This document shows positions 1-64,000 of a DNA stretch of 64,000 bases, in pieces; positions within the stretch are counted from its first letter, which is position 1; each line of letters starts with the position of its first letter. Where the stretch lies: assembly GCF_003334765.1 (NCBI RefSeq), contig NZ_QOWT01000001.1. One strand, given 5' to 3'. The notes beneath the pieces are model-generated. The model saw nothing but the letters and a program-made list of their open reading frames with translations. It had not been told where the DNA came from and made no database searches. The position numbers were made by a program, and so were the translations under genes. Source of the DNA: Escherichia coli (GTDB lineage: Bacteria; Pseudomonadota; Gammaproteobacteria; Enterobacterales; Enterobacteriaceae).

Positions 1-602
1 TCATGGTGCAACTGCTTCAAATTAAAACTCTGGTCTGACTTCAAATAATTATCATATTATTTATTTGCGTAACGGGATATCAGAAAAAGATATTTACCCC
101 ATTAATTTATTAGGATGTTTACATCGGATTTGTGATTAAGCGTGGTATTATTTATTAGCGAAACGTTTCTCTCTTGATTTTTTTGCTCATTCATCAATTT
201 TTCTTATTTTAAATTTACAATCCCTTTGGGGATTGACTTCTCTTTAGGGTAATTAATAGCCGTTAACTGACTGTTTTATGAGAAAAAGTGATATAACTTT
301 TTATTCATTGCATAGCAAAAAATGTGATATTGCACGCACTATGTAATAACTTCTCCCACTGGCCTGGAACAACTGAACTTATTGAACTATGTTAGAAAAT
401 ACGCCAGTTTAAGTATCTGCCTGAACTGGCAAGGTTAAGCACAATGATATATCGGCGCGTATTCCGTTGCATAAGTGTGCAAAAAAAGTGGAAGACGTAT
501 CGAGATTTGTGCGTCTGATCGAGACATGTTTAAAAATGGCTTGCCATAATTAACGTTGTATGTGATAACAGATTTCGGGTTAAACGAGGTACAGTTCTGT
601 TT

Positions 603-746
603 ATGTGTGGCATTTTCAGTAAAGAAGTCCTGAGTAAACACGTTGACGTTGAATACCGCTTCTCTGCCGAGCCTTATATTGGTGCCTCATGCAGTAATGT
701 GTCAGTTTTATCTATGTTATGCCTGCGGGCGAAGAAAACAATCTAA
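603..746 (+). CDS. yobF: Small protein YobF (47 aa), co-transcribed with cspC
   Basis: ATG 603 to TAA 744-746 translates to [47 protein letters not shown]; lies 12 bp upstream of cspC; not in ORF track (below length cutoff); recognised as K-12 YobF. Confidence 0.8.
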
Positions 747-758
747 GGAATTTTTCAA

Positions 759-968
759 ATGGCAAAGATTAAAGGTCAGGTTAAGTGGTTCAACGAGTCT
801 AAAGGTTTTGGCTTCATTACTCCGGCTGATGGCAGCAAAGATGTGTTCGTACACTTCTCCGCTATCCAGGGTAATGGCTTCAAAACTCTGGCTGAAGGTC
901 AGAACGTTGAGTTCGAAATTCAGGACGGCCAGAAAGGTCCGGCAGCTGTTAACGTAACAGCTATCTGA
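759..968 (+). CDS. cspC: Cold-shock-domain protein CspC
   Basis: 69-aa ORF with RNP1/RNP2 motifs KGFGFI and VFVHF; full-length match to remembered CspC. Confidence 0.95.
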
Positions 969-1013
969 TCGAATCCACTGATCTGAAGTGTGAATACGCT
1001 TCAATCTCGCTAT

Positions 1014-1041
1014 AAAGCCTCGTCGAATGCGAGGCTTTTTA
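1014..1041 (+). terminator. Rho-independent terminator downstream of cspC
   Basis: GC stem agcctcg / cgaggct around loop tcgaatg, followed by TTTTT (1036-1040). Confidence 0.7.
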
Positions 1042-1133
1042 CTATGCTTTATCTTCGCTCCTGGCGTTCGGATATTTGCCCGCCGCGTGATTCGCGTTAC
1101 ACTTGCGGCCTTTAGTATCCTGCCGGAGTTGTC

Positions 1134-1943
1134 ATGTCTTTTTCCTGTCCACTTTGCCATCAGCCTCTTTCGCGTGAAAAAAACAGCTATATCTGTCCCC
1201 AGCGACATCAGTTTGATATGGCGAAAGAAGGGTATGTCAATCTGCTGCCCGTTCAGCATAAACGGTCTCGTGATCCGGGCGACAGCGCGGAAATGATGCA
1301 AGCACGCCGCGCATTCTTAGATGCCGGACATTATCAGCCGCTGCGTGATGCAATTGTCGCCCAACTGAGGGAACGGCTTGATGATAAGGCCACGGCGGTG
1401 CTGGATATTGGCTGTGGTGAAGGGTATTACACACACGCATTTGCCGATGCGTTGCCCGAAATCACCACGTTTGGTCTGGATGTTTCGAAGGTAGCGATAA
1501 AAGCGGCGGCGAAACGCTATCCGCAGGTCACTTTTTGTGTCGCTTCCAGCCACCGTTTGCCGTTTTCCGATACCAGTATGGACGCCATAATACGTATTTA
1601 CGCGCCGTGTAAAGCAGAAGAATTAGCACGAGTAGTGAAGCCCGGCGGCTGGGTCATTACTGCCACGCCGGGACCGCGACATTTGATGGAGCTGAAGGGG
1701 CTGATTTACAATGAAGTACATCTTCATGCACCTCATGCAGAACAACTGGAAGGTTTTACATTACAGCAGAGTGCGGAGTTGTGTTATCCGATGCGTCTTC
1801 GCGGTGATGAAGCCGTCGCATTATTGCAGATGACGCCGTTTGCCTGGCGTGCGAAGCCAGAAGTCTGGCAAACACTGGCAGCAAAAGAAGTGTTCGACTG
1901 CCAGACGGACTTTAATATTCACCTCTGGCAGCGTTCTTATTAA
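1134..1943 (+). CDS. rlmA: 23S rRNA m1G745 methyltransferase RlmA
   Basis: 269-aa ORF; N-terminal Zn-finger CPLCHQPL...CPQRHQF; SAM-binding motif LDIGCGEG. Confidence 0.9.
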
Positions 1944-2506
1944 CCGTGGAAGTGCGTCCAGAGGATCTGGACGCCGATGCCGATCAGCACCAGCCCGCCG
2001 AGAATTTCCGCTTTTTTCCCAATAATTGAGCCGATAAAGCGACCAACCATCATCCCTAATGTTGACATAATCAAGGTTGCACAACCAATGGCCAATGCGG
2101 TCGCGATAATGTTGACCTGCAGGAAAGCAAGACCAACACCCACAGCCATGGCATCCAGGCTGGTGGCAATCGCGGTGGTTACCAGTAGCCAGAAACCGTG
2201 TCGACGGCGCGGCTCTTCATCTTCATCATCTGCGCCACGAAAACCCTCAATAATCATTCGCCCGCCGAGGAATATCAGCAGCACAAACGCAATCCAGTGG
2301 TTCCATTCAAGGACAAACCGGCTGGCTAACATGCCCATTCCCCAGCCGATCAGCGGCGTCAGGGTTTCGACGGCACCAAAAATAAGGCCGGTTCGCAATG
2401 CTTCAGAAAATTTCGGTTTATGGAGGGTGGCACCTTTACCGATTGATGCAGCAAATGCATCCATCGACATACCAAACGCAAGAAGAACAGTAGCAGTGAT
2501 ATTCAT
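1940..2506 (-). CDS. mntP: Manganese efflux pump MntP
   Basis: Polytopic membrane ORF; start set at [12 protein letters not shown] (188 aa) inside the 206-aa track ORF; stop codon overlaps the rlmA stop. Confidence 0.85.
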
Positions 2507-2740
2507 GACAATGTCCTGACCGGGGTATCCATAAAACACATCATCGCCCCCAGCAAACATGCATACATGAACAACAAGCCGTGATGGTTTTCGCGTTCAT
2601 GCAGGCATAGCGATTGATGTGCATATGGTCTCGCCTGACTGAAAGTATTCAGTCCGTACGTGCCACGTTTTGCAACGAGTATGTTGACACGTACATTTCC
2701 GGAATCTGGAAATCGGCTACTCCCCAAATGAGGGCGCAAC
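2507..2740 (-). promoter_or_regulatory. mntP 5' leader, expected to carry the yybP-ykoY Mn2+ riboswitch
   Basis: Long untranslated leader upstream of mntP; riboswitch assignment is from established knowledge of the E. coli mntP leader; fold not verified here, boundaries approximate. Confidence 0.5.
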
Positions 2741-2934
2741 CTTAACATATTTTGAGAATATAAAACAACTGTTGGAATATATTATTTCATTGCTTTATTG
2801 ATAACGATTTTCATTTGGATTTATATATCAATGAAACGTTAAAATAAATAACAAATAAGGGAAGAGGTAATATAGCCTAAGCTATGTCTGATTATTAAAA
2901 ATACACTAAACATAGCTTTGGCTAAATTCATAAC

Positions 2935-3393
2935 TTATTGAGTTGAAACGAGAAGCTTATAAATTTTTTCCAGATCGTCGATATTTCGAACGCGGATTAA
3001 CAGCCGACGCTGTTCTAATTGCATCACCAACACGCCATCTTCCGACAAGTTCATCGCTTTGATTCGGCTATATTCAATCCAGACATTGGCGAAGAAAAAA
3101 CCTTTTTGTTTAAAGATGATCTTCGGAACGCGGATCCAGAATATATAAAAACCCATCAGAGCCAGTGCGCTTAATAACCATGTCGTTATTAACGCACCAT
3201 GATTCGTGACGTTGTTATAGATAAGAATGACAATCAATCCGACGAAGATAACGCTATCGATGCGACCACGCCGGAGCAAAGGAATTGCCAGCAGGGTGGG
3301 GCCGTTACGGCGGGGCATGATGAACTGATCGTAGATCGCGAAGGCCAGGAGTGCGGCGATGAAAAGAATCAGTACCAGGTCCGTGATTGTCAT
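2935..3393 (-). CDS. yobD: Inner membrane protein YobD (DUF986)
   Basis: 152-aa hydrophobic ORF; recognised as K-12 YobD. Confidence 0.85.
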
Positions 3394-3404
3394 TAATCCT
3401 CCAG

Positions 3405-3432
3405 ATAAAAAAACGGGGCCAAAAGGCCCCGG
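3405..3432 (-). terminator. Rho-independent terminator of the manXYZ operon
   Basis: Stem ggggcc/ggcccc with loop aaaa; A-run on plus strand (3405-3413) gives a T-run after the hairpin on the minus strand; sits just downstream of the manZ stop. Confidence 0.7.
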
Positions 3433-3447
3433 TAGTGTACAACAGTC

Positions 3448-4308
3448 TTACAGTCCCAGCAGGCCGCAAGCGTAACCAGCGATACCGATGACGAAGAAGC
3501 CAACGATGATCCACAGCGGGTTAACTTTTTTGCGCAGTAGCCACATACAAGCAAAGGTCAGCAGCAGTGGTACCAGGCCTGGCATTAACTGGTCCAGAAT
3601 AGTCTGGACAGTAGTAACGTGTTCTTTGCCCGTCTGGTCAGTAATGCGAGAGACAACCAGCGGGATGTTGACATGTGTCCACTTGTTAACCAATGCCCCC
3701 ATGACAAACAGGCCGAGGATAGACGCCCCTTCCGTCAGTTTTTGCAGGAAGCCACCACCCATATCTTTAACGATATCGATACCTTTGGAGTAACCATACG
3801 CTACGCCGTAGTAACGGGTTGCCAGACGCACCAGGTTAAACAGGATGAAGAACAGCAGCGGACCTAACAGGCTGCCGCTCATCGCGATACCGGCACCCAG
3901 TGCTGCAAATACCGGACGTACGGTTCCCCAGAAGATCGGGTCGCCTACACCAGCCAGTGGCCCCATCAAACCGACTTTGATACCGTTGATAGCACCGTCG
4001 TCGATCTCTGCGCCATTAGCACGCTGTTCTTCCAGCGCCAGGGTTACGCCGAGAATCGGCGCAGCCACGAACGGCTGGGTGTTAAAGAACTCCAGGTGAC
4101 GGCGAATAGCTTGTTTACGAGCTTCGTTGTTCTCAGGGTAGAGGCGACGAATTGCCGGTACCATAGAGAAGCAGAAACCCAGTGCCTGCATACGTTCGAA
4201 GTTCCATGAACCCTGGAAGAGGTTAGAACGCAGGAAGACGCCACGAATATCACTTTGAGTGAGTTTTTTCTCGGTGGTAGTTTGAGTTGTATCAACCATT
4301 TCGCTCAC
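3448..4308 (-). CDS. manZ: Mannose PTS EIID component ManZ
   Basis: 286-aa ORF recognised as ManZ; directly downstream of manY. Confidence 0.9.
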   Translation of the reverse strand: MSEMVDTTQTTTEKKLTQSDIRGVFLRSNLFQGSWNFERMQALGFCFSMVPAIRRLYPENNEARKQAIRRHLEFFNTQPFVAAPILGVTLALEEQRANGAEIDDGAINGIKVGLMGPLAGVGDPIFWGTVRPVFAALGAGIAMSGSLLGPLLFFILFNLVRLATRYYGVAYGYSKGIDIVKDMGGGFLQKLTEGASILGLFVMGALVNKWTHVNIPLVVSRITDQTGKEHVTTVQTILDQLMPGLVPLLLTFACMWLLRKKVNPLWIIVGFFVIGIAGYACGLLGL

Positions 4309-4311
4309 CTG

Positions 4312-5112
4312 TTAGTCCAGTTCGTTATCGAGATCGTTGTTACCAGCTGCCTGAGCAGGCGCACCGGCTACGCGGTTGTATTTCGGGCTAAGTTGGATGT
4401 AGAGCACTGCCATAACAGTACCAATCACACCCAGAGCAACCAGGTTAAAGTTGGTGAATGCTGCGGTTACGAAGCCGAGGTAGAAGAACGGCATCAGGTA
4501 GCCAGCACGCATCATGTTGATAACCATCGCATAACCAACCACCACGATCATGCCACCGGCGATATTCAGACCATTGGTCACCACTTCCGGAATCGCATTC
4601 AGCATGTTCTGTACTTCGCTGGTACCAACAGACAGCGCAACGATGACGGCCGGAATAGCCACACGCATTGCTTGCAGGAACAGAGAAGAAACGTGGATCC
4701 AGGAAATCGCTGTCAGGTTGCCGTTATCAGCAGCCTTATCCGCAGCGTGCTGGAAAGCAACGGTAATAGTACGAACGATGATGGTCAGTACCTGGCCCGC
4801 AGCGGCCAGAGGGATTGCCAGTGCGATACCTGCACCAATGCTCTGATGACCTGCGATAACCAGAATGGTAGAAATGATAGAAGCCAGAGCGGCGTCAGGC
4901 GCAACTGCAGCACCGATGTTCATCCAGCCCAGCGCGATCATTTCCAGCGTACCACCGATAATAATACCGGTTTTCATATCCCCAAGAACGATACCCACCA
5001 GGGTACACGCGATTAGCGGACGGTGAAACTGAAATTCATCGAGGATTGATCCCATACCTGCGATACAGGCTACGATAAATACCAGCACAATTTGAAGAGT
5101 GGTAATCTCCAT
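4312..5112 (-). CDS. manY: Mannose PTS EIIC component ManY
   Basis: 266-aa polytopic membrane ORF recognised as ManY. Confidence 0.9.
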   Translation of the reverse strand: MEITTLQIVLVFIVACIAGMGSILDEFQFHRPLIACTLVGIVLGDMKTGIIIGGTLEMIALGWMNIGAAVAPDAALASIISTILVIAGHQSIGAGIALAIPLAAAGQVLTIIVRTITVAFQHAADKAADNGNLTAISWIHVSSLFLQAMRVAIPAVIVALSVGTSEVQNMLNAIPEVVTNGLNIAGGMIVVVGYAMVINMMRAGYLMPFFYLGFVTAAFTNFNLVALGVIGTVMAVLYIQLSPKYNRVAGAPAQAAGNNDLDNELD

Positions 5113-5174
5113 TGTACTTCTCCTGTTTACGTAAGACTTAAGTGTGAAAACTGAGTGATAATCAACACAATACG

Positions 5175-6146
5175 TTACTTATCGATTTTGCTGATCAGAT
5201 CCATCATTTTCAGTTTCGGATCGGTGGAAACCTTACGGACTTCCAGCTCAATACCGCGCGCATTCAGTTTCTTGAACGCCTCGATATCTTTTTCATCAAC
5301 CGAAACCGCGTTATTCACCTGGGTTTTACCCTGACGGAATGCCATACCACCGACGTTAACAGAGGTGATTTTCACGCCGCCTTCAACGAGACGCTCTACA
5401 TCTGTTGGGTTGGTAAATAACAGCATTACGCGTTCGCCAGCATATTTCGGGTTGTTGTAGACGCGAATCATTTTGGCAACATCAACTACGTGTGCTGTTA
5501 CGCCCGGAGGTGCAACCTGGGTGAGCAGTGTCTTACGAACGGTATCCGCAGCCACTTCATCACTAACAACAATAATACGGGAGACATTGGTTTCTTTGGT
5601 CCAGCGGGTGGCGACCTGACCGTGAATCAGACGGTCGTCGATACGCGCAAGGCCAATAACCATGTAGTCGTTTGGCCCCATTGGTTTTGCCGGAGTTGGA
5701 GCCGCTTTTGGTGCTGCGGCAGCGGGTGCTGGCGCGGCTTTTTCAACCGGTTTGGCTTTCAGTGCTTTCACGCCTTCACGGCCTGTTTCTACTGCCAGTG
5801 CCACCAGTTCATCAAAGCTTGGGTCATCATCACGGGCCATTAACGTTTCCACGAGCATTGGAATGTTAACGCCTGCAATGACTTCATAATGCTCTTTGTC
5901 GACGACAATGCGGCTGGCAGCATTGAACGGGCTGCCTCCCCATGTATCAACGAGAAACAGCACGCCTTTAGTGGTGTCGAGTTTTGCCAACTGAGCGTTG
6001 TACTTTTCAATCAGCGTTTCGGCATTTTCACCTGGAACGAAATCGATCCAGCCGACGTTTTCCTGCTCGCCTAACAGCATTTCTGCCGTTTTAAGCAACT
6101 GCTCTGCAGCCCAACCATGTGTGCCTATAACAATAGCAATGGTCAC
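5175..6146 (-). CDS. manX: Mannose PTS EIIAB component ManX
   Basis: 323-aa ORF; IIA His motif VIGTHGW, Ala/Pro-rich linker, IIB motif LIHGQV. Confidence 0.92.
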   Translation of the reverse strand: MTIAIVIGTHGWAAEQLLKTAEMLLGEQENVGWIDFVPGENAETLIEKYNAQLAKLDTTKGVLFLVDTWGGSPFNAASRIVVDKEHYEVIAGVNIPMLVETLMARDDDPSFDELVALAVETGREGVKALKAKPVEKAAPAPAAAAPKAAPTPAKPMGPNDYMVIGLARIDDRLIHGQVATRWTKETNVSRIIVVSDEVAADTVRKTLLTQVAPPGVTAHVVDVAKMIRVYNNPKYAGERVMLLFTNPTDVERLVEGGVKITSVNVGGMAFRQGKTQVNNAVSVDEKDIEAFKKLNARGIELEVRKVSTDPKLKMMDLISKIDK

Positions 6147-6608
6147 TTGCTACCTCCTTTATTATCGTTAACACCTCAACGTGCCAGATGTATTTTTGAA
6201 TCGTCGTCCACAATCGAATCGATTCAGATAAGGGCTACAACCAAAAACCCCTGCGTTTCGCGATTTATTTTAGATATCGAAAAAATTATTTTATGTGATG
6301 AAGATCCGTAATTTAACTTTCGATTAGCAGAAATTTCGAAAGGTAAAATATCCTTGTTACATTCGTTTGCAAAGGAAGGTAAATCTTTGCCAAATCAGAG
6401 GCGTCTCTGATATGTTTAACTCCCGTTTAACAACCATGGAGTATAGGGCAGTAGCCCGCAGTATGGATCGTCACCGACGTCATTTCAGCATCAGGCCTTT
6501 TAACGCCCGCCTTTCTGGCACTCTATGCCGCACCTTTCGTTTGCATTTTGTCGTTACGCCTGCATTATTTCTGGCGTCGAATAGCTATTCCTTAAGCAGG
6601 AGCTTGTC

Positions 6609-8165
6609 ATGGAATTCTTAATGGACCCCTCAATTTGGGCGGGGCTACTCACGCTTGTTGTTCTCGAAATTGTGCTGGGTATCGATAACCTGGTCTTCAT
6701 CGCCATTCTTGCTGACAAACTGCCGCCAAAACAACGCGATAAAGCGCGTTTGCTGGGGTTATCACTGGCGCTGATTATGCGTCTGGGGCTGCTGTCGCTG
6801 ATTTCATGGATGGTCACGCTGACCAAACCGCTATTTACCGTCATGGATTTCTCCTTCTCCGGACGCGACCTGATTATGTTGTTCGGGGGGATATTCTTGC
6901 TGTTCAAAGCAACAACCGAACTGCATGAACGGCTGGAAAACCGCGATCATGATTCCGGCCACGGTAAAGGCTACGCCAGTTTCTGGGTGGTCGTCACACA
7001 GATTGTCATCCTTGACGCCGTCTTCTCGTTGGATGCGGTAATTACTGCAGTAGGGATGGTTAACCATCTGCCGGTGATGATGGCGGCGGTAGTGATTGCG
7101 ATGGCGGTTATGTTGCTGGCATCCAAACCGCTGACGCGATTCGTTAACCAGCACCCCACGGTGGTGGTGCTCTGTCTGAGCTTCCTGTTAATGATTGGTC
7201 TGAGTCTGGTGGCAGAAGGTTTCGGTTTCCACATTCCGAAAGGTTACCTGTATGCCGCGATTGGCTTCTCGATCATCATCGAAGTGTTTAACCAGATTGC
7301 GCGTCGCAACTTTATTCGCCACCAGTCGACTTTGCCGCTGCGAGCGCGTACTGCCGATGCCATCCTGCGTTTGATGGGCGGGAAACGTCAGGCCAATGTT
7401 CAGCACGATGCCGATAACCCGATGCCGATGCCGATCCCGGAAGGTGCATTTGCCGAAGAAGAACGTTACATGATTAACGGCGTACTGACGCTGGCGTCGC
7501 GTTCTCTGCGCGGGATCATGACGCCGCGCGGTGAAATAAGCTGGGTTGACGCTAATCTCGGGGTCGATGAAATCCGCGAGCAACTGCTCTCTTCACCGCA
7601 CAGTCTGTTCCCGGTATGTCGCGGTGAACTGGATGAAATCATCGGTATTGTACGTGCTAAAGAACTGCTGGTGGCGCTGGAAGAGGGCGTTGATGTGGCG
7701 GCGATTGCTTCGGCGTCTCCGGCGATTATCGTCCCGGAAACCCTCGATCCGATCAACCTGTTGGGCGTGCTGCGTCGTGCTCGCGGGAGCTTTGTTATCG
7801 TGACCAACGAGTTTGGTGTGGTACAAGGTCTGGTCACGCCGCTGGATGTGCTGGAAGCCATTGCGGGTGAATTCCCGGACGCTGACGAAACGCCGGAAAT
7901 CATTACTGATGGTGACGGCTGGCTGGTAAAAGGCGGTACAGATTTGCATGCCTTGCAGCAGGCGCTTGATGTTGAGCACCTTGCCGATGACGATGATATC
8001 GCGACGGTCGCGGGCCTCGTGATCTCGGCAAATGGTCACATTCCCCGTGTGGGCGATGTGATTGATGTAGGGCCACTGCATATCACCATCATTGAAGCCA
8101 ATGATTATCGTGTTGATCTGGTTCGCATTGTTAAAGAGCAACCGGCGCACGATGAAGATGAGTAA
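6609..8165 (+). CDS. yoaE: TerC-family membrane protein with C-terminal CBS/CorC domains, YoaE
   Basis: 518-aa ORF: N-terminal multi-TM region then soluble C-terminal domain; recognised as K-12 YoaE. Confidence 0.88.
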
Positions 8166-8168
8166 GCG

Positions 8169-9767
8169 TTAACGTAACGGCATAATGGGCGTGATATGTC
8201 CATTATGCCGGGCGGGCGGCGGTTGGCTGCCCGCCAGCCATTTGGGAAAATCACGTAGCGGCATCGGCTGTGCGTACAAATACCCTTGCAAAATATGCAC
8301 GCCATGACGGCGCAAATACTTCGCCTGTTCTTGCGTTTCCACGCCCTCCGCCACCAGTTCAATATTCAGTCTTTGCCCCAGCGCGATGATGATATCGGTC
8401 ACCGTCGAGTTAACCGCGTCAGAACCTATAGCTGCGGTAAATGACTTATCAATTTTCAGCACGTCAGGACGTAATGTTTCAAGCCAGGAAAACGAGCTGT
8501 TGCCGGTGCCGAAGTCATCAATCGCCAGTTTGACGTTTTTACGATGCAGCTCGCGGGCAATCCGATAATCAACATCCAGTAAGGCATCGCGTTCGGTGAT
8601 TTCGAGGATCAGTTGCTGAATCGGGTGAGCGCTAAACCAGTACTGATTGAGATCTTTTATCAGCACACCACGGCGAAAATGGCTGGGTGCGACGTTAATG
8701 CCAACATGAAACTGACTACTCATCGGGAAAACATGGCGCTGACGAATGGTTTCTGCCATCACATAGCGGGTCAGTGGCACAATTAAATGATGTTCTTCCG
8801 CGATAGGAATAAACACATCCGGTGAAATCCAGCCCTGACGCGGATTGTTCCAGCGCAGCAAAATCTCTACACCAATACATTGCTGGCTGCGCGCATTAAG
8901 CAAAGGCTGACAGAACAATTCGAACTCATGTTGCGCCAGGCCCAGATTGATTTCGCGGGAAAAGCTCATTCGGTAAGCGGTCGCCAGCCAGGCGATGTAG
9001 CCCACCAGTAAACTTAGCAGCACCGCCAGCGGTAATTGTGTTGGAAGATAGTGCCATGCCAGCGCCGTAGCCCCCGGACCATTAACGTTAATGGTAAAAG
9101 GAAAGCGTTGCGAAGAAACCTGATAGTTTTCATTGTCTTCAGGTTGCGGAAGGGAATCTACCAGCCCATTACCATAGAGCAAATGCCGTTTGTCCACCGT
9201 CAGGCTGGCGCTACTGATTTGCGGCAGTTGTGGCTCAAGCAGCATTGCCGTCAGTAAGTCGATGTTAATCATCTCCATGACCCCAGCATTGCTACTGCCC
9301 GCTGCAGGCGTCCATTGAATCAAAACCGGACTGCCTTTAATCAGGGCACGGTCGATCGTCAGGCGTAAAAGTGGTTGCGGTGCAGGAAGTTCAGCCAGAA
9401 TGTCCACGACGGGCACATTGCGATAACCAAAAATGCTGGAGCAATAAAGTGTGCCGTCTTGCACCAGGCCAATGGATCGCACAGTTTGGAGTTTTGCCGC
9501 CTGTTTACGTAATGGCAAATGGGCGACAGAGCAGGGCAGACCAATCAGCGGAAGCAAGACTTCGCTACCTGCCTGTAGGGGAAGCAGTACTTTATCTAAT
9601 TCCTCTACAGCGTGATTGGCGAATTGTACTACCCGTTGTTGATTTAAGTTACGCTGTGAAATAAATCGCACGCTCAGGGTCGAAGCGAGCGTAACGAGTG
9701 CGCAAATCGTACAAACAATCATTCGATTACGACGATAGGTTTTAATGATCCGTTGTGCTTTTTGCAT
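8169..9767 (-). CDS. pdeD: c-di-GMP phosphodiesterase PdeD (YoaD), membrane-anchored EAL protein
   Basis: Track ORF 8169-9797 (542 aa); start set at the internal Met (MQKAQRIIKTYRR, 532 aa) per remembered K-12 length; C-terminal EAL-type domain. Confidence 0.8.
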   Translation of the reverse strand: MQKAQRIIKTYRRNRMIVCTICALVTLASTLSVRFISQRNLNQQRVVQFANHAVEELDKVLLPLQAGSEVLLPLIGLPCSVAHLPLRKQAAKLQTVRSIGLVQDGTLYCSSIFGYRNVPVVDILAELPAPQPLLRLTIDRALIKGSPVLIQWTPAAGSSNAGVMEMINIDLLTAMLLEPQLPQISSASLTVDKRHLLYGNGLVDSLPQPEDNENYQVSSQRFPFTINVNGPGATALAWHYLPTQLPLAVLLSLLVGYIAWLATAYRMSFSREINLGLAQHEFELFCQPLLNARSQQCIGVEILLRWNNPRQGWISPDVFIPIAEEHHLIVPLTRYVMAETIRQRHVFPMSSQFHVGINVAPSHFRRGVLIKDLNQYWFSAHPIQQLILEITERDALLDVDYRIARELHRKNVKLAIDDFGTGNSSFSWLETLRPDVLKIDKSFTAAIGSDAVNSTVTDIIIALGQRLNIELVAEGVETQEQAKYLRRHGVHILQGYLYAQPMPLRDFPKWLAGSQPPPARHNGHITPIMPLR

Positions 9768-9897
9768 GCGGGCCACCCTGTAAGCGTATGGCGACAAACG
9801 CCTGACGCAACAGTGGAAGTGTAGTGGGGAATATTACAGCAGACGAGAAAGCGGGTATAAATTCGCCCATCCGTTGCAGATGGGCGAGTAAGAAGTA

Positions 9898-11262
9898 TTA
9901 GTCACACTGGACTTTGATTGCCAGACCACCGCGTGAGGTTTCGCGGTATTTGGCGTTCATGTCCTTACCGGTTTCGTACATCGTTTCGATGACCTTATCC
10001 AGCGAGACGCGCGGTGCACTGGTGCGGCGCAGAGCCATCCGCGCGGCGTTAATCGCCTTCACAGAGGCAATGGCATTACGCTCAATGCACGGCACCTGAA
10101 CCTGCCCTGCAACCGGGTCGCAGGTTAAACCAAGGTTGTGTTCCATGCCAATTTCCGCCGCCACGCAAACCTGTTCCGGGCTACCGCCCAGCAGTTCTGC
10201 AAGACCCGCAGCAGCCATTGAACAGGCAACACCCACTTCGCCCTGGCAACCAACTTCCGCACCGGAAATAGAGGCGTTCATTTTATACAATGCACCAATC
10301 GCGCCCGCTGCCATAAAGTAACGGGTATAGATGTCCGGGCTGACCGATTCAATAAAGTGGTCATAGTAAGCCAGCACTGCCGGAACGATACCGCAGGCAC
10401 CGTTGGTTGGCGCAGTTACCACACGACCACCGGCGGCGTTTTCTTCGTTAACTGCCAGCGCAAACATGTTTACCCAGTCAATGACATTCATCGGATCGTT
10501 AGACAGTTTATCGCTGGAAACCAGCATCCGGCGCAGGGCAGACGCACGACGTGGCACGCGCAGCGGGCCTGGCAGTACACCTTCGGTGTTCATCCCGCGA
10601 TCGATACATGCCTGCATGGTTTGCCAGACATGCGCGAAATACTCGTCGATCTCTTTCTTGCTGTGCAGCGCCAGTTCGTTCTGCATAGCGAGACCAGACA
10701 GCGAATAGCCGGTTTCATTACAGTACGCGAGCAGTTCGGTGGCAGATTTGAACGGATACGGCACGCTTACTTCGTTGGCAGCATCCTGACCAAAGTGTTC
10801 TTCATCGACGATAAAACCGCCGCCGATGGAATAATAAGTTTTGCTGTAGACGACTTCATCGCCGTTATAGGCGTGGATTTGCATACCGTTTTCATGCAGC
10901 GGCAGGTTGCCGTTATGAAAACGCATCCCGTTGTCGCGCGGGAAATCCACTTCATGCCGTCCCTGTGCCAGCAGCAGACGTTCGCGCTCTTCTACGTCGC
11001 GAATAAAACCGGGAATACTGTCGATATCCACGGTGGCAGGTTCGTTACCTGCAAGACCCATAATAATGGCGATATCGGTGTGGTGGCCTTTACCCGTCAG
11101 CGACAGTGAACCATAAACGTCCACGGCAACGCGAGTAACGCTATCCAGTAAGCCTTTTTCGACCAGATCATCGACGAACTGTTTACCTGCCTTCATAGGC
11201 CCTACGGTATGGGAAGATGAGGGACCAATCCCCACCTTAAACATGTCGAATAGACTAATCAC
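9898..11262 (-). CDS. sdaA: L-serine dehydratase 1
   Basis: 454-aa ORF, full-length match to remembered SdaA. Confidence 0.92.
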
Positions 11263-11445
11263 GATAATACTCCTGACAAGGTGACTGGACTTCCAGTAAC
11301 GAACTAATAACAGCGCATAGTGTAAGAGGGAACGCGGCGACTGGCTTAACTATTCACATGAATTAAACTAATCAAAAACCGCGATTTAACTAATATTGCG
11401 ATGATTGTCTCAAGTAGTGTTTTGTAGATGTAAAGATAAGTATAG

Positions 11446-12024
11446 TCAGGGTTTCACACCAATTTGCAGCGCCAGCTCACGAATTATGCCTGCGGTCATT
11501 CCCCATACAAAATACTGTTCGTACCAGGACAGCCATACCCGATGTGAATCACCACGGCGGTAGATATCTAAAGGGTGATAACGACCCAGATGTAATGCCT
11601 GGGCGAGCGGCATTTCAAACACCGCCGAGACTTCATCTTCACTGGCGCGATACGGCAGATCGGGCGGGATAATGCCGACCACTGGGGTTACCTGGTAGCC
11701 AGTGACGCTATCGACGGGCGGCAGCACGCCGATAACTTCAACGGCGGAAGGCGGTATAGCGACCTCTTCTTCAGCTTCGCGCAGCGCGGCGGCGATAGCT
11801 GATGCGTCCGTGTCATCGACTGCACCTCCAGGGAATGCCACTTGTCCAGCGTGTTTACGCAGATGAATCGAACGCTGAGTCAGCAACAACCCCGGTTGCG
11901 GTCGACGGACGATGGGGATTAACACAGCAGCCTGACGATGATTTAGGGTTTCCCGGTTAATTTGCGGGCGCAAAAGTTGAAAGCGCGATAAAAAATCATC
12001 AAGCGTCAGGCTACGGTATTCCAC
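11446..12024 (-). CDS. nudL: Nudix CoA pyrophosphohydrolase NudL (YeaB)
   Basis: 192-aa ORF with Nudix box [25 protein letters not shown]. Confidence 0.88.
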
Positions 12025-12027
12025 GTC

Positions 12028-13389
12028 TTACTTCTCCAGTTGCTTCAGGATACGATTAACTTTATCAAAAGTTTCCTGATATTCCGCTTCTTCCTGGCTA
12101 TCGGCGACAATTCCACCGCCCGCAGAGCAGAAAATTTGTCCGTTAATGGCAGTCAGCGTGCGGATAGTAATACTGGTATCCATGTTGCCGCAAAAGCTCA
12201 AATAGCCAATGCTGCCGCACCAGGCATTGCGTCGCTGCGGTTCCAGTTCGTCGATAATTTCCATAGCCCGTACTTTCGGAGCCCCGGTTATTGAGCCACC
12301 AGGAAAAGCTGCGCGCAGCAGATCGCTGGCGTGTAACTGTTCTGGTAGTTGCGCCGTTATGGTGCTGACCAGATGATGCACGGCAGGGAAGGGTTCCACC
12401 ACGAACAGCTCTGGTACTTTTACCGAACCTGCTACGGCAACACGACCGATATCATTACGCATTAAATCGACAATCATCAGATTTTCGGCACGATCTTTCG
12501 CTGAGTTCGCCAGTTTTACTGCTTGTTTGCTATCTTCCTGAGGATCGGGCAGGCGTGGTAGCGTGCCTTTAATCGGGCGGGTCTGGATTTCACTATTATC
12601 ACAAAGAATAAACCGCTCTGGCGAAAGGCTTAAAATTGCACCCTGTTCAAGACGTAAAAAAGCGCTAAATGGCGCGCGGTTGGCCTGATTAAGCTGAAGG
12701 AATGCCTGCCATTCATCGCCAGAATAGGTCGCATGAAAACGTTGGGCGAGATTCACCTGATAGCAATCACCGCTGTGCAGATATTCCTGTACCTGGCGAA
12801 ATTTTTCGCCGTACTGCTCGCGGGTCATATTGGATTGCCAGTCGGAAGTGAGCGTGAAATCTTCCTGCGGCGAGAATTGCTGGCTTTCCAGCCAGGCCCG
12901 ACGGGCATTGACATCATTATGACTCAGCAAAGAAACTGTATGACGCTGGTGGTCGACAATGAGCGCCCAATCGTAGATACCCACTGCCATATCCGGCAGA
13001 ACGATATCTTGTTCCGCAATTTCTGGCAGTGACTCAAAACGGCGGCCCAGATCGTAGCCAAACAACCCCAGTGCGCCGCCCTGAAATGGCAAATCTTCGT
13101 TATGCGTTGGGCGAATGTCTGCGCGATCCAGCACCTGCTGGAGCACCTGTAGCGGGTCATCAGTGGTCGTTGTGCGTTTTTCGCTTTCACTAACAACGGT
13201 TTCTTTACCGAAAGTGGTTAAAGTGCAAATCGGCTCGGCGACCACAATATCAAAGCGGCTATACGGATGATCGGCATAGCCGGAGTGTAAAAGCATCGCC
13301 CACGGCAGGTGGCTTAAGCGGGAGAAATAAAATTCAGCGGCGTCCTGACGCCAGGGTAAAGTAATCACAGCGGGAGATAACGTCTTCAT
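12028..13389 (-). CDS. pabB: Aminodeoxychorismate synthase component 1 PabB
   Basis: 453-aa ORF of the chorismate-binding enzyme family (PIKGT motif); recognised as PabB. Confidence 0.92.
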   Translation of the reverse strand: MKTLSPAVITLPWRQDAAEFYFSRLSHLPWAMLLHSGYADHPYSRFDIVVAEPICTLTTFGKETVVSESEKRTTTTDDPLQVLQQVLDRADIRPTHNEDLPFQGGALGLFGYDLGRRFESLPEIAEQDIVLPDMAVGIYDWALIVDHQRHTVSLLSHNDVNARRAWLESQQFSPQEDFTLTSDWQSNMTREQYGEKFRQVQEYLHSGDCYQVNLAQRFHATYSGDEWQAFLQLNQANRAPFSAFLRLEQGAILSLSPERFILCDNSEIQTRPIKGTLPRLPDPQEDSKQAVKLANSAKDRAENLMIVDLMRNDIGRVAVAGSVKVPELFVVEPFPAVHHLVSTITAQLPEQLHASDLLRAAFPGGSITGAPKVRAMEIIDELEPQRRNAWCGSIGYLSFCGNMDTSITIRTLTAINGQIFCSAGGGIVADSQEEAEYQETFDKVNRILKQLEK

Positions 13390-13462
13390 CAGTCCTGACT
13401 CTACTGGCTATGTGCCGGGTAGCATGAAATAATTAGCGCCAACAATTTAGCAGGAGTTAACA

Positions 13463-13642
13463 ATGTTTGCAGGTTTACCTTCACTCACCCATGAACAGCA
13501 GCAAAAAGCTGTCGAGCGGATCCAGGAACTGATGGCACAAGGGATGAGCAGCGGCCAGGCAATCGCGCTGGTGGCAGAAGAGCTGCGTGCCAACCACTCC
13601 GGCGAGCGAATCGTGGCGCGTTTTGAGGATGAAGACGAGTAA
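13463..13642 (+). CDS. yoaH: Small protein YoaH (UPF0181, 59 aa)
   Basis: ATG 13463 to TAA 13640-13642 translates to [59 protein letters not shown]; not in track on this strand (the track lists an antisense ORF instead). Confidence 0.8.
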
Positions 13643-13700
13643 CACACTAATCCGTATCGATTTCGTTATAGAAGCCGATGATCATTTGATTGTGAGAAAA

Positions 13701-13733
13701 AGGACGCTTTTTATATGTGATTAAAAGCGTCCT
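13701..13733. terminator. Inverted repeat between convergent yoaH and yoaC, likely bidirectional terminator
   Basis: 10-bp arms aggacgcttt / aaagcgtcct around a 13-nt T-rich loop. Confidence 0.45.
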
Positions 13734-13761
13734 GACCCATTTATGCTGATATAAATTTAAC

Positions 13762-14061
13762 TCAGACCAGTGCTTTTAGTTCTTCCTGCATATATGTTGA
13801 AAAGTATTCAGGATTTTTAATCACAGAACGTTCACCTGTCTCCATTTTTTTTGCCCATCCAACCATTTTTTCCGTGAACCCAGGGTTCCAGCCTTCCTGG
13901 TCAGCTCGCGCCGTAATATCAGCGGCACTCGCGGGTACTCCCAGTTCTTTTAAATATTTAAAGATTCCCTTCGCCGTGCTTTCATTCATCGAACTTGGTG
14001 TTGGCGCTGATACATCCATGGCACCAATGAAATCCAGGGCTTTATCTATTACAGCAGGCAT
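13762..14061 (-). CDS. yoaC: DUF1889 protein YoaC
   Basis: Track ORF 13762-14121 (119 aa); start set at internal Met (MPAVIDKALDFIG, 99 aa) per remembered K-12 length; start uncertain. Confidence 0.75.
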   Translation of the reverse strand: MPAVIDKALDFIGAMDVSAPTPSSMNESTAKGIFKYLKELGVPASAADITARADQEGWNPGFTEKMVGWAKKMETGERSVIKNPEYFSTYMQEELKALV

Positions 14062-14482
14062 ATTCTTATCCTTAAAATTAACCATGTTATCGATAAGGCT
14101 ATATATGACCTTAATTTGCATCTAATATCAAAGGGATTATAACGATATGGCACGAGTTAACCTGTTGACATTCAGGTGTTTTAAAGGTAGCAGCTCATGG
14201 TGTGTTATCCAGTAAGATGGAGAAATTTAACGGTCAGTCCGCACGCTATAACCAGATTGTTCAGCTAAGAAAGAAAACCAGAGTTGCTAATCAAAGGGCG
14301 AACACAACGGCATGTTTATGTTTATTTATATAGTTAGTTTTATAGATAAAATTGAAATTATAAATATAAATAATGAATTAGCAGAAGCATCAACAGTAAT
14401 ATCTTATTCTCTGGTCGATTTATGTAAAACCGACCAGTATTATCGATAAATTATCGTCTGACTTATTTTGCTTCGATAAAGC

Positions 14483-14827
14483 TTACACCGCAGCCACAAT
14501 CTTAATTTCAACTTTATACTTCGGGTTCATCAAACCCGCTTGTACCGTGCAGCGCACCGGCGCATGACCCGCGACAACCCAGGCATCCCACGCTTTATTC
14601 ATCGCCGCGAAGTCGTTTTTATCGGCCAGGAAAATGGTGGCATCCAGAATGCTCGATTTATTGCTGCCCTGTTTTTCCAGCACGGCGTCAATCTGTGCCA
14701 GCGTGTTGGCGGTTTGCTCAAAGGCATCGGCGTCGAGGTTTTCCGGTACACCAGTGTAGTAGAGCGTGTTGTTGTGGATTACTACATCAGACCAGCGGGC
14801 TTCAGCATCGATACGAACGATAGTCAT
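14483..14827 (-). CDS. yoaB: RidA/YjgF-family protein YoaB
   Basis: Track ORF 14483-14875; start set at MTIVRIDAEARW (114 aa) per remembered K-12 length. Confidence 0.8.
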   Translation of the reverse strand: MTIVRIDAEARWSDVVIHNNTLYYTGVPENLDADAFEQTANTLAQIDAVLEKQGSNKSSILDATIFLADKNDFAAMNKAWDAWVVAGHAPVRCTVQAGLMNPKYKVEIKIVAAV

Positions 14828-14958
14828 CATTTTGTCCTCATTATACTTCCATTTTCGTGCTGCAAAGACTGCCACAATGTGAGGTCGCCGTCACCACTTC
14901 AACTGGCGAAAGCGCCCTCATCCTGACATAATCCCTGTTCAAATCAACAGGGGGTAGT

Positions 14959-16869
14959 GTGACGGACGATTTTGCACCAGACGGTCAGCTGGCGAAAGCG
15001 ATACCAGGCTTTAAGCCGCGAGAACCACAGCGACAGATGGCGGTAGCCGTCACCCAGGCGATAGAAAAAGGCCAGCCGCTGGTGGTGGAAGCAGGAACCG
15101 GTACGGGCAAAACCTACGCTTACCTGGCTCCTGCGCTGCGGGCGAAAAAGAAAGTCATTATCTCGACCGGCTCAAAAGCGTTGCAGGATCAGCTCTACAG
15201 CCGCGATTTGCCAACAGTCTCAAAGGCATTGAAATATACGGGCAACGTGGCGCTGCTGAAAGGGCGCTCAAACTACCTCTGCCTCGAACGTCTCGAACAG
15301 CAGGCGCTGGCGGGGGGCGATCTGCCGGTACAAATCTTAAGCGATGTGATCCTGCTGCGCTCCTGGTCTAATCAAACAGTCGATGGTGATATCAGCACCT
15401 GCGTCAGCGTGGCGGAAGATTCACAGGCGTGGCCGCTGGTCACCAGCACCAACGACAACTGTCTTGGCAGCGACTGCCCGATGTATAAAGATTGCTTTGT
15501 GGTCAAAGCACGTAAAAAAGCGATGGACGCCGATGTGGTGGTGGTAAACCATCATCTCTTTCTGGCGGATATGGTGGTTAAAGAGAGTGGATTTGGCGAA
15601 CTGATCCCGGAAGCGGACGTCATGATCTTCGACGAAGCCCACCAGCTACCGGACATTGCCAGCCAGTATTTTGGTCAGTCACTCTCCAGTCGACAACTGC
15701 TCGACCTGGCAAAAGACATCACCATCGCCTACCGCACCGAATTAAAAGACACCCAGCAGTTACAAAAGTGCGCTGATCGTCTTGCCCAGAGTGCGCAGGA
15801 TTTTCGTCTGCAACTCGGTGAGCCAGGTTATCGCGGTAACCTGCGTGAGCTGTTAGCTAATCCGCAAATTCAGCGGGCATTTTTACTGCTCGATGACACC
15901 CTGGAACTTTGTTATGACGTGGCGAAACTGTCACTGGGGCGTTCCGCCTTGCTGGATGCGGCATTTGAGCGCGCCACGTTGTATCGCACACGGCTGAAGC
16001 GGCTAAAAGAGATCAATCAGCCGGGCTACAGCTACTGGTACGAATGCACTTCGCGCCATTTTACTCTGGCTCTCACGCCGCTCAGCGTGGCGGATAAATT
16101 CAAAGAGTTAATGGCGCAAAAACCCGGTAGCTGGATCTTCACCTCAGCAACGCTGTCGGTGAACGACGATCTGCATCATTTCACCTCGCGGCTTGGCATC
16201 GAACAGGCCGAGTCGTTGCTGTTGCCCAGCCCATTTGATTACAGCCGCCAGGCGTTACTCTGTGTGCCGCGCAATCTGCCGCAAACCAACCAGCCAGGTT
16301 CTGCTCGCCAGTTAGCGGCAATGCTGCGACCGATCATCGAAGCTAACAACGGTCGTTGTTTTATGCTTTGTACCTCGCACGCCATGATGCGCGATCTGGC
16401 CGAGCAGTTCCGCGCTACCATGACGCTTCCTGTATTGTTGCAGGGGGAAACCAGCAAAGGGCAACTGTTGCAGCAATTTGTCAGCGCCGGTAATGCGCTT
16501 CTTGTGGCAACCAGCAGTTTCTGGGAAGGGGTGGACGTGCGTGGCGATACATTGTCATTGGTAATTATCGACAAATTGCCGTTTACCTCGCCGGATGATC
16601 CACTGTTAAAAGCGCGCATGGAAGATTGTCGTTTGCGCGGTGGCGACCCGTTCGATGAAGTGCAACTACCAGATGCCGTCATTACTCTCAAACAGGGGGT
16701 AGGGCGACTGATTCGCGACGCCGACGATCGTGGCGTGCTGGTGATTTGTGACAATCGGCTGGTGATGCGTCCTTACGGCGCGACGTTTCTCGCCAGTCTG
16801 CCGCCCGCGCCACGCACCCGTGACATTGCCCGTGCGGTTCGTTTCCTTGCGATACCATCCTCCAGGTAA
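14959..16869 (+). CDS. yoaA: DinG-family ATP-dependent helicase YoaA
   Basis: 636-aa ORF; Walker A AGTGTGKT, DEAH box FDEAHQL; GTG start codon at 14959. Confidence 0.92.
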   Translation: MTDDFAPDGQLAKAIPGFKPREPQRQMAVAVTQAIEKGQPLVVEAGTGTGKTYAYLAPALRAKKKVIISTGSKALQDQLYSRDLPTVSKALKYTGNVALLKGRSNYLCLERLEQQALAGGDLPVQILSDVILLRSWSNQTVDGDISTCVSVAEDSQAWPLVTSTNDNCLGSDCPMYKDCFVVKARKKAMDADVVVVNHHLFLADMVVKESGFGELIPEADVMIFDEAHQLPDIASQYFGQSLSSRQLLDLAKDITIAYRTELKDTQQLQKCADRLAQSAQDFRLQLGEPGYRGNLRELLANPQIQRAFLLLDDTLELCYDVAKLSLGRSALLDAAFERATLYRTRLKRLKEINQPGYSYWYECTSRHFTLALTPLSVADKFKELMAQKPGSWIFTSATLSVNDDLHHFTSRLGIEQAESLLLPSPFDYSRQALLCVPRNLPQTNQPGSARQLAAMLRPIIEANNGRCFMLCTSHAMMRDLAEQFRATMTLPVLLQGETSKGQLLQQFVSAGNALLVATSSFWEGVDVRGDTLSLVIIDKLPFTSPDDPLLKARMEDCRLRGGDPFDEVQLPDAVITLKQGVGRLIRDADDRGVLVICDNRLVMRPYGATFLASLPPAPRTRDIARAVRFLAIPSSR

Positions 16870-16926
16870 TTTGTTACGGAGTATGGTATGATGCGCGCCT
16901 TTTTATTGATCTAAGCACGAAGACCC

Positions 16927-17622
16927 ATGCGAATTCTGGCTATCGATACCGCGACAGAGGCCTGCTCTGTCGCCCTGTGGAACGACGGTACTGTCAACGC
17001 TCATTTTGAGCTTTGCCCTCGTGAACATACTCAACGAATCTTACCGATGGTGCAGGATATCCTGACCACCAGCGGAACTTCCCTGACTGATATTAACGCT
17101 CTGGCTTACGGGCGCGGCCCCGGTAGCTTTACTGGCGTGCGCATTGGTATTGGCATCGCGCAAGGGCTGGCGCTTGGCGCGGAATTACCGATGATTGGCG
17201 TCTCCACGCTAATGACGATGGCGCAAGGGGCGTGGCGCAAAAACGGCGCAACCCGCGTGCTGGCAGCCATTGACGCGCGAATGGGCGAAGTTTACTGGGC
17301 CGAATATCAGCGTGATGAAAACGGTATCTGGCACGGTGAAGAAACCGAAGCCGTACTCAAACCCGAAATCGTCCATGAACGAATGCAACAGCTTTCCGGC
17401 GAATGGGTGACGGTAGGGACGGGCTGGCAAGCTTGGCCGGATCTCGGTAAAGAGAGCGGGCTGATTTTGCGCGATGGCGAAGTGTTACTGCCTGCTGCTG
17501 AAGATATGCTGCCGATTGCGTGTCAGATGTTTGCTGAGGGTAAAACGGTGGCGGTGGAACATGCCGAACCGGTTTATTTACGTAACAACGTCGCATGGAA
17601 GAAACTTCCGGGCAAAGAATGA
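16927..17622 (+). CDS. tsaB: tRNA t6A37 biosynthesis protein TsaB (YeaZ)
   Basis: 231-aa ORF with N-terminal LAIDTATE motif; recognised as TsaB. Confidence 0.92.
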
Positions 17623-17661
17623 ATCTTAAGAGTATGCCCTGAGAAAAAAAGGAGTCGCACC

Positions 17662-18243
17662 ATGGCGGTTCAAAAGAATGTTATCAAAGGCATACTGGCA
17701 GGTACGTTTGCGCTAATGCTGAGCGGTTGTGTCACTGTGCCGGACGCCATTAAAGGCAGCAGTCCCACGCCGCAACAAGATTTAGTTCGGGTGATGAGTG
17801 CGCCGCAGCTGTACGTTGGTCAGGAGGCACGCTTTGGTGGCAAAGTGGTTGCGGTACAAAACCAGCAAGGGAAAACTCGCCTGGAAATTGCTACCGTACC
17901 GCTGGACAGCGGAGCCAGACCGACGCTGGGAGAACTTTCTCGCGGTCGCATTTATGCCGATGTGAACGGTTTTCTGGACCCGGTGGATTTCCGTGGACAA
18001 CTGGTTACGGTAGTCGGGCCAATCACTGGTGCGGTTGACGGCAAAATCGGCAATACGCCCTATAAATTTATGGTGATGCAAGTAACGGGTTACAAACGTT
18101 GGCATTTAACCCAGCAGGTGATTATGCCGCCTCAGCCGATTGATCCATGGTTTTATGGCGGTCGTGGCTGGCCCTATGGCTACGGCGGATGGGGCTGGTA
18201 TAATCCCGGCCCCGCGAGAGTACAAACAGTTGTAACTGAATAA
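17662..18243 (+). CDS. yeaY: Slp-family outer membrane lipoprotein YeaY
   Basis: 193-aa ORF with lipoprotein signal peptide and lipobox LSGC. Confidence 0.88.
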
Positions 18244-18264
18244 TTGCTTGTTTTTAAAGAAAAA

Positions 18265-18289
18265 GAAACAGCGGCTGGTCCGCTGTTTC
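18265..18289 (+). terminator. Hairpin downstream of yeaY, possible terminator
   Basis: Stem gaaacagcgg / ccgctgtttc with loop ctggt; weak T-tract. Confidence 0.45.
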
Positions 18290-18447
18290 TGCATTCTTAC
18301 GGTAAAGATAAAAATAAATAGTGACGCGCTTCGCAACCTTTTCGTTGGGTAATTATCAAGCTGGTATGATGAGTTAATATTATGTTAACGGCATGTGTAT
18401 CATTTGGGGTTGCGATGACGACGAACACGCATTTTAGAGGTGAAGAA

Positions 18448-20133
18448 TTGAAGAAGGTTTGGCTTAACCGTTATCCCGCGGACGTTCCGACGGAGATCAA
18501 CCCTGACCGTTATCAATCTCTGGTAGATATGTTTGAGCAGTCGGTCGCGCGCTACGCCGATCAACCTGCGTTTGTGAATATGGGGGAGGTAATGACCTTC
18601 CGCAAGCTGGAAGAACGCAGTCGCGCGTTTGCCGCTTATTTGCAACAAGGGTTGGGGCTGAAGAAAGGCGATCGCGTTGCGTTGATGATGCCTAATTTAT
18701 TGCAATATCCGGTGGCGCTGTTTGGCATTTTGCGTGCCGGGATGATCGTCGTAAACGTTAACCCGTTGTATACCCCGCGTGAGCTTGAGCATCAGCTTAA
18801 CGATAGCGGCGCATCGGCGATTGTTATCGTGTCTAACTTTGCTCACACACTGGAAAAAGTGGTTGATAAAACCGCCGTTCAGCACGTAATTCTGACCCGT
18901 ATGGGCGATCAGCTATCTACGGCAAAAGGCACGGTAGTCAATTTCGTTGTTAAATACATCAAGCGTTTGGTGCCGAAATACCATCTGCCAGATGCCATTT
19001 CATTTCGTAGCGCACTGCATAACGGCTACCGGATGCAGTACGTCAAACCCGAACTGGTGCCGGAAGATTTAGCTTTTCTGCAATACACCGGCGGCACCAC
19101 TGGTGTGGCGAAAGGCGCGATGCTGACTCACCGCAATATGCTGGCGAACCTGGAACAGGTTAACGCGACCTATGGTCCGCTGTTGCATCCGGGCAAAGAG
19201 CTGGTGGTGACGGCGCTGCCGCTGTATCACATTTTTGCCCTGACCATTAACTGCCTGCTGTTTATCGAACTGGGTGGGCAGAACCTGCTTATCACTAACC
19301 CGCGCGATATTCCAGGGTTGGTAAAAGAGTTAGCGAAATATCCGTTTACCGCTATCACGGGCGTTAACACCTTGTTCAATGCGTTGCTGAACAATAAAGA
19401 GTTCCAGCAGCTGGATTTCTCCAGTCTGCATCTTTCCGCAGGCGGTGGGATGCCAGTGCAGCAAGTGGTGGCAGAGCGTTGGGTGAAACTGACCGGACAG
19501 TATCTGCTGGAAGGCTATGGCCTTACCGAGTGTGCGCCGCTGGTCAGCGTTAACCCATATGATATTGATTATCATAGTGGTAGCATCGGTTTGCCGGTGC
19601 CGTCGACGGAAGCCAAACTGGTGGATGATGATGATAATGAAGTACCACCAGGTCAACCGGGTGAGCTTTGTGTCAAAGGACCGCAGGTGATGCTGGGTTA
19701 CTGGCAGCGTCCCGATGCTACCGATGAAATCATCAAAAATGGCTGGTTACACACCGGCGACATCGCGGTAATGGATGAAGAAGGATTCCTGCGCATTGTC
19801 GATCGTAAAAAAGACATGATTCTGGTTTCCGGTTTTAACGTCTATCCCAACGAGATTGAAGATGTCGTCATGCAGCATCCTGGCGTACAGGAAGTCGCGG
19901 CTGTTGGCGTACCTTCCGGCTCCAGTGGTGAAGCGGTGAAAATCTTCGTAGTGAAAAAAGATCCATCGCTTACCGAAGAGTCACTGGTGACTTTTTGCCG
20001 CCGTCAGCTCACGGGATACAAAGTACCGAAGCTGGTGGAGTTTCGTGATGAGTTACCGAAATCTAACGTCGGAAAAATTTTGCGACGAGAATTACGTGAC
20101 GAAGCGCGCGGCAAAGTGGACAATAAAGCCTGA
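18448..20133 (+). CDS. fadD: Long-chain fatty acid-CoA ligase FadD
   Basis: Track ORF 18382-20133; start set at TTG 18448 (..KKVWLNRYP.., 561 aa) per remembered K-12 annotation; AMP-binding motif [12 protein letters not shown]. Confidence 0.9.
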
Positions 20134-20149
20134 GCGTTAAGTCAGTCGT

Positions 20150-20178
20150 CAGACGCCGGTTAATCCGGCGTTTTTTTT
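20150..20178 (+). terminator. Rho-independent terminator of fadD
   Basis: Stem cgccgg / ccggcg with loop ttaa, followed by an 8-T run. Confidence 0.75.
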
Positions 20179-20202
20179 GACGCCCACTAAAGAGAAAACA
20201 AT

Positions 20203-21330
20203 TTGAATTACCAAATGATTACCACGGACGATGCGCTGGCTTCTTTGTGTGAAGCCGTCCGTGCCTTTCCGGCGATAGCCCTGGATACTGAATTTGTTCG
20301 TACGCGCACTTATTACCCGCAGCTGGGGTTGATTCAACTTTTCGATGGCGAGCATCTGGCGCTAATCGATCCACTCGGGATCACCGACTGGTCACCGCTG
20401 AAAGCGATCCTGCGCGATCCGTCCATCACAAAATTTCTCCATGCAGGCAGTGAAGATCTGGAAGTGTTCCTCAATGTCTTTGGCGAATTACCACAACCCT
20501 TGATTGACACGCAAATCCTTGCTGCCTTCTGCGGACGCCCGATGTCATGGGGTTTCGCTTCCATGGTGGAAGAGTATTCCGGCGTTACGCTGGACAAGAG
20601 TGAATCGCGCACCGACTGGCTGGCCAGACCGCTGACCGAACGTCAGTGTGAATACGCAGCGGCGGATGTCTGGTATCTGTTACCGATCACCGCCAAGCTT
20701 ATGGTAGAAACGGAGGCCTCCGGCTGGCTACCTGCGGCGCTGGATGAATGCCGCCTGATGCAAATGCGTCGTCAGGAAGTCGTTGCGCCGGAAGATGCCT
20801 GGCGTGATATCACCAATGCCTGGCAATTACGCACACGCCAACTGGCCTGTCTGCAACTGTTAGCCGACTGGCGACTGCGCAAGGCGCGAGAGCGCGATCT
20901 GGCGGTGAACTTTGTCGTGCGTGAAGAGCATTTGTGGTCGGTAGCGCGTTATATGCCGGGAAGTTTAGGCGAACTGGACAGCCTGGGTTTATCCGGTAGC
21001 GAAATCCGCTTTCACGGTAAAACGCTGCTAGCGCTGGTGGAAAAAGCGCAGACATTGCCGGAAGATGCCTTACCGCAGCCGATGCTTAACCTGATGGACA
21101 TGCCGGGTTATCGTAAAGCGTTTAAAGCGATTAAGTCGCTGATTACTGACGTGAGCGAAACGCATAAGATCAGCGCCGAATTGCTGGCATCGCGTCGGCA
21201 AATCAACCAACTGCTGAACTGGCACTGGAAACTGAAACCGCAGAACAATTTGCCGGAGCTGATTTCCGGCTGGCGTGGTGAGCTGATGGCGGAAGCATTA
21301 CACAATTTATTGCAGGAATATCCGCAGTAA
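20203..21330 (+). CDS. rnd: Ribonuclease D
   Basis: 375-aa ORF; DEDDy exonuclease motif ALDTEF; first codon is TTG, consistent with the known UUG start of rnd. Confidence 0.92.
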   Translation: MNYQMITTDDALASLCEAVRAFPAIALDTEFVRTRTYYPQLGLIQLFDGEHLALIDPLGITDWSPLKAILRDPSITKFLHAGSEDLEVFLNVFGELPQPLIDTQILAAFCGRPMSWGFASMVEEYSGVTLDKSESRTDWLARPLTERQCEYAAADVWYLLPITAKLMVETEASGWLPAALDECRLMQMRRQEVVAPEDAWRDITNAWQLRTRQLACLQLLADWRLRKARERDLAVNFVVREEHLWSVARYMPGSLGELDSLGLSGSEIRFHGKTLLALVEKAQTLPEDALPQPMLNLMDMPGYRKAFKAIKSLITDVSETHKISAELLASRRQINQLLNWHWKLKPQNNLPELISGWRGELMAEALHNLLQEYPQ

Positions 21331-21336
21331 AATCTT

Positions 21337-21379
21337 CCGAAGCCGGACTGGGCGCGCTCAGCGCCACATCCGGCTTCGG
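21337..21379. terminator. Nested inverted repeat between convergent rnd and yeaX (terminator/REP-like)
   Basis: 11-bp arms ccgaagccgga / tccggcttcgg enclosing an inner palindrome ggcgcgctcagcgcc. Confidence 0.5.
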
Positions 21380-21383
21380 CAAA

Positions 21384-22349
21384 CTACAAATCCAACACCA
21401 GGCGTTTACCCTTCGCACGCGAACAACAGATCAACATACTTTGCTGGCTGGCACGCTCTTCATCGCTAAAATATTGATCCCGATGGTCAGCTTCACCTTC
21501 CAGTATTGCTGTTTCGCAGGTTCCGCATACCCCTTCACGACATAAACATTCCACTTTCGCGGCTTTATTATTTTCAATAACCTGCAAAATAGTCATCTCT
21601 TCCGGCACCACAAACTCTTTTCCGGAACGGGCAAGCACCAGGGTAAATGCATCGCCGGTTTTGTCTTCGATAGCAAATTGCTCAAAGTGCAGCGTATCGG
21701 CGGCGATGTCCAGACGCGCAGCTTCACTTCTTACCGCTTCAATTAGCGCCTCGGGGCCACAGGTATAAACGTGTGTGCCAGGTTCGATATCCGCCAATAA
21801 TCGCGCTAATTCCAGTCGTGTTCCGGTTGATGAATGATGCAAATGGACTTTCTCAGCCTGCGGATGCTGGACTAGCTCATCACGAAATGCGCAACTTTCT
21901 GGATTTCGCGAGCAGTAATGTAGCTGCCAGTCGACGTCGCTGTGTTGCAGCTCTGCCATGTGCGACAGGAAAGGGGTGATACCAATACCGCCCGCGATAA
22001 ACAGATGCTTTCTGGCTGAGGGAATTAGCGCAAACAGGTTATTAGGCGTTGAAATCGTTAACCGATCGCCCACTTTTACCTGCTGATGCAAAAAGCGGGA
22101 ACCGCCGCGCGAGTTTTCCTCCAGCCGAACGGCAATCTGATAACAAGAGGTGTCATGCGGCGAACTCAGTAGTGAATACGCATTGCTGTACTGGTTATCA
22201 CCATCGCTCATCTGCACAATGACGTGACTTCCTCCGGTAAACGCAGGTAATGGTTTGCCATCGGTTGCCACCAGCGTGAAGCGTTTCACCTGTTCGGTAA
22301 GGGGTTCAACCTGGCTCACCTGTACTTCAAACATTTGATAGTCTGACAT
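21384..22349 (-). CDS. yeaX: Carnitine monooxygenase reductase subunit YeaX (FNR-like with plant-type 2Fe-2S ferredoxin domain)
   Basis: 321-aa ORF; C-terminal ferredoxin motif CREGVCGTCET; recognised as YeaX. Confidence 0.9.
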   Translation of the reverse strand: MSDYQMFEVQVSQVEPLTEQVKRFTLVATDGKPLPAFTGGSHVIVQMSDGDNQYSNAYSLLSSPHDTSCYQIAVRLEENSRGGSRFLHQQVKVGDRLTISTPNNLFALIPSARKHLFIAGGIGITPFLSHMAELQHSDVDWQLHYCSRNPESCAFRDELVQHPQAEKVHLHHSSTGTRLELARLLADIEPGTHVYTCGPEALIEAVRSEAARLDIAADTLHFEQFAIEDKTGDAFTLVLARSGKEFVVPEEMTILQVIENNKAAKVECLCREGVCGTCETAILEGEADHRDQYFSDEERASQQSMLICCSRAKGKRLVLDL

Positions 22350-22404
22350 TGCTGTACTCCATCAAAAATCAGCCCAGCGGCGGAAAATACCGCCGCCGAT
22401 GTCA

Positions 22405-23529
22405 TTAGTCCTTAAACACCTGCGCCAGCAGATTATGGAAATGGGCGATACCATGTTCGGAAATGCCACTACCGCTACTGTCGGCCATGATGCGCCCCTG
22501 ACCACGATAGCCACGCGATTTCAGCCCTTTCTGTACGCTTTCAACCAGACGTAAATCTTCCGGACGGAACACATCGCGATACCACTCAATCAGCGATTTT
22601 TGCTCGTCGGTTAACTCTTCATTGGTGAAGTAAATATCGTAGTTTTGCAGGGTAGTTTCAGAATCCACCGGGAATTCATAAATGACCGTCATCATCCCTT
22701 TGATCGGGGTGACGTTCAGCATCGTGCACGGCCACAGCCAGAAACCGTGGAATGCCGCATCCGTACCCTCTTCAAATTTAAACGACTGTTCGGACGGTTT
22801 GGCGAAACCGTATTGCAGCGTCCAGTTACCGTGCATGGTGTGCCAGTAACGATCAACCTGTACGGAGTCGGAGAAACCTGGATGCGCCGGACCACAGTGA
22901 TAGCACTCGAGATAGTTATCGACAATGTTCTTCCAGTTGGCAGGCGTGCGGGTGGTAAAGCGGGCCGCCAGTTTCAGATCGTGGACTTCCGGGCAGGCTT
23001 CCAGCACTTTCGCGCCCAGGCCGGGTAATTGATCTTCTACGCTGGTGGCGTTGGGGTCCATGTTGATGAAGACGAATCCGGCATATTCTTCCAGACGCAC
23101 CGGAACCAGTTGCGCTTTGTCGCTATCGAAATTGGCGACGTTTTCGCAGTTACGTGCATGGGCCAGGTTGCCATCGAGTTTGAATGCCCATGCGTGATAC
23201 GGGCAGGTAATCACATTTTTTGCTTTTCCTTCACCGCTCAACAACTGATGACCACGGTGCGGACACACGTTATAGAACGCGCGCAAAACCTTATCACGAC
23301 CGCGTACCAGCACGATGCTTTCGCCAATGATCTCACGCGTCACATAATCATTGGCATTCGCCAGTTCGCTGCTGTGAGCGACGCAAATCCAGCTTTTGGC
23401 GAAGACGTTCTCTTTTTCGTGTTCAAACGCGTTCTGATCGGTATAAAAACGGGCAGGAATGGTCCACGCCTCTTGCGGGTTAGCGCAAAAATTTTCGGGT
23501 AGTACAAAGTCAGGGCTCAGATTGCTCAT
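22405..23529 (-). CDS. yeaW: Carnitine monooxygenase oxygenase subunit YeaW (Rieske non-haem iron oxygenase)
   Basis: Track ORF 22405-23649; start set at MSNLSPDF (374 aa); Rieske motif CPHRGHQL...CPYHAW. Confidence 0.88.
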   Translation of the reverse strand: MSNLSPDFVLPENFCANPQEAWTIPARFYTDQNAFEHEKENVFAKSWICVAHSSELANANDYVTREIIGESIVLVRGRDKVLRAFYNVCPHRGHQLLSGEGKAKNVITCPYHAWAFKLDGNLAHARNCENVANFDSDKAQLVPVRLEEYAGFVFINMDPNATSVEDQLPGLGAKVLEACPEVHDLKLAARFTTRTPANWKNIVDNYLECYHCGPAHPGFSDSVQVDRYWHTMHGNWTLQYGFAKPSEQSFKFEEGTDAAFHGFWLWPCTMLNVTPIKGMMTVIYEFPVDSETTLQNYDIYFTNEELTDEQKSLIEWYRDVFRPEDLRLVESVQKGLKSRGYRGQGRIMADSSGSGISEHGIAHFHNLLAQVFKD

Positions 23530-23560
23530 AGGGATACCTTTATCGTTAGGATGATGGCGC

Positions 23561-25006
23561 TCAGTTGTCGCCTTTGAATACGGTTCCCGCAGGGAGCACT
23601 GGCGTTTTTTCCAGGGCTTCAACCGGTGTCTGCGGGAGATAATGTTCAACTTGATGAGCCGGAATGTCGGCGTAATCCTGTTTCAGCCAGCGAATAAACC
23701 CGCCGACTTTCACCAGTAAAATGACGAGGAAGGGAAGGGCTGTGAGCACGACGGTGGTTTTCATCGTTTCCAGCGAAGCACCGGTAAACAAGATGGAAAG
23801 CGGGATCAGAGTGATCACCACGCACCAGAAAAGACGCAGCCCACGGTCAGGATCGTCACCTTCCTGGAGATTACGCGTACTGGTCGCCGCCATGGTGTAG
23901 GCCACTGCATCCATATGCGAGGCAAGGAAAATAATCATCACGCCCAGGTATGCGGCGAGGAACAATTTACCGGCTGGCAACGACATCAGAACTTGCTGTA
24001 CAGCTGTTTCGCCGCCCAGTGTTTCCAGCACCTGTGGGACGTTGATTACGCCATTGATAAACTGATGAATGGCATAGCTTTCCATTACGCCAAAGAAGAA
24101 CCAGCAACCGACGGTGCTGCCGAGGATCAGTCCCCAGATAACTTCTTTAATCTTACGACCGCGGGAAACGCGGGTGACAAACATTGCTACGCCAGGGGTG
24201 TATGAGATCCACCACAGCCAGTAGAAAACGGTCCAGTTGCGGGTAAATGAACCATCGCCAAGCGGATCGGTGAATAAGCTCATTTGCAGGAAGTTTTGCG
24301 TGGTCAGGCCGATGGCATTGATGATGCTGTTGGTAATAAATTCGGTTGGGCCGACAATCAGCACCAGTAATGGCAGCAGGAACGCGCCCCAGCCAACCAT
24401 TTTGCTCAGACGTTGCAAACCGTTGTTGATACCAATCCACGAGCTTAGGCAAAAAATGCCGCCGGAAAGCAGGATCACAAATGCCTGCACGGTGAAGTTA
24501 TCGGGTAAACCGGTCAGCGCGGAAAGCCCACGGGTAAAGGTTGCTGCGGTAACAACAAGGGAAATGGTCAGTGCGCCGACAGTGGCGATCAGGAACATCA
24601 AATCGACCAGTTTTCCCCATGGGCCTTGCGGGCGAACGCCGGTAATAGCAGCAATAATGCCGGAAAGGCTCAGACCTTTGTTTTTCCGCACATGAAAGTG
24701 ATAAGCCATGATTAATGAGGCCAGCGTATAAGTTGCCCAGGCGCTGATGCCCCAGTGGAAGAAAGAGTAGGGAACGCTAAATTCGAGTGCCTGTTGTGAA
24801 CGCGGTGCGATATTTAATCCAGGTGTTTGATAATAATAGGCCCATTCAGCAACCCCCCAATAAAGCGTAGAAGAACCTAAACCGGCACAAATAAACATAA
24901 ACAGCCAGGAGAGCGTGCTGTATTCCGGTTTTCCTTCGCCAAGACGAATATTGCCGTATTTACTGGTGGCTAAATAAATCACCAGTCCCATTGCCAGCAA
25001 AACCAA
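23561..25006 (-). CDS. yeaV: BCCT-family transporter YeaV
   Basis: 481-aa polytopic membrane ORF; recognised as YeaV. Confidence 0.88.
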
Positions 25007-25196
25007 TACCTGTACGGCGGAACCTAACGTACGCGTAACAAAATTTGCATGTTACATAAATTAAACAATTAAGAATACGGAAAGCCATAAAACACGAAAC
25101 GGAAACAATAAAAGGTGAAATGACGCAGGTTATTTACTGCAAAGAACGAATAAAAAAACCGCGTCAGTGACGCGGTTCAAATAAACTGGTTTGACC

Positions 25197-26282
25197 TTAA
25201 CGCAAAATAATTTTGCAAATCGCGTCGGCAACCTGTGGCGTGGTGGCATTGCCTTTCATATCAGGTGTTTTCGGCCCGTGAGCAATCACTTCTTCAATTG
25301 CTGCCAGAATACCGTTATGCGCTTGCTGGAAACGCTCATCGCCATTGCCGAGAAAATCGAGCATCATTGCCCCGGCCCAAATCGTGGCGATAGGGTTAGC
25401 AATATTTTTCCCGTAGATATCCGGCGCGGAACCGTGGACAGGCTCGAAGAGCGACGGGAAAGTGCGTTCCGGATTCAGGTTGGCGGATGGGGCAATGCCA
25501 ATGGTGCCGGTGCAGGCCGGGCCAAGATCGGAAAGGATATCGCCAAACAAATTGGACGCCACCACCACATCGAATCGTTCCGGCTGCATCACAAAACGCG
25601 CGCAGAGAATATCAATATGCTGCTTGTCCCAGCGGATCTCCGGGTAATTCTCGGCCATTGCTTCCACTCGCTCATCCCAGTACGGCATGCTGATGGCTAA
25701 ACCGTTCGATTTAGTGGCAGAAGTTAGTGTCTTACGTGGACGGCTTTGCGCAAGTTCGAAGGCATAACGCAAAATGCGATCGACACCACGGCGGGTAAAT
25801 ACCGATTCCTGAATGACGACTTCATGCTCTGTACCTTCATTCACTCTACCGCCGAGCGAGGAATATTCGCCTTCGGTGTTTTCCCTGACCACGTAAAAAT
25901 CGATGTCGCCAGGCTGTTTTCCCGCCAGCGGGCAGGGAACGCCAGGAAAGAGACGAACCGGGCGCAGGTTGACGTACTGGTCGAATTCACGACGAAATTT
26001 CAGCAGCGAACCCCACAACGAAATATGGTCCGGAACGGTATCCGGCCAGCCGACGGCACCAAAATAGATGGCGTCGAAACGGCTAAGTTGCTCATGCCAG
26101 TCGTCCGGCATCATTTTACCGTGATGGCTGTAATACTCGCAGCTCGCCCACTCCATTTGCTCAAAACTCAAGGCGAAGCCCCAGCGCTCAGCGGCAGCCT
26201 GTAACACGCGAATCCCTTCAGGAAGGACTTCTTTGCCAATCCCGTCTCCCGGGATCGCAGCAATACGCATCGTTTTCATCAT
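25197..26282 (-). CDS. dmlA: D-malate dehydrogenase (decarboxylating) DmlA (YeaU)
   Basis: 361-aa ORF of the isocitrate/isopropylmalate dehydrogenase family; recognised as DmlA. Confidence 0.9.
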   Translation of the reverse strand: MMKTMRIAAIPGDGIGKEVLPEGIRVLQAAAERWGFALSFEQMEWASCEYYSHHGKMMPDDWHEQLSRFDAIYFGAVGWPDTVPDHISLWGSLLKFRREFDQYVNLRPVRLFPGVPCPLAGKQPGDIDFYVVRENTEGEYSSLGGRVNEGTEHEVVIQESVFTRRGVDRILRYAFELAQSRPRKTLTSATKSNGLAISMPYWDERVEAMAENYPEIRWDKQHIDILCARFVMQPERFDVVVASNLFGDILSDLGPACTGTIGIAPSANLNPERTFPSLFEPVHGSAPDIYGKNIANPIATIWAGAMMLDFLGNGDERFQQAHNGILAAIEEVIAHGPKTPDMKGNATTPQVADAICKIILR

Positions 26283-26384
26283 TGGGTTCTCACTTCCTGA
26301 CCATCAAAATTGACAACATCACCATCCTATAATTGACTGAAAAGGAATTAATCCCCGTAACTGGTGAAACATAAAACACGAATC

Positions 26385-27308
26385 ATGAATAATTTACCGC
26401 TGCTGAATGATTTGCGCGTCTTTATGCTGGTGGCTCGCCGGGCTGGTTTTGCCGCCGTGGCGGAAGAACTGGGCGTTTCACCGGCGTTCGTCAGCAAGCG
26501 CATCGCCTTGCTGGAGCAAACGCTAAACGTGGTGTTGTTACACCGCACCACCCGCCGCGTCACCATTACCGAAGAAGGAGAGCGGATTTATGAATGGGCG
26601 CAGCGGATTTTGCAGGATGTCGGTCAGATGATGGACGAACTTTCTGACGTGCGTCAGGTGCCGCAGGGGATGCTGCGTATTATCAGCAGCTTTGGTTTTG
26701 GACGACAGGTGGTGGCTCCGGCGTTATCAGCGCTGGCGAAGGCGTATCCGCAACTGGAATTACGTTTTGATGTGGAAGACCGACTGGTCGATTTGGTCAA
26801 TGAAGGTGTCGATCTCGATATTCGCATTGGCGATGACATCGCCCCTAATTTAATCGCCCGCAAACTGGCGACCAATTACCGTATTCTCTGCGCGTCGCCG
26901 GAATTTATTGCGCAACATGGCGCGCCGAAACATTTAACCGATCTTTCTGCATTGCCGTGCCTGGTCATTAAAGAGCGCGATCATCCTTTTGGTGTCTGGC
27001 AATTACGCAATAAAGAAGGCCCCCATGCGATTAAAGTCACCGGCCCACTGTCGTCTAATCATGGAGAAATTGTCCATCAGTGGTGTCTCGATGGGCAGGG
27101 GATTGCTCTGCGTTCCTGGTGGGATGTTAGCGAAAACATTGCCAGTGGTCATTTAGTGCAAGTGCTACCGGAATATTACCAGCCAGCGAACGTCTGGGCC
27201 GTTTATGTTTCAAGGCTGGCGACGTCAGCGAAAGTGCGGATAACGGTAGAATTTTTACGCCAGTATTTTGCCGAGCACTACCCGAATTTTTCACTGGAGC
27301 ATGCCTGA
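26385..27308 (+). CDS. dmlR: LysR-family regulator DmlR (YeaT)
   Basis: Track ORF 26364-27308; start set at MNNLPLLNDLRVF (307 aa); N-terminal LysR HTH; divergent from dmlA. Confidence 0.85.
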   Translation: MNNLPLLNDLRVFMLVARRAGFAAVAEELGVSPAFVSKRIALLEQTLNVVLLHRTTRRVTITEEGERIYEWAQRILQDVGQMMDELSDVRQVPQGMLRIISSFGFGRQVVAPALSALAKAYPQLELRFDVEDRLVDLVNEGVDLDIRIGDDIAPNLIARKLATNYRILCASPEFIAQHGAPKHLTDLSALPCLVIKERDHPFGVWQLRNKEGPHAIKVTGPLSSNHGEIVHQWCLDGQGIALRSWWDVSENIASGHLVQVLPEYYQPANVWAVYVSRLATSAKVRITVEFLRQYFAEHYPNFSLEHA

Positions 27309-27365
27309 TTAATGATTCAATTATCGGGTTGATATCAGGTTAAAACCTGATTTTCTCCTTTCTAA

Positions 27366-28073
<708 letters not shown>

Positions 28074-28245
28074 TGCTTTCAGCCCGCGTTGTCGCGGGCT
28101 TCCCATCTATAATCCTCCCTGATTCTTCGCTGATATGGTGCTAAAAAGTAACCAATAAATGGTATTTAAAATGCAAATTATCAGGCGTACCCTGAAACGG
28201 CTGGAATAAACCGTTTTCAGCGCATTCACCGAAGGAGGGAAAAGG

Positions 28246-28605
28246 ATGCTTCAAATCCCACAGAATTATATTCATACGCGCTCAACGCCTTTCTGGAATA
28301 AACAAACTGCACCTGCCGGAATATTCGAACGTCATCTTGATAAAGGAACGCGCCCGGGGGTTTACCCACGCCTTTCCGTTATGCATGGGGCGGTCAAATA
28401 TCTCGGCTACGCTGATGAACACAGTGCAGAGCCTGATCAGGTGATCCTTATCGAAGCGGGGCAGTTTGCGGTGTTCCCTCCAGAAAAGTGGCACAACATT
28501 GAAGCCATGACTGACGATACTTATTTCAACATTGACTTCTTCGTGGCTCCTGAAGTCCTGATGGAAGGTGCGCAACAACGGAAAGTCATTCATAACGGGA
28601 AATGA
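28246..28605 (+). CDS. yeaR: DUF1971 protein YeaR
   Basis: 119-aa ORF recognised as YeaR; 3 bp upstream of yoaG. Confidence 0.88.
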   Translation: MLQIPQNYIHTRSTPFWNKQTAPAGIFERHLDKGTRPGVYPRLSVMHGAVKYLGYADEHSAEPDQVILIEAGQFAVFPPEKWHNIEAMTDDTYFNIDFFVAPEVLMEGAQQRKVIHNGK

Positions 28606-28608
28606 ATC

Positions 28609-28791
28609 ATGGGCAAAGCAACGTATACCGTGACCGTCACCAATAACAGCAATGGCGTTTCTGTCGATTATGAAACAGAGACGCCGATGACTTTGCTGGT
28701 GCCAGAAGTGGCGGCTGAAGTGATAAAAGATCTGGTGAATACCGTACGTTCTTATGACACGGAAAACGAACATGATGTTTGTGGTTGGTAA
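28609..28791 (+). CDS. yoaG: DUF1869 small protein YoaG
   Basis: 60-aa ORF recognised as YoaG; operon partner of yeaR. Confidence 0.85.
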   Translation: MGKATYTVTVTNNSNGVSVDYETETPMTLLVPEVAAEVIKDLVNTVRSYDTENEHDVCGW

Positions 28792-28938
28792 TTATCACTG
28801 ATCGTTGATGGCGCAATTTCTGCGCCATCGCAAAAAAAACCTCCGTGATGCTCGTCACAAATCTTGCCCTCCCGATGTTGTGCTATGCTTTTTATCAGCG
28901 ACTAACCCGCTAATGCAAAACAGATAAGTGAGGAAACA

Positions 28939-29187
28939 ATGGGCATTCTGTCATGGATTATTTTTGGGCTTATTGCCGGTATTCTGGCGAAGTGGATCAT
29001 GCCAGGTAAAGATGGAGGTGGATTCTTTATGACTATCCTGCTGGGGATAGTCGGTGCCGTAGTCGGCGGATGGATCAGCACGCTGTTTGGCTTTGGTAAA
29101 GTCGATGGCTTCAATTTTGGCAGCTTCGTGGTTGCCGTTATTGGTGCGATTGTCGTGCTATTTATCTACAGGAAGATTAAAAGTTAA
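28939..29187 (+). CDS. yeaQ: GlsB/YeaQ/YmgE-family small membrane protein YeaQ
   Basis: 82-aa Gly-rich hydrophobic ORF; recognised as YeaQ. Confidence 0.88.
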   Translation: MGILSWIIFGLIAGILAKWIMPGKDGGGFFMTILLGIVGAVVGGWISTLFGFGKVDGFNFGSFVVAVIGAIVVLFIYRKIKS

Positions 29188-29200
29188 CGCTTAAATTGCA

Positions 29201-29236
29201 CAAAGGCTGCACACAGGCAGCCTTTGCTATTTTTTA
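29201..29236 (+). terminator. Rho-independent terminator of yeaQ
   Basis: Stem caaaggctgc / gcagcctttg around loop acaca, followed by a 6-T run at 29231-29236. Confidence 0.65.
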
Positions 29237-29245
29237 GAGGTGACG

Positions 29246-29320
29246 TTACCACCATCCCAGCTCAGTGCCGAGTACGACAATAATCGCCACACCCATCATA
29301 ATAATCGTTGTTTTTTTCAT
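29246..29320 (-). CDS. yoaJ: Small membrane protein YoaJ (24 aa)
   Basis: Minus-strand ATG (plus cat 29318-29320) to TAA (plus tta 29246-29248) translates to MKKTTIIMMGVAIIVVLGTELGWW; GGAG Shine-Dalgarno upstream; not in track. Confidence 0.75.
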   Translation of the reverse strand: MKKTTIIMMGVAIIVVLGTELGWW

Positions 29321-29322
29321 CT

Positions 29323-29421
29323 TTATGCTCCCGGGGCAGCATAGCCGCCAATAAAAAACCATGCTAAAAATACGACCGCTGTAATGAAGATTACAACCGG
29401 AAAAATAATACCGATTCGCAT
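29323..29421 (-). CDS. yoaK: Small membrane protein YoaK (32 aa)
   Basis: Minus-strand ATG (plus cat 29419-29421) to TAA (plus tta 29323-29325) begins MRIGIIFPVVIFITAVVFLAW; abuts yoaJ; not in track. Confidence 0.75.
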   Translation of the reverse strand: MRIGIIFPVVIFITAVVFLAWFFIGGYAAPGA

Positions 29422-29453
29422 GTTATCACCAATCAAAAGGATGTGAATACGCC

Positions 29454-30481
29454 TCAGGAATGTAGCGCTGGATGCGCGACAAAAGGTGTTTTCTGTTTGT
29501 GTTTTTTCTCCTGATACATCGCAATATCGGCAGCATGCAGGGCACTGTCTGCATCGGTTGTTTCAGGATCGACTTCTACTATGCCAAGACTGGCACCGGG
29601 ATAATACAAATCAACATCACCTAAGTGATATTCTCCACGTATTTGCTGCTGAATGCGTTCTCGCAGCGACGAAATATCCGCATTCTCGTTGTTTAGTGAA
29701 ACAACTAAAAACTCATCACCGCCGAGACGACCAATAACTTCGCCATTTTGCTGGAGCGTATTAAGGCGCTCGCCAACCTGAATGAGAAACAGATCGCCAC
29801 TATTATGACCAAAACGATCATTGATTAATTTGAAGTTATCCAGATCGATAAACGCGATCATTATCTTATGGTTAAGATGCCGGGCGAGGGAAAACAGTGT
29901 CGTCAGATTTTCAAAAATCGCCCGCCGATTCGGTAGCCCGGTTAACGAGTCGGTATACGATTGCGCAATCAGCGCAGCATTGGCTTCGCGCAGCTGTTCA
30001 ACCAGTGCCTCTTTTTGAATATATTGTGCAATCAGTCCGGCGAATAACTGTAAAACCTGTTCCGCGCGTTCACTCCACTGGCGCTTCTCACTGCTGGCGG
30101 CGCAAAGCGTGCCATAGAATGATCCATCCGGTAAGTGAATTGGCGTGCTCAGAAATGTGGTGATGCCAAGATTGCGTGCCGCAATACAGTCACCCCAACG
30201 GTCGGGGACTTCATCGCTGAAAAAGCAGTTTTCATCAATGGCGCGTTTGCATAACGAGTAATCCCACGAGACGGTAAAATTCTCCGGGATGTACATTTTC
30301 TGGCTGTTACGGGCAAACATAATATGCTGCAGGCGCGCTTCGACATCCACTTTGGTCAGGTAGGTTGATTCCATATCAGTGACCATTTCCAGCATCTCCA
30401 GAAGCTGTCGGACCAGACTTTCCAGTGACTGTTCTTTGGCAAGGGATTGCGAGACGCGGGCGATAATCTGATCTGACACGG
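29454..30481 (-). CDS. dgcP: Diguanylate cyclase DgcP (YeaP), GAF-GGDEF
   Basis: Track ORF 29454-30608; start set at the GTG encoding VSDQIIARVSQ (341 aa) per remembered K-12 length; intact GGDEF motif RLGGDEFLV. Confidence 0.82.
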
Positions 30482-30661
30482 AACAACTCCAGGATACGGC
30501 GGGTAAATGCTGATTATTTAATCTTTGCAGGCATGATAAAACATCATCAACAAAGATGAAACAAGACGTAATATGTTTTGAGTGAATGTAATAAAAATAG
30601 TGCTGCAAAACAAAACGATACCGCGATACTCTAATCTTGGATAAATATGTGAGATCAATAA

Positions 30662-30916
30662 ATGAAAATTATCAGTTTTGTTCTGCCTTGCTTGCTGGTC
30701 CTGGCTGGTTGTTCAACCCCTTCTCAGCCAGAAGCACCTAAACCGCCGCAGATTGGTATGGCAAATCCGGCGTCGGTCTATTGCCAGCAGAAGGGCGGGA
30801 CGCTCATTCCAGTGCAGACAGCGCAAGGGGTCAGCAACAATTGCAAATTACCGGGCGGTGAAACGATTGATGAATGGGCATTGTGGCGGCGTGACCATCC
30901 GGCTGGTGAAAAATAA
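30662..30916 (+). CDS. yoaF: DUF333 lipoprotein YoaF
   Basis: 84-aa ORF with signal peptide and lipobox LAGC. Confidence 0.85.
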   Translation: MKIISFVLPCLLVLAGCSTPSQPEAPKPPQIGMANPASVYCQQKGGTLIPVQTAQGVSNNCKLPGGETIDEWALWRRDHPAGEK

Positions 30917-30937
30917 CCGCCGGATGCTGTACTAAAA

Positions 30938-31285
30938 TCACAAGCTACGTAGCCAGTCGGCCAGCACCAGCGCATGGTTCTGCGTGGTGTTTTTTGCTGA
31001 GTAGAGCAGGGTCAGCGGCTGTTTTTTGGCGATGTCCGCCAGCCGCTTTCCTTCTTGCTCGTGTTGCGCCAGTTCTGCAAGATATTGCTCGCGAAAGGTT
31101 GCATAATCGACGACTTCGCCGTGAAAGGCTTTGCGCAGTTCCGTTGACGGCGTGATTTCTTTATCCCACTCATCAAGGGCTAAATCGGTTTTTTTGATAC
31201 CGCGCGGCCAGAGGCGGTCGACCAGTATGCGATAACCATCGCTCTGTTCAGCCGGATCATAAACGCGTTTGCACTGAATATTCAT
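30938..31285 (-). CDS. yeaO: DUF488 protein YeaO
   Basis: Track ORF 30938-31306; start set at MNIQCKRVYD (115 aa). Confidence 0.82.
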   Translation of the reverse strand: MNIQCKRVYDPAEQSDGYRILVDRLWPRGIKKTDLALDEWDKEITPSTELRKAFHGEVVDYATFREQYLAELAQHEQEGKRLADIAKKQPLTLLYSAKNTTQNHALVLADWLRSL

Positions 31286-31339
31286 CGTGTTTGTTCTCCC
31301 TTTCACGCATGATTTGTTACGTCACTATAGCACCGGATA

Positions 31340-32521
31340 TTAGCGAATTTCTTTGTCTCTCCCGGCGCAAAGTCCGAAAATCGCCATCAGTAGTGAAAGT
31401 ATGGCAACACCCATAAGTGGTACAGACCAGTTACCGTTAGCATCGTGTATTTTACCCATCAGCGGCGGCCCACAGGCTGCCAACAAATACCCGACGGATT
31501 GTGCCATCCCCGAGAGTGCCGCCGCCTGATGCGCAGAACTAGCCCGCAGACCAATGAACGTCAACCCCAGTATCATTGTTGCGCCGGAACCAAAACCGAA
31601 AAGCAGAGTCCAGGTGATCGCGTGCGCTGGCATAAAGCAGAGCCCAACCGCGCCCACTGCGCACATCAAGGCAACGAACGCTGCAATACCACGCTGATCT
31701 TTCACATGATGTAAGAAAAGTGGGATCAGCAAACCGGGTGCTGCTGTGGCTAGTTGCAGCAAACCATGCAGTGAACCCGCCTGTGCTTCGCTATAGCCGT
31801 GACTGATGAGGATCGCCGGAAGCCAGCCAATAATCACGTAATAGACCAGTGAGTTGATCCCAAGAAACAATGTGACCTGCCAGGCAAGCGGCGAACGCCA
31901 GATACCCCGAGTATGTAAGGCGCGCGAGGTACTCAAATTTGCATGTTGTTGACTTCGCCACTGTGGCAGCCATAAAAAAAGAGCCAGCAGAGGAAAACAC
32001 ATCAGCATGAGCAACGCGCCTTGCCAGCCAAAACCGTTCAAAGCCAGCGGCACGACCATAGCCGATCCCAGTGCCGCTGCAGCTCCCATTGTCAGGGAAT
32101 ATGCGCCGGTAAGTCTGGCGACGGAATGAGGGAAATCGCGTTTAATTAATCCTGGCAGTAAGACATTGCCTAATGCAATCCCACCGCCAATGACCGCTGT
32201 ACCGCCAAATAATAAGTAAGGCGAAGGGAGAGAGCGAATTGCGATACCAGCACAGATCAAAAGTAACGCGGCAAACAGGCTACGTTCCATACCAAAACGT
32301 CGCGCTACCGGGGCAGCCAAAGGTGAGATTAGCGCAAAGGCCAATAATGGCAGGGTGGTCAATAAGCCGGTTTGCGCTGTCGTCAGCGAGTAAGCGGAAC
32401 GAATCGTATCCAGTAACGGTGCTGCGCCGGTAAAGGTGACGCGTAATGTTGTGGCAATCATCAGAATGCCAGCGATAAGGACAATCCTGTTTTTGCCGCT
32501 TAATGAAGTTGAACAGGTCAT
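31340..32521 (-). CDS. yeaN: MFS transporter YeaN
   Basis: 393-aa 12-TM-type ORF; recognised as YeaN. Confidence 0.88.
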   Translation of the reverse strand: MTCSTSLSGKNRIVLIAGILMIATTLRVTFTGAAPLLDTIRSAYSLTTAQTGLLTTLPLLAFALISPLAAPVARRFGMERSLFAALLLICAGIAIRSLPSPYLLFGGTAVIGGGIALGNVLLPGLIKRDFPHSVARLTGAYSLTMGAAAALGSAMVVPLALNGFGWQGALLMLMCFPLLALFLWLPQWRSQQHANLSTSRALHTRGIWRSPLAWQVTLFLGINSLVYYVIIGWLPAILISHGYSEAQAGSLHGLLQLATAAPGLLIPLFLHHVKDQRGIAAFVALMCAVGAVGLCFMPAHAITWTLLFGFGSGATMILGLTFIGLRASSAHQAAALSGMAQSVGYLLAACGPPLMGKIHDANGNWSVPLMGVAILSLLMAIFGLCAGRDKEIR

Positions 32522-32617
32522 ATGCTTCTCATTGTTACAAACGAGGCTGTACCTTACCGTTTTTATTGTTATGTTGAATCAAGCTAAAATGACAAATTAT
32601 CGCTAAGTTCGGACAAA

Positions 32618-33439
32618 ATGATGCACAGGTTGAATCTCAATGGCTATGAACCCGACCGACACCATGAAGCCGCGGTCGCATTTTGTATTCACGCCGGAAC
32701 GGATGAGTTAACCAGTCCTGTACATCAGCACCGCAAAGGACAGCTGATACTGGCGCTACATGGTGCAATTACCTGTACGGTGGAAAATGCTTTGTGGATG
32801 GTGCCGCCACAATATGCGGTTTGGATACCGGGCGGGGTGGAACATAGCAATCAAGTAACAGCTAATGCTGAACTCTGTTTTCTGTTTATCGAACCCAGCG
32901 CAGTGACAATGCCGACAACATGTTGCACATTGAAAATATCGCCCTTATGCCGGGAATTAATTTTAACCCTGGCAAACAGGACGACGACTCAGCGTGCTGA
33001 GCCAATGACCCGCAGATTAATTCAGGTCCTGTTTGATGAACTCCCTCAGCAGCCACAACAACAGCTGCACCTGCCCGTTTCTTCTCATCCTAAAATCCGC
33101 ACGATGGTGGAGATGATGGCGAAAGGGCCTGTCGAGTGGGGGGCATTGGGGCAATGGGCTGGCTTTTTTGCGATGAGTGAACGCAATCTTGCCCGACTGA
33201 TAGTAAAAGAGACGGGGTTGAGTTTTCGCCAGTGGCGTCAGCAGTTACAGCTGATTATGGCGCTTCAGGGATTAGTGAAAGGCGATACTGTACAGAAAGT
33301 TGCTCATACGCTGGGGTATGATTCAACAACGGCCTTTATTACTATGTTTAAGAAAGGCCTGGGGCAAACGCCAGGCCGATATATTGCGAGATTAACTACT
33401 GTTTCCCCACAATCAGCGAAACCAGACCCGCGGCAATAA
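32618..33439 (+). CDS. yeaM: AraC-family transcriptional regulator YeaM
   Basis: 273-aa ORF with cupin-like N-terminus and C-terminal AraC HTH; divergent from yeaN. Confidence 0.88.
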
Positions 33440-33842
33440 GCGGCCCAACCGGTACGCCGCGAAACAGCGCTACGCCTAAAACAGTGCCTACCAGCAGCCC
33501 GGCGACCAGTTGCGGCTGGCTGCCCATTAACGTCACGCCGCGCCCACCCAGCCAGGAGACAATCACGCCTACTGCAATCGCCACCAGTGATTTCCAGTTC
33601 AGAAACGAGTGAATCAAGGTTGAGGGCGGTAGCGTCCCGCTGGCGATGGGGGCCATAACGCCAATCGTCAGAATGATTATCCCGATACTTAGCCCCTGTT
33701 TTTCAATCCACGGAAAAAAGGTGCTTAACGGTGTGACGCGGACAATGATTAACACCAGAATTGAAACGGCGACAGTGGTGTTATGACTGATAAAGCCCAG
33801 CGCAGCTAACCCGAGCAGGATCAGCAAAGTGACATCAAACAT
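33396..33842 (-). CDS. yeaL: DUF441 inner membrane protein YeaL
   Basis: 148-aa hydrophobic ORF; its 3' end overlaps the yeaM 3' end by 44 bp. Confidence 0.85.
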
Positions 33843-34011
33843 CGTGGTTTCCTTGCCAAAAAATAATAAGCCTGCTTACTTTACGCTTGCTGCAGGAAGG
33901 AAGTAGAAAATCTTTACGTTTTTTGCATAAAAAATCAGGCGAACTGTCATCAAACTGCCATTTGTGCACGCTAACAATAACGTGAAAACAGCTATCTCCC
34001 GGGGGCATGCT

Positions 34012-34116
34012 ATGAACGATCAAATGTTTGTCGAGACACTGATTATCACGTCATCGTTTTTTGCCATTGCTGTTGTACTGGTTTTGTCCGTTCTTCTTAT
34101 CGAACGGACCGGCTAG
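34012..34116 (+). CDS. yoaI: Small membrane protein YoaI (34 aa)
   Basis: ATG 34012 to TAG 34114-34116 translates to [34 protein letters not shown]; not in track. Confidence 0.75.
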
Positions 34117-34620
34117 TTACGCAGTGCGGCGGAAATTGACCAGTTCTGGTTGCGCAATGCGCAAATAATCCGCGGTTTTCAAAATAACGGATTTATCCAG
34201 CATGCCTGCATTGAAGGCGATTTCATCAAATCGTTCGAAGAGTAGAGGGTCGGCAACCAGTTTGAGTTTTGGATGGAAGCTGAAAGGGGGGATCGCGCCG
34301 AAGACACAGCCTGTGAGTTCATCGACTTCCGCCGGGCTGGCCAACGAAGCGCGTAATCCGCCTATATGGCTGGCGAGTTGGCTCAGATCGGCCTGTTGAT
34401 CGGCTGCGAGGATCGCCAGAACATGTTGATTTACGCCATTGCCTTTGACTTTACATACCAGTGCCTTAGCACCCTGGCCTAGAGCGGTGCCACGAATTTC
34501 TGACACCGCTTCACATTTACCTACCGCTTCATGGGTAACGACGCGGAAGTCAGCACCTTCTTGTGATAATAAAGCGATTAACCGCTGATGCGTCACGCTT
34601 CCTTTAGCCATTTCAGTCAT
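34117..34620 (-). CDS. yeaK: YbaK/ProX-type aminoacyl-tRNA deacylase domain protein YeaK
   Basis: 167-aa ORF recognised as YeaK; stop codon directly abuts the yoaI stop. Confidence 0.88.
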   Translation of the reverse strand: MTEMAKGSVTHQRLIALLSQEGADFRVVTHEAVGKCEAVSEIRGTALGQGAKALVCKVKGNGVNQHVLAILAADQQADLSQLASHIGGLRASLASPAEVDELTGCVFGAIPPFSFHPKLKLVADPLLFERFDEIAFNAGMLDKSVILKTADYLRIAQPELVNFRRTA

Positions 34621-34662
34621 TTCACGCTCCTGAGATTACAAGCAAACAACCACAGAAGGTTA

Positions 34663-36153
34663 TCATGAACGGCTGTTTTTGTTCTGCTTATTGACATATA
34701 AACGCTCATCGGAAGCTTTATACGCATCATGTAACGTATCGTTTTCTTTCATCGCGTAAATACCGGAAGAGAAGCCGATCTCTTTCTGCGGCGCGATATG
34801 TTGCAGACGTTTTTCGATACGTTCAGGCAGTTGTGCTGCAATTTGCGGCGTCGAATCGACAAGAATGATGCAGAATTCATCGCCACCGAGTCGGATGGCA
34901 TAATCACTTTTACGAATCGACTGTTTAATCGCCTGAGCTAATAACGTAATCGCTAAATCCCCCTCCTGATGACCGAGGGTGTCATTTATTTGCTTTAACT
35001 TGTCCATGTCAATAGCAATAAACATCACCGAAGAACCGGATTGCACCAGTTTCTGCAACCGCTGCTCCAGTTCAGGGGTTAAAATTTTGCGATTATACAG
35101 TCCAGTCATCGCATCACTAATATTTTCTCGCGACACATTTTGGTATAAACGGAAGTGCATCCGCACCATATTCAGCAAAATTAACGCCGTCAAAATCCAG
35201 AACAGAACGCTTTTCCACGAAGACGTGATAAAGTAAAGAATATCAATGGATAACGAGACACGAATGCCGCCCGGTAAGTCATGGACGTAACTGACATACT
35301 GGAACAGATTATCTTCGCTCTGGTTGATGATAATGTCGCGCCCCGAATCGGTATCGGTTAGCGTGACATTGAGAAAACGCCAGAGGAGAGGGCGGTCATG
35401 AGTATAAAAGATATTCCGCAGATTGTTTTTGTTAATATCCAGCAGCACAATCCCTTTTAGCTGCCCTGCGACATATACCGGCGTCAGCAAACTCATCACG
35501 TTCTGTTTAGTACGCTGATCCTGGTAAATGCTCGACAATACGGTACGCCCGGTAAATACCTTTTCAATATCTTTGCGATCGATGCCAATACTTCCTGACT
35601 GCAGGAAGGACCAGTTATTCATCGCAAAGTATTCAACATTAACCGGCTCATAAAAATAGACATAGCGGTCATTGAGATCGAGATAATAGTGAAATTTCTC
35701 TTCGGCCATCCCAAGACCTGAACCGTAATCATCCTGGTGGCGGTTGCCTTCCACTGCCTGATCAAAAGCGGGTAATAGTGCTGCAGCTTCCACAATTGTG
35801 TCGCAGTCAGTGGATGCGGTTTGTAGTGTGCCGCGTAAGCCCGGGTATTTATGGGCAGTCAGGTTTAAGCCATGGGTGTTATTGGCAGACTCAAAAGCCT
35901 CGCAGATGGCGCGCCGCTGTTCTGGCGACACTTCCGACTGCTCAGCAGCGAGAGCGCGCATCACATGCGCGGCAATACTCTGATTCTGATACTTATCATA
36001 AAGAAAGGAGGAGTCTGCTTTCTGCACGATATAGCGCAGATAGGCACTCATTGCTCTGTCGCTGGCGACAAGTTCAAAAATAAGGAAGGAAGATGTCAGC
36101 ACAATGACACTTGCGGCGATAAAATGCCGGAGCATTCTATGGTGCAATTTCAT
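34663..36153 (-). CDS. dgcJ: Diguanylate cyclase DgcJ (YeaJ), membrane sensor with GGDEF domain
   Basis: Track ORF 34663-36333 (556 aa); start set at MKLHHRMLRHF (496 aa) per remembered K-12 length; intact GGDEF motif RLGGDEFCI. Confidence 0.82.
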   Translation of the reverse strand: MKLHHRMLRHFIAASVIVLTSSFLIFELVASDRAMSAYLRYIVQKADSSFLYDKYQNQSIAAHVMRALAAEQSEVSPEQRRAICEAFESANNTHGLNLTAHKYPGLRGTLQTASTDCDTIVEAAALLPAFDQAVEGNRHQDDYGSGLGMAEEKFHYYLDLNDRYVYFYEPVNVEYFAMNNWSFLQSGSIGIDRKDIEKVFTGRTVLSSIYQDQRTKQNVMSLLTPVYVAGQLKGIVLLDINKNNLRNIFYTHDRPLLWRFLNVTLTDTDSGRDIIINQSEDNLFQYVSYVHDLPGGIRVSLSIDILYFITSSWKSVLFWILTALILLNMVRMHFRLYQNVSRENISDAMTGLYNRKILTPELEQRLQKLVQSGSSVMFIAIDMDKLKQINDTLGHQEGDLAITLLAQAIKQSIRKSDYAIRLGGDEFCIILVDSTPQIAAQLPERIEKRLQHIAPQKEIGFSSGIYAMKENDTLHDAYKASDERLYVNKQNKNSRS

Positions 36154-36333
36154 GATAAATGGCACTCCTTCGGTTAGTGAAACGAGAAAACCAGATAAAG
36201 TTCGATTGCGGCCTGGCACAGGGGCGCTAATTATACTCATCTCTGCGCCGCTGGGGAGGGGAAATTTAGGGGTAATAGTAATAAATTGTATGCAAAAGCC
36301 ACGCAAAAAGCATGGCTCTGAATATTTTTGCAC

Positions 36334-37809
36334 TTAAATATGATGAATAATCACTTTGTTGCCCCCCTCGCTTTTCGCTTCGCGTAAGGCTTTATCTGCT
36401 TCCGTCATGACAAGCGAGATATTACGCGTGTCACCCGTTGAAAAAACCGTGCCAATACTGATGGTCATTTGTTCAGGAACATCATATCTGTTACTAAAGC
36501 CGGTCAGGAGTTCGACATTTTTACGCATACGTTCCGCAATGATTTTTGCCTGGGCACTATTGAGTTCGGTAAATAGCAAGCCAAACACCTCACCCTCCAG
36601 TCGCGCTAAAATATCATCGGGGCGGATGCTTTGCTGGATAATATCGACAATTGAAACCAGCACTTTATCACCCACACGATGTCCCCATTGGGCATTGATG
36701 CGTTTGAACTGATTAATATCAACCAGCATGACACAGAAGTCCTTAACAACAGGTCGCGACAATAATGACTCTACGCTGTTGAAAAAGTAGCGCCGATTAT
36801 AAATATTGGTCAGCACATCATGAACTGCCAGTTTGCTGGAGAGTTGCAGCTCCTGAAAAATGTTATAAATCAGAAAAGACACAACAAACAGTTTACTGGA
36901 AACTTCAATCCCGCGACTGATATACCAGATAGTATAATTATACTCATCCAGAGTCAGTAGAAGTAAGTTGCAGCATAGCGATGCCAGACATAATAATGCT
37001 ATTAACGGCCATAGTTCGCTGGCTAATCGTGTGCGCATGATAATAAAGAACAGTAAAAATGCCCACAGACAAACCAATATTTTTGTATAGTTGATTCCCC
37101 AGGTCGCAGTATGGTTGTCCGGACAGTAATCGACGACATACAAAGAATAGTCAGCGTTATAACTGCTCAGATTGTGTGCCAGAAGGGGAAAAACTAAAAA
37201 AGGGATCAGCGCCAGCAACAGGATTCCCGTTTTTTTCTTATTGTTGTCAAGGATGTTGTCTTTTCCATAACAAAAGAGCGCCAGCGAGGTTAAACAAATA
37301 AAACTGAGTTGGCGGAAAATATAGAAAATAGAAACATCATTCGACTTTGTCTGGATCAGTGTACTGCCGTTAATTGGTTTATGGATAATTACAATGGTTT
37401 CAACTAAATAGATAAGGCCACTTAAAAATGCAAGGCTTAAAATGAGTGTTGGTAAAATTTGTTTGTTAGTGAAATATTTCATTAACATGAAAAGAAAAAT
37501 GACGGCGTTAAGGAAAAACAAAGCCACAACAACCATCAGGTAATTCATCTGTGGGATGAGTTTTACATTTGTGTTTTCGTTATATAAGGTAGTAATGCAA
37601 AATAAAATTAACGTCAGCAATAAACTGAAAATAAAAAAGCTTTGAGCTTTTAATTTTTGTGTACCCATAGAAACCATAAAAAGGAGAGCAATGTGAGTGC
37701 TGGATTTTATTGATGGCAGAGATATATAGTTTTGACCAGGATCAATTTTCGTTAACGATAAAAAATATTTAAAGAATAACCCCATGGAAATACGTGTTGA
37801 CTGAATCAT
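36334..37809 (-). CDS. cdgI: Membrane GGDEF-like protein YeaI (CdgI) with degenerate active-site motif
   Basis: 491-aa ORF with multi-TM N-terminus and C-terminal GGDEF-fold domain in which the signature reads EGEVF instead of GG(D/E)EF. Confidence 0.85.
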   Translation of the reverse strand: MIQSTRISMGLFFKYFLSLTKIDPGQNYISLPSIKSSTHIALLFMVSMGTQKLKAQSFFIFSLLLTLILFCITTLYNENTNVKLIPQMNYLMVVVALFFLNAVIFLFMLMKYFTNKQILPTLILSLAFLSGLIYLVETIVIIHKPINGSTLIQTKSNDVSIFYIFRQLSFICLTSLALFCYGKDNILDNNKKKTGILLLALIPFLVFPLLAHNLSSYNADYSLYVVDYCPDNHTATWGINYTKILVCLWAFLLFFIIMRTRLASELWPLIALLCLASLCCNLLLLTLDEYNYTIWYISRGIEVSSKLFVVSFLIYNIFQELQLSSKLAVHDVLTNIYNRRYFFNSVESLLSRPVVKDFCVMLVDINQFKRINAQWGHRVGDKVLVSIVDIIQQSIRPDDILARLEGEVFGLLFTELNSAQAKIIAERMRKNVELLTGFSNRYDVPEQMTISIGTVFSTGDTRNISLVMTEADKALREAKSEGGNKVIIHHI

Positions 37810-37955
37810 TTTTCCGAATGATTGTTTTCTGGAACTAAATTATGTAAAGGTTATGCTGTCATATTTAAAGCGATTGTAAGCTAATGTATGTAATAAATGA
37901 GATAATTTACAGTAAGCTAAAAATCAGCCAGGCGATAATGACCTGGCTGATAGTT

Positions 37956-39251
<1,296 letters not shown>

Positions 39252-39351
39252 CTACATTTGCCAACTGTATGCTACGCCTGTGTTGCCGCTTCTCAGGCCC
39301 ACGGTTCGCTGTCGTTGTAGGCCCGGTAACATGTGTACCGGGCCAGGGTTG

Positions 39352-41286
39352 TTAAGACGATTTACGTACGCGCAAATACCATTCGCACAGTAAACGCACC
39401 TGTTTACGGGTGTAGCCTTTTTCCATCATACGGTCGACAAAGTCGTCGTGTTTCTTCTGCTCGTCGGTTGACGTTTTGGCGTTAAACGAGATAACCGGCA
39501 ACAGCTCCTCGGTATTGGAGAACATTTTCTTCTCGATGACCGTGCGCAGTTTTTCATAGCTGGTCCAGTTCGGATTGCGTCCGCTGTTATTCGCTCTGGC
39601 GCGCAGTACGAAGTTAACAATCTCGTTGCGGAAATCTTTTGGATTACTGATCCCCGCCGGTTTCTCGATTTTCTCCAGCTCGGCGTTAAGAGACTCGCGG
39701 TCAAACAGCTGCCCGGTATCCGGATCGCGATACTCCTGATCCTGAATCCAGAAATCCGCGTAGGTAACATAACGGTCGAAAATGTTTTGCCCATATTCGG
39801 AATAGGATTCAAGGTAGGCCGTCTGGATCTCTTTGCCGATAAACTCGGCATATTTCGGGATCAGATAACCTTTCAGGAACTCCAGATAGCGTTCTGCCTG
39901 CTCTTGTGGGAACTGCTCGCGCTCAATCTGCTGTTCCAGGACGTAGAACAGATGGACCGGGTTTGCTGCCACTTCTACATGATCGAAGTTGAACACGCGG
40001 GAGAGGATCTTAAACGCAAAACGCGTCGACAGACCGTTCATCCCTTCATCGACACCGGCGTAGTCACGATATTCCTGATACGACTTGGCTTTGGGATCGG
40101 TGTCTTTCAGACTTTCGCCATCATAAACCCGCATCTTTGAATAAATGCTGGAGTTTTCTGGCTCTTTCAGGCGCGAAAGAATGGAAAAACGTGACAGTGT
40201 TTCGAGCGTGCCAGGGGCGCATGGGGCGTGAGTCAATTCACTGTGATTAAGCAATTTCTCGTAGATTTTGATCTCTTCGGAAATGCGCAAGCAATACGGC
40301 ACCTTCACGATGTAAACACGATCGAGGAAGGCTTCGTTGTTTTTGTTATTACGGAAAGTGACCCATTCGGACTCGTTCGAGTGTGCGAGAATAATCCCGT
40401 TGAACGGCAGGGCGGAGATACCTTCCGTCCCGTTGTAGTTACCTTCCTGAGTGGCGGTTAACAAGGGATGCAGCACTTTAATCGGTGCTTTAAACATCTC
40501 AACGAATTCCATGATCCCCTGATTGGCGCGGCACAGCGCACCGGAATAGCCGTAGGCGTCCGGGTCATTCTGCGCGTAGTGTTCGAGTTTACGAATATCG
40601 ACTTTCCCAACCAGCGCGGAGATGTCCTGGTTGTTCTCATCGCCGGGTTCCGTTTTGGCGATAGCAATTTGTTGCAGAATTGACGGCCAGACCTTCACTA
40701 CCCGGAACTTAGTGATATCGCCACCAAATTCATGCAGGCGTTTTGCCGCCCACGGCGACATGATGGTGCCGAGATAACGGCGAGGAATGCCATACTCTTT
40801 TTCCAGAATCTGCGCATCTTCCTGCGGATTGAAAAGACAGAACGGATGATCGTTGACCGGGCTACGCTCACCGTTCGCGCTCAATACATAAATCGGTACG
40901 AGCTGCATTAATGATTTCAGTCGCTCAGCAAGCGATGATTTACCCCCACCCACAGGCCCCAGCAGATACAGGATTTGTTTCTTCTCTTCCAGCCCCTGAG
41001 CCGCGTGTTTCAGATAAGAGACAATCTGTTCAATCGCGTCTTCCATGCCGTAAAACTCTTCAAACGCCGGATAACGTGCAATGACCCGGTTAGAAAAGAG
41101 TCGAGAAAGTCTGGGTTCCTGGGCTGTATCGACCATGACAGGCTCACCGATAGCCATCAATAGCCGCTCAGCCGCGTTGGCATAAGCACTGCGATCTTGC
41201 CGACAAGTGGTAAGAAACTCCTGCAGTGTGAACTCTTCGTCCTTGGCAGCTTCATATCGCTGGCGATAGTGATCGAATATATTCAT
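39352..41286 (-). CDS. yeaG: PrkA-family serine protein kinase YeaG
   Basis: 644-aa ORF with Walker A motif GPVGGGKSS; recognised as YeaG. Confidence 0.92.
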   Translation of the reverse strand: MNIFDHYRQRYEAAKDEEFTLQEFLTTCRQDRSAYANAAERLLMAIGEPVMVDTAQEPRLSRLFSNRVIARYPAFEEFYGMEDAIEQIVSYLKHAAQGLEEKKQILYLLGPVGGGKSSLAERLKSLMQLVPIYVLSANGERSPVNDHPFCLFNPQEDAQILEKEYGIPRRYLGTIMSPWAAKRLHEFGGDITKFRVVKVWPSILQQIAIAKTEPGDENNQDISALVGKVDIRKLEHYAQNDPDAYGYSGALCRANQGIMEFVEMFKAPIKVLHPLLTATQEGNYNGTEGISALPFNGIILAHSNESEWVTFRNNKNNEAFLDRVYIVKVPYCLRISEEIKIYEKLLNHSELTHAPCAPGTLETLSRFSILSRLKEPENSSIYSKMRVYDGESLKDTDPKAKSYQEYRDYAGVDEGMNGLSTRFAFKILSRVFNFDHVEVAANPVHLFYVLEQQIEREQFPQEQAERYLEFLKGYLIPKYAEFIGKEIQTAYLESYSEYGQNIFDRYVTYADFWIQDQEYRDPDTGQLFDRESLNAELEKIEKPAGISNPKDFRNEIVNFVLRARANNSGRNPNWTSYEKLRTVIEKKMFSNTEELLPVISFNAKTSTDEQKKHDDFVDRMMEKGYTRKQVRLLCEWYLRVRKSS

Positions 41287-41721
41287 GGTATGCCGTCCTT
41301 TCGTTTTTTAGCACAGGTTAAGAGCCGTTCATATGAATAGTAGAGGCTCCCGGAAGAGGTAAACTGAACGACGTCTCTTGCTAAAACACAGCAACTCTCA
41401 TGCCATTTTATCGACGATGAGAACAACGTGCCCGGTGATACACCTTCAAAATTAAGCGTAGATGGCAAATGGAAAACTTGCCTGCACGGCTTTCTTAATT
41501 TCAATGGCATATCAACAACTCATCCATAAATTTTGCATAATTAATGTAAAGACCAGGCTCGCCAGTAACGCTAAATTCATTTGGCTGTAAGCGCGGTGTC
41601 ATCCGCGTCAGGAAAATTAAACAGTTACTTTAAAAAATGAAAACGTAAAAAGGTTGGGTTTCGATGTATTGACGGGTAAACTTTGTCGCCCGCTAAACAT
41701 TTGTTTAAGGAATGATTAATT

Positions 41722-42468
41722 GTGACCAAACTCAAACTTCTGGCACTTGGAGTGCTTATCGCAACGTCTGCAGGCGTAGCGCACGCTGAAGGTAAATTTT
41801 CCCTGGGCGCAGGCGTAGGTGTCGTTGAACACCCATATAAAGATTACGATACCGATGTTTACCCAGTACCGGTAATCAACTATGAAGGCGATAACTTCTG
41901 GTTCCGTGGCTTAGGTGGTGGTTACTACCTGTGGAATGACGCAACGGATAAACTTTCAATTACCGCTTACTGGTCGCCGCTTTACTTCAAAGCGAAAGAC
42001 AGTGGCGATCACCAAATGCGTCACCTGGATGACCGTAAGAGCACCATGATGGCTGGTCTGTCTTATGCTCACTTTACCCAGTACGGTTACCTGCGTACCA
42101 CCCTGGCTGGCGATACCCTGGATAACAGCAACGGCATCGTCTGGGATATGGCCTGGTTGTATCGTTACACCAACGGTGGCCTGACCGTGACTCCGGGTAT
42201 TGGTGTGCAGTGGAACAGCGAAAACCAGAACGAATACTATTATGGCGTATCGCGCAAAGAGTCCGCTCGCAGCGGTCTGCGTGGCTATAACCCGAACGAC
42301 AGCTGGAGCCCTTACCTGGAGCTGAGCGCCAGCTACAACTTCCTCGGCGACTGGAGTGTTTACGGTACCGCACGCTACACCCGTCTGTCTGATGAAGTTA
42401 CTGACAGCCCGATGGTGGATAAATCCTGGACTGGCCTGATTTCTACCGGGATCACCTACAAATTCTGA
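41722..42468 (+). CDS. mipA: MltA-interacting outer membrane protein MipA
   Basis: 248-aa ORF with signal peptide, aromatic-rich beta-barrel-like sequence ending ..YKF; GTG start codon. Confidence 0.9.
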   Translation: MTKLKLLALGVLIATSAGVAHAEGKFSLGAGVGVVEHPYKDYDTDVYPVPVINYEGDNFWFRGLGGGYYLWNDATDKLSITAYWSPLYFKAKDSGDHQMRHLDDRKSTMMAGLSYAHFTQYGYLRTTLAGDTLDNSNGIVWDMAWLYRYTNGGLTVTPGIGVQWNSENQNEYYYGVSRKESARSGLRGYNPNDSWSPYLELSASYNFLGDWSVYGTARYTRLSDEVTDSPMVDKSWTGLISTGITYKF

Positions 42469-42557
42469 TAATGCATCTTTCCAGGGCATTTTGTGCATAA
42501 AAACAGGGCGTCACGCCCTGTTTTGCATTACGGTGGTGCAATACCTGGGAGGAAACA

Positions 42558-43412
42558 ATGCAACAAAAAATGATTCAATTTAGTGGCGATGTCTCACTGC
42601 CAGCCGTAGGGCAGGGAACATGGTATATGGGCGAAGATGCCAGTCAGCGCAAAACAGAAGTTGCTGCACTACGCGCGGGCATTGAACTCGGTTTAACCCT
42701 CATTGATACCGCCGAAATGTATGCCGATGGCGGTGCCGAAAAGGTGGTTGGGGAAGCATTAACCGGTCTGCGAGAGAAGGTCTTTCTCGTCTCTAAAGTC
42801 TATCCGTGGAATGCTGGCGGGCAAAAAGCGATAAATGCATGCGAAGCCAGTTTACGCCGTCTCAATACTGATTATCTCGATCTTTACTTATTACACTGGT
42901 CTGGCAGTTTCGCTTTTGAAGAGACTGTCGCAGCGATGGAAAAATTGATCGCCCAGGGAAAAATCCGCCGCTGGGGCGTTTCTAACCTTGATTATGCTGA
43001 TATGCAGGAACTCTGGCAGCTGCCGGGGGGAAATCAGTGTGCCACTAATCAGGTGCTTTACCATCTCGGTTCACGAGGAATTGAGTACGATCTACTCCCC
43101 TGGTGCCAGCAACAGCAGATGCCGGTGATGGCTTACAGTCCGTTAGCCCAGGCCGGGCGGTTGCGCAATGGACTGTTAAAAAACGCGGTAGTCAACGAAA
43201 TTGCACATGCTCACAATATCAGCGCGGCACAAGTATTGTTGGCGTGGGTGATCAGTCATCAGGGTGTGATGGCGATTCCAAAAGCGGCCACGATTGCCCA
43301 TGTCCAACAAAATGCGGCTGTGCTTGAGGTCGAACTTTCTTCAGCGGAATTAGCTATGCTGGATAAGGCATATCCGGCACCAAAAGGAAAAACTGCGCTG
43401 GATATGGTGTGA
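42558..43412 (+). CDS. yeaE: Aldo-keto reductase YeaE
   Basis: 284-aa ORF of the AKR family; recognised as YeaE. Confidence 0.9.
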   Translation: MQQKMIQFSGDVSLPAVGQGTWYMGEDASQRKTEVAALRAGIELGLTLIDTAEMYADGGAEKVVGEALTGLREKVFLVSKVYPWNAGGQKAINACEASLRRLNTDYLDLYLLHWSGSFAFEETVAAMEKLIAQGKIRRWGVSNLDYADMQELWQLPGGNQCATNQVLYHLGSRGIEYDLLPWCQQQQMPVMAYSPLAQAGRLRNGLLKNAVVNEIAHAHNISAAQVLLAWVISHQGVMAIPKAATIAHVQQNAAVLEVELSSAELAMLDKAYPAPKGKTALDMV

Positions 43413-43449
43413 TGTTGTGTGCCGGATGCATTGCACCCGGCACACAACA
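43413..43449. terminator. Perfect 13-bp inverted repeat between convergent yeaE and yeaD, likely bidirectional terminator
   Basis: Arms tgttgtgtgccgg / ccggcacacaaca around an 11-nt loop; begins immediately after the yeaE stop. Confidence 0.5.
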
Positions 43450-43459
43450 TTAACGTAAA

Positions 43460-44344
43460 TTAACGTTTCGCAACGCGAATGGATTGCGCCAGATGTGCAG
43501 GTTTCTCTTTGGTCACTTTTTGCGTTTCTGAAGCGTAAGCCGTTTCTACACAAACAAATGTTTTGTAGCCATCATCCGGCATATCGCCCATGCTAATTGA
43601 AAGCGCCGGTCCCGGGTTCCAGCCGACAACGTTCAGATGATGCTGGTGGCCTACGGCGATAATACGATTCAGCGCTTCATCATTAATCACGCTGCAATCT
43701 TGTGGATTCAGATACACGCGATCGGTACGGTCAGGGAAGGTCTGAATACCATCGGTCAGTACATTTTCTTTCGCGTCATTCACTTTATCAATGAAGCGAT
43801 CGCCCAGCCCACTGACGCTTACCTTAGCGATATCACCCACGTTAAAGTAGGTATGCAGGGCAGAGGTGGTTTCAAATTCGCCATGTGATTCAAGATCGAT
43901 TTCACAAGTTTTACCCACGCGGAAATGCGCTAACAGCGTAAAGTCGTGCGGCCAGAATTTTTTCGTCTCTTCGCTTTGCGTCAATTCAAAAGTCAGCGCT
44001 ACGCCATCAGCATCTTCATGATGTGATTTCAGCGTCCACGGCAGGTTGCGGGCAAAACCGTGCGCAGGCAGACCTTGTTGTGCCGCCGGACCAAACCACG
44101 GCCAGCAAACCGGTACGCCACCGCGAATAGCGACGCCATTTTTGAACGGTGTGTTGTTGCTCAACCACAGAACTTCTTCTTCACCCGCAGGTTTCCACGA
44201 GAGAAGGTGTGCGCCCTGTAATGCAAAAGAGGCTTTTACCTGGGGATGATCGACCACAATGAGGTCCAGTTCATCCAGTTTACGACGGGAGAGGACAGGG
44301 GAGATTTGTTCGATGACCGGAAGGGCAAAAATTTTCTTAATCAT
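43460..44344 (-). CDS. yeaD: Glucose-6-phosphate 1-epimerase YeaD
   Basis: Track ORF 43460-44365; start set at MIKKIFALPVIEQ (294 aa). Confidence 0.88.
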   Translation of the reverse strand: MIKKIFALPVIEQISPVLSRRKLDELDLIVVDHPQVKASFALQGAHLLSWKPAGEEEVLWLSNNTPFKNGVAIRGGVPVCWPWFGPAAQQGLPAHGFARNLPWTLKSHHEDADGVALTFELTQSEETKKFWPHDFTLLAHFRVGKTCEIDLESHGEFETTSALHTYFNVGDIAKVSVSGLGDRFIDKVNDAKENVLTDGIQTFPDRTDRVYLNPQDCSVINDEALNRIIAVGHQHHLNVVGWNPGPALSISMGDMPDDGYKTFVCVETAYASETQKVTKEKPAHLAQSIRVAKR

Positions 44345-44375
44345 GACGCAGTCCTTTAACTTCATTTTATCAGGT

Positions 44376-44407
44376 AAAAAAAAGAGCGACCGAAGTCGCT
44401 CTTTTTA
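44376..44407 (-). terminator. Rho-independent terminator of gapA
   Basis: Stem gagcgac / gtcgctc with loop cgaa, flanked by an A-run and a T-run (potentially bidirectional); just downstream of the gapA stop. Confidence 0.75.
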
Positions 44408-44427
44408 GATCACAGTGTCATCTCAAC

Positions 44428-45435
<1,008 letters not shown>

Positions 45436-45764
45436 CTATTTGTTAGTGAATAAAAGGTTGCCTGTAAAATTACAAAAACCTTACGCAGCGTCAAGCGGAA
45501 TCGTGTCAATCATTGCGACAAATCAATCCTGTGCCTAAGCATTACGCGACTGACTCGCCTCACTCTTCCTTTGGGCTTGAGACCACATGGGGTCGGCGCC
45601 CCGAATTTTAAAGGGCAATTACGATAAAAATGTGATTTTCATCACGATTTAGGTGCAGCCATTTCGTCGAGATCAAGTTTAGGACAAAATTTTGCCAGTT
45701 GGTGTTAATGTTTTGTTAGAATCAGTCACGTAATGTGAGCACGATTAAAGTGAGATGTGAGCAA

Positions 45765-46178
45765 ATGGCTAATAAACCTTCGGCAGAAGAACTGAAAAAA
45801 AATTTGTCCGAGATGCAGTTTTACGTGACGCAGAATCATGGGACAGAGCCGCCATTTACGGGTCGTTTACTGCATAACAAGCGTGACGGCGTATATCACT
45901 GTTTGATCTGCGATGCCCCGCTGTTTCATTCCCAAACCAAGTATGATTCCGGCTGTGGCTGGCCCAGTTTCTACGAACCGGTAAGTGAAGAATCCATTCG
46001 TTATATCAAAGACTTGTCACATGGAATGCAGCGCATAGAAATTCGTTGCGGTAACTGTGATGCCCATCTGGGGCATGTCTTCCCCGACGGGCCGCAGCCA
46101 ACGGGCGAACGTTATTGTGTTAACTCTGCCTCTTTACGCTTTACCGATGGCGAAAACGGCGAAGAAATCAACGGTTGA
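45765..46178 (+). CDS. msrB: Peptide methionine sulfoxide reductase MsrB
   Basis: Track ORF 45735-46178; start set at [10 protein letters not shown] (137 aa); zinc CxxC pairs HCLICDAP / [13 protein letters not shown] and catalytic region CGWPSF. Confidence 0.9.
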
Positions 46179-46219
46179 AAAAACGATTCAGCAACTTATT
46201 CCACAGGAGCGGAAAAATT

Positions 46220-46492
46220 ATGAATCTTGATGACATTATCAACAGCATGATGCCTGAGGTATACCAGCGTTTGTCGACCGCCGTTGAACTGGGGAAATGG
46301 CCTGATGGCGTTGCGTTGACCGAGGAACAAAAAGAGAACTGCCTGCAACTGGTGATGCTGTGGCAAGCCCGCCATAATATCGAAGCACAGCATATGACAA
46401 TTGACACAAATGGTCAGATGGTCATGAAGAGCAAACAGCAGTTAAAAGAAGATTTTGGTATCTCAGCAAAGCCTATTGCCATGTTTAAGTAA
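46220..46492 (+). CDS. yeaC: DUF1315 protein YeaC
   Basis: Track ORF 46175-46492; start set at MNLDDIINSMMPEVYQRL (90 aa). Confidence 0.82.
   Translation: MNLDDIINSMMPEVYQRLSTAVELGKWPDGVALTEEQKENCLQLVMLWQARHNIEAQHMTIDTNGQMVMKSKQQLKEDFGISAKPIAMFK

Positions 46493-64000: not shown

Follow-up and report, generated by a model that had tools for sequence, protein, structure and literature searches.

What lies between yebO and cspC in Escherichia coli, and is it conserved as a gene or as part of an mRNA? The window, the whole 64,000-nucleotide stretch of E. coli DNA that was analyzed (contig NZ_QOWT01000001.1 of assembly GCF_003334765.1), begins 68 bp past the stop codon of yebO and runs on through a short open reading frame (ORF), yobF, into cspC. 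An earlier note on this DNA had read yobF and cspC as a bicistron behind a long, structured 5′ leader. Here we ask how long the leader is, whether it is structured, and what kind of constraint acts on yobF.

Gene Layout of the Locus

Over its first 2 kb the window matches E. coli K-12 strains at 100% identity, and 5,424 of the 5,426 complete E. coli genomes carry the segment. A window position x converts to 1908194 - x in NC_000913.3, where the window reads as the minus strand. The locus is the known yobF-cspC operon of K-12, ordinary and described before. Its genes and the ribosome-binding site between them are as follows.

603-746, plus strand: yobF coding sequence, ATG at 603 to TAA ending at 746, 47 aa, b1824 in K-12 (ORF list, PF10736 match, and K-12 annotation)
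759-968, plus strand: cspC coding sequence, 69 aa, b1823 in K-12 (NF008190 match; typical coding signature)
745-749, plus strand: cspC Shine-Dalgarno (SD) sequence AAGGA (read from the sequence; predicted ~77% unpaired)

YobF residues 1 through 38 match positions 1 through 38 of PF10736 (DUF2527/DUF2627; E = 2e-30), a 38-position family profile that is carried by 73 of the 74 YobF homologues. CspC scores 170.2 bits against the NCBIfam model NF008190 (cut-off 137), the best of 12 csp models. The two genes share one reading frame and are separated by 12 nt (747-758), and the yobF stop codon TAA (744-746) overlaps the cspC SD (TAAGGA, 744-749). Both ORFs, the gap, and the family matches thus agree with the earlier description of a 47-codon yobF 12 bp upstream of cspC. 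The statement that no convincing ORF precedes yobF also holds: K-12 annotation places no feature in the 669 bp between yebO and yobF, and window 1-602 contains short ORFs only, with nothing annotated. The largest ORF of this region, of 68 aa on the minus strand (435-641), has no family match.

The absence of yobF from the ORF track had been remarked on correctly; the gene is simply shorter than the usual length cut-off (the default minimum is 60 aa, and yobF appears when it is set to 20 aa). The track lists two other ORFs over this region.

643-957, plus strand: out-of-frame shadow ORF, not a gene, 104 aa, TTG start (no family match; unstable open span)
717-1301, minus strand: antisense shadow ORF, not a gene, 194 aa, TTG start (no family match; unstable open span)

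In 111 species among the matches listed, the frame of 643-957 stays open for 33 to 150 codons and that of 717-1301 for 66 to 199 codons (median 103); the window alone among the species listed has at least 190 codons open in the minus-strand frame. With no family matches and no maintenance of the open frame elsewhere, both are spurious, as had been suspected, shadowing a gene that is conserved and highly expressed. Length-filtered ORF tracks can therefore lose short annotated genes such as yobF yet list shadow ORFs over the strongly expressed cspC.

Promoters, Transcription Starts, and Terminator

Transcription start sites (TSSs) were taken from the TSS-seq data of Kim et al. 2012 (supplementary file 2; PMC3415461). 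The strongest start maps to window position 577 (249 reads), a second to 401 (107 reads), and a minor one to 630 (11 reads), 129 nt before cspC. Combined with the sequence, they define the following elements.

577-602, plus strand: main TSS and 26-nt 5′ untranslated region (UTR), with the yobF SD GAGG (586-589) and the OxyS/CyaR pairing site (PMC3415461; duplex calculation)
401, plus strand: distal TSS, giving a 202-nt leader (PMC3415461)
630, plus strand: minor internal TSS inside yobF (PMC3415461; the literature cites a promoter, cspCp8)
541-569, plus strand: proximal promoter P1, with -35 TTGCCA (541-546), a 17-nt spacer, and an extended -10 TGtGATAAC (561-569) (correct spacing to TSS 577)
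364-393, plus strand: distal sigma-70-type promoter P2, with -35 TGGAAC (364-369), an 18-nt spacer, and -10 TATGTT (388-393) (read from the sequence; spacing fits TSS 401)
467-482, plus strand: inverted repeat TTGCA-N6-TGCAA in the 202-nt leader, -110 to -95 relative to P1 (conserved island, unconserved flanks)
1014-1038, plus strand: intrinsic terminator of the operon (10-bp stem, ΔG -14.3 kcal/mol, z = -3.8; conserved across species)

The leader is 26 or 202 nt long, not more than 600 nt. P1 is nearly invariant in about 110 species among the matches listed, and an RpoN gSELEX peak maps within it, to approximately window position 566. In P2 both hexamer blocks are conserved across genera and their flanks are not. 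Conservation begins only at about position 360, at this distal promoter; window 1-340 has 28 to 32% G+C and is mostly unconserved. No strong terminator was found between yebO and yobF, and the sole terminator-like hairpin of the gap (218-235) was rejected as a conserved yebO terminator because it lacks conservation. Read-through from yebO may be possible, though the TSS data do not show such transcripts.

The bicistronic arrangement is borne out. The genes lie on the same strand, the main TSSs precede yobF, no terminator-like site is present between the genes (603-758), and the terminator after cspC is conserved and aligns with the terminator of the Rfam cspA model. Published polarity agrees: in Salmonella, a yobF deletion is polar on cspC, and the pair is treated as an operon. 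A start mapped directly upstream of cspC that excludes yobF had been named as the observation that would speak against a bicistron; an internal start of this kind does exist at 630, but its 11 reads make it a minor one.

Predicted Folding of the Leader

We compared the predicted folding of the leader with that of shuffled sequences. Segment 577-779, from the P1 transcript, folds at -41 kcal/mol against a shuffle mean of -45.8 (z = +1.18), that is, worse than its shuffles; segment 401-620, from the P2 leader, reaches z = -1.07, and 31 of 200 shuffles fold as well. The accessibility of the SD and AUG was predicted from partition functions between 15 and 47 °C. At 37 °C the yobF SD has a predicted unpaired probability of ~0.24 (about 75% paired) and the cspC SD one of ~0.77 (mostly open). 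Between 30 and 42 °C the predicted unpaired probability in the P1 transcript moves from 0.27 to 0.23 for the yobF SD and from 0.25 to 0.35 for the yobF AUG; no marked SD opening, and hence no temperature switch, is predicted anywhere from 15 to 47 °C. The proposal of a structured leader is supported neither by the z-scores nor by the barely shifting predicted SD accessibility. RNAalifold analysis of 85 unique leaders likewise revealed no stable structure shared among them, returning a covariation term of -0.09 with only one pair changed on both sides; with these species, this test of conserved structure is powerless because almost all leader columns are invariant.

Comparison with the cspA Thermoregulator

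Rfam nevertheless labels the mRNA a thermoregulator: positions 583-1043 reach 135.5 bits with RF01766 (cspA thermoregulator), whose gathering score is 78. Sub-region searches locate the source of this score. Positions 717-1043 alone reach 145 bits over RF01766 model positions 120-428, so the score rises when the leader is removed, and a search with 380-770 alone returns no cspA match. The segment of the model that refolds with temperature (positions 1-119) contributes nothing to the score, which is due to the cspC coding region, the terminator, and a short hairpin, and not to the yobF part.

720-731, plus strand: small hairpin U-GCC-UGCG-GGC-G, ~13 nt before the cspC SD, at the position of the cspA-family GCCGAAAGGC hairpin (high posterior probability in the alignment with the hairpin of the cspA model)

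This hairpin would correspond to the "upstream box" described for cspA; its closing pair varies among UG, CG, UA, and AU across species. By eye the yobF region had also looked like the cspA 5′UTR, but local alignments of the cspC leader with the cspA, cspG, cspB, cspI, and cspE leaders give z ≤0.8 against dinucleotide shuffles, which is chance level. Apart from the hairpin and SD module, the yobF region was rejected as a homologue of the csp leaders on this basis, and the Rfam match, in view of the sub-region searches, as evidence for a thermosensing leader. The cspC gene is not known as a cold-induced csp gene. For users of Rfam, the consequence is that the cspA model labels the yobF-cspC mRNA a thermoregulator above threshold though its leader does not match.

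Translation, YobF Protein, and Small RNA Regulation

Ribosome profiling has revealed a more than 100-fold difference in translation efficiency within the operon, with cspC above yobF. The distance from the yobF SD to the start codon is long (given as 21 in an aligned-spacing table), and the contrast between a paired yobF SD and an open cspC SD, both as predicted, fits this gap in efficiency.

Published work has connected the yobF ribosome-binding site with two small RNAs (sRNAs). OxyS represses a yobF::gfp translational fusion via pairing near the SD, a first-hairpin-loop mutation weakening the effect, and this repression also lowers downstream cspC. CyaR copurifies with yobF mRNA, as well as with the neighboring yebO and mgrB mRNAs; its repression of yobF has been published, yet was not reproduced in one reporter system. 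We scored sRNA duplexes in 24-nt windows against shuffles; these replaced whole-length RNAduplex predictions for OxyS and CyaR, which gave long-loop duplexes no better than shuffles and were discarded. OxyS nucleotides 5-28 pair with 577-600, including the SD, at ΔG -26.6 kcal/mol (shuffle mean -15.9; 0 of 40 shuffles as good). The CyaR duplex is weaker: nucleotides 15-37 pair with 587-610 at ΔG -19.1 kcal/mol, a value that 5 of 40 shuffles reach, around a contiguous core (CUGUACC:GGUACAG) at approximately 588-594.

Epitope tagging has revealed the YobF protein, which is recovered in the membrane fraction. Heat shock induces it posttranscriptionally, and low Mg induces it as well. Deletion of yobF causes a growth defect in low Mg that a plasmid rescues only when the yobF ATG is intact; this complementation in trans shows that the YobF peptide has some role in E. 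coli. The possibility, raised earlier, that yobF goes untranslated is therefore at odds with both the detected protein and the need for an intact ATG. Work on aging colonies, which cites the promoters yobFp1, yobFp2, and cspCp8, has also identified the operon as a hotspot of adaptive mutations, IS insertions among them.

Conservation of the Operon across Species

Homologous loci were collected by a pattern scan of one genome per species for codons encoding VEYRFSA[DE]P (yobF codons 16-24), which returned at least 120 loci. Because the pattern demands these conserved codons, diverged yobF is undersampled. After three chance matches outside Enterobacterales were dropped, 117 real loci remained among the matches listed, and about 110 of them have yobF immediately before cspC; the remaining loci were too short or yielded no successful cspC call. 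The linked loci span at least 25 genera of Enterobacteriaceae, Yersiniaceae, and Pectobacteriaceae, including Escherichia, Salmonella, Citrobacter, Klebsiella, Enterobacter, Yersinia, Serratia, and Brenneria. The conserved order in Enterobacteriaceae is mgrB-yebO-gap-yobF-cspC-rlmA. Many genera carry a 333-aa gene inserted after yebO and still have ~500 nt of noncoding DNA before yobF; a tblastn search of window 1-620 found no remnant of that gene in E. coli.

The distance from the P1 start to cspC codon 7 is nearly constant across the species listed (202 to 209 nt), and the sequence from about 507 to 968 is almost invariant, with flanks at mean minor-allele frequencies of 0.4 to 0.5. Within this block, yobF divides into two parts.

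603-716, plus strand: conserved core of yobF, codons 1-38, constrained at the nucleotide level (codon-position variability; pN/pS)
717-746, plus strand: yobF tail, whose frame varies between genera (YobF length classes; indels)

Residues 1 through 38 of YobF are highly conserved and the tail is not. Indels of 1 to 2 nt and stop-codon changes generate length classes of 38, 43, 47, and 56 aa, and 57 of 110 species among the matches listed carry a 1-nt insertion before position 719. Despite these frame shifts, the nucleotides beneath the tail stay conserved; they comprise the hairpin and the stretch leading up to the cspC SD. The ORF is intact through codon 38 in ~95% of the species listed and broken in six, where the surrounding nucleotides are still conserved: by a frameshift (locus L044), by the same frameshifting indels in two Superficieibacter species (L045 and L052), by a stop at codon 25 (L062 and L093), and by loss of the start codon (L120).

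Substitution Pattern of yobF

Variation in cspC is concentrated at third codon positions, and in yobF it is not. The mean minor-allele frequency over 577-716 is 0.04 to 0.05 in about 110 species among the matches listed. By codon position (1/2/3) it is 0.053/0.039/0.046 for yobF codons 1-38 and 0.005/0.001/0.133 for cspC, the latter a classic coding signature. Variable columns fall 16, 16, and 11 by codon position in yobF, a distribution for which uniformity is not rejected (p = 0.56), and 6, 5, and 53 in cspC (non-uniform, p = 5e-16). The third-position share is thus 26% in yobF versus 83% in cspC in the same genomes (Fisher p = 5e-9).

Nei-Gojobori proportions were computed relative to E. 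coli with the nine pattern-fixed codons left out. They give pS 0.125 and pN 0.077 for yobF (pN/pS ratio 0.62), pS 0.317 and pN 0.002 for cspC (0.008), and pS 0.713 and pN 0.178 for rlmA (0.25; 11 species); the synonymous sites of yobF thus evolve at a rate lower than that of cspC by a factor of 2.5 and lower than that of rlmA by a factor of ~6. The bias introduced by the search pattern works against this result, because it fixes the first and second positions of nine codons and leaves the third free. An overlapping gene in another frame was rejected as the cause of the conservation, since the yobF region lacks codon-phase periodicity in any phase on either strand and the 68-aa antisense ORF has no family match.

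From these substitution patterns, the yobF core appears to be constrained mainly as nucleotides, probably as the leader of the cspC mRNA; we infer that this nucleotide-level constraint reflects a cis-acting RNA function for cspC. A ratio of 0.6, being below 1, may also indicate some amino acid constraint, and a peptide layer and an RNA layer probably both exist. The constraint on synonymous sites is a modest new observation.

A Model of the Operon and Its Alternatives

Taken together, the data very probably describe a two-promoter operon in which yobF is weakly translated and repressed by sRNAs, cspC is translated independently, and the 5′ ~140 nt act mainly as an RNA leader. Two sigma-70-type promoters, the stronger proximal one starting at 577 and the distal one at 401, drive transcription to the hairpin at 1014-1038. 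The yobF cistron is poorly translated. A long distance separates its SD (GAGG, 586-589) from the AUG, most of this SD is predicted to be base-paired, and the repressing sRNAs OxyS and CyaR dock on it. Ribosomes initiate on cspC independently of yobF and with far greater efficiency, at a separate open SD that overlaps the yobF stop and follows the small conserved hairpin. The first ~140 nt of the main transcript, comprising the 5′UTR and yobF codons 1-38, would be mainly a sequence-constrained RNA leader for cspC, taking in the sRNA docking site and anything else that binds there; the YobF peptide would be read out of this leader. The gene identities, spacing, TSSs, terminator, sRNA complementarity, linkage, and substitution pattern are the parts of this model that rest on the present data or on published papers. 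A bolder version takes 577-716 to be an ultraconserved, largely unstructured cis-acting RNA module that would govern the stability or translation of cspC mRNA, for instance by binding Csp proteins, Hfq, or sRNAs, with the YobF peptide secondary and its amino acid conservation mostly a by-product; we consider this plausible, if somewhat short of probable.

The main competitor to an RNA leader is that yobF is an ordinary coding gene in a plain two-gene operon, its odd substitution pattern being an artifact of short length, biased sampling, and low counts. YobF is detected, associates with membranes, and complements in trans, the ORF stays intact to codon 38 in ~95% of the species listed, the sampling was pattern based, and each pair offers only two to five synonymous differences. 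The sampling bias opposes the observed result, however, and pN/pS is 0.62 with the pattern codons excluded; the third-position share (26% versus 83% in cspC, Fisher p = 5e-9), the six species listed that retain nucleotide conservation around a broken ORF, and the nucleotides kept under a tail that shifts frame make this explanation unlikely. Less likely again is that yobF acts as an upstream ORF controlling cspC translation, by reinitiation at the overlapping SD or by melting of a helix between 684-688 and the cspC AUG. Such coupling would suit the overlap of the yobF stop with the cspC SD, the RNAalifold pairing of UGCC (685-688) with GGCA at the cspC start, and a cspC AUG that is predicted to be only 0.13 to 0.17 unpaired at 30 to 37 °C. 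It sits poorly with the more than 100-fold more efficient translation of cspC, which implies that most initiation is independent of yobF ribosomes, and with a stop that, depending on the genus, falls anywhere between 83 nt before the cspC ATG and 14 nt into cspC; the predicted helix never varies and so lacks support from covariation.

Two further alternatives bring in temperature sensing by the transcript. Membership in the cspA thermoregulators (RF01766), with a temperature-dependent switch of structure like that of cspA mRNA, is suggested by the whole-mRNA match (135.5 bits versus the gathering score of 78), by the 182 nt from TSS 577 to the cspC ATG (near the ~160 nt of cspA), and by the hairpin and SD module common to both; it is very improbable given that 717-1043 alone scores 145 bits (model 120-428), that 380-770 alone has no match, that leader alignments stay at chance (z ≤0.8), and that no temperature switch is predicted. 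The last, and the least credible of all, takes the long structured leader first proposed to exceed 600 nt and possibly to sense temperature. A noncoding gap of at least ~500 nt before yobF is indeed kept across genera, no canonical terminator follows directly after yebO, and the heat-shock induction of YobF is reported to be posttranscriptional. The TSSs at 401 and 577 largely refute it; 1-340 is AT-rich and mostly unconserved, the z-scores are +1.18 and -1.07, and the yobF SD goes from 0.27 to 0.23 unpaired between 30 and 42 °C, with no melting switch predicted.

Significance

Published work and the K-12 annotation already cover the operon together with its promoters, its sRNA regulators, and YobF, and the finding of the bicistron as first submitted matters little. 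For work on small proteins it is worth noting that YobF, used to exemplify small proteins that are conserved and induced by stress, is here conserved without a coding signature, so that conservation alone should not be read as evidence for peptide function. The yobF sequence may matter for CspC, a global RNA chaperone, and the locus is a recurrent target of adaptive mutations.

Relation to Known Systems

The locus does not differ from the K-12 yobF-cspC operon (b1824-b1823): sequence, gene order, spacing, and promoters are all identical, and the K-12 promoters carry the names yobFp1, yobFp2, and cspCp8 (EcoCyc/RegulonDB). With the cspA thermoregulator the operon shares a csp gene behind a leader of 160 to 180 nt, a GCC-loop-GGC hairpin 10 to 15 nt before the SD, and a homologous coding sequence and terminator. 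In contrast, the 5′ two-thirds of the yobF-cspC leader has no match in cspA and holds a translated ORF, and no temperature switch is predicted.

Leader-peptide attenuators such as mgtL, pheL, and tnaC likewise place a short ORF in the leader of a downstream gene on one mRNA. Unlike these, yobF-cspC has no terminator/antiterminator pair between ORF and gene, its ORF is translated far less than cspC, and the YobF peptide has a phenotype of its own. The resemblance to sRNA-repressed ribosome-binding sites is closer: OxyS and CyaR are both complementary to the yobF SD region, with OxyS spanning the 26-nt UTR. Here, however, repression at yobF lowers the second gene, cspC, which may be the physiologically relevant target. 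Finally, the constraint on synonymous sites and the lack of three-base periodicity in yobF are like those of coding sequences that double as cis-acting RNA elements, but in yobF the constraint extends over all 38 codons of the core and is not confined to one discrete motif.

Early Codons and Reading Frame of yobF-cspC

The yobF start (603 through 607) reads AUGUG, an overlapping-start context in the PMC9841429 catalogue; the entry for yobF gives a long SD spacing and does not predict ambiguity. Immediately 3′ of the small RNA pairing site (OxyS, 577 through 600; CyaR, 587 through 610), within the first codons of the gene, lies AGUAAAGAAG (618 through 627), a run of consecutive A-R-N triplets that is without variation in all 85 unique cspC leader sequences. 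Hfq binds motifs of this type through its distal face, and the segment is a candidate site.

yobF and cspC (603 through 968) share the same reading frame, offset from each other by 52 codons. PF10736 and PF00313 occur together in a few database proteins (P0054, P0064); these are apparently read-through or fusion calls in which the stop or the frame differs.

Matches to Rfam Models

The cspA thermoregulator model (RF01766) exceeds its gathering threshold at 583 through 1043 solely through homology to the csp coding region and terminator; automatic annotation would therefore mislabel the mRNAs of csp paralogues as thermoregulators. A second model matches further along the window:

2637-2733, minus strand: Mn2+ riboswitch (yybP-ykoY, RF00080), upstream of mntP

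At 41.6 bits this match falls slightly below the gathering score of 45, and it is without most of the long terminal hairpin and loop of the model (model positions ∼96 through 170). It is presumably the known mntP riboswitch.

Conserved Repeats Upstream of yobF

Two symmetric elements are conserved upstream of the gene:

160-169, within 156-171: perfect 10-bp palindrome, GAAACGTTTC
467-482: inverted repeat TTGCA-N6-TGCAA, a conserved island with unconserved flanks

The palindrome GAAACGTTTC is kept across 34 Enterobacteriaceae intergenic regions, within a spacer that is AT-rich and otherwise unconserved; it carries no annotation and has no obvious target promoter. The element at 156 through 171 resembles a Cra/FruR-type (LacI-family) operator, TGAAACGTTTCA, and its assignment as such is putative. 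The inverted repeat lies inside the 202-nt leader, ∼100 bp upstream of the main transcription start (577); it may serve as a binding site for a transcription factor or form a small hairpin in the RNA.

Insertions Around yobF-cspC

In many genera, Cedecea, Mangrovibacter, and several Enterobacter-like isolates among them, yebO and yobF are separated by a same-strand gene of 333 aa (yobF-cspC loci L021, L006, L013, and related ones). The gene is absent from this position in E. coli, where a remnant is not detectable. When positions 1 through 2000 of the window are compared with E. coli genomes, each of the best 10 matches is broken into two or three pieces, the interruptions being IS1, IS2, IS4, IS5, or other insertions; several of these 10 are K-12 laboratory derivatives. 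The split matches agree with the reported hotspot of IS insertion at yobF-cspC.

Follow-up and report, generated by a model that had tools for sequence, protein, structure and literature searches.

The DNA directly upstream of mntP, the gene for a Mn2+ exporter of Escherichia coli, can be read in two ways: as an untranslated leader folding into a riboswitch, or as an open reading frame of 81 codons which covers the same positions. Which of the two readings is right was examined by homology searches, folding, comparison with related loci and published experiments. Based on the evidence given below, positions 2507-2735 of the minus strand are almost certainly a non-coding mntP 5' leader of 225-229 nt with a yybP-ykoY riboswitch, while the 81-codon open reading frame is accidental and encodes nothing.

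In the window, i.e. the whole stretch of 64,000 nucleotides that was analysed, the order of genes on the minus strand is manZ, yobD (2935-3393), a gap of 428 nt and mntP (1940-2506), with rlmA convergent from the opposite strand. Positions 1940-3393 of the minus strand are identical (100%) to 1904801-1906254 of E. coli K-12 MG1655 (NC_000913.3). Of 5426 complete E. coli genomes, 5423 contain a 561-nt stretch around the mntP leader with 95-100% identity, and 5419 contain the leader itself. The region 2507-2748 (minus strand) makes up the 3' 242 nt of the yobD-mntP gap, directly upstream of mntP, and comprises the 5' leader of mntP and, upstream of this, 13-17 nt of promoter. Neither a CDS nor a riboswitch is annotated in this gap by RefSeq/PGAP or in the curated K-12 record. 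A terminator scan of 2300-3100 returned no site, with no intrinsic terminator between yobD and mntP. For comparison, 80 mntP loci were collected from other Enterobacteriaceae, 78 leaders were aligned, and 73 distinct aptamer segments were aligned separately. The two competing coding features are as follows.

1940-2506, minus strand: mntP CDS, Mn2+ exporter of 188 aa, ATG at 2506-2504 (RefSeq and curated K-12 record)
2503-2748, minus strand: 81-codon open reading frame from ATG to TGA, judged spurious; overlaps the promoter, the aptamer, the expression platform and the mntP start

The aptamer of the mntP leader

In a covariance-model search of the 601-nt stretch 2400-3000, run in permissive E-value mode, RF00080 (Manganese/yybP-ykoY) matched positions 2637-2733 of the minus strand with 41.6 bits and E = 7.6e-10. 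The minimum free energy (MFE) structure of a 116-nt segment was a four-way junction (z = -3.1), and fold z-scores in general were about -3.1 to -3.25. RNAalifold, applied to 73 distinct enterobacterial leaders, recovered P1, P1.1, P2, P3 with its ACAUACU internal loop, and P4. The elements of the aptamer are listed below.

about 2626-2726, minus strand: yybP-ykoY Mn2+ aptamer, four-way junction (RF00080 match, MFE fold, RNAalifold on 73 sequences)
2726-2724/2628-2626, minus strand: aptamer helix P1
2723-2718 (GGAGUA) and 2632-2629 (GAGA), minus strand: aptamer loop L1
2717-2715/2635-2633, minus strand: switch helix P1.1
2713-2708/2700-2695, minus strand: aptamer helix P2
2694-2685/2665-2656, minus strand: aptamer helix P3, with a distal stem at 2677-2674/2669-2666
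2684-2678 (ACAUACU), minus strand: aptamer loop L3
2654-2648/2643-2637, minus strand: aptamer helix P4

The hallmark motifs GGGGAGUAG, AACAUAC and GAGACC were unchanged across the 73 enterobacterial leaders. In L1, GGGGAGUAG occupies 2725-2717 and faces GAGACC at 2632-2627, G11-A18 and G104-C108 being invariant in the 73 sequences. The L3 internal loop CAACAUAC lies in the P3 leg at 2686-2679; it is unpaired in the MFE fold as well as in the consensus fold, and here T49-T55 and C57-T61 are the invariant positions (73 sequences). The alignment of the 73 aptamer segments also has GGGGAGTA, TCAACAT-CTCGT and G-GAGAC as invariant blocks. Compensatory double changes were detected by RNAalifold in 16 of the 33 aptamer pairs over the 73 sequences, and all seven pairs of P4 co-vary. 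Counted over the pairs of the aptamer, 98.5% of the cells were paired, as against 27-46% when the partners were slid by one to three columns, and none of 500 shuffles reached values as high as those observed. On the strand of mntP, the aptamer lies 120-220 nt ahead of the ATG of the gene, and the same layout was found in 77 of 77 related loci with enough flank. By the RF00080 E-value, the fold z-score and the strong covariation, the riboswitch signal in the mntP leader is far above chance.

The element is already known. It is the well-studied Mn2+ riboswitch of E. coli mntP, which ranks with the best-characterised riboswitches of this species, and little new biology is added here. Dambach et al. 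reportedly described this yybP-ykoY riboswitch of mntP (yebN) in 2015. The leader corresponds to 1905459-1905687 of K-12 MG1655, with which it is identical, and the four-way junction, the L1 and L3 nucleotides (A11 and A48) and the downstream gene are those of the known RF00080 element. For exactly this mntP sequence, Mn2+ binding was measured by isothermal titration calorimetry (ITC) and activation with lacZ fusions (PMC9603457). The identity of the element is settled by the independent covariation analysis and the experimental literature (PMC12153347, PMC9603457, PMC11647493). The riboswitch that the first-pass annotation had expected in the mntP leader is thus there.

The alx (SraF/PRE) riboswitch of E. 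coli is of the same family, has the same Mn2+ ligand and likewise regulates a putative Mn exporter at the level of translation (PMC12153347). It differs in being a three-way junction devoid of P2, with an intrinsic terminator and a response to alkaline pH (PMC12153347), whereas the mntP leader has a P2 backed by covariation and no terminator-like site.

Promoter, expression platform and control of translation

The mntP 5'UTR has a published length of 229 nt (PMC11647493), which puts +1 at window position 2735. In another study the conserved adenosines of L1 and L3 are numbered A11 and A48 (PMC12153347); this numbering would map +1 to 2731, the only position from which both fall on an A in the correct loops (2721 and 2684). 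Two -10 boxes ending at 2776 and 2869, returned by a consensus promoter scan, were set aside, as neither fits the published start sites. The features of the promoter region are the following.

2735-2768, minus strand: near-invariant promoter block TTGTTTTATATTCTCAAAATATGTTAAGGTTGCG (alignment of 78 leaders); contains the ATG of the 81-codon frame and extends to the transcription start (2735 or 2731)
2794-2818, minus strand: Fur-box-like site AATGAAAATCGTTATCAATAA, 14/19 match to the classical Fur consensus, about 65-85 nt upstream of the start site
2868-2889, minus strand: proximal MntR-box-like palindrome AGACATAGCTTAGGCTATATTA, about -137 to -158 from the transcription start, 17/22 match, one arm of inverted repeat I2
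2908-2929, minus strand: distal MntR-box-like palindrome GAATTTAGCCAAAGCTATGTTT, about -177 to -198 from the transcription start, 17/22 match, the other arm of I2

The palindromes were scored against 22 positions which we take to be the MntR box consensus, and are called MntR-box-like on that basis. Only 0.002 such matches are expected per shuffled upstream region, and at least one site of this kind was present in 61 of 77 related loci. The two palindromes are 40 nt apart and together form a 19-nt inverted repeat, which accounts for spurious microRNA-precursor matches on both strands in the permissive Rfam scan. The Fur-box-like site is weak when taken alone, with 0.33 such matches expected per shuffle; its AATCGTTATCA core is present in those genera whose aligned 260-nt stretch extends that far upstream. 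Both the MntR-box-like and the Fur-box-like sites recur in most related loci.

Downstream of the aptamer, the leader continues into the expression platform and the ribosome-binding site.

2529-2625, minus strand: expression platform, a long hairpin in which a CAU-rich 5' arm pairs with an AUG-rich 3' arm (MFE folds, alignment)
2546-2553, minus strand: platform G-run strand CUGGGGGC, resembling the aptamer L1 strand UUGGGG and able to pair with CCCCGG
2520-2525, minus strand: C-run strand CCCCGG, adjoining the Shine-Dalgarno sequence and nearly invariant in the alignment
2514-2517, minus strand: Shine-Dalgarno sequence AGGA, 7 nt upstream of the mntP ATG, read from the sequence

The platform has been described as one single helix (PMC12153347). 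Its apical part (approximately 2560-2610) differs in length between species. In K-12, 12 extra nucleotides at about 2579-2592 give GAAAACCATCACGG where other Escherichia have TT; of the 5426 complete E. coli genomes, 1679 have this loop allele, and the other E. coli, like the cryptic clades, have the short form. The inserted 12 nt are C-rich and G-poor and lie within the Rho-sensitive leader.

The C-run at 2520-2525 could pair either with the platform G-run or with the GGGG of aptamer L1. In the unconstrained MFE structure, the aptamer GGGG is paired with the CCCC of this strand. In the alignment, CUGGGGG (2552-2546) and CCCCGG (2525-2520) change together, with CUGGGG/CCCCGG in most genera replaced by GUUGGGG/CCCCAAC in Cedecea/Buttiauxella-type loci, and the pairing of the two platform strands thus appears to co-vary. 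The likeness of the platform G-strand to L1 and the GGGG-CCCC pairing of the MFE structure would fit a strand-exchange switch such as that proposed in PMC12153347. Most of the 78 leaders have CAGGAC or CUGGAC at the Shine-Dalgarno sequence, and the four Cedecea/Buttiauxella-type loci have GAGG. When P1/P1.1 was enforced and compared with the 3' strand held single, for both transcription start sites, thermodynamic folding gave no consistent change in the accessibility of the Shine-Dalgarno sequence and AUG. In vitro, no clear Mn-dependent change of reactivity was seen at the ribosome-binding site (PMC12153347).

Several published experiments bear on the function of the leader. Mn2+ activates 5'UTR-lacZ fusions transcribed from the heterologous T7A1 promoter (PMC9603457, PMC11647493). 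Co-transcriptional probing placed the decision point at about 205 nt, with L1/P1.1 invaded in the absence of Mn2+ (PMC12153347). Reporter and Rho assays showed Rho-dependent termination in the leader and early in the CDS, which the active riboswitch partly overcomes (PMC11647493). Among the Rho termination regions of a genome-wide bicyclomycin dataset is one at 1905535(+), with a Rho score of 3.47 and p = 1.9e-10 (PMC7815308, supplement 2); this coordinate is window position 2659, inside the mntP leader.

In the mechanism that best explains these data, mntP is transcribed from the conserved promoter with its upstream Fur-like and MntR-like sites, and the first 110 nt or so of the leader fold into the four-way-junction aptamer, in which L1 (GGGGAGUAG/GAGACC) and L3 (AACAUAC) form the metal site. 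With Mn2+ bound, the P1.1/L1 switch region remains docked, and without Mn2+ the downstream platform sequence invades P1.1/L1 once the transcript has reached about 205 nt. The Mn2+-bound form permits translation from the mntP AGGA-N7-AUG, and translation of mntP also counters Rho-dependent premature termination in the leader and early CDS. Fold, covariation, position and the missing coding signature come from this analysis; the Mn2+ response, the riboswitching point and the role of Rho come from published work. How the state of the aptamer leads to access of the ribosome, the last step, rests on published reporter data, and which strand would occlude the ribosome-binding site we infer.

A further layer of control could be added by a short upstream frame. 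Towards its 3' end the leader is rich in ATG (2568, 2544, 2541, 2532), and a platform frame translated in Escherichia from the AUG at 2544, 2541 or 2532 (13, 12 or 9 codons, with its UGA in AUGA) could bring ribosomes to the mntP start by coupling or protect the leader against Rho. A GGGGG run 2-5 nt upstream of AUG 2544/2541 is a possible Shine-Dalgarno sequence, the overlap of the stop with the mntP AUG is an arrangement typical of translational coupling, and the platform ATGs are conserved at the nucleotide level. These ATGs, however, are complementary to the hairpin's CAU-rich 5' arm, and MntP begins with a conserved Met-Asn (75 of 78 leaders have ATGAAT or ATGAAC), from which the AUGA follows. 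The curated K-12 record shows no small protein at the leader. Over the 78 leaders, the first platform ATG opens the frame that stops in AUGA in 33 cases, the mntP frame in 22 and the third frame in 23, so that neither a frame nor a peptide is kept, and on this distribution the hypothesis was rejected. A long ATG-containing leader, a stop over the main start and Rho sensitivity are likewise features of uORF attenuators and riboswitch-uORF hybrids such as the B12 riboswitch/uORF of M. tuberculosis (PMC11260477); unlike these, the mntP leader has no conserved frame or codon periodicity, and the start of its long open reading frame is outside the transcript. Translation of a frame of 9-13 codons in Escherichia and some Citrobacter, as a lineage-specific control layer, is therefore considered very unlikely. 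If it did occur, the ribosomes on it would open the region of the ribosome-binding site or block Rho, and the element would be a riboswitch-plus-uORF hybrid and not a pure switch by occlusion of the ribosome-binding site.

The 81-codon open reading frame

The first-pass annotation had placed an 81-aa open reading frame at 2503-2748 of the minus strand, upstream of and in frame with mntP. The frame exists, but it is not in phase with the gene: the distance from 2748 to 2506 is 242, which is not a multiple of 3, and its TGA (2505-2503) overlaps the mntP ATG (2506-2504) as ATGA. The frame which is in phase with mntP is another one, of 206 aa, from the ATG at 2560. With respect to length, the six frames of the 64-kb window contain 146 open reading frames of at least 81 aa, 67 of them of 81-120 aa. 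This is far above the gene capacity of 64 kb, and a length of 81 codons is thus no more than chance would give.

Relative to the published +1 (2735 or 2731), the ATG of the frame (2748-2746) is 11-17 nt upstream, inside the conserved promoter block. No Shine-Dalgarno sequence precedes it, the upstream sequence being AT-rich (ttctcaaaat). The T7A1-driven 5'UTR-lacZ fusions lack this ATG (PMC9603457, PMC11647493). Across 78 loci the open length of the frame was erratic, from 0 to 100 codons. Lengths of 88-100 codons were confined to E. coli and the cryptic Escherichia clades; in E. albertii the frame is open for 66 codons with the N-terminal part shifted, and in leaders from outside Escherichia the range was 0-90, with 0-20 codons in 36 of 72. 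The variable columns were spread over the three codon positions of the frame as 55/61/53 (p = 0.74), hence without periodicity, as compared to 38/14/74 (p = 3.7e-10), with the bias of third positions, in the first 81 codons of mntP from the same loci. In pairwise comparisons of the leaders, 260 of 293 runs of insertion or deletion were not multiples of 3, and the distance from GGGGAGTA to the mntP ATG varied from 164 to 223 nt, covering all residue classes modulo 3. The 12-nt loop polymorphism of the platform happens to keep the frame.

A search of the 81-aa peptide against NCBIfam gave no family match. An exact-sequence look-up returned a cluster of 114 members, all of them 'hypothetical protein' entries from automatic annotation. 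With a start outside the transcript, a frame that is not kept, no codon periodicity and no family match, the frame is spurious and the leader non-coding, as the first-pass annotation had suspected.

It might still be argued that the frame encodes a real small protein specific to Escherichia, translated from yobD read-through transcripts or from those of an upstream promoter so far unmapped. In favour of this are the open frame in E. coli and in the cryptic clades of Escherichia, the negative scan for intrinsic terminators between yobD and mntP, and the deposition of the peptide as the 114-member cluster. Opposed to this are the location of the ATG in the -10 region of the promoter, upstream of the mapped start site and lacking a Shine-Dalgarno sequence, the breaking of the frame in E. 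albertii and other genera in spite of conserved nucleotide sequence, and the absence of codon periodicity, of a family match and of any entry in the RefSeq and curated annotation. The action of Rho on the leader (PMC11647493; termination region in PMC7815308) speaks in addition against translation, as it implies that this stretch is untranslated. Such a protein can be given next to no probability.

An N-terminal extension of MntP from the in-frame ATG at 2560, which no stop separates from mntP and which would make a protein of 206 aa with part of the leader coding, has a negligible chance of being real and was rejected, since the open stretch upstream of the annotated ATG is erratic (3-86 codons between species), the segment 2560-2506 evolves with non-triplet indels, the annotated start is where the conserved AGGA-N7-ATG and the conserved MNIT N-terminus are found, and RefSeq and the curated K-12 record both place the start at 2506.

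In Enterobacter/Lelliottia-type leaders (L018, L024, L026, L028 and others) the conserved platform ATG (GGGGGCAGTGATG...) is in the mntP frame with no stop between. From its position in these loci, an N-terminal extension of MntP by 12 codons would be formally possible there, unlike in E. coli.

The gathering threshold and the annotation of the leader

In comparison with the known E. coli mntP riboswitch, the only discrepancy is a bioinformatic one, namely the score below the Rfam 15 gathering threshold and the silence of RefSeq. The curated gathering score of RF00080 is 45 bits in Rfam 15, which is a curation cut-off and not a structural feature. As the 41.6 bits of the match are below it, a default scan misses the mntP riboswitch: over the whole window at gathering thresholds, no RF00080 was returned, only a cspA-type match and sroD. 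The covariance-model search of the minus strand which the first-pass annotation had proposed, with the lack of a significant hit as refutation, therefore has a divided outcome, the match being significant by E-value and absent at the gathering threshold. At default settings this refutation misfires.

The same threshold divides the family. Twelve orthologous enterobacterial leaders scored 35.5-57 bits against RF00080, seven of them above 45 and five below. Those below (35.5-44.2 bits; loci L006, L021, L028, L048 and L073) are from E. albertii, Salmonella diarizonae, Enterobacter hormaechei, Kosakonia sacchari and Klebsiella pneumoniae. With the copy of the RF00080 model used, the alignment stops after P4 and E. 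coli lacks about 75 of the consensus positions, which lowers the score. This copy of the model has a long insertion resembling expression-platform sequence, and its consensus ends after P4.

Two other RNA matches were recorded elsewhere in the window. The Rfam cspA thermoregulator (RF01766) matched cspC and its leader at 583-1043 of the plus strand with 135.5 bits; the match is mostly coding sequence of a cold-shock protein and is therefore not evidence of a thermosensor. The gene is called cspE in NZ_CP032667.1 (RefSeq) and cspC in the curated K-12 record. At 20092-20177 of the plus strand, a full-length sroD sRNA was found with 115.2 bits (gathering score 50), one position off the consensus.

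For the annotation of E. coli, the consequence is that a validated riboswitch, placed just under the Rfam 15 gathering score, is absent from RefSeq/PGAP, while a chance open reading frame over it has been deposited many times as a 'hypothetical protein'. Pipelines which equate the lack of an Rfam match at the gathering threshold with the lack of an RNA element would mislabel the mntP leader as coding.

Follow-up and report, generated by a model that had tools for sequence, protein, structure and literature searches.

We conclude with high confidence that the region analyzed here holds the cluster for aerobic carnitine catabolism in the form it takes in E. coli K-12, consisting of the divergent regulator gene dmlR and the series dmlA-yeaV-yeaW-yeaX, and that this version is partly decayed, as the transporter gene yeaV has lost its 5′ end. 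The window, i.e., the whole analyzed stretch of 64,000 nucleotides, matches genomes of the E. coli K-12 type at 100% identity, and RefSeq names the genes in the identical sequence carnitine monooxygenase YeaW/YeaX, BCCT transporter YeaV and DmlA. Because all but the population counts given below is already contained in the literature or in the RefSeq annotation, this is an ordinary, known locus. A previous sequence-only reading had placed the three ORFs yeaX, yeaW and yeaV at 21384-25006, with the divergent pair dmlR-dmlA directly upstream of yeaV. All five genes were found again at the same positions, the three ORFs on the minus strand, as were the motifs named by that reading (CPHRGHQL at YeaW 89, CPYHAW at YeaW 109 and CREGVCGTCET at YeaX 270). 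The features of the locus are:

21384..22349, minus strand: yeaX (cntB), NADH-dependent reductase, 321 aa, assigned by Pfam domains and Cys positions
22374..22399, minus strand: G+C-rich hairpin of 10 pairs, then GCTGATTTTT, in the 55-nt yeaW-yeaX spacer, found in a scan for terminator-like structures
22405..23529, minus strand: yeaW (cntA), 374 aa from ATG, oxygenase subunit (Rieske type) of the carnitine monooxygenase
23561..25042, minus strand: remnant of yeaV, retaining codons 44-536 of the gene for a 536-aa BCCT transporter
23561-25006, minus strand: yeaV ORF, 481 aa, TTG start, the YeaV of the K-12 annotation
25043..25044, minus strand: deletion junction, at which 225 bp of the intact E. 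coli alleles are missing
25156..25178, minus strand: intrinsic-terminator-like hairpin of 10 pairs with a T run, immediately following the stop codon of dmlA
25197..26282, minus strand: dmlA, decarboxylating D-malate / tartrate dehydrogenase, 361 aa
26385..27308, plus strand: dmlR, LysR-type regulator, divergent from dmlA, 307 aa (PGAP start)

The intergenic gaps measure 31 nt between yeaV and yeaW and 55 nt between yeaW and yeaX. In the ORF listing, yeaW appeared stretched to 414 aa, from an upstream TTG overlapping yeaV.

The oxygenase-reductase pair

YeaW is 72.8% identical (E = 9e-197) to CntA of A. baumannii (PDB 6Y8J) and contains the Pfam domains Rieske (E = 1.6e-23) and Ring_hydroxyl_A. 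The Rieske pattern C-x-H ... C-x-x-H is present, its ligands C89, H91, C109 and H112 aligning with C86, H88, C106 and H109 of CntA. The 2-His-1-carboxylate triad of the mononuclear iron is formed by H211, H216 and D325, and E208 occupies the position of the bridging residue E205 of CntA, where a glutamate rather than an aspartate is the CntA signature (PMC5433236, PMC7948474). A Cys pair of CntA is also retained in the alignment. All seven substrate pocket residues of CntA (Y203, Y225, F258, N270, Y295, Y315, F319) are identical in YeaW (Y206, Y228, F260, N272, Y297, Y317, F321), and the published ligand lists agree with the aligned residues (PMC7948474, PMC9508527). Neither CntA nor CntB has a model of its own in NCBIfam, and the top matches score far below their cutoffs; for YeaW, the best one is glycine betaine monooxygenase, with 154 bits against a cutoff of 670 and covering the N-terminal half only. 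GbcA/GbcB, which like CntA/YeaW belong to the group V Rieske oxygenases, are likewise a two-component oxygenase and reductase acting on a quaternary amine. However, the substrate pocket of YeaW is of the CntA and not of the GbcA type.

In YeaX, Pfam detects FAD_binding_6 (9-103), NAD_binding_1 (117-207) and Fer2 (240-313). This order of flavin domain, NAD domain and C-terminal plant-type [2Fe-2S] ferredoxin is that of CntB/YeaX-type reductases (phthalate dioxygenase reductase-like, class IA). The cluster cysteines are C270 (codon 21540-21542), C275 (21525-21527), C278 (21516-21518) and C308 (21426-21428); the same ligands are reported for YeaX of K-12, with FMN as its flavin (PMC9508527). The pair, amplified from K-12 DH10B, carries FMN and both cluster types, consumes carnitine and O2 at ~1.3-1.5 umol/min/mg and converts L-carnitine to trimethylamine (TMA) and malic semialdehyde (PMC9508527). 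Further, YeaX replaces CntB alongside CntA at 100% activity (PMC9508527), and the published yeaW cloning primers match the gene ends in the window (PMC9508527). Thus, the earlier assignment of YeaW/YeaX as a two-component Rieske carnitine monooxygenase releasing TMA was right, with biochemistry available for the K-12 sequences (PMC9508527) and all ligands conserved. Judged by sequence, both genes are intact and the pair encoded in the window is a carnitine monooxygenase.

Substrate, missing msadh and the genes dmlR and dmlA

In the mechanism shown in the literature for these exact proteins, YeaX takes electrons from NADH via FMN to its plant-type [2Fe-2S] cluster. From there, electrons pass to the Rieske cluster of trimeric YeaW and across the subunit interface via E208 to the mononuclear iron at H211, H216 and D325. 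The iron activates O2 and hydroxylates the carbon beside the quaternary nitrogen of L-carnitine or gamma-butyrobetaine, and the hydroxylated product collapses to TMA and malic semialdehyde (succinic semialdehyde in the case of gamma-butyrobetaine). By analogy with the Acinetobacter pathway and given the conserved synteny, malic semialdehyde would be oxidized to D-malate, and DmlA, with DmlR as its LysR-type regulator, would decarboxylate the latter to pyruvate.

The counterpart of the locus in A. baumannii is the operon mdh-bcct-hyd-cntA-msadh-cntB with divergent carR, which encodes a proven and reconstituted pathway from carnitine through malic semialdehyde and then D-malate to pyruvate (PMC11353897). 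The order and orientation of the genes for LysR regulator, malate dehydrogenase (MDH), BCCT transporter, oxygenase and reductase are alike in both organisms. Identities between E. coli and Acinetobacter are about 45-49% for LysR, 70-72% for MDH, 54% for BCCT, 72-74% for the oxygenase and 50-53% for the reductase, in agreement with the published account (PMC11353897). In contrast to A. baumannii, E. coli lacks the acylcarnitine hydrolase gene hyd and the malic semialdehyde dehydrogenase gene msadh, an absence which has been noted before (PMC11353897). In Acinetobacter, many Citrobacter and some Xenorhabdus, msadh separates cntA from cntB, the Citrobacter version being a 488-aa aldehyde dehydrogenase with 64% identity to the Acinetobacter MSA-DH ortholog (A. 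nosocomialis, L032). A tblastn search of the window with the Citrobacter msadh protein gave no match. Since the Escherichia yeaW-yeaX spacer is homologous to the spacer following msadh in Citrobacter (compared with loci L012, L018 and L011), the hairpin spacer is probably a leftover of an msadh deletion. The hairpin itself may act as a partial terminator or as an RNA-stability element.

The absence of msadh from all Escherichia loci examined is relevant for the choice of substrate, as the physiological substrate in E. coli might instead be gamma-butyrobetaine, the end product of its own anaerobic cai pathway. Cleavage would then yield TMA and succinic semialdehyde, which GabD or Sad would convert to succinate, and this would explain why no msadh is needed. 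For CntA and YeaW orthologs, carnitine and gamma-butyrobetaine are about equally good substrates (PMC9508527), a structure of CntA with gamma-butyrobetaine exists (6Y8S; PMC7948474), and E. coli GabD is 62% identical to MSA-DH. Nevertheless, we consider gamma-butyrobetaine as the substrate proper unlikely: the D-malate dehydrogenase gene is tightly linked to the cluster in all enterobacterial loci without msadh, those of Escherichia included, a linkage which is only sensible for a hydroxylated substrate, i.e., carnitine.

The relation of dmlR-dmlA to yeaVWX had been left open earlier, apart from their adjacency, which is confirmed; conserved order in six genera now places them in the same functional unit. 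The order LysR, D-malate dehydrogenase, BCCT, cntA and cntB is found in Escherichia, Citrobacter, Xenorhabdus, Shimwellia, Acinetobacter and Psychrobacter, and in most of the 65 closest cntA loci (L008-L072), which belong to two bacterial orders, represented by Enterobacterales and Moraxellaceae. DmlA matches the profile TIGR02089 above cutoff (565 bits) and is the ortholog, at about 72% identity, of the MDH of the Acinetobacter carnitine operon, which converts D-malate to pyruvate and CO2 (PMC11353897). By its position, DmlR is orthologous to CarR of Acinetobacter (45-49% identity). The conserved order together with the A. baumannii pathway thus argues, at the level of sequence comparison, that dmlR-dmlA belongs with yeaVWX and that the functional unit is wider than 21384-25006.

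Some differences would fit a separate D-malate/tartrate unit which merely neighbors yeaVWX, with its own regulation and pathway. The gap between dmlA and yeaV is about 250 bp in enterobacteria, E. coli included, compared with about 60 bp in Acinetobacter, and contains the terminator-like hairpin, which is present after the dmlA stop codon in O157:H7 as well. In view of this hairpin, dmlA and yeaVWX may not share a transcript in E. coli. DmlR is known as a D-malate-responsive activator of dmlA and is not known as a carnitine sensor. Further, laboratory evolution on m-tartrate selected mutations in dmlA and in the dmlR promoter, and yeaVWX was not involved (PMC6452873). However, independence of the two units appears improbable in view of the gene order kept across Enterobacterales and Moraxellaceae, and since the Acinetobacter orthologs form one operon whose MDH consumes carnitine-derived D-malate.

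The truncated transporter gene yeaV

A BCCT transporter gene preceding the oxygenase gene had been reported in the sequence-only reading. The family assignment stands, as the yeaV ORF matches NCBIfam NF007412 with E = 7e-292 and 969 bits; the gene is not intact, though, which had been missed, for of the 536 profile positions, only 56-536 are covered. When it is aligned to the O157:H7 allele, a deletion of 225 bp becomes apparent (junction 25044|25043), with a microhomology of no more than 1 nt where the ends meet. The missing stretch comprises ~97 bp of leader, in which the Shine-Dalgarno sequence CAGGAGA lies, as well as the ATG and codons 1-43 with TM1. According to hydropathy, TM1 of the full protein spans residues 12-30 and TM2 residues 49-67, so that the 481-aa YeaV lacks TM1 as well as roughly one third of TM2. 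In the remnant, the TTG at 25006 is the first start codon that could be used. In identical genomes, RefSeq/PGAP lists yeaV as a pseudogene "missing N-terminus". A full-length, 12-TM YeaV with its own translation start is not encoded in the window and, with TM1, ATG and Shine-Dalgarno sequence deleted, the three-gene module is therefore incomplete here. The intact allele of E. coli SE11 and O157:H7 has the same flanks, an identical YeaW protein (WP_000067822.1) and identical YeaV residues 56-536, and differs from the window by having the 225 bp with some of the leader, the Shine-Dalgarno motif, the ATG and yeaV codons 1-43. A consensus sigma-70 scan of the coding strand of the dmlA-yeaV gap found no promoter-like site in either the K-12 or the O157 allele. 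The sole CRP-like match, with 2 mismatches, coincides in part with the terminator hairpin of dmlA and may be due to chance.

The solved BCCTs CaiT, DddT and BetP share their fold with YeaV. Full-length YeaV aligns with DddT over residues 16-498 (E = 3e-100) and with CaiT over residues 26-502 (E = 8e-70). With 327 bits, YeaV stays far below the cutoff of the CaiT equivalog (541 bits), and its equivalog is a separate one, NF007412. YeaV is a predicted BCCT transporter by homology and, unlike CaiT, DddT and BetP, the copy in the window lacks TM1.

A working transporter might nevertheless be made from the truncated gene, in which case the three-gene module would be functional in K-12, as had been assumed earlier. 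Translation would start at TTG 25006 (or ATG 24991), and the ten-helix LeuT-type core TM3-TM12 would be complete without TM1 and most of TM2. The remaining 481 codons are open and undamaged, without any amino acid difference from the intact SE11 and O157 alleles; therefore, a shortened protein from TTG 25006 stays conceivable. In line with this, no frameshift or stop occurs in any of the 13 alleles with the deletion (from the window, REL606 and 11 natural isolates) that were compared over the whole ORF, a fourteenth sampled carrier, strain ES1 (L099), having an IS1 insertion, and metabolomics of K-12 with yeaV knocked out or overexpressed showed yeaV-dependent shifts, including carnitine depletion on overexpression (PMC10971958). 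On the other hand, the gene has lost its strong Shine-Dalgarno sequence together with the ATG, only an AGG at 2-nt spacing precedes TTG 25006, and TM1 is conserved among solved BCCT structures, the alignments beginning at residue 16-26. PGAP regards the truncated gene as a pseudogene, and in E. whittamii yeaV is independently broken by an 83-bp frameshifting deletion. The diversity among the 13 alleles is too low to show purifying selection: only four are distinct, with 8 synonymous and 1 nonsynonymous polymorphic codons, and seven of the eight synonymous changes occur in REL606 alone, where recombination probably introduced them. Taken together, a functional short YeaV is hardly to be expected, and we retain the reading of yeaV as a 5′-truncated remnant.

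State of the locus in this strain and in E. coli

Two steps are damaged in the window, as msadh is absent and yeaV, the gene of the predicted dedicated importer, has neither ribosome binding site nor start codon nor TM1. Most likely, this strain has a competent but poorly expressed oxygenase-reductase pair without an uptake system of its own, and it is predicted not to grow on carnitine. In contrast to Acinetobacter, the E. coli laboratory strains tested in the literature (BL21, B and K12) did not grow on carnitine, and BL21 extracts had no detectable activity; the published tests thus cover only strains without the importer 5′ end and msadh. A review table listing K12, DH10B and BL21 as "confirmed" carnitine degraders (PMC6200775) was not counted as whole-cell evidence, because in the source cited for K12 that strain served as a qPCR standard only.

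The YeaW/YeaX pair is a recognized source of gut TMA, the precursor of cardiovascular-disease-linked TMAO, and cntA amplicons from human stool are dominated by E. coli cntA/yeaW (PMC5433236). This gut relevance of the locus is already known; the practical addition is the truncation of the transporter. Since the "yeaV" of K-12, B and BL21 is a 5′-truncated remnant, K-12 and B are poor models for the transporter of this locus, and knockout or overexpression collections built on K-12 therefore test a YeaV protein without TM1.

The distribution of the deletion was surveyed in 5426 complete E. coli genomes, using a 50-nt query across the junction and a query from the deleted segment. The exact 225-bp deletion junction was found in 1439 genomes (26%), including all laboratory strains checked (K-12, REL606 and BL21(DE3)). 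The deleted segment, i.e., the intact state, is present in 2930 genomes (about 54%), with a YeaV length of 536 aa where checked (SE11, O157:H7), and the locus is lost in about 1059 genomes (about 20%). Surveys of cntA gene presence miss this strain-level decay of yeaV. The deletion might even act as a switch that decides, strain by strain, on the formation of TMA from carnitine in E. coli, a suggestion which we make tentatively and regard as doubtful rather than probable. If it were true, strains with the 536-aa importer (SE11, O157:H7) would import and cleave carnitine, and deletion carriers would be cntA-positive in gene surveys yet contribute little TMA. Such a switch would also help to account for the negative growth and activity results in K-12 and B strains.

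Gene content of the locus and the YeaW/YeaX enzyme pair

The locus yeaV-yeaW-yeaX is known and characterised, and it was correctly identified by the sequence-only reading. The following features were located in the window:

21384-22349, minus strand: yeaX, ORF of 321 aa
22374-22399: hairpin in the yeaW-yeaX spacer (terminator scan)
22405-23529, minus strand: yeaW, ORF of 374 aa counted from its ATG
23561-25006, minus strand: yeaV ORF, 481 aa, TTG start
25156-25178: terminator-like hairpin after dmlA (terminator scan)
25197-26282, minus strand: dmlA, on the same strand as yeaV and immediately upstream of it (ORF and profile search)
RefSeq start ATG 26385, divergent from dmlA: dmlR (ORF and profile search)

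The three ORFs claimed for 21384-25006 were all found there, consecutively on the minus strand (ORF listing), as was the dmlR-dmlA pair described as divergent and immediately upstream of yeaV, with dmlR as the gene that diverges. A 414-aa yeaW in the ORF listing, beginning at an upstream TTG, was rejected as an over-extension, its start overlapping yeaV. For dmlR, the ORF listing places the start at GTG 26364 (314 aa), whereas the RefSeq start yields 307 aa (MNNLPLL...). K-12-type genomes, e.g., O16:H48 and J53, match the 5.1-kb stretch at 100% identity, and RefSeq names the products in identical genomes BCCT transporter YeaV, carnitine monooxygenase oxygenase subunit YeaW, reductase subunit YeaX and D-malate/tartrate dehydrogenase DmlA. 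The genes yeaX and rnd are convergent, and an extended imperfect inverted repeat (GCCGAAGCCGGA...TCCGGCTTCGG, about 21340-21383) lies between their stop codons; it is probably a shared bidirectional terminator or REP-like element.

YeaW consists of a Rieske and a ring-hydroxylating catalytic domain, and YeaX of flavin, NAD and ferredoxin domains in this order (Pfam). YeaW matched the A. baumannii CntA crystal-structure sequence 6Y8J with 72.8% identity (E = 9e-197), and every functionally assigned CntA residue (roles from PMC7948474) is conserved in the alignment; these YeaW residues are listed here together with the cluster cysteines of YeaX:

YeaW Rieske ligands: C89, H91, C109, H112
YeaW mononuclear iron ligands: H211, H216, D325
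YeaW bridging glutamate: E208
YeaW cysteine pair: C209, C212
YeaW substrate pocket: Y206, Y228, F260, N272, Y297, Y317, F321
YeaX cluster cysteines: C270, C275, C278, C308

The three motifs quoted in the sequence-only reading are present at YeaW 89, YeaW 109 and YeaX 270. K-12 DH10B was the source from which Piskol et al. (2022; PMC9508527) amplified yeaX and yeaW, using primers which match the window sequence. They demonstrated that YeaX contains FMN plus a plant-type [2Fe-2S] cluster, that YeaW contains mononuclear iron and a Rieske cluster, and that the activity is 1.3-1.5 umol/min/mg, the enzyme being active at 0.4-5% O2. Their ligand list equals the one derived from the window. Since the residues are conserved and this biochemistry was performed on K-12 genes, the assignment of YeaW as oxygenase and YeaX as reductase is correct; the function is already established in the literature. 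There, electrons pass from NADH via YeaX-FMN, the YeaX [2Fe-2S] cluster and the YeaW Rieske cluster to the mononuclear Fe in the adjacent YeaW subunit, and YeaW cleaves carnitine or gamma-butyrobetaine in an O2-dependent manner to trimethylamine (TMA) and an aldehyde.

The 5′-truncated yeaV allele

What we add is that yeaV here is a 5′-truncated allele, frequent in E. coli and found in all three standard laboratory strains checked. Of the 536 positions of the NCBIfam equivalog NF007412, the 481-aa ORF covers only 56-536, and yeaV of O157:H7 has 1611 nt (536 aa). Aligned to the O157:H7 allele, the window lacks 225 bp in one clean gap between 25044 and 25043. Lost with the deletion are the ATG start, codons 1-43 and, ahead of them, about 97 bp of leader that contained the Shine-Dalgarno sequence CAGGAGA; codons 44-55 remain in frame, but the first start codon comes after them. 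By hydropathy, residues 12-30 and 49-67 of full-length YeaV form TM1 and TM2, respectively, and its N-terminal helix is alignable to solved BCCT structures (DddT from residue 16, CaiT from residue 26). The TTG at 25006 lies mid-TM2, with a weak AGG 2 nt upstream as its sole Shine-Dalgarno-like signal, and PGAP calls yeaV in identical genomes a pseudogene ("incomplete ... missing N-terminus"). The earlier naming of yeaV as a BCCT transporter gene therefore holds for the family (NF007412 match) but not for an intact gene, and the K-12-type window probably yields no dedicated importer. The shortened YeaV might nevertheless be functional, its ORF being intact and yeaV-dependent shifts having been reported in a K-12 metabolomics screen (PMC10971958), although it lacks TM1 and its gene lacks translation signals. 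No damage is seen in the remaining 481 codons, whose protein sequence is identical to that of the SE11 and O157 alleles; the allele comparison of truncated yeaV comprised a small set with no power to detect selection. If the dedicated importer is not made, substrate access would depend on the other carnitine uptake systems, ProP, ProU and CaiT.

Decay of the cluster in Escherichia

Among 5426 complete E. coli genomes, 4367 hold at least 80% of the locus, 2930 have the 225-bp segment and an intact yeaV, and 1439 carry the exact K-12 deletion junction (counted with a 50-nt query unable to seed on intact alleles). SE11, with which Zhu and colleagues reportedly studied E. coli CntA in 2014, has an intact allele. 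Natural sources of deletion carriers include humans, poultry, pigs, dogs, cattle, an opossum and sediment; the deletion is also found in B REL606 and BL21(DE3). These B strains have, in addition, an IS4-like IS421 element inside yeaR, two genes upstream of dmlR (REL606 locus L005, 1-526; BL21(DE3) locus L100, 3966-5674).

The locus is lost in about 1059 genomes, in which only fragments of dmlR and dmlA are left together with the final 24 nt of yeaX; the 5′ part of dmlR, most of dmlA, yeaV, yeaW and nearly all of yeaX are gone. In one loss allele (L003, NZ_CP069636.1), 5844-6260 corresponds to window 27141-28152, 25762-25934, 25172-25208 and 21407 downward. Three small remnants adjoin rnd, and therefore the loss occurred by several deletions, not a single event. 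One deletion carrier, the natural isolate E. coli ES1, has an IS1 insertion within the already truncated yeaV (L099, 2017-2714). The E. whittamii representative has an 83-bp out-of-frame deletion in yeaV (L009, about 8998-9003; equivalent to locus L001, 3511-3593) with yeaW and yeaX intact, a second, separate inactivation of the transporter. Based on the locus losses, the 225-bp deletion, the IS1 insertion and this frameshift, we conclude that the cluster is decaying in Escherichia, with the transporter gene struck repeatedly.

PMC11353897 reports that BL21, B and K12 fail to grow on carnitine and that BL21 extracts are without detectable activity. All three strains carry the yeaV truncation, which sections 3.13-3.15 and the Discussion of that paper do not mention. 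The truncation and the cluster membership of dmlR-dmlA are already visible in RefSeq annotation or published work; our own synthesis is confined to the population frequencies and to the connection with these negative phenotypes.

The ancestral cluster and its missing dehydrogenase

A YeaW/CntA alignment scan with one genome per species returned 80 loci. A tblastn search with DmlR, DmlA, YeaV, YeaW and YeaX revealed a single conserved arrangement, in which DmlA, YeaV, YeaW and YeaX follow one another on the same strand and DmlR precedes them on the opposite one. It was seen in Escherichia, Citrobacter, Xenorhabdus, Shimwellia, Acinetobacter, Psychrobacter and a Neisseriaceae MAG. Judged from these comparisons, dmlR-dmlA belong to the same ancestral catabolic cluster as yeaVWX. 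[quoted passage not shown] (2024; PMC11353897). In E. coli, D-malate, if formed, would be removed by DmlA under DmlR control. Gamma-butyrobetaine, a substrate in the literature, might be the real one in E. coli, but the retained linkage to a D-malate dehydrogenase gene favours carnitine. That dmlR-dmlA might be an unrelated neighbour is countered by a gene order conserved across two bacterial orders.

The hairpin following dmlA suggests that, in E. coli, transcription of yeaVWX is at least partly separate from that of dmlA; a search of the dmlA-yeaV gap revealed no consensus promoter in either the K-12 or the O157 allele. A genomic SELEX study (PMC3105977) has yeaV among CRP targets, and in O157:H7 growth transitions bring an increase of yeaV and yeaW by about twofold; both observations are consistent with catabolite control. 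A CRP-like site (TTTGAACCGCGTCACT, 25166-25181; 2 mismatches to TGTGA-N6-TCACA, a match that could be chance) overlaps the dmlA terminator hairpin.

Between cntA and cntB, all Acinetobacter, nine Citrobacter-like and four Xenorhabdus loci have a further gene, roughly 1.5 kb long; its product in Citrobacter sp. R56 is an aldehyde dehydrogenase of 488 aa, 64% identical to the malic semialdehyde dehydrogenase (MSA-DH) ortholog of A. nosocomialis (L032). This gene, msadh, is absent at all four Escherichia loci and at several Citrobacter and Xenorhabdus loci. In a comparison with L012 (12593-12654) and L018 (11123-11196), the 55-nt hairpin-bearing yeaW-yeaX spacer resembles the spacer 3′ of msadh in msadh-carrying Citrobacter, and Citrobacter loci without msadh still keep its last codons (GGCTGTAACGA), which points to a secondary loss of msadh. 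Within Enterobacterales, msadh deletion seems to have happened on more than one occasion. The aldehyde would have to be oxidised by an enzyme encoded outside the cluster, for example GabD, for which PMC11353897 gives 62% identity between the E. coli protein and MSA-DH.

What the first reader, a model, noticed from the sequence alone, without database searches (positions are those of the whole stretch)
29246..29421. Tandem small membrane protein genes yoaJ and yoaK missed by the ORF track
Two back-to-back minus-strand ORFs of 24 and 32 codons (MKKTTIIMMGVAIIVVLGTELGWW and MRIGIIFPVVIFITAVVFLAW...) sit between yeaQ and dgcP. Each is essentially a single transmembrane helix and each has a purine-rich Shine-Dalgarno sequence. 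They fall below any usual length cutoff and illustrate that the track under-calls small proteins here. Both are known K-12 small proteins of unknown function.
Basis: partly seen in the sequence, partly recalled or inferred. Interest (0 to 1): 0.3.

Follow-up and report, generated by a model that had tools for sequence, protein, structure and literature searches.

The report
Known small membrane genes yoaK-yoaJ
The two tiny back-to-back genes are real and are already catalogued as the E. coli small membrane proteins YoaK and YoaJ, so the finding is correct but ordinary; the one new point is that relatives of YoaK sit next to the repressor gene of many temperate phages.

Summary
Confirmed and already known. 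Window 29421..29323 (-) encodes the 32-aa YoaK. Window 29320..29246 (-) encodes the 24-aa YoaJ. They are 2 nt apart and lie between dgcP and yeaQ. Both are base-for-base identical to MG1655 b4676 and b4675 and are annotated in about 5,400 of 5,426 complete E. coli genomes. Both pass their NCBIfam cut-offs.

An ORF this short is not evidence of a gene, so I tested conservation. In 80 Enterobacteriaceae loci yoaK is always present. In 62 of them an exactly 24-codon yoaJ follows at -4 to +3 nt. In-frame pN/pS is 0.18 for yoaK and 0.28 for yoaJ, against more than 1 in the other frames.

The pair persists where dgcP has been deleted (two Salmonella enterica subspecies, some Citrobacter, one Enterobacter strain). 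It is therefore a unit of its own and does not depend on DgcP.

Published work cited here reports both as tagged proteins, YoaJ in the membrane with its N-terminus inside, and both as weak RseP substrates. Their function is unknown. My best inference is a co-produced pair of membrane helices that modulates a larger inner-membrane protein.

A solo YoaK subfamily sits directly downstream of CI-type repressors in lambdoid phages and prophages (56 of 69 viral contigs). This suggests a lysogen-expressed membrane role.

The parts
29323..29421 (-). yoaK (b4676), 32 codons plus TAA. Single-pass small membrane protein MRIGIIFPVVIFITAVVFLAWFFIGGYAAPGA.
   Evidence: Sequence and translation. Identical to MG1655. 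NCBIfam NF033821, 69.1 bits against a cut-off of 32. Present in 80 of 80 Enterobacteriaceae loci, with in-frame pN/pS 0.18 against 1.6 and 2.7 in the other frames and third-position entropy 1.29 against 0.17 at the second position.
29246..29320 (-). yoaJ (b4675), 24 codons plus TAA. Single-pass small membrane protein MKKTTIIMMGVAIIVVLGTELGWW, with an invariant G18-x3-G22-W-W C-terminus.
   Evidence: NCBIfam NF011343, 60.4 bits against a cut-off of 54. An exactly 24-codon ORF follows yoaK in 62 of 80 loci. In-frame pN/pS is 0.28 against 1.1 and 2.3 off-frame. K3, T5, A12, G18, G22 and W24 are invariant.
29425..29430 (-). Ribosome-binding site of yoaK: GGUGAU, complementary to 16S rRNA AUCACC, 3 nt before the ATG.
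   Evidence: Duplex -8.8 kcal/mol, top 5.5% of ATGs in the window. GGT.AT is invariant in the 7-species alignment. Median -8.3 kcal/mol across 80 loci against a background median of -3.5.
29328..29332 (-). Ribosome-binding site of yoaJ: GGGAG, inside yoaK codons Pro30-Gly31, 7 nt before the ATG.
   Evidence: Duplex -6.6 kcal/mol. Median -7.8 kcal/mol across 62 loci. The yoaK stop to yoaJ start distance is always -4 to +3 nt, which is the geometry of translational coupling.
29201..29226 (.). G+C-rich hairpin between the convergent genes yoaJ and yeaQ. It is a clear intrinsic terminator for yeaQ (T-run on the + strand) and a weaker one for the dgcP-yoaK-yoaJ transcript.
   Evidence: Terminator scan. 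Folds of -20.4 and -20.8 kcal/mol with z-scores of -2.6 and -3.3. The stem is conserved across genera.
29454..30479 (-). dgcP (yeaP), a soluble GAF-GGDEF diguanylate cyclase. It is the upstream gene of the same transcription unit in E. coli and ends 32 nt before yoaK.
   Evidence: Annotation. Pfam GAF plus GGDEF. An RNA-seq-derived yeaP-yoaK-yoaJ operon is reported in PMC4620388.
29459..29464 (-). Candidate -10 element (TACATT) of an internal yoaK promoter, inside the last codons of dgcP. This is an inference only.
   Evidence: A TAyayT-like hexamer aligns at the same place in many Citrobacter, Enterobacter, Lelliottia and Leclercia loci and in Salmonella enterica subsp. arizonae and diarizonae, including loci that lack dgcP. 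It is weaker within Escherichia and is not evident in Klebsiella, Raoultella or Kluyvera. No transcription-start data were available.

Best explanation
These are two genuine, translated genes for single-pass inner-membrane peptides. YoaK is 32 aa and YoaJ is 24 aa. In E. coli they form the 3' end of the dgcP-yoaK-yoaJ transcript.

Shown here: both ORFs are under strong purifying selection in their annotated frames. Both have conserved ribosome-binding sites. They are kept as a tightly abutted pair, with the yoaK stop and the yoaJ start always -4 to +3 nt apart, across many genera of Enterobacteriaceae.

Taken from the literature: both proteins are detectable when tagged; YoaJ is integral to the membrane with its N-terminus in the cytoplasm; both can be cleaved by the intramembrane protease RseP under some conditions.

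Inferred (about 0.35-0.4 for this step): the spacing gives coupled, roughly equimolar synthesis, and both peptides insert with the N-terminus inside. YoaK carries R2. YoaJ carries K/R2-K3. Their unusually invariant helix faces are F7-P8, F12, A15, F18-L19, W21-F22 and G25-G26-Y27-A28-x-P30 in YoaK, and A12 and G18xxxG22-W-W in YoaJ. These faces would pack against each other and/or against a larger inner-membrane protein and modulate it. That is how characterised bacterial small membrane proteins such as AcrZ, MgrB, MgtS and CydX work.

The target is unknown. It is not obligatorily DgcP, because the pair survives deletion of dgcP.
For: Identity: the DNA is identical to MG1655 b4676 and b4675. 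A match is found in 5,419 of 5,426 E. coli genomes, and both genes are annotated in the listed records. Both NCBIfam models score above their cut-offs.

Coding: in-frame pN/pS is 0.18 and 0.28 against 1.1-2.7 off-frame, with a clear third-position periodicity. Anti-Shine-Dalgarno duplex medians are -8.3 and -7.8 kcal/mol against a background of -3.5.

Pairing: 62 of 80 loci have an intact 24-codon yoaJ, with gaps of 0 nt (30 loci), +2 (20), -4 (8), +3 (2) and -1 (2). Two further loci carry a single frameshift.

Independence from dgcP: yoaK-yoaJ is retained without dgcP in S. enterica subsp. arizonae and diarizonae, in C. sedlakii and C. amalonaticus, and in E. asburiae TN152, while relatives keep dgcP.

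Helix conservation: 16 of the first 31 YoaK positions and 8 of 24 YoaJ positions are invariant.

Literature: yeaP-yoaK-yoaJ operon (PMC4620388); tagged YoaK detected at a low level (bioRxiv 10.1101/511675); HA-MBP-YoaJ is membrane-integral, with N-in/C-out topology attributed to Fontaine 2011, and co-precipitates with RseP (PMC4597795); both are class II RseP substrates (PMC10470546); YoaJ is induced by diamide according to Hemm 2010, as cited in PMC12542507.
Against: No experiment or computation here shows that YoaK and YoaJ touch each other or any partner. No solved structure contains either peptide. The two are not detectably homologous.

YoaK also exists without YoaJ, in Kosakonia, Pluralibacter and other genera and in phages. 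YoaK therefore does not strictly need YoaJ.

The region is dispensable in at least one strain, which lost yoaK, yoaJ, yeaQ, yoaG and yeaR to an IS1-associated deletion. A published large deletion that included them had no growth cost in minimal glucose medium (PMC9769844).

The primary papers (Hemm 2008 and 2010, Fontaine 2011) could not be read here, so their results are second-hand.
Confidence: 0.85

Rival explanations
1. YoaK (alone, or with YoaJ) is a membrane effector of phage origin or phage use. The phage version is made in lysogens together with the repressor. It acts at the inner membrane, for example by blocking entry of superinfecting phage DNA or by altering a host membrane protein. 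The chromosomal yoaK-yoaJ would be a vertically inherited relative that does the same kind of thing.
For: YoaK-family ORFs lie unannotated in phages HK106, mEp234 and mEp506, between cI and hicAB. That is the position rexAB occupies in lambda. Another lies in a Klebsiella phage.

Seventy IMG/VR contigs carry one, with in-frame pN/pS 0.26. In 56 of 69, a same-strand ORF of at least 120 aa ends 12-172 nt upstream (median 17). These ORFs fall into at least 5 different repressor families, all matching PHROG repressor models.

The genes downstream are hypervariable and include BstA and other defence-type proteins. This is the known cI-N mosaic hotspot, expressed with the repressor (PMC8585504).

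Solo chromosomal YoaK peptides are closer to viral ones (best identity 0.83-1.00) than to paired ones (0.73-0.80).
Against: No phenotype is known. The paired E. coli type sits in a conserved, non-prophage chromosomal context across genera. YoaJ has no phage counterpart. There are no PADLOC or PHROG family hits. Position next to a repressor shows co-expression, not function.
Confidence: 0.18
2. The peptides are dedicated accessories of the diguanylate cyclase DgcP. They would recruit or regulate this soluble GAF-GGDEF enzyme at the membrane to give local c-di-GMP signalling.
For: dgcP lies directly upstream, on the same strand, in about 55 of 64 yoaK-yoaJ loci and in one transcription unit in E. 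coli (PMC4620388). DgcP has no membrane segment of its own.
Against: At least three independent losses of dgcP left yoaK-yoaJ intact. In one Enterobacter locus (L056) the pair lies in an unrelated context. YoaK also occurs alone and in phages.
Confidence: 0.12
3. Their main role is in regulated intramembrane proteolysis. They would act as substrates, decoys or modulators of RseP and so tune the sigma-E envelope-stress response or membrane quality control.
For: HA-MBP-YoaJ co-precipitates with RseP in a manner that depends on the membrane-reentrant beta-loop (PMC4597795). Both peptides are cleaved by purified RseP, and each is cleaved in some in vivo formats (PMC10470546).
Against: Cleavage was inconsistent between tags and was not seen with chromosomal RseP levels. 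Overexpressed YoaJ barely affected RseA cleavage. Many unrelated small membrane proteins behave the same way, which fits housekeeping turnover better than a dedicated role.
Confidence: 0.08
4. They are type I-toxin-like hydrophobic peptides, or chance or regulatory ORFs whose peptide sequence does not matter.
For: They are short and hydrophobic, like Hok, Ldr, Ibs and TisB. Dozens of ORFs of this size occur by chance in the same region.
Against: Amino-acid-level purifying selection is strong and ORF lengths are fixed across genera. There is no Rfam antisense or other RNA family within 3 kb and no defence-family hit. The genes are co-transcribed with a housekeeping-type gene, and the cited papers express them from plasmids without reporting the toxicity they describe for HokB.
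Confidence: 0.03

Closest known systems
E. coli K-12 YoaK (b4676) and YoaJ (b4675); NCBIfam NF033821 'YoaK family small membrane protein' and NF011343 'protein YoaJ'
   Same: The nucleotide sequence, position and neighbours are identical, and both models score above their cut-offs.
   Different: Nothing differs in these two genes. The window as a whole differs from MG1655 by 2 substitutions in the 8 kb compared, both outside these genes.
Characterised bacterial small membrane protein regulators (AcrZ-AcrB, MgrB-PhoQ, MgtS-MgtA, CydX-CydAB, KdpF-KdpABC); comparison from general knowledge
   Same: They are 50 aa or less, have one transmembrane helix, lie in the inner membrane and are often encoded in or beside the operon of a larger protein.
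   Different: No partner protein is known for YoaK or YoaJ. Here two such peptides are encoded as a translationally coupled pair, and the adjacent large gene (dgcP) encodes a soluble protein and is dispensable for their retention.
Genes of the cI-N immunity-region hotspot of lambdoid prophages, expressed with the repressor (lambda rexAB, BTP1 bstA)
   Same: The solo YoaK subfamily occupies exactly this position, immediately after the repressor gene and on the same strand. It is followed by variable defence-type cargo, including BstA itself (PMC8585504).
   Different: It is a 32-aa single helix, not a defence enzyme. It sits between the repressor and the variable cargo. No exclusion phenotype is known. 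The E. coli window copy is the chromosomal, yoaJ-paired subtype and is not in a prophage.

Membership tests
NCBIfam NF033821 (YoaK family small membrane protein) | Full-length match to the 32-position profile above the curated cut-off of 32 bits | tested here: met
   69.1 bits, E 1.8e-19, residues 1-32 on profile positions 1-32
NCBIfam NF011343 (protein YoaJ) | Full-length match to the 24-position profile above the curated cut-off of 54 bits | tested here: met
   60.4 bits, E 1.1e-16, residues 1-24 on profile positions 1-24
E. coli K-12 genes b4676 and b4675 | Same sequence at the orthologous position between dgcP and yeaQ | tested here: met
   Both coding sequences are identical to MG1655. 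The surrounding 8 kb is 99.975% identical and collinear.
Bacterial small membrane proteins (50 aa or less, single transmembrane helix) | Length of 50 aa or less with one hydrophobic helix-length segment and charge placement that sets the orientation | tested here: met
   32 and 24 aa. Best 15-residue Kyte-Doolittle means are 3.1 and 2.5. Conserved basic residues occur only at the N-termini: R or K at position 2 of YoaK, K/R2-K3 of YoaJ.
Bacterial small membrane proteins (50 aa or less, single transmembrane helix) | Protein actually made and found in the membrane fraction | not testable with these tools
   Literature only. Tagged YoaK was detected (bioRxiv 10.1101/511675). HA-MBP-YoaJ is integral to the membrane, and its N-in/C-out topology is credited to Fontaine 2011 (PMC4597795). 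The primary papers are not held.
Protein-coding gene under selection | Excess of synonymous over non-synonymous change in the annotated frame only | tested here: met
   pN/pS is 0.18 for yoaK and 0.28 for yoaJ in frame, against 1.1-2.7 in the two shifted frames. Third-position entropy is highest.
Translationally coupled gene pair | Stop of gene 1 and start of gene 2 overlapping or within a few nt, conserved, with the second ribosome-binding site inside gene 1 | tested here: met
   The gap is -4 to +3 nt in 62 of 62 loci with intact yoaJ. The GGGAG or GGGGG site lies inside the last yoaK codons. Coupling itself was not measured.
Type I toxin-antitoxin peptides (Hok, Ldr, Ibs, TisB class) | Cis- or trans-antisense RNA antitoxin at the locus, and toxicity | tested here: not met
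   No Rfam family on either strand of 28000-31000 at E up to 1. No PADLOC hit. Toxicity is not reported in the papers read. An undescribed antisense RNA cannot be excluded.
Pfam PF28021 (YoaK) | Match to the Pfam profile | tested here: inconclusive
   The Pfam copy available to profile_search returned no significant family. The precomputed label PF28021:YoaK is attached to the homologues P0017 and P0019.

The most novel reading that the evidence does not exclude
The YoaK helix is a mobile membrane 'effector' that temperate phages of enterobacteria express together with their repressor, for instance to exclude superinfecting phage or to retune a host inner-membrane protein in lysogens. The chromosomal yoaK-yoaJ pair would be a long-resident relative in which YoaJ evolved as an obligate partner or moderator. 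Two 'function-unknown' K-12 peptides would then lead to an undescribed component of lysogen biology, conserved next to the repressor gene.
Probability: 0.18. Interest if true: 0.55.

Novelty: already known. Interest (0 to 1): 0.25.

Why it matters
For the window itself this is a correct call of two catalogued genes. It shows that length cut-offs hide real small proteins.

The comparative work adds three points that I did not find described in the papers I could search:

- yoaK-yoaJ is a conserved, translationally coupled unit that outlives its operon partner dgcP.
- The YoaK family splits into a yoaJ-paired chromosomal type and a solo type.
- The solo type is tightly linked to prophage repressor genes, at the head of the cI-N defence hotspot.

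This gives concrete experiments for two peptides that have had no functional lead since their discovery.

Tried and rejected
I used the search of protein representatives for YoaK instead (25 representatives). YoaJ at 24 aa is too short for that tool as well.
- The primary papers (Hemm 2008 and 2010, Fontaine 2011, EcoSal 2020) are not held. Their results are cited second-hand.
- Pfam gave no significant family for YoaK. PDB gave no hit for either peptide at E up to 10. PHROGs and PADLOC gave nothing significant. Rfam gave nothing in 3 kb.
- YoaK and YoaJ show no pairwise similarity, so they are not a tandem duplication.
- The sigma-70-like site reported at 29447..29420 overlaps the yoaK ATG, is not conserved outside Escherichia, and the scan found fewer sites than its shuffles did (2 against 4.0). 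I rejected it as chance.
- From memory I expected dgcP to be RpoS-dependent. The literature says it is under vegetative control and expressed in all growth phases (PMC5635695), so I dropped that idea.
- Neighbours of the chromosomal solo yoaK copies showed no consistent partner gene and no adjacent CI-like repressor.
- I did not run AlphaFold on a YoaK-linker-YoaJ fusion. The tool returns no inter-residue contacts, so it could not separate packing from two independent helices.
- I did not attempt a co-variation analysis between the two peptides. There are too few independent lineages to control for phylogeny.

Full report
**What is in the window.**

On the minus strand, an ATG at 29421 opens a 32-codon ORF ending with TAA at 29325-29323. 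It encodes MRIGIIFPVVIFITAVVFLAWFFIGGYAAPGA. Two bases later, an ATG at 29320 opens a 24-codon ORF ending with TAA at 29248-29246. It encodes MKKTTIIMMGVAIIVVLGTELGWW.

Upstream on the same strand is a 341-codon GAF-GGDEF gene at 29454-30479, which is dgcP. Downstream and convergent is yeaQ at 28939-29187 (+). A 10-bp G+C-rich hairpin at 29201-29226 lies between the two small ORFs and yeaQ.

The mechanical ORF list gives longer versions: 38 aa from an ATG at 29362 and 37 aa from a TTG at 29436. It also shows that 41 ORFs of at least 20 aa overlap this 1.7-kb stretch. The existence of the ORFs is therefore not evidence of genes.

**Identity.**

Both coding sequences are identical to E. coli K-12 MG1655 yoaK (b4676, 1878773-1878871) and yoaJ (b4675, 1878874-1878948). 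The window is the reverse complement of that region and is 99.975% identical over 8 kb. The two substitutions fall in nimT and dmlR.

A 371-bp query over the locus matches 5,419 of 5,426 complete E. coli genomes, and 5,398 of them cover at least 80% of it. RefSeq lists 'yoaK: YoaK family small membrane protein' and 'yoaJ: protein YoaJ' under the match in all full-length hits shown.

NCBIfam NF033821 (YoaK) scores 69.1 bits against a cut-off of 32. NF011343 (YoaJ) scores 60.4 against 54. Rfam finds no RNA family within 3 kb.

**Are they real genes?**

The representative-protein search returned 25 YoaK relatives among 1.84 billion cluster representatives. An alignment of their cores was used to scan one genome per bacterial species. 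It returned 80 loci. All carry Enterobacteriaceae titles apart from two unclassified 'Proteobacteria bacterium' metagenome bins and one record titled Chryseobacterium that looks mislabelled.

Findings across these 80 loci:

- A yoaK reading frame opens at the match in all 80. It is 31-34 codons long in 79, and the exception (L015) carries a frameshift near its end.
- In 62 loci an ORF of exactly 24 codons ending in G-W/C-W follows.
- The distance from the yoaK stop to the yoaJ start is 0 nt (30 loci), +2 (20), -4 (8), +3 (2) or -1 (2).
- The relative frame of the two genes therefore changes between species while YoaJ stays 24 codons. The annotated starts are the real ones, not the longer mechanical ORFs.
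- Pooled pairwise Nei-Gojobori counts give pN/pS 0.18 for yoaK and 0.28 for yoaJ in the annotated frames, against 1.1-2.7 in the shifted frames.
- Column entropy is highest at third codon positions (1.29 and 1.21 bits) and lowest at second positions (0.17 and 0.29).

Both starts carry anti-Shine-Dalgarno complementarity. For yoaK it is GGUGAU at 29425-29430, with a duplex of -8.8 kcal/mol, in the top 5.5% of all ATGs in the window. For yoaJ it is GGGAG at 29328-29332, with -6.6 kcal/mol. Medians across species are -8.3 and -7.8 kcal/mol against a background median of -3.5. The yoaK site pairs with the AUCACC part of the 16S rRNA tail instead.

**Anatomy of the peptides.**

Both are dominated by one hydrophobic helix.

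In YoaK, 16 of the first 31 positions are invariant over 80 loci: M1, G4, I5, F7, P8, F12, A15, F18, L19, W21, F22, G25, G26, Y27, A28 and P30.

In YoaJ, M1, K3, T5, A12, G18, G22 and W24 are invariant, and W23 is W in 61 of 62. This gives a G18-x3-G22-W-W C-terminus. Position 20 is almost always Q or E.

Basic residues occur only at the N-termini, which by the positive-inside rule predicts an N-in/C-out orientation for both. For YoaJ that orientation is reported experimentally; PMC4597795 credits Fontaine 2011.

Conservation this tight within a membrane helix points to specific helix-helix packing rather than mere anchoring. That is an inference.

**Genomic context.**

In most loci the order is yeaO, yoaF (opposite strand), dgcP, yoaK, yoaJ, yeaQ (opposite strand). 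An RNA-seq-based resource uses yeaP-yoaK-yoaJ as its example of a newly detected operon in K-12 (PMC4620388). DgcP is reported as vegetatively controlled and present in all growth phases (PMC5635695).

dgcP is missing, with yoaK-yoaJ intact, in:

- Salmonella enterica subsp. arizonae and diarizonae
- Citrobacter sedlakii, C. amalonaticus and a related genome bin
- Enterobacter asburiae TN152

Sister taxa keep dgcP, so there were at least three independent losses. In each case the last roughly 35-70 nt of the former dgcP 3' end remain upstream of yoaK. The remnant includes a conserved CCTTTTGTC motif and a TAyayT hexamer about 35-40 nt before the ATG. In E. coli that hexamer is TACATT at 29459-29464. 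I read this as a possible internal promoter, but I have no transcription-start data.

One Enterobacter genome (L056) carries the pair in an unrelated context.

Sixteen loci carry yoaK alone: Kosakonia, Pluralibacter, several unclassified Enterobacteriaceae, and records titled Enterobacter, Citrobacter and (probably mislabelled) Chryseobacterium. Their neighbourhoods differ from one another.

Rare E. coli strains lack the region. In strain 700481 an IS1 element sits where yoaK, yoaJ, yeaQ, yoaG, yeaR and part of leuE used to be.

**An unexpected relative: phage copies of YoaK.**

Two distant representatives (P0017 and P0019) are encoded 13-49 nt downstream of CI-type repressors (HTH plus Peptidase_S24) in prophage immunity regions.

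A translated search of the phage collection then found a YoaK-family ORF, unannotated, in the lambdoid phages HK106, mEp234 and mEp506. It also found one in Klebsiella phage ST974-OXA48phi18.2, where it is labelled 'CI transcriptional regulator'.

In HK106 the order is PRM, cI, the 32-aa ORF (MRIGIVFPILVFIVAMGFMAWFIIDGYATPSG), hicA, hicB, an unknown ORF, PL and N. This is the slot that rexAB fills in lambda.

A scan of IMG/VR gave 70 viral contigs with 40 distinct peptides. One of the 70 is a chromosomal dgcP locus caught at a prophage edge. For the other 69:

- In-frame pN/pS is 0.26, against 1.3 and 1.8 off-frame.
- In 56, a same-strand ORF of at least 120 aa ends 12-172 nt upstream, with a median of 17 nt.
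- These upstream proteins fall into at least five families sharing less than 40% identity. All match PHROG 'transcriptional repressor / CI-like' models.
- The genes after the peptide are hypervariable. They include BstA (E 5e-121), RmrA/CapP-like peptidases, a PDC-M66A candidate and HicAB.

This matches the known mosaic hotspot between cI and N. Its genes are thought to share the repressor promoter (PMC8585504).

No YoaJ-like ORF accompanies the viral copies, and YoaJ has no hit in the phage collection.

Chromosomal solo YoaK peptides resemble viral ones (best identity 0.83-1.00) more than yoaJ-paired ones (0.73-0.80). The family therefore has a paired chromosomal subtype, which is the one in this window, and a solo, largely phage-borne subtype.

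RefSeq already names prophage copies 'YoaK family small membrane protein'. I found no paper in the searchable library that discusses the link to the repressor.

**Function.**

The papers I could read describe both proteins as being of unknown function.

- Tagged YoaK is detectable at a low level in stationary phase.
- YoaJ is said to rise after diamide treatment.
- HA-MBP-YoaJ is membrane-integral, binds RseP and is not cleaved in that format.
- A later screen classes both as 'class II' RseP substrates, cleaved in vitro and in some tagged forms only.
- A large deletion that includes the genes had no cost in minimal glucose medium.

My best-supported mechanism is a co-produced pair of N-in/C-out helices that bind each other and/or a larger inner-membrane protein and modulate it. 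It rests on the coupling geometry, the invariant helix faces and analogy with characterised small membrane proteins. I put that step at about 0.35-0.4.

A dedicated DgcP accessory role is weakened by the repeated loss of dgcP. A role centred on RseP is weakened by the inconsistent cleavage. A toxin or non-coding reading is excluded by the selection pattern and the absence of any antisense RNA family. A phage-related membrane function is the most interesting reading that remains open (about 0.18).

**Verdict.**

The feature is already known, so interest is low. The side finding on phage-borne YoaK relatives is the part worth a follow-up experiment.

Noticed in passing
L086 2501-2599 (phage HK106, NC_019768 30464-30559); L087 2501-2599 (Klebsiella phage MK448237); viral loci L088-L157: A solo YoaK subfamily is encoded immediately downstream of CI-type repressor genes in lambdoid phages and prophages. 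This holds in 56 of 69 viral contigs and involves at least 5 repressor families. The ORF sits ahead of hypervariable defence-type cargo such as BstA and HicAB. It is unannotated in HK106, mEp234 and mEp506 and is mislabelled 'CI transcriptional regulator' in the Klebsiella phage.
   Followed up: yes
L028, L036 (Salmonella enterica subsp. arizonae and diarizonae); L010, L014, L015, L017 (Citrobacter); L026 (E. asburiae TN152): dgcP has been deleted at least three times independently. yoaK-yoaJ and the last roughly 35-70 nt of the dgcP 3' end are retained each time. In Salmonella, part of the yoaF-dgcP intergenic region (ATATTTATCC.AG.TTA) also remains upstream.
   Followed up: partly
window 29459-29464 (-) and about 29472-29480 (-): A TAyayT hexamer (TACATT in E. 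coli) and a CCTTTTGTC motif inside the dgcP 3' end align across several genera, including species where the region is no longer coding. This may be an internal yoaKJ promoter. In E. coli the -35/-10 spacing is poor.
   Followed up: partly
L063-L078: Sixteen genomes (Kosakonia, Pluralibacter and others) carry yoaK without yoaJ in several different contexts. Some copies lie between a yejM-like gene and an ecotin-like gene. In Kosakonia the copy lies beside Hha-like and RcsA-like regulators and a 310-aa membrane protein.
   Followed up: partly
L010 about 3099-3125; L015 about 3090; proteins P0001, P0002, P0004, P0016, P0024: Single-base frameshifts occur in or near the A7 run at the start of yoaJ (window 29311-29317, ATGAAAAAAAC) and in the G-run at the end of yoaK. 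They create fused or truncated calls, for example a 57-aa YoaK-YoaJ fusion. These may be sequencing errors or real slippage at homopolymers.
   Followed up: no
L083 (E. coli strain 700481) and L001 3416-5124 (strain 720632): In strain 700481 an IS1 element occupies the place of yoaK, yoaJ, yeaQ, yoaG, yeaR and part of leuE. In strain 720632 an IS421 insertion splits yeaR.
   Followed up: no
window 31892 and 26728: These are the only two differences from MG1655 in the 8 kb compared. In MG1655 strand terms both are A to G, at 1876302 in nimT and 1881466 in dmlR. The window is therefore a very close K-12 relative but not the reference sequence.
   Followed up: no
window 34012-34116 (+): yoaI, another annotated small hydrophobic protein (34 aa, [34 protein letters not shown]), lies in the same window. 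A length cut-off would miss it too.
   Followed up: no
L007 (Escherichia albertii): yeaQ is absent. yoaG follows yoaJ directly, about 60 nt downstream.
   Followed up: no
L077 (record titled Chryseobacterium sp. 18061): This locus carries an Enterobacteriaceae-type solo yoaK whose peptide is identical to that of 'Citrobacter sp. 18056' (L075) from the same project. The record is probably mislabelled or contaminated.
   Followed up: no

Follow-up and report, generated by a model that had tools for sequence, protein, structure and literature searches.

Background

Caulobacter PopA and Pseudomonas PelD are degenerate-GGDEF receptors of c-di-GMP, which bind the nucleotide at an RxxD site and act as non-catalytic effectors. 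In E. coli, DgcT (YcdT) and DgcX are active cyclases in which a MASE4 domain is combined with a GGDEF domain, and CdgI (YeaI), DgcT and DgcX have been published as one family (PMC5635695; PMC10459773). Sarenko et al. 2017 (PMC5635695) described the A-site of CdgI as degenerate and its I-site as intact. The purified protein binds c-di-GMP (Fig. S4 of that study), and specific interactions link its GGDEF domain to several others. The neighbouring gene product DgcJ (YeaJ) has a studied orthologue in Salmonella Typhimurium, YeaJ (STM1283), whose GAPES1 domain binds AI-2 with a Kd of 0.15 uM and whose cyclase is stimulated by AI-2. YeaJ is reported to be an active cyclase and AI-2-sensing homologues exist in E. 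coli (PMC9637222). DgcJ is also reported to be coupled to the NfrB glycosyltransferase as a local supply of c-di-GMP, with NfrB encoded at another locus.

The yeaI–yeaJ–yeaP region of E. coli K-12 is well studied, and both the motif finding and its interpretation have already been published. Here we show which genes and domains are present, the state of their motifs, their synteny, the selection acting on them and the lineage-specific decay; c-di-GMP binding, expression, AI-2 sensing and NfrB coupling are taken from published papers.

The c-di-GMP genes of the window

The window is the whole stretch of 64,000 nucleotides that was analysed. Its collinear counterpart is MG1655 1,844,194–1,908,193 (reverse complement), without indels and with 16 SNPs (99.97% identity), none of which lies inside dgcP, dgcJ, cdgI or pdeD (b1794, b1786, b1785 and b1815 in the MG1655 annotation). 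The window comes from a close K-12 relative, and CdgI, DgcJ, DgcP and PdeD do not differ from those of E. coli K-12 in protein sequence, gene order or annotation. The genes and the motifs of PdeD, DgcP and DgcJ are as follows.

8169..9767, minus strand: pdeD (yoaD), 532 aa, CSS-motif periplasmic domain and EAL domain (Pfam)
8859-8867, minus strand: EAL motif of PdeD, reading EIL, residue 301 (translation)
29454..30479, minus strand: dgcP (yeaP), 341 aa, GTG start, GAF and GGDEF domains (Pfam)
29709..29723, minus strand: A-site GGDEF of DgcP, aa 253-257 (translation)
34663..36153, minus strand: dgcJ (yeaJ), 496 aa, periplasmic sensor domain GAPES1 at aa 31-304, canonical GGDEF at aa 346-494 (Pfam)
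34873..34887, minus strand: A-site GGDEF of DgcJ, aa 423-427 (translation)
34903-34914, minus strand: I-site RKSD of DgcJ (translation)
36334..37809, minus strand: cdgI (yeaI), 491 aa as annotated, MASE4 aa 88-319, degenerate GGDEF aa 328-485 (Pfam)

The three open reading frames and motifs named in the first-pass annotation are all there, with VIGRLGGDEFLVV in DgcP, AIRLGGDEFCIIL in DgcJ and LARLEGEVFGLLF in YeaI (CdgI), and translation confirms the codons of each motif. DgcJ and DgcP both carry an intact GG[D/E]EF A-site in a well-matched GGDEF domain (PF00990; E = 6.1e-40 and 7.5e-41, respectively). Their designation as active cyclases is backed by published reports, YeaP being listed as a verified cyclase by Spurbeck et al. 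2012 and YeaJ being covered in PMC9637222. DgcP has no RxxD at the I-site position, where the local sequence is LQQNGEVIGRL. A TTG at 30608, upstream of the dgcP GTG start, merely lengthens the open reading frame.

DgcJ has the same GAPES1 (E = 7.8e-151) and GGDEF domains as Salmonella YeaJ, and the protein of the window carries both AI-2-binding residues defined in PMC9637222, Y210 and D239. It is a candidate AI-2 sensor of the YeaJ type. The EAL protein placed at 8169-9767 was also borne out. PdeD combines a CSS-motif domain (E = 1.8e-42), with CSS at residue 109, and an EAL domain (E = 3.9e-58), the arrangement of a CSS-EAL phosphodiesterase, and the table of Spurbeck et al. 2012 gives its set of catalytic residues as canonical.

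Loss of the catalytic site in CdgI

CdgI belongs to the MASE4-GGDEF family by its N-terminal MASE4 domain (E = 1.4e-48), its GGDEF domain (PF00990, E = 1.3e-44) and its full-length homology to DgcT. Among the matches of the GGDEF domain are cyclases of known structure such as PleD, WspR and DosC. Identity to DgcT is 37% over 449 aa spanning both domains (E = 2e-100), which points to DgcT, encoded at another locus, as the true paralogue of CdgI; dgcT adjoins pgaABCD and dgcX is prophage-associated, unlike cdgI. The CdgI start is probably M48 (37668), where the alignment with DgcT and the Citrobacter orthologues begins, or M45 (37677), the annotated start in other Escherichia species. None of the candidate start codons has a recognisable Shine-Dalgarno sequence in front of it. 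Three sites were located in the GGDEF domain.

36583..36597, minus strand: degenerate A-site EGEVF (E405-F409), replacing GG[D/E]EF (translation and alignment)
36613..36624, minus strand: I-site RPDD (RxxD), R396-D399, before the A-site (alignment A1)
36661..36720, minus strand: stretch DINQFKRINAQWGHRVGDKV, with DID/IND in canonical relatives (translation and alignment)

The order RPDD (396-399), ILARL, EGEVF (405-409) places the RxxD exactly 5 residues upstream of the A-site. DgcT and DgcX share the MASE4 and GGDEF architecture and the RxxD I-site with CdgI but have canonical GGEEF, DID, IND and GRN, where CdgI has EGEVF, DIN, INA and GGN; in the alignment with canonical relatives, N366 and A373 stand in for two Asp of the nucleotide/metal site. 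The first-pass annotation had predicted that YeaI is an inactive cyclase that may bind c-di-GMP, and this agrees with the published binding (PMC5635695) as well as with the degenerate A-site and the kept RxxD. The region very probably encodes two functional c-di-GMP synthases together with a relative, CdgI, that is catalytically dead.

Syntenic Citrobacter orthologues of cdgI have DID, IND, RLGGEEF and ALYEAK..GRN, that is, a canonical GGEEF site. All Escherichia orthologues examined, together with two closer metagenome relatives, have E or D at the first Gly, with GGN or SGN, and their A-sites read EGEVF, EGEEF, DGEVF, EGDVF, EGNVF or EGKRF. Decay of the A-site is confined to Escherichia and its nearest relatives. 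R396 and D399 of the RxxD are invariant in alignment A1 (16 family sequences), whereas drift is seen at the A-site and at further catalytic positions. The RxxD is lost in one Escherichia orthologue only, that of Escherichia sp. MOD1-EC7003, which reads IHPDD, with the I-site Arg replaced.

In its RxxD placement and in being under purifying selection (see below), CdgI resembles degenerate-GGDEF I-site receptors. A non-catalytic GGDEF fold and a retained RxxD that binds c-di-GMP are common to PopA, PelD and CdgI. CdgI is unlike them in having a MASE4 membrane domain, not receiver or GAF-like domains, and in being a very recent derivative whose sister-genus orthologues are still canonical.

Proposed roles of the three GGDEF proteins

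Most probably, the locus is a conserved yeaG-yeaH-cdgI-dgcJ-yeaK...yeaO-yoaF-dgcP region carrying three independently transcribed GGDEF genes with different sensor domains, in which CdgI would be a dead enzyme serving as an I-site receptor. DgcJ would be an active, product-inhibitable cyclase, whose Salmonella orthologue is turned on by AI-2 at the periplasmic GAPES1 domain and which in E. coli may feed c-di-GMP locally to NfrB, as reported. DgcP would be a cytoplasmic, vegetatively expressed active cyclase without an I-site. CdgI probably descends from an active MASE4 cyclase, with DgcT and DgcX as its paralogues. On the branch to Escherichia and its nearest relatives, it lost the first Gly of GGDEF and the C-terminal phosphate-binding Arg (GRN to GGN), and further catalytic positions drifted later. 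It kept the RxxD, where it probably binds c-di-GMP, and has stayed under purifying selection; these three features together suggest that CdgI is a c-di-GMP receptor or adaptor anchored in the membrane, working most plausibly via heteromers with other GGDEF domains. CdgI is normally almost silent, and repression by CsrA is reported. No physiological condition in which CdgI is expressed is known (PMC5635695), which counts against the receptor/adaptor explanation, as do the replaced I-site Arg of one Escherichia genome and the broken and truncated cdgI alleles described below.

From two-hybrid data only, we infer that the output of CdgI may be inhibition through heteromers. In a bolder version, which we consider unlikely, CdgI would be a dead enzyme of very recent origin: in the lineage of Escherichia and its nearest relatives, an active MASE4 cyclase would have turned into an inhibitor or adaptor that is anchored in the membrane, gated by c-di-GMP and able to titrate other GGDEF proteins (possibly DgcJ) through heterodimers. 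Restoring a few residues (E405G, V408E, N366D, A373D and G483R) would then undo the change in the laboratory.

Gene arrangement and transcription

The first-pass annotation had also described a local concentration of c-di-GMP genes; the genes are present but their clustering is weak. When random gene placement was simulated on a 4.64 Mb circle, P was 0.007 for any 3 of 19 GGDEF-domain genes within 7.1 kb, 0.024 for any 3 of 29 GGDEF/EAL genes within 7.1 kb and 0.017 for any 4 of 29 GGDEF/EAL genes within 28 kb; the windows were picked after seeing the data, so these values indicate an arrangement that is only modestly non-random. Citrobacter sp. Awk 4, sp. NCU1 and sp. R56, as well as metagenome contigs, show the same gene order with MASE4-GGDEF, GAPES1-GGDEF and GAF-GGDEF proteins. 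The cluster is old, its gene order being common to Escherichia and some Citrobacter species. The GGDEF domains of DgcP, DgcJ and CdgI are just 27-28% identical in pairwise comparisons, which argues against recent (tandem) duplication. Two hairpins flank cdgI.

36296..36318, minus strand: hairpin followed by a U-run, directly 3' of the cdgI stop codon (-19.4 kcal/mol, z = -4.46)
37923..37951, minus strand: terminator-like hairpin, 11-bp stem and T-run, just after yeaH (terminator scan)

The first is likely an intrinsic terminator between cdgI and dgcJ. It was not called by a simple terminator scan. The second, after yeaH, means that cdgI needs a promoter of its own. In front of dgcJ there is a TATAAT as well as a strong Shine-Dalgarno sequence, AAGGAG. 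Given the terminators, these dgcJ signals and the differing detection of the proteins, we are fairly confident that cdgI, dgcJ and dgcP are separate transcription units. We saw no evidence of the genes functioning as a unit.

The three GGDEF genes and the nearby pdeD might instead form a selected functional c-di-GMP module, for example with CdgI tuning DgcJ. Such a module would fit the low probability of chance placement, the arrangement kept between Escherichia and some Citrobacter, the position of cdgI and dgcJ as neighbours on the same strand, and the interactions of the CdgI GGDEF domain noted above (PMC5635695). However, the P values are post hoc, and the unrelated genes in between (yeaK, yeaL, nimRT, yeaO and yoaF) are also syntenic, so that the GGDEF genes are not singled out by conservation. 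Their sensor domains bear no relation to one another and their GGDEF domains are divergent, the hairpin separates cdgI from dgcJ, expression patterns differ among the genes (PMC5635695), the known partner of DgcJ is encoded elsewhere, and pdeD is 20 kb off with 21 unrelated genes between. We regard a module as unlikely; the clustering is most probably inherited synteny, not a recent duplication or a dedicated operon.

Selection on cdgI

Between E. coli and four other Escherichia species, dN/dS is 0.08-0.10 for cdgI and 0.08-0.11 for its GGDEF part; against a fifth Escherichia species, 98% identical, it is 0.05 for cdgI. The same comparisons gave 0.02-0.04 for dgcJ and 0.01 for yeaH, and the non-synonymous evolution of cdgI is 2.5-4x faster than that of dgcJ. 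Despite its catalytic loss, cdgI remains under purifying selection. Among the 5426 complete E. coli genomes, 5409 have a match to cdgI that covers at least 80% of the query. In an even sample of 30 E. coli genomes, 28 carry an uninterrupted full-length match annotated as cdgI, and six representatives of Escherichia species have an unbroken reading frame. IS1 or IS2 interrupts cdgI in several near-identical strains, and there are common truncated alleles with hundreds of member sequences, so cdgI is dispensable in at least some lineages.

These interruptions and truncations, the faster non-synonymous evolution, the lack of a recognisable Shine-Dalgarno sequence and the failure to detect CdgI under laboratory conditions, with DgcJ and DgcP detected (PMC5635695), are what would be seen if cdgI were a functionless remnant heading to a pseudogene, its I-site retained by inertia. 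This is quite improbable, as dN/dS is far below 1 in both domains in the four between-species comparisons, the frame is widely intact, loss of yeaI has reported phenotypes in both K-12 and CFT073 (Spurbeck et al. 2012), and CdgI is toxic on overexpression and specific in its GGDEF-GGDEF interactions (PMC5635695). Purifying selection on a non-catalytic receptor is the reading we prefer.

Is CdgI still a cyclase?

That CdgI (YeaI) is a working, perhaps weak, diguanylate cyclase, giving three active cyclases at the locus, is very improbable. In the 2011 work of Sanchez-Torres, a yeaI mutant reportedly had lower cellular c-di-GMP and E407A is said to be a loss of function. CdgI keeps E407 (third motif residue), the first metal-binding Asp (D364), K369, N372, H377, D381 and R403. 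Published reports on YeaI cyclase activity conflict: Spurbeck et al. 2012 count YeaI as one of the proteins of 'verified diguanylate cyclase activity', with reference to Sanchez-Torres 2011, whereas later literature treats CdgI as inactive (PMC5635695), or catalytically non-functional in the words of Cimdins-Ahne et al. 2023 (PMC10459773). The table of Spurbeck et al. 2012 itself gives KNAHDR-EGEVF for YeaI versus KNDHDR-GGDEF in active cyclases, and in the same study the heterologous cyclase WspR rescued the yeaI biofilm defect in no-salt LB but failed to do so in glycerol minimal medium. Of the GG[D/E]EF motif, CdgI has lost the first Gly and the acidic residue in fourth place; DxD lacks its second Asp, IND its Asp and GRN its Arg, and A-site positions 3-4 vary freely among Escherichia lineages (EV, EE, DV, NV, KR), which would not be expected under catalytic selection.

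PGAP labels CdgI a 'sensor domain-containing diguanylate cyclase' and the MG1655 label is 'putative c-di-GMP binding protein CdgI'. Because its A-site reads EGEVF and its DID, IND and GRN are replaced, CdgI should, on these residues, not be classed as a cyclase despite the PGAP name.

The c-di-GMP genes and their motifs

Four genes carry the c-di-GMP domains discussed here. Gene ends are those of the MG1655 annotation, domains are from Pfam, and the codon positions of the motifs were checked by translation.

8169-9767, minus strand: pdeD (b1815), CSS-motif and EAL domains, EAL-domain motif EIL (I-site not applicable)
29454-30479, minus strand: dgcP (b1794), GAF and GGDEF domains
29709-29723, minus strand: DgcP A-site, GGDEF
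34663-36153, minus strand: dgcJ (b1786), GAPES1 and GGDEF domains
34873-34887, minus strand: DgcJ A-site, GGDEF
34903-34914, minus strand: DgcJ I-site, RKSD
36334-37809, minus strand: cdgI, formerly yeaI (b1785), MASE4 and GGDEF domains
36583-36597, minus strand: CdgI A-site, EGEVF
36613-36624, minus strand: CdgI I-site, RPDD

The span 29454-37809 is bounded by the stop codon of dgcP and the start codon of cdgI, in agreement with the annotated gene ends. Translation recovered the peptides on which the first-pass annotation had based its intact GGDEF motifs in DgcP and DgcJ and placed their codons, as it did for the EGEVF that replaces the catalytic signature in CdgI; the EAL protein PdeD has the same coordinates in MG1655. 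The I-site position of DgcP has no RxxD (local sequence LQQNGEVIGRL). The earlier prediction that CdgI is inactive as a cyclase and possibly a c-di-GMP binder is supported by the degenerate A-site, the RPDD I-site and published binding.

Both the observation and its interpretation are textbook-level knowledge of E. coli c-di-GMP signalling. Sarenko et al. 2017 (PMC5635695) described the degenerate A-site and intact I-site of CdgI, and found that the purified protein binds c-di-GMP. They saw strong interactions of the CdgI GGDEF domain with several others, and proposed that CdgI forms heteromers with other GGDEF proteins and so inhibits them, possibly with modulation by c-di-GMP. The protein was not expressed under standard conditions, repression by CsrA was reported and overexpression was toxic. 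Richter et al. 2014 and Cimdins-Ahne et al. 2023 (PMC10459773) assign YeaI, YcdT and DgcX to a single MASE4-GGDEF family and regard YeaI as a non-functional cyclase. Spurbeck et al. 2012 tabulated the altered residues as KNAHDR-EGEVF and found that WspR, a cyclase, rescued yeaI phenotypes in one medium and not another, but listed YeaI, by citation, among verified cyclases, so that reports on this protein conflict. The K-12 reference annotation names it 'putative c-di-GMP binding protein CdgI'. In most RefSeq E. coli genomes the NCBI pipeline name is 'sensor domain-containing diguanylate cyclase', which is misleading because the degenerate active site and the curated K-12 name conflict with it.

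DgcJ resembles its Salmonella orthologue YeaJ, whose GAPES1 domain binds AI-2 (Kd 0.15 uM), which raises its activity, with Y210 and D239 as key residues (PMC9637222); both are present in the window's DgcJ. For the E. coli protein, activation of the NfrB glycosyltransferase has been reported.

Degeneration of the CdgI active site

CdgI was aligned with its orthologues and paralogues (16 sequences), and a further comparison took one representative genome for each species. The syntenic Citrobacter orthologues have all the canonical cyclase features (DID, IND, RLGGEEF and ALYEAK..GRN), whereas in the Escherichia orthologues and two closer metagenome relatives Glu or Asp replaces the first Gly of the motif, and GGN or SGN replaces GRN. 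Positions 3 and 4 vary freely among the decayed lineages (E. coli, Escherichia sp. E1V33, E. whittamii, strain E69, E. albertii, SCPM-O-B-8794 and the relatives P0012 and P0018), giving EGEVF, EGEEF, DGEVF, EGDVF, EGNVF and EGKRF. The I-site residues R396 and D399 are invariant in the 16-sequence alignment.

A drifting A-site beside a kept I-site is what a single loss of catalysis with retained c-di-GMP binding would be expected to leave. Such a loss would fall on the branch ancestral to Escherichia and its closest relatives, with the I-site still binding c-di-GMP. The contrast between Citrobacter and Escherichia dates the loss of the active site, whose degeneration is recent and still continuing.

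The lone I-site exception seen was IHPDD in Escherichia sp. MOD1-EC7003, whose CdgI (locus L009, 4001-5335) is 98% identical to that of the window, has the I-site Arg replaced and also carries INT and ALCEAK. In this protein c-di-GMP binding may also have been lost.

Selection on cdgI and its integrity

In comparisons of E. coli with four further species of the genus, the dN/dS of cdgI was 0.08-0.10 (0.08-0.11 for the GGDEF part alone), compared with 0.02-0.04 for dgcJ and 0.01 for yeaH; a fifth genome, almost the same as E. coli here (98% identity at the protein level), gave 0.05 for cdgI. The gene is thus clearly constrained, though 2.5-4 times less than its neighbour dgcJ. At least 80% of the query was covered in 5409 of 5426 complete E. 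coli genomes, and the gene was uninterrupted in 28 of 30 evenly sampled records. For the most part, then, cdgI is not a decaying gene.

It is nevertheless dispensable in some strains, as seen from IS insertions and common truncated alleles. The clusters headed by CdgI alleles of 345, 295 and 281 residues contain 639, 249 and 934 sequences, respectively. The gene is split by IS2 in SCEC020023 (L020, 8111-10922), by two IS1 copies in p10A (L021, 7335-10364) and by one IS1 in DA33133 (L022, 7335-9587), in regions otherwise ~100% identical to the window. SCEC020023 has a further IS1 at the end of yeaK.

The discovery value of these observations is small, since the literature and the reference annotation already cover the genes, the degenerate motif, the intact I-site and the ability of CdgI to bind c-di-GMP. 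Our additions are the Citrobacter/Escherichia contrast, estimates of selection, evidence that speaks against a recent duplication and against an operon, and some remarks on annotation. The modest gain is evolutionary: canonical Citrobacter orthologues set against Escherichia ones with a drifting A-site, dN/dS ~0.1, and RxxD kept in all but one. Judged from their motifs, these would form a clean natural pair in the same genomic context, an active (canonical-site) and a dead orthologue, usable to study the change from cyclase to c-di-GMP receptor.

Clustering and origin

The local concentration of c-di-GMP genes noted in the first-pass annotation is real, yet surprising to a modest degree only. 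With random placement simulated on a 4.64-Mb circle and windows picked post hoc, the probability of any three of the 19 GGDEF-domain genes lying within 7.1 kb was 0.007; for any three of the 29 GGDEF/EAL genes within 7.1 kb it was 0.024, and for any four of the 29 within 28 kb, 0.017.

Gene order is common to the window, Citrobacter sp. Awk 4, sp. NCU1, sp. R56 and two metagenome contigs: yeaG, yeaH, MASE4-GGDEF, GAPES1-GGDEF, yeaK, yeaL, nimR, nimT, yeaO, yoaF, GAF-GGDEF. The cluster therefore already existed when Escherichia and these Citrobacter species diverged. Unrelated genes scattered among its members are conserved along with it, which argues for ordinary synteny and not for a selected c-di-GMP module. 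In the loci of Escherichia sp. E1V33 (L010) and E. whittamii (L011) yeaO directly follows yeaL (~7826-8700), and the pair nimR-nimT, which encodes the regulator and the exporter for 2-nitroimidazole, appears to be missing. The Citrobacter loci and P0020, another compared locus, have an additional GATase-domain gene between nimT and yeaO.

An operon is not supported, given a terminator (11-bp stem) downstream of yeaH, a hairpin and U-run after cdgI, and unrelated genes on both strands between dgcJ and dgcP. The hairpin was not reported by a simple terminator scan:

36296-36318, minus strand: 9-bp hairpin directly after the cdgI stop, then UUUUGC; -19.4 kcal/mol, z = -4.5

Tandem duplication was rejected as the origin of the cluster. 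The GGDEF domains of DgcP, DgcJ and CdgI are 27-28% identical pairwise, so the three genes are not recent tandem copies, and the nearest E. coli paralogue of CdgI is DgcT (YcdT; 37% identity over 449 residues covering both MASE4 and GGDEF, E = 2e-100), encoded next to pgaABCD ~780 kb from cdgI. The published tree likewise groups YeaI with YcdT and DgcX (Cimdins-Ahne et al. 2023, PMC10459773).

Start codon and expression signals

The annotated 491-residue CdgI probably begins too far upstream (37668-37809, minus strand). DgcT and the syntenic Citrobacter orthologues align with it only from M48 (37668), the annotated start in other Escherichia species is M45 (37677), and the Pfam MASE4 match starts at residue 88. 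None of the candidate start codons has a recognisable ribosome-binding site or clear Shine-Dalgarno sequence. Upstream of dgcJ lie a perfect TATAAT and, as ribosome-binding site, AAGGAG. These signals fit the published finding that CdgI was undetectable and DgcJ and DgcP were expressed. A simple promoter scan gave five sites against 6.4 ± 2.5 in shuffled sequence, and so provides no positive promoter evidence.

The cdgI stop and dgcJ start share one reading frame, which stays open over the 60 codons that separate them (556-aa ORF; 36153-36336, minus strand). Programmed readthrough was rejected: the frame relation does not hold in two compared loci, L005 and L008, and is thus probably a coincidence. 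Rare natural in-frame deletions join the N-terminal part of CdgI to DgcJ in two proteins, P0026 (532 aa) and P0035 (560 aa).

A hidden regulatory RNA in the GGDEF region was also rejected, as an Rfam scan of the whole window matched only two elements, neither inside 29454-37809:

583-1043, plus strand: cspA-type thermoregulator leader, 135.5 bits, same strand as the cspC gene
20092-20177, plus strand: sRNA sroD, 115.2 bits

Relationship to MG1655

The window is collinear with MG1655 1,844,194-1,908,193 (reverse strand), with no indels and 16 single-base differences, none of them inside dgcP, dgcJ, cdgI or pdeD. These lie at 6358, 6508, 13355, 14582, 16268, 17464, 17936, 18397, 26728, 31892, 46766, 49817, 53214, 55486, 60227 and 61181. 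Five are synonymous, four intergenic and seven non-synonymous (ydjJ P153A, dmlR L115S, yeaY P92L, tsaB V180I, yoaA L437P, pabB L12P and yoaL C16R). Natural isolates match a 24-kb part of the window at ~100%, which points to a close relative of K-12 as its source and not MG1655 itself; K-12-specific alleles may account for some of the differences.

Follow-up and report, generated by a model that had tools for sequence, protein, structure and literature searches.

Convergent yoaI and yeaK of Escherichia coli: adjacent stop codons, no canonical terminator and overlapping transcription

The stop codons of yoaI and yeaK, two convergent genes of Escherichia coli, lie directly side by side, which raises the question of where the two transcripts end and whether their meeting has consequences for either gene. 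The window analyzed here (the whole stretch of DNA examined, 64 kb) is the reverse complement of the MG1655 sequence, and window positions w convert to MG1655 positions g as g = 1908194 − w. A preliminary description had placed a 34-codon hydrophobic ORF, named yoaI, immediately against the stop codon of yeaK (TAG followed by TTA, gap 0). Sequence and translation confirm this arrangement (Table 1), with the yeaK product ending in NFRRTA before a TAA that reads as TTA on the + strand at 34117–34119.

Both gene names are also correct. In both MG1655 and E. coli BY63, RefSeq assigns the names yoaI and yeaK to the same two coding sequences, with the products “small membrane protein YoaI” and, for YeaK, “mischarged aminoacyl-tRNA deacylase.” Over residues 1–34 of 34, YoaI scores 79.8 bits (cut-off 45) against the NCBIfam equivalog NF041475 (“small membrane protein YoaI”), and its residues T9–I30 form a run of 22 consecutive uncharged, mostly hydrophobic positions, as expected of a single transmembrane segment. 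YeaK contains a Pfam PF04073 tRNA_edit domain (i-E 4.3e-27, residues 30–154, model positions 1–122 of 123) and does not reach the cut-offs set for the YbaK or ProRS equivalogs, consistent with membership of a separate subfamily. PMC7603204 cites the yeaK product as ProXp-ST1, reported to be active in vitro in the deacylation of Ser-tRNAAla. A longer yoaI reading frame of 50 aa, starting at an in-frame GTG at 33964, was rejected in view of the end-to-end match of residues 1–34 to the family model and of published Ribo-RET data placing initiation at the annotated start (bioRxiv 10.1101/2024.09.13.612970). The 851 nt tested around the junction are identical, with no difference, to those of K-12-type genomes (yoaI, b1788; yeaK, b1787), and the same stretch is found in 5412 of 5426 complete E. 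coli genomes.

Table 1. Features of the yoaI–yeaK locus. Window positions count from the first nucleotide of the window.
Feature	Window position	Strand	MG1655 position (strand)	Description
yeaL	33396-33842	-		DUF441 membrane protein; co-oriented with yeaK; from annotation
Pho box of yoaI promoter	33945-33962	+		18-mer TGTCATCAAACTGCCATT; identical motif in PhoB ChIP-seq
Rho-termination region, peak	33969	- (yeaK-sense)	1874225 (+)	labelled 'antisense yoaI' (PMC7815308, Supplementary file 2)
Likely yoaI -10 element	33972-33978	+		TAACAAT; read from sequence
Likely yoaI Shine-Dalgarno	34001-34005	+		GGGGG; read from sequence
yoaI CDS	34012-34116	+	1874078-1874182 (-)	34 aa, single-pass small membrane protein; TAG stop at 34114-34116
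Stem-loop over both stops	34069-34125	+		core 8-bp stem: GTCCGTTC (34086-34093) with GAACGGAC (34102-34109)
Junction hexamer	34114-34119			TAGTTA; both stop codons adjacent, intergenic distance 0
yeaK CDS	34117-34620	-	1873574-1874077 (+)	167 aa, YbaK-type trans-editing deacylase (ProXp-ST1)
dgcJ (yeaJ)	34663-36153	-		upstream of yeaK, same direction

The minus strand carries dgcJ, yeaK and yeaL in this order, and yoaI occupies the plus strand between yeaK and yeaL. The space from yeaK to yeaL measures 274 nt and houses yoaI; its segment 33843–34011 is the yoaI promoter region, divergently common to yeaL. A promoter belonging to yeaL itself may also be present, which would be a point against the explanation favored below.

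Tight tail-to-tail packing is common in this part of the chromosome. According to the MG1655 annotation, the window holds 10 convergent pairs of coding sequences, and four have gaps of 3 nt or less: yeaK–yoaI (0 nt), yeaL–nimR (−44 nt), pdeD–yoaE (3 nt), and mntP–rlmA (−4 nt). The remaining pairs are spaced by 21 nt (yeaO–yoaF), 47 nt (yeaD–yeaE), 53 nt (yeaX–rnd), 58 nt (yoaJ–yeaQ), 92 nt (pncA–ydjE), and 119 nt (yoaC–yoaH). The zero gap is inherited and no accident, because it is present in 11 of 11 aligned Escherichia sequences (in E. albertii the hexamer is TAATTA), yet small gaps of this kind are common among its neighbors.

The depth of this inheritance was assessed in 80 enterobacterial yeaK loci, in which yoaI was located by tblastn. 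The gene was present in 41 loci and stood tail to tail with yeaK, at −4 to +30 nt, in 39 of these; in the other two, a gene for a TonB-dependent copper receptor lies between yoaI and yeaK. The gap is −4 nt in eight loci (Salmonella arizonae/diarizonae, Trabulsiella, Yokenella, and others), 0 nt in seven (six Escherichia lineages and Cedecea), +1 to +9 nt in eight (the Citrobacter koseri/amalonaticus group and others), and +11 to +30 nt in 16 (mostly Enterobacter, Lelliottia, and Kosakonia). tblastn detected no yoaI in 39 of the 80 loci, including those of the Citrobacter freundii group, Klebsiella, Raoultella, and Kluyvera. As the gap drifts, the receptor gene intervenes twice and yoaI is missing from nearly half of the loci, neither gene requires the abutment. 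Nearly all 80 loci have yeaK and yeaL as co-oriented neighbors, and the spacer between them is about 260–335 nt long with yoaI (with the exception of locus L041, 1,191 nt) and about 68–330 nt long without it, most loci of the latter kind having less than 160 nt. Given this difference in length, yoaI and its promoter behave as an insert on the opposite strand of the yeaK–yeaL spacer. The tail-to-tail layout is thus ancient yet imprecise. The C-terminal residues of YoaI and YeaK vary across loci while the exact gap drifts between genera, and together these observations argue against selection on a precise stop-to-stop geometry.

The same observations open the way to a purely neutral account, in which a small gene settled in a short spacer and its transcripts overlap those of yeaK since there is nothing to halt them, with no meaningful change in the expression of either gene. 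The drift of the gap, the variable C-termini of both proteins, and the loss of yoaI in many genera that keep yeaK–yeaL intact all favor such compaction, whereas the persistence of tail-to-tail proximity in 39 of 41 loci across many genera speaks against it. The expression data that bear on this account are taken up below.

Canonical termination signals are absent from the junction. Two scans for intrinsic terminators, one of them a relaxed search of both strands for a hairpin plus T-tail, returned no site there. On the yoaI strand, the first terminator-like hairpin with a T-rich tail (CGTTTTTC) occurs at 34785–34807, within dgcJ. On the yeaK strand the relaxed scan yielded just weak candidates, at 33992–33957 and 33975–33934, close to the published Rho peak (Table 1). 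An Rfam scan of 33300–34900 in E-value mode found no family at the junction, its sole match being a sub-threshold JUMPstart inside yeaL (E 0.14). A search for the C-over-G bias of rut-like sequences identified no clear C-rich, G-poor tract past either stop codon, the earliest C-over-G stretch on the yoaI strand starting at approximately 34400–34520.

What the junction does contain is a stem-loop spanning both stops, with a lower stem in which yoaI codons pair with the two stop codons and the last codons of yeaK. The predicted folding energy is −25.8 kcal/mol on the + strand (z −5.62, matched by 0 of 200 shuffles) and −17 kcal/mol on the − strand (z −3.29). Its core is kept in five of five E. 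coli strains and in E. albertii although the surrounding third codon positions are polymorphic, with only 1769 of 5426 genomes sharing an exact 28-nt word with the K-12 60-mer. At the junctions of E. whittamii, Escherichia sp. E1V33, Salmonella, Citrobacter koseri, Trabulsiella, and most Enterobacter, z is close to 0, and no compensatory changes were found in the alignments compared. The stem-loop is therefore lineage-specific, strong in E. coli and E. albertii alone, and its interpretation as a conserved RNA element was rejected. It resembles bidirectional intrinsic terminators in having a strong hairpin able to form on both strands. Unlike in those terminators, the T run of the + strand precedes the stem, so that on the − strand the stem is followed by an A run. 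The tails of the stem are GCGGCGGA (+ strand) and AAAACCAG (− strand), neither of them a U tract, and the scans gave no site; assignment as a bidirectional intrinsic terminator was therefore not retained.

A stem of this strength could still set the 3′ ends of one or both RNAs in E. coli, by blocking 3′-exonucleases or by terminating transcription despite the missing U tract; the mature transcripts would then share only about 50 nt, and long antisense RNA would not build up. The folding scores on the two strands and the invariant core in the five E. coli strains and E. albertii fit this proposal. Trimming of Rho-terminated transcripts back to stable stem-loops is, moreover, reportedly common. 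On the other hand, the stem lies within the translated part of the yoaI mRNA, so that ribosomes would open it, and the structure vanishes in other Escherichia species and genera with no sign of compensatory change. The curated Term-seq tables, which cover three growth conditions, contain no discrete 3′ end in MG1655 1873800–1874399 and hence none at the junction, and the Rho peak reported for the yeaK strand falls some 100 nt further along than the stem-loop (PMC7815308). With yoaI switched off in those media, the lack of a Term-seq end is to be expected. Ends defined by the hairpin are considered unlikely.

Published transcriptome data show that the two transcripts do overlap. In the ExcludonFinder catalog (NAR 2025, PMC12288877), which calls a pair when transcript boundaries defined by RNA-seq overlap in at least 50% of 58 MG1655 transcriptomes, yeaK–yoaI is one of 165 convergent excludons of MG1655; the neighboring pairs yeaL–nimR and yeaO–yoaF are on the same list. 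The SMRT-Cappable-seq supplements make no mention of yoaI or yeaK. The genome-wide Rho map (Adams et al., eLife 2021, PMC7815308) reports a Rho-termination region on the yeaK-sense strand, with 73 reads upstream and 36 downstream in untreated cells, and 120 and 166, respectively, in the presence of bicyclomycin (BCM) (Rho score 2.8, p 1e-5). Measured along the yeaK strand, its peak at 33969 comes 148 nt after the yeaK stop, 43 nt after the yoaI start codon, and ahead of yeaL; the coordinate is approximate, given the 800-nt windows and few reads behind it. Judging by this position, transcription on the yeaK strand appears to traverse all of yoaI before being stopped by Rho. The preliminary description had expected the transcripts to overlap at their 3′ ends. 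The excludon list and the Rho region together support the overlap itself, and its restriction to the 3′ ends does not stand, as the Rho peak falls beyond all of yoaI.

In terminator-less tail-to-tail packing, yoaI–yeaK resembles yeaL–nimR, mntP–rlmA, and pdeD–yoaE. Two of these, yeaL–nimR and pdeD–yoaE, are on the ExcludonFinder list as well (PMC12288877), and the locus is an ordinary case of such convergent packing in E. coli. It differs from these pairs in the size of yoaI, which at 105 nt is short enough that read-through from yeaK spans the entire gene, including its start site, and more than a 3′ portion.

Transcription continuing from yeaK over yoaI might be taken to indicate a non-contiguous operon, in which yeaK and yeaL are co-transcribed across antisense yoaI, and yoaI lies nested within a dgcJ–yeaK–yeaL transcript with which it is reciprocally regulated. 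This arrangement is suggested by the common orientation of yeaK and yeaL throughout the Enterobacteriaceae, with a spacer down to 68 nt where yoaI is missing, and by the effect of bicyclomycin, which increases the reads beyond the Rho site from 36 to 166. However, in untreated cells the Rho-dependent termination region separates yeaK from yeaL (PMC7815308), the locus is absent from the three non-contiguous operons that ExcludonFinder lists for MG1655 (PMC12288877), and yeaL RNA lies about 10-fold below yeaK RNA in the PhoB data set described below (PMC10294691). Such an operon is therefore judged very unlikely.

The promoter of yoaI places it under phosphate control. The sequence TGTCATCAAACTGCCATT is tabulated as the PhoB ChIP-seq motif for yoaI/yeaL (PMC10294691, Table 1), the same table gives yoaI RNA as 12,266 in wild type and 28 in ΔphoB, and occupancy of yoaI by RNA polymerase in RNAP ChIP depends on PhoB (PMC10294691). 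With a Pho box, PhoB binding, and PhoB-dependent RNA, yoaI is a PhoB-activated gene of the Pho regulon. Translation of yoaI, for which the preliminary description proposed tagging as a check, is documented in the literature: an initiation peak is seen in Ribo-RET, rising about 12-fold at low Mg2+, and SPA-tagged YoaI is found in membrane fractions by western blot (bioRxiv 10.1101/2024.09.13.612970). The same study reports that YoaI binds EnvZ and stimulates EnvZ–OmpR signaling.

At low Mg2+, YoaI increases in both Ribo-RET and western blots, while yoaI RNA and promoter activity are unchanged (bioRxiv 10.1101/2024.09.13.612970). A post-transcriptional switch could be built from the yeaK 3′ UTR, lying antisense to the yoaI ribosome-binding site and raising YoaI under these conditions; the constant yoaI RNA would suit it, as would the coverage of the yoaI start region by yeaK-strand transcription (PMC7815308). 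This scheme is weakened by low read counts on the yeaK strand (PMC7815308). It is also at odds with the strain in which the Mg2+ dependence was seen, a chromosomal yoaI-SPA fusion (GSO317) whose tag sits exactly at the yoaI/yeaK junction. SPA tagging also places a resistance cassette at the tag site, and a cassette at the junction should uncouple yoaI from yeaK read-through. The switch is the least probable of the readings considered. Like the non-contiguous operon and the hairpin-set ends, it is less likely than either transcriptional overlap with local interference or neutral compaction.

The preliminary description raised the possibility of mutual antisense effects and proposed, as a check, to see if switching on yoaI changes the level of yeaK mRNA. 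A gene-level answer can be read from published RNA-seq of wild type and ΔphoB cells in low phosphate (PMC10294691, Table S1; two replicates each, directional ScriptSeq libraries). yoaI gave 11755 and 12778 in wild type and 32 and 23 in ΔphoB (log2 +8.8, adjusted p 7e-210), and yeaK gave 389 and 413 versus 709 and 655 (log2 −0.8, adjusted p 0.0115). Of the flanking genes, yeaJ (dgcJ) was at 210 and 176 versus 158 and 143 (log2 +0.4, adjusted p 0.49) and yeaL at 54 and 17 versus 58 and 76 (log2 −0.9, adjusted p 0.28). Wild type thus combines an excess of yoaI of about 400-fold with a deficit of yeaK of about 1.7-fold; the yeaK change is less than 2-fold, with an adjusted p above the authors’ cut-off of 0.01, and dgcJ is not lower. 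A decrease in yeaK that spares dgcJ is the pattern predicted by local interference; loss of PhoB could instead act indirectly, because the ΔphoB comparison shifts many genes in that way.

Neutral compaction treats the 1.7-fold change as just such an indirect effect of phoB, and the failure of yeaK to pass the authors’ thresholds (PMC10294691) counts in its favor. Against it, yeaK falls while dgcJ, upstream and co-directional, does not, as a local effect would have it. The neutral account falls somewhat short of even odds and is nearly as likely as interference.

The explanation preferred here, with a probability of roughly 0.55, is that yoaI and yeaK are a terminator-less convergent pair with overlapping transcription units, in which transcription of yoaI lowers yeaK modestly and asymmetrically. 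The zero spacing leaves no space for a terminator between the genes, and the scans found none; in consequence, transcription would read through the junction in both directions, and the units overlap. Transcription from dgcJ/yeaK would run on antisense to the whole of yoaI until Rho stops it near the yoaI promoter and before yeaL, while transcription from the yoaI promoter would enter yeaK from its 3′ end, antisense to it. The overlapping units constitute what is called a convergent “excludon” in the sense of the catalog. On activation of yoaI by PhoB, head-on polymerase traffic, an RNA duplex, or both may reduce yeaK mRNA by the 1.7-fold seen. In phosphate-replete cells, the weak read-through from yeaK may help to silence yoaI. 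In regulatory terms, the overlap amounts at most to a mild, asymmetric reduction of yeaK when phosphate is low.

Both genes, the translation and function of YoaI, its control by PhoB, and the transcript overlap were in databases or papers beforehand, as was the gene-level read-out of yeaK under yoaI induction. The present analysis adds that the overlap spans all of yoaI, that the junction has no canonical terminator, that the tail-to-tail layout is ancient but imprecise, and that both stops are spanned by a lineage-specific stem-loop.

The excludon concept comes from Listeria, and yeaK–yoaI shares with it the tail-to-tail placement on opposite strands (gap 0) and, in published data, overlapping transcripts. 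That yoaI and yeaK change in opposite directions in the comparison with ΔphoB fits the idea. In classic excludons, by contrast, the expression of one gene strongly excludes that of the other and RNase III often processes the RNAs, whereas the possible reciprocal effect measured here is about 1.7-fold. A fully functional PhoB-controlled excludon, in which phosphate starvation lowers YeaK through head-on transcription of yoaI, read-through from yeaK silences yoaI, and the stem-loop tunes RNA persistence, is regarded as unlikely, rather more so than ends set by the hairpin.

Whatever its regulatory weight, the layout matters for genetic work on these genes, as the chromosomal yoaI-SPA fusion (GSO317) necessarily alters the sequence just past the yeaK stop, and any clean yoaI deletion would do likewise. 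If the overlap is regulatory, a stress-induced gene for a small protein would act in cis on a gene of translation fidelity, and deletions or tags of yoaI would have polar consequences for yeaK, whose 3′ end is rewritten by any insertion at the yoaI stop. Should the functional excludon prove true, the quality control of translation would be tied to the Pho regulon.

The junction between the convergent genes yoaI and yeaK is spanned by a stem-loop (window 34069-34125) that takes in both stop codons and whose stability is unusual for its composition (z -5.6). The core of this element is invariant among E. coli strains, though synonymous polymorphism occurs nearby; in sister Escherichia species, the stem-loop is not kept. 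A longer, 50-aa yoaI ORF (window 33964-34116), which would begin at a GTG lying in frame 16 codons before the annotated ATG, was considered and rejected, the 34-aa form being favored by the NCBIfam YoaI model (NF041475) and by published Ribo-RET evidence (bioRxiv 10.1101/2024.09.13.612970).

On the yeaK-sense (-) strand, a hairpin at window 33957-33992 (GCTGTTTTCACGTTATTGTTAGCGTGCACAAATGGC, -12.1 kcal/mol) coincides with a published Rho-score peak at window 33969 (PMC7815308), and a T6 run (33930-33935) can be read downstream of it. The same bases on the + strand constitute the yoaI -10 and start region. A second Rho-termination region is reported on this - strand inside dgcJ, the gene upstream of yeaK, at window 35943 (MG1655 1872252; Rho score 2.66, p 1.7e-5; PMC7815308). 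The presence of this internal region suggests that a large share of dgcJ transcription never reaches yeaK and that yeaK may have a promoter of its own.

Close tail-to-tail packing is common in the window (see table). The coding regions of nimR and yeaL overlap by 44 nt (window 33396-33439), and this pair is also among the excludons published for MG1655 (PMC12288877). The only terminator-like hairpin of yeaL, located at 33377-33356 on the - strand and formed by GGCCTGGCGTTTGCCCCAGGCC followed by TTTCTTAAAC, lies within nimR.

Coordinates of tightly packed convergent genes in the window and of the gene intervening between yoaI and yeaK in locus L030
Feature	Position	Strand	Arrangement or family	Source
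nimR	window 32618-33439	+	convergent with yeaL	
yeaL	window 33396-33842	-	convergent with nimR	
mntP/rlmA	window 1941-1944		convergent, 4-nt overlap	MG1655 1906251-1906254
pdeD/yoaE	window 8166-8168		convergent, 3-nt gap	MG1655 1900026-1900028
Receptor gene	L030:3018-5060	yoaI strand	TIGR01778	

Two enterobacterial loci, L030 and L028 (Enterobacter asburiae INSAq146; Huaxiibacter chinensis), carry a TonB-dependent copper receptor gene (680 aa; TIGR01778, 811 bits) between yoaI and yeaK, in the same orientation as yoaI; yoaI is therefore upstream of the receptor gene in these lineages and does not abut yeaK. E. coli 675SK2 (NZ_CP027701.1) has an IS1A insertion in the yoaI-yeaK-dgcJ stretch, and the match there is broken into two pieces; its yeaK annotation reads no more than 'YbaK/prolyl-tRNA synthetase associated domain-containing protein'.

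Within the 5' end of yoaI, a sigma-70-like match (TCGACA, 16-nt spacer, TAGCAT; window 34007-34034) faces yeaL on the - strand. No other match of this kind occurs in the region, and with 1.5 expected from shuffled sequences this one is not above chance. Were this match a real promoter, the 5' UTR of yeaL would overlap the 5' end of yoaI.
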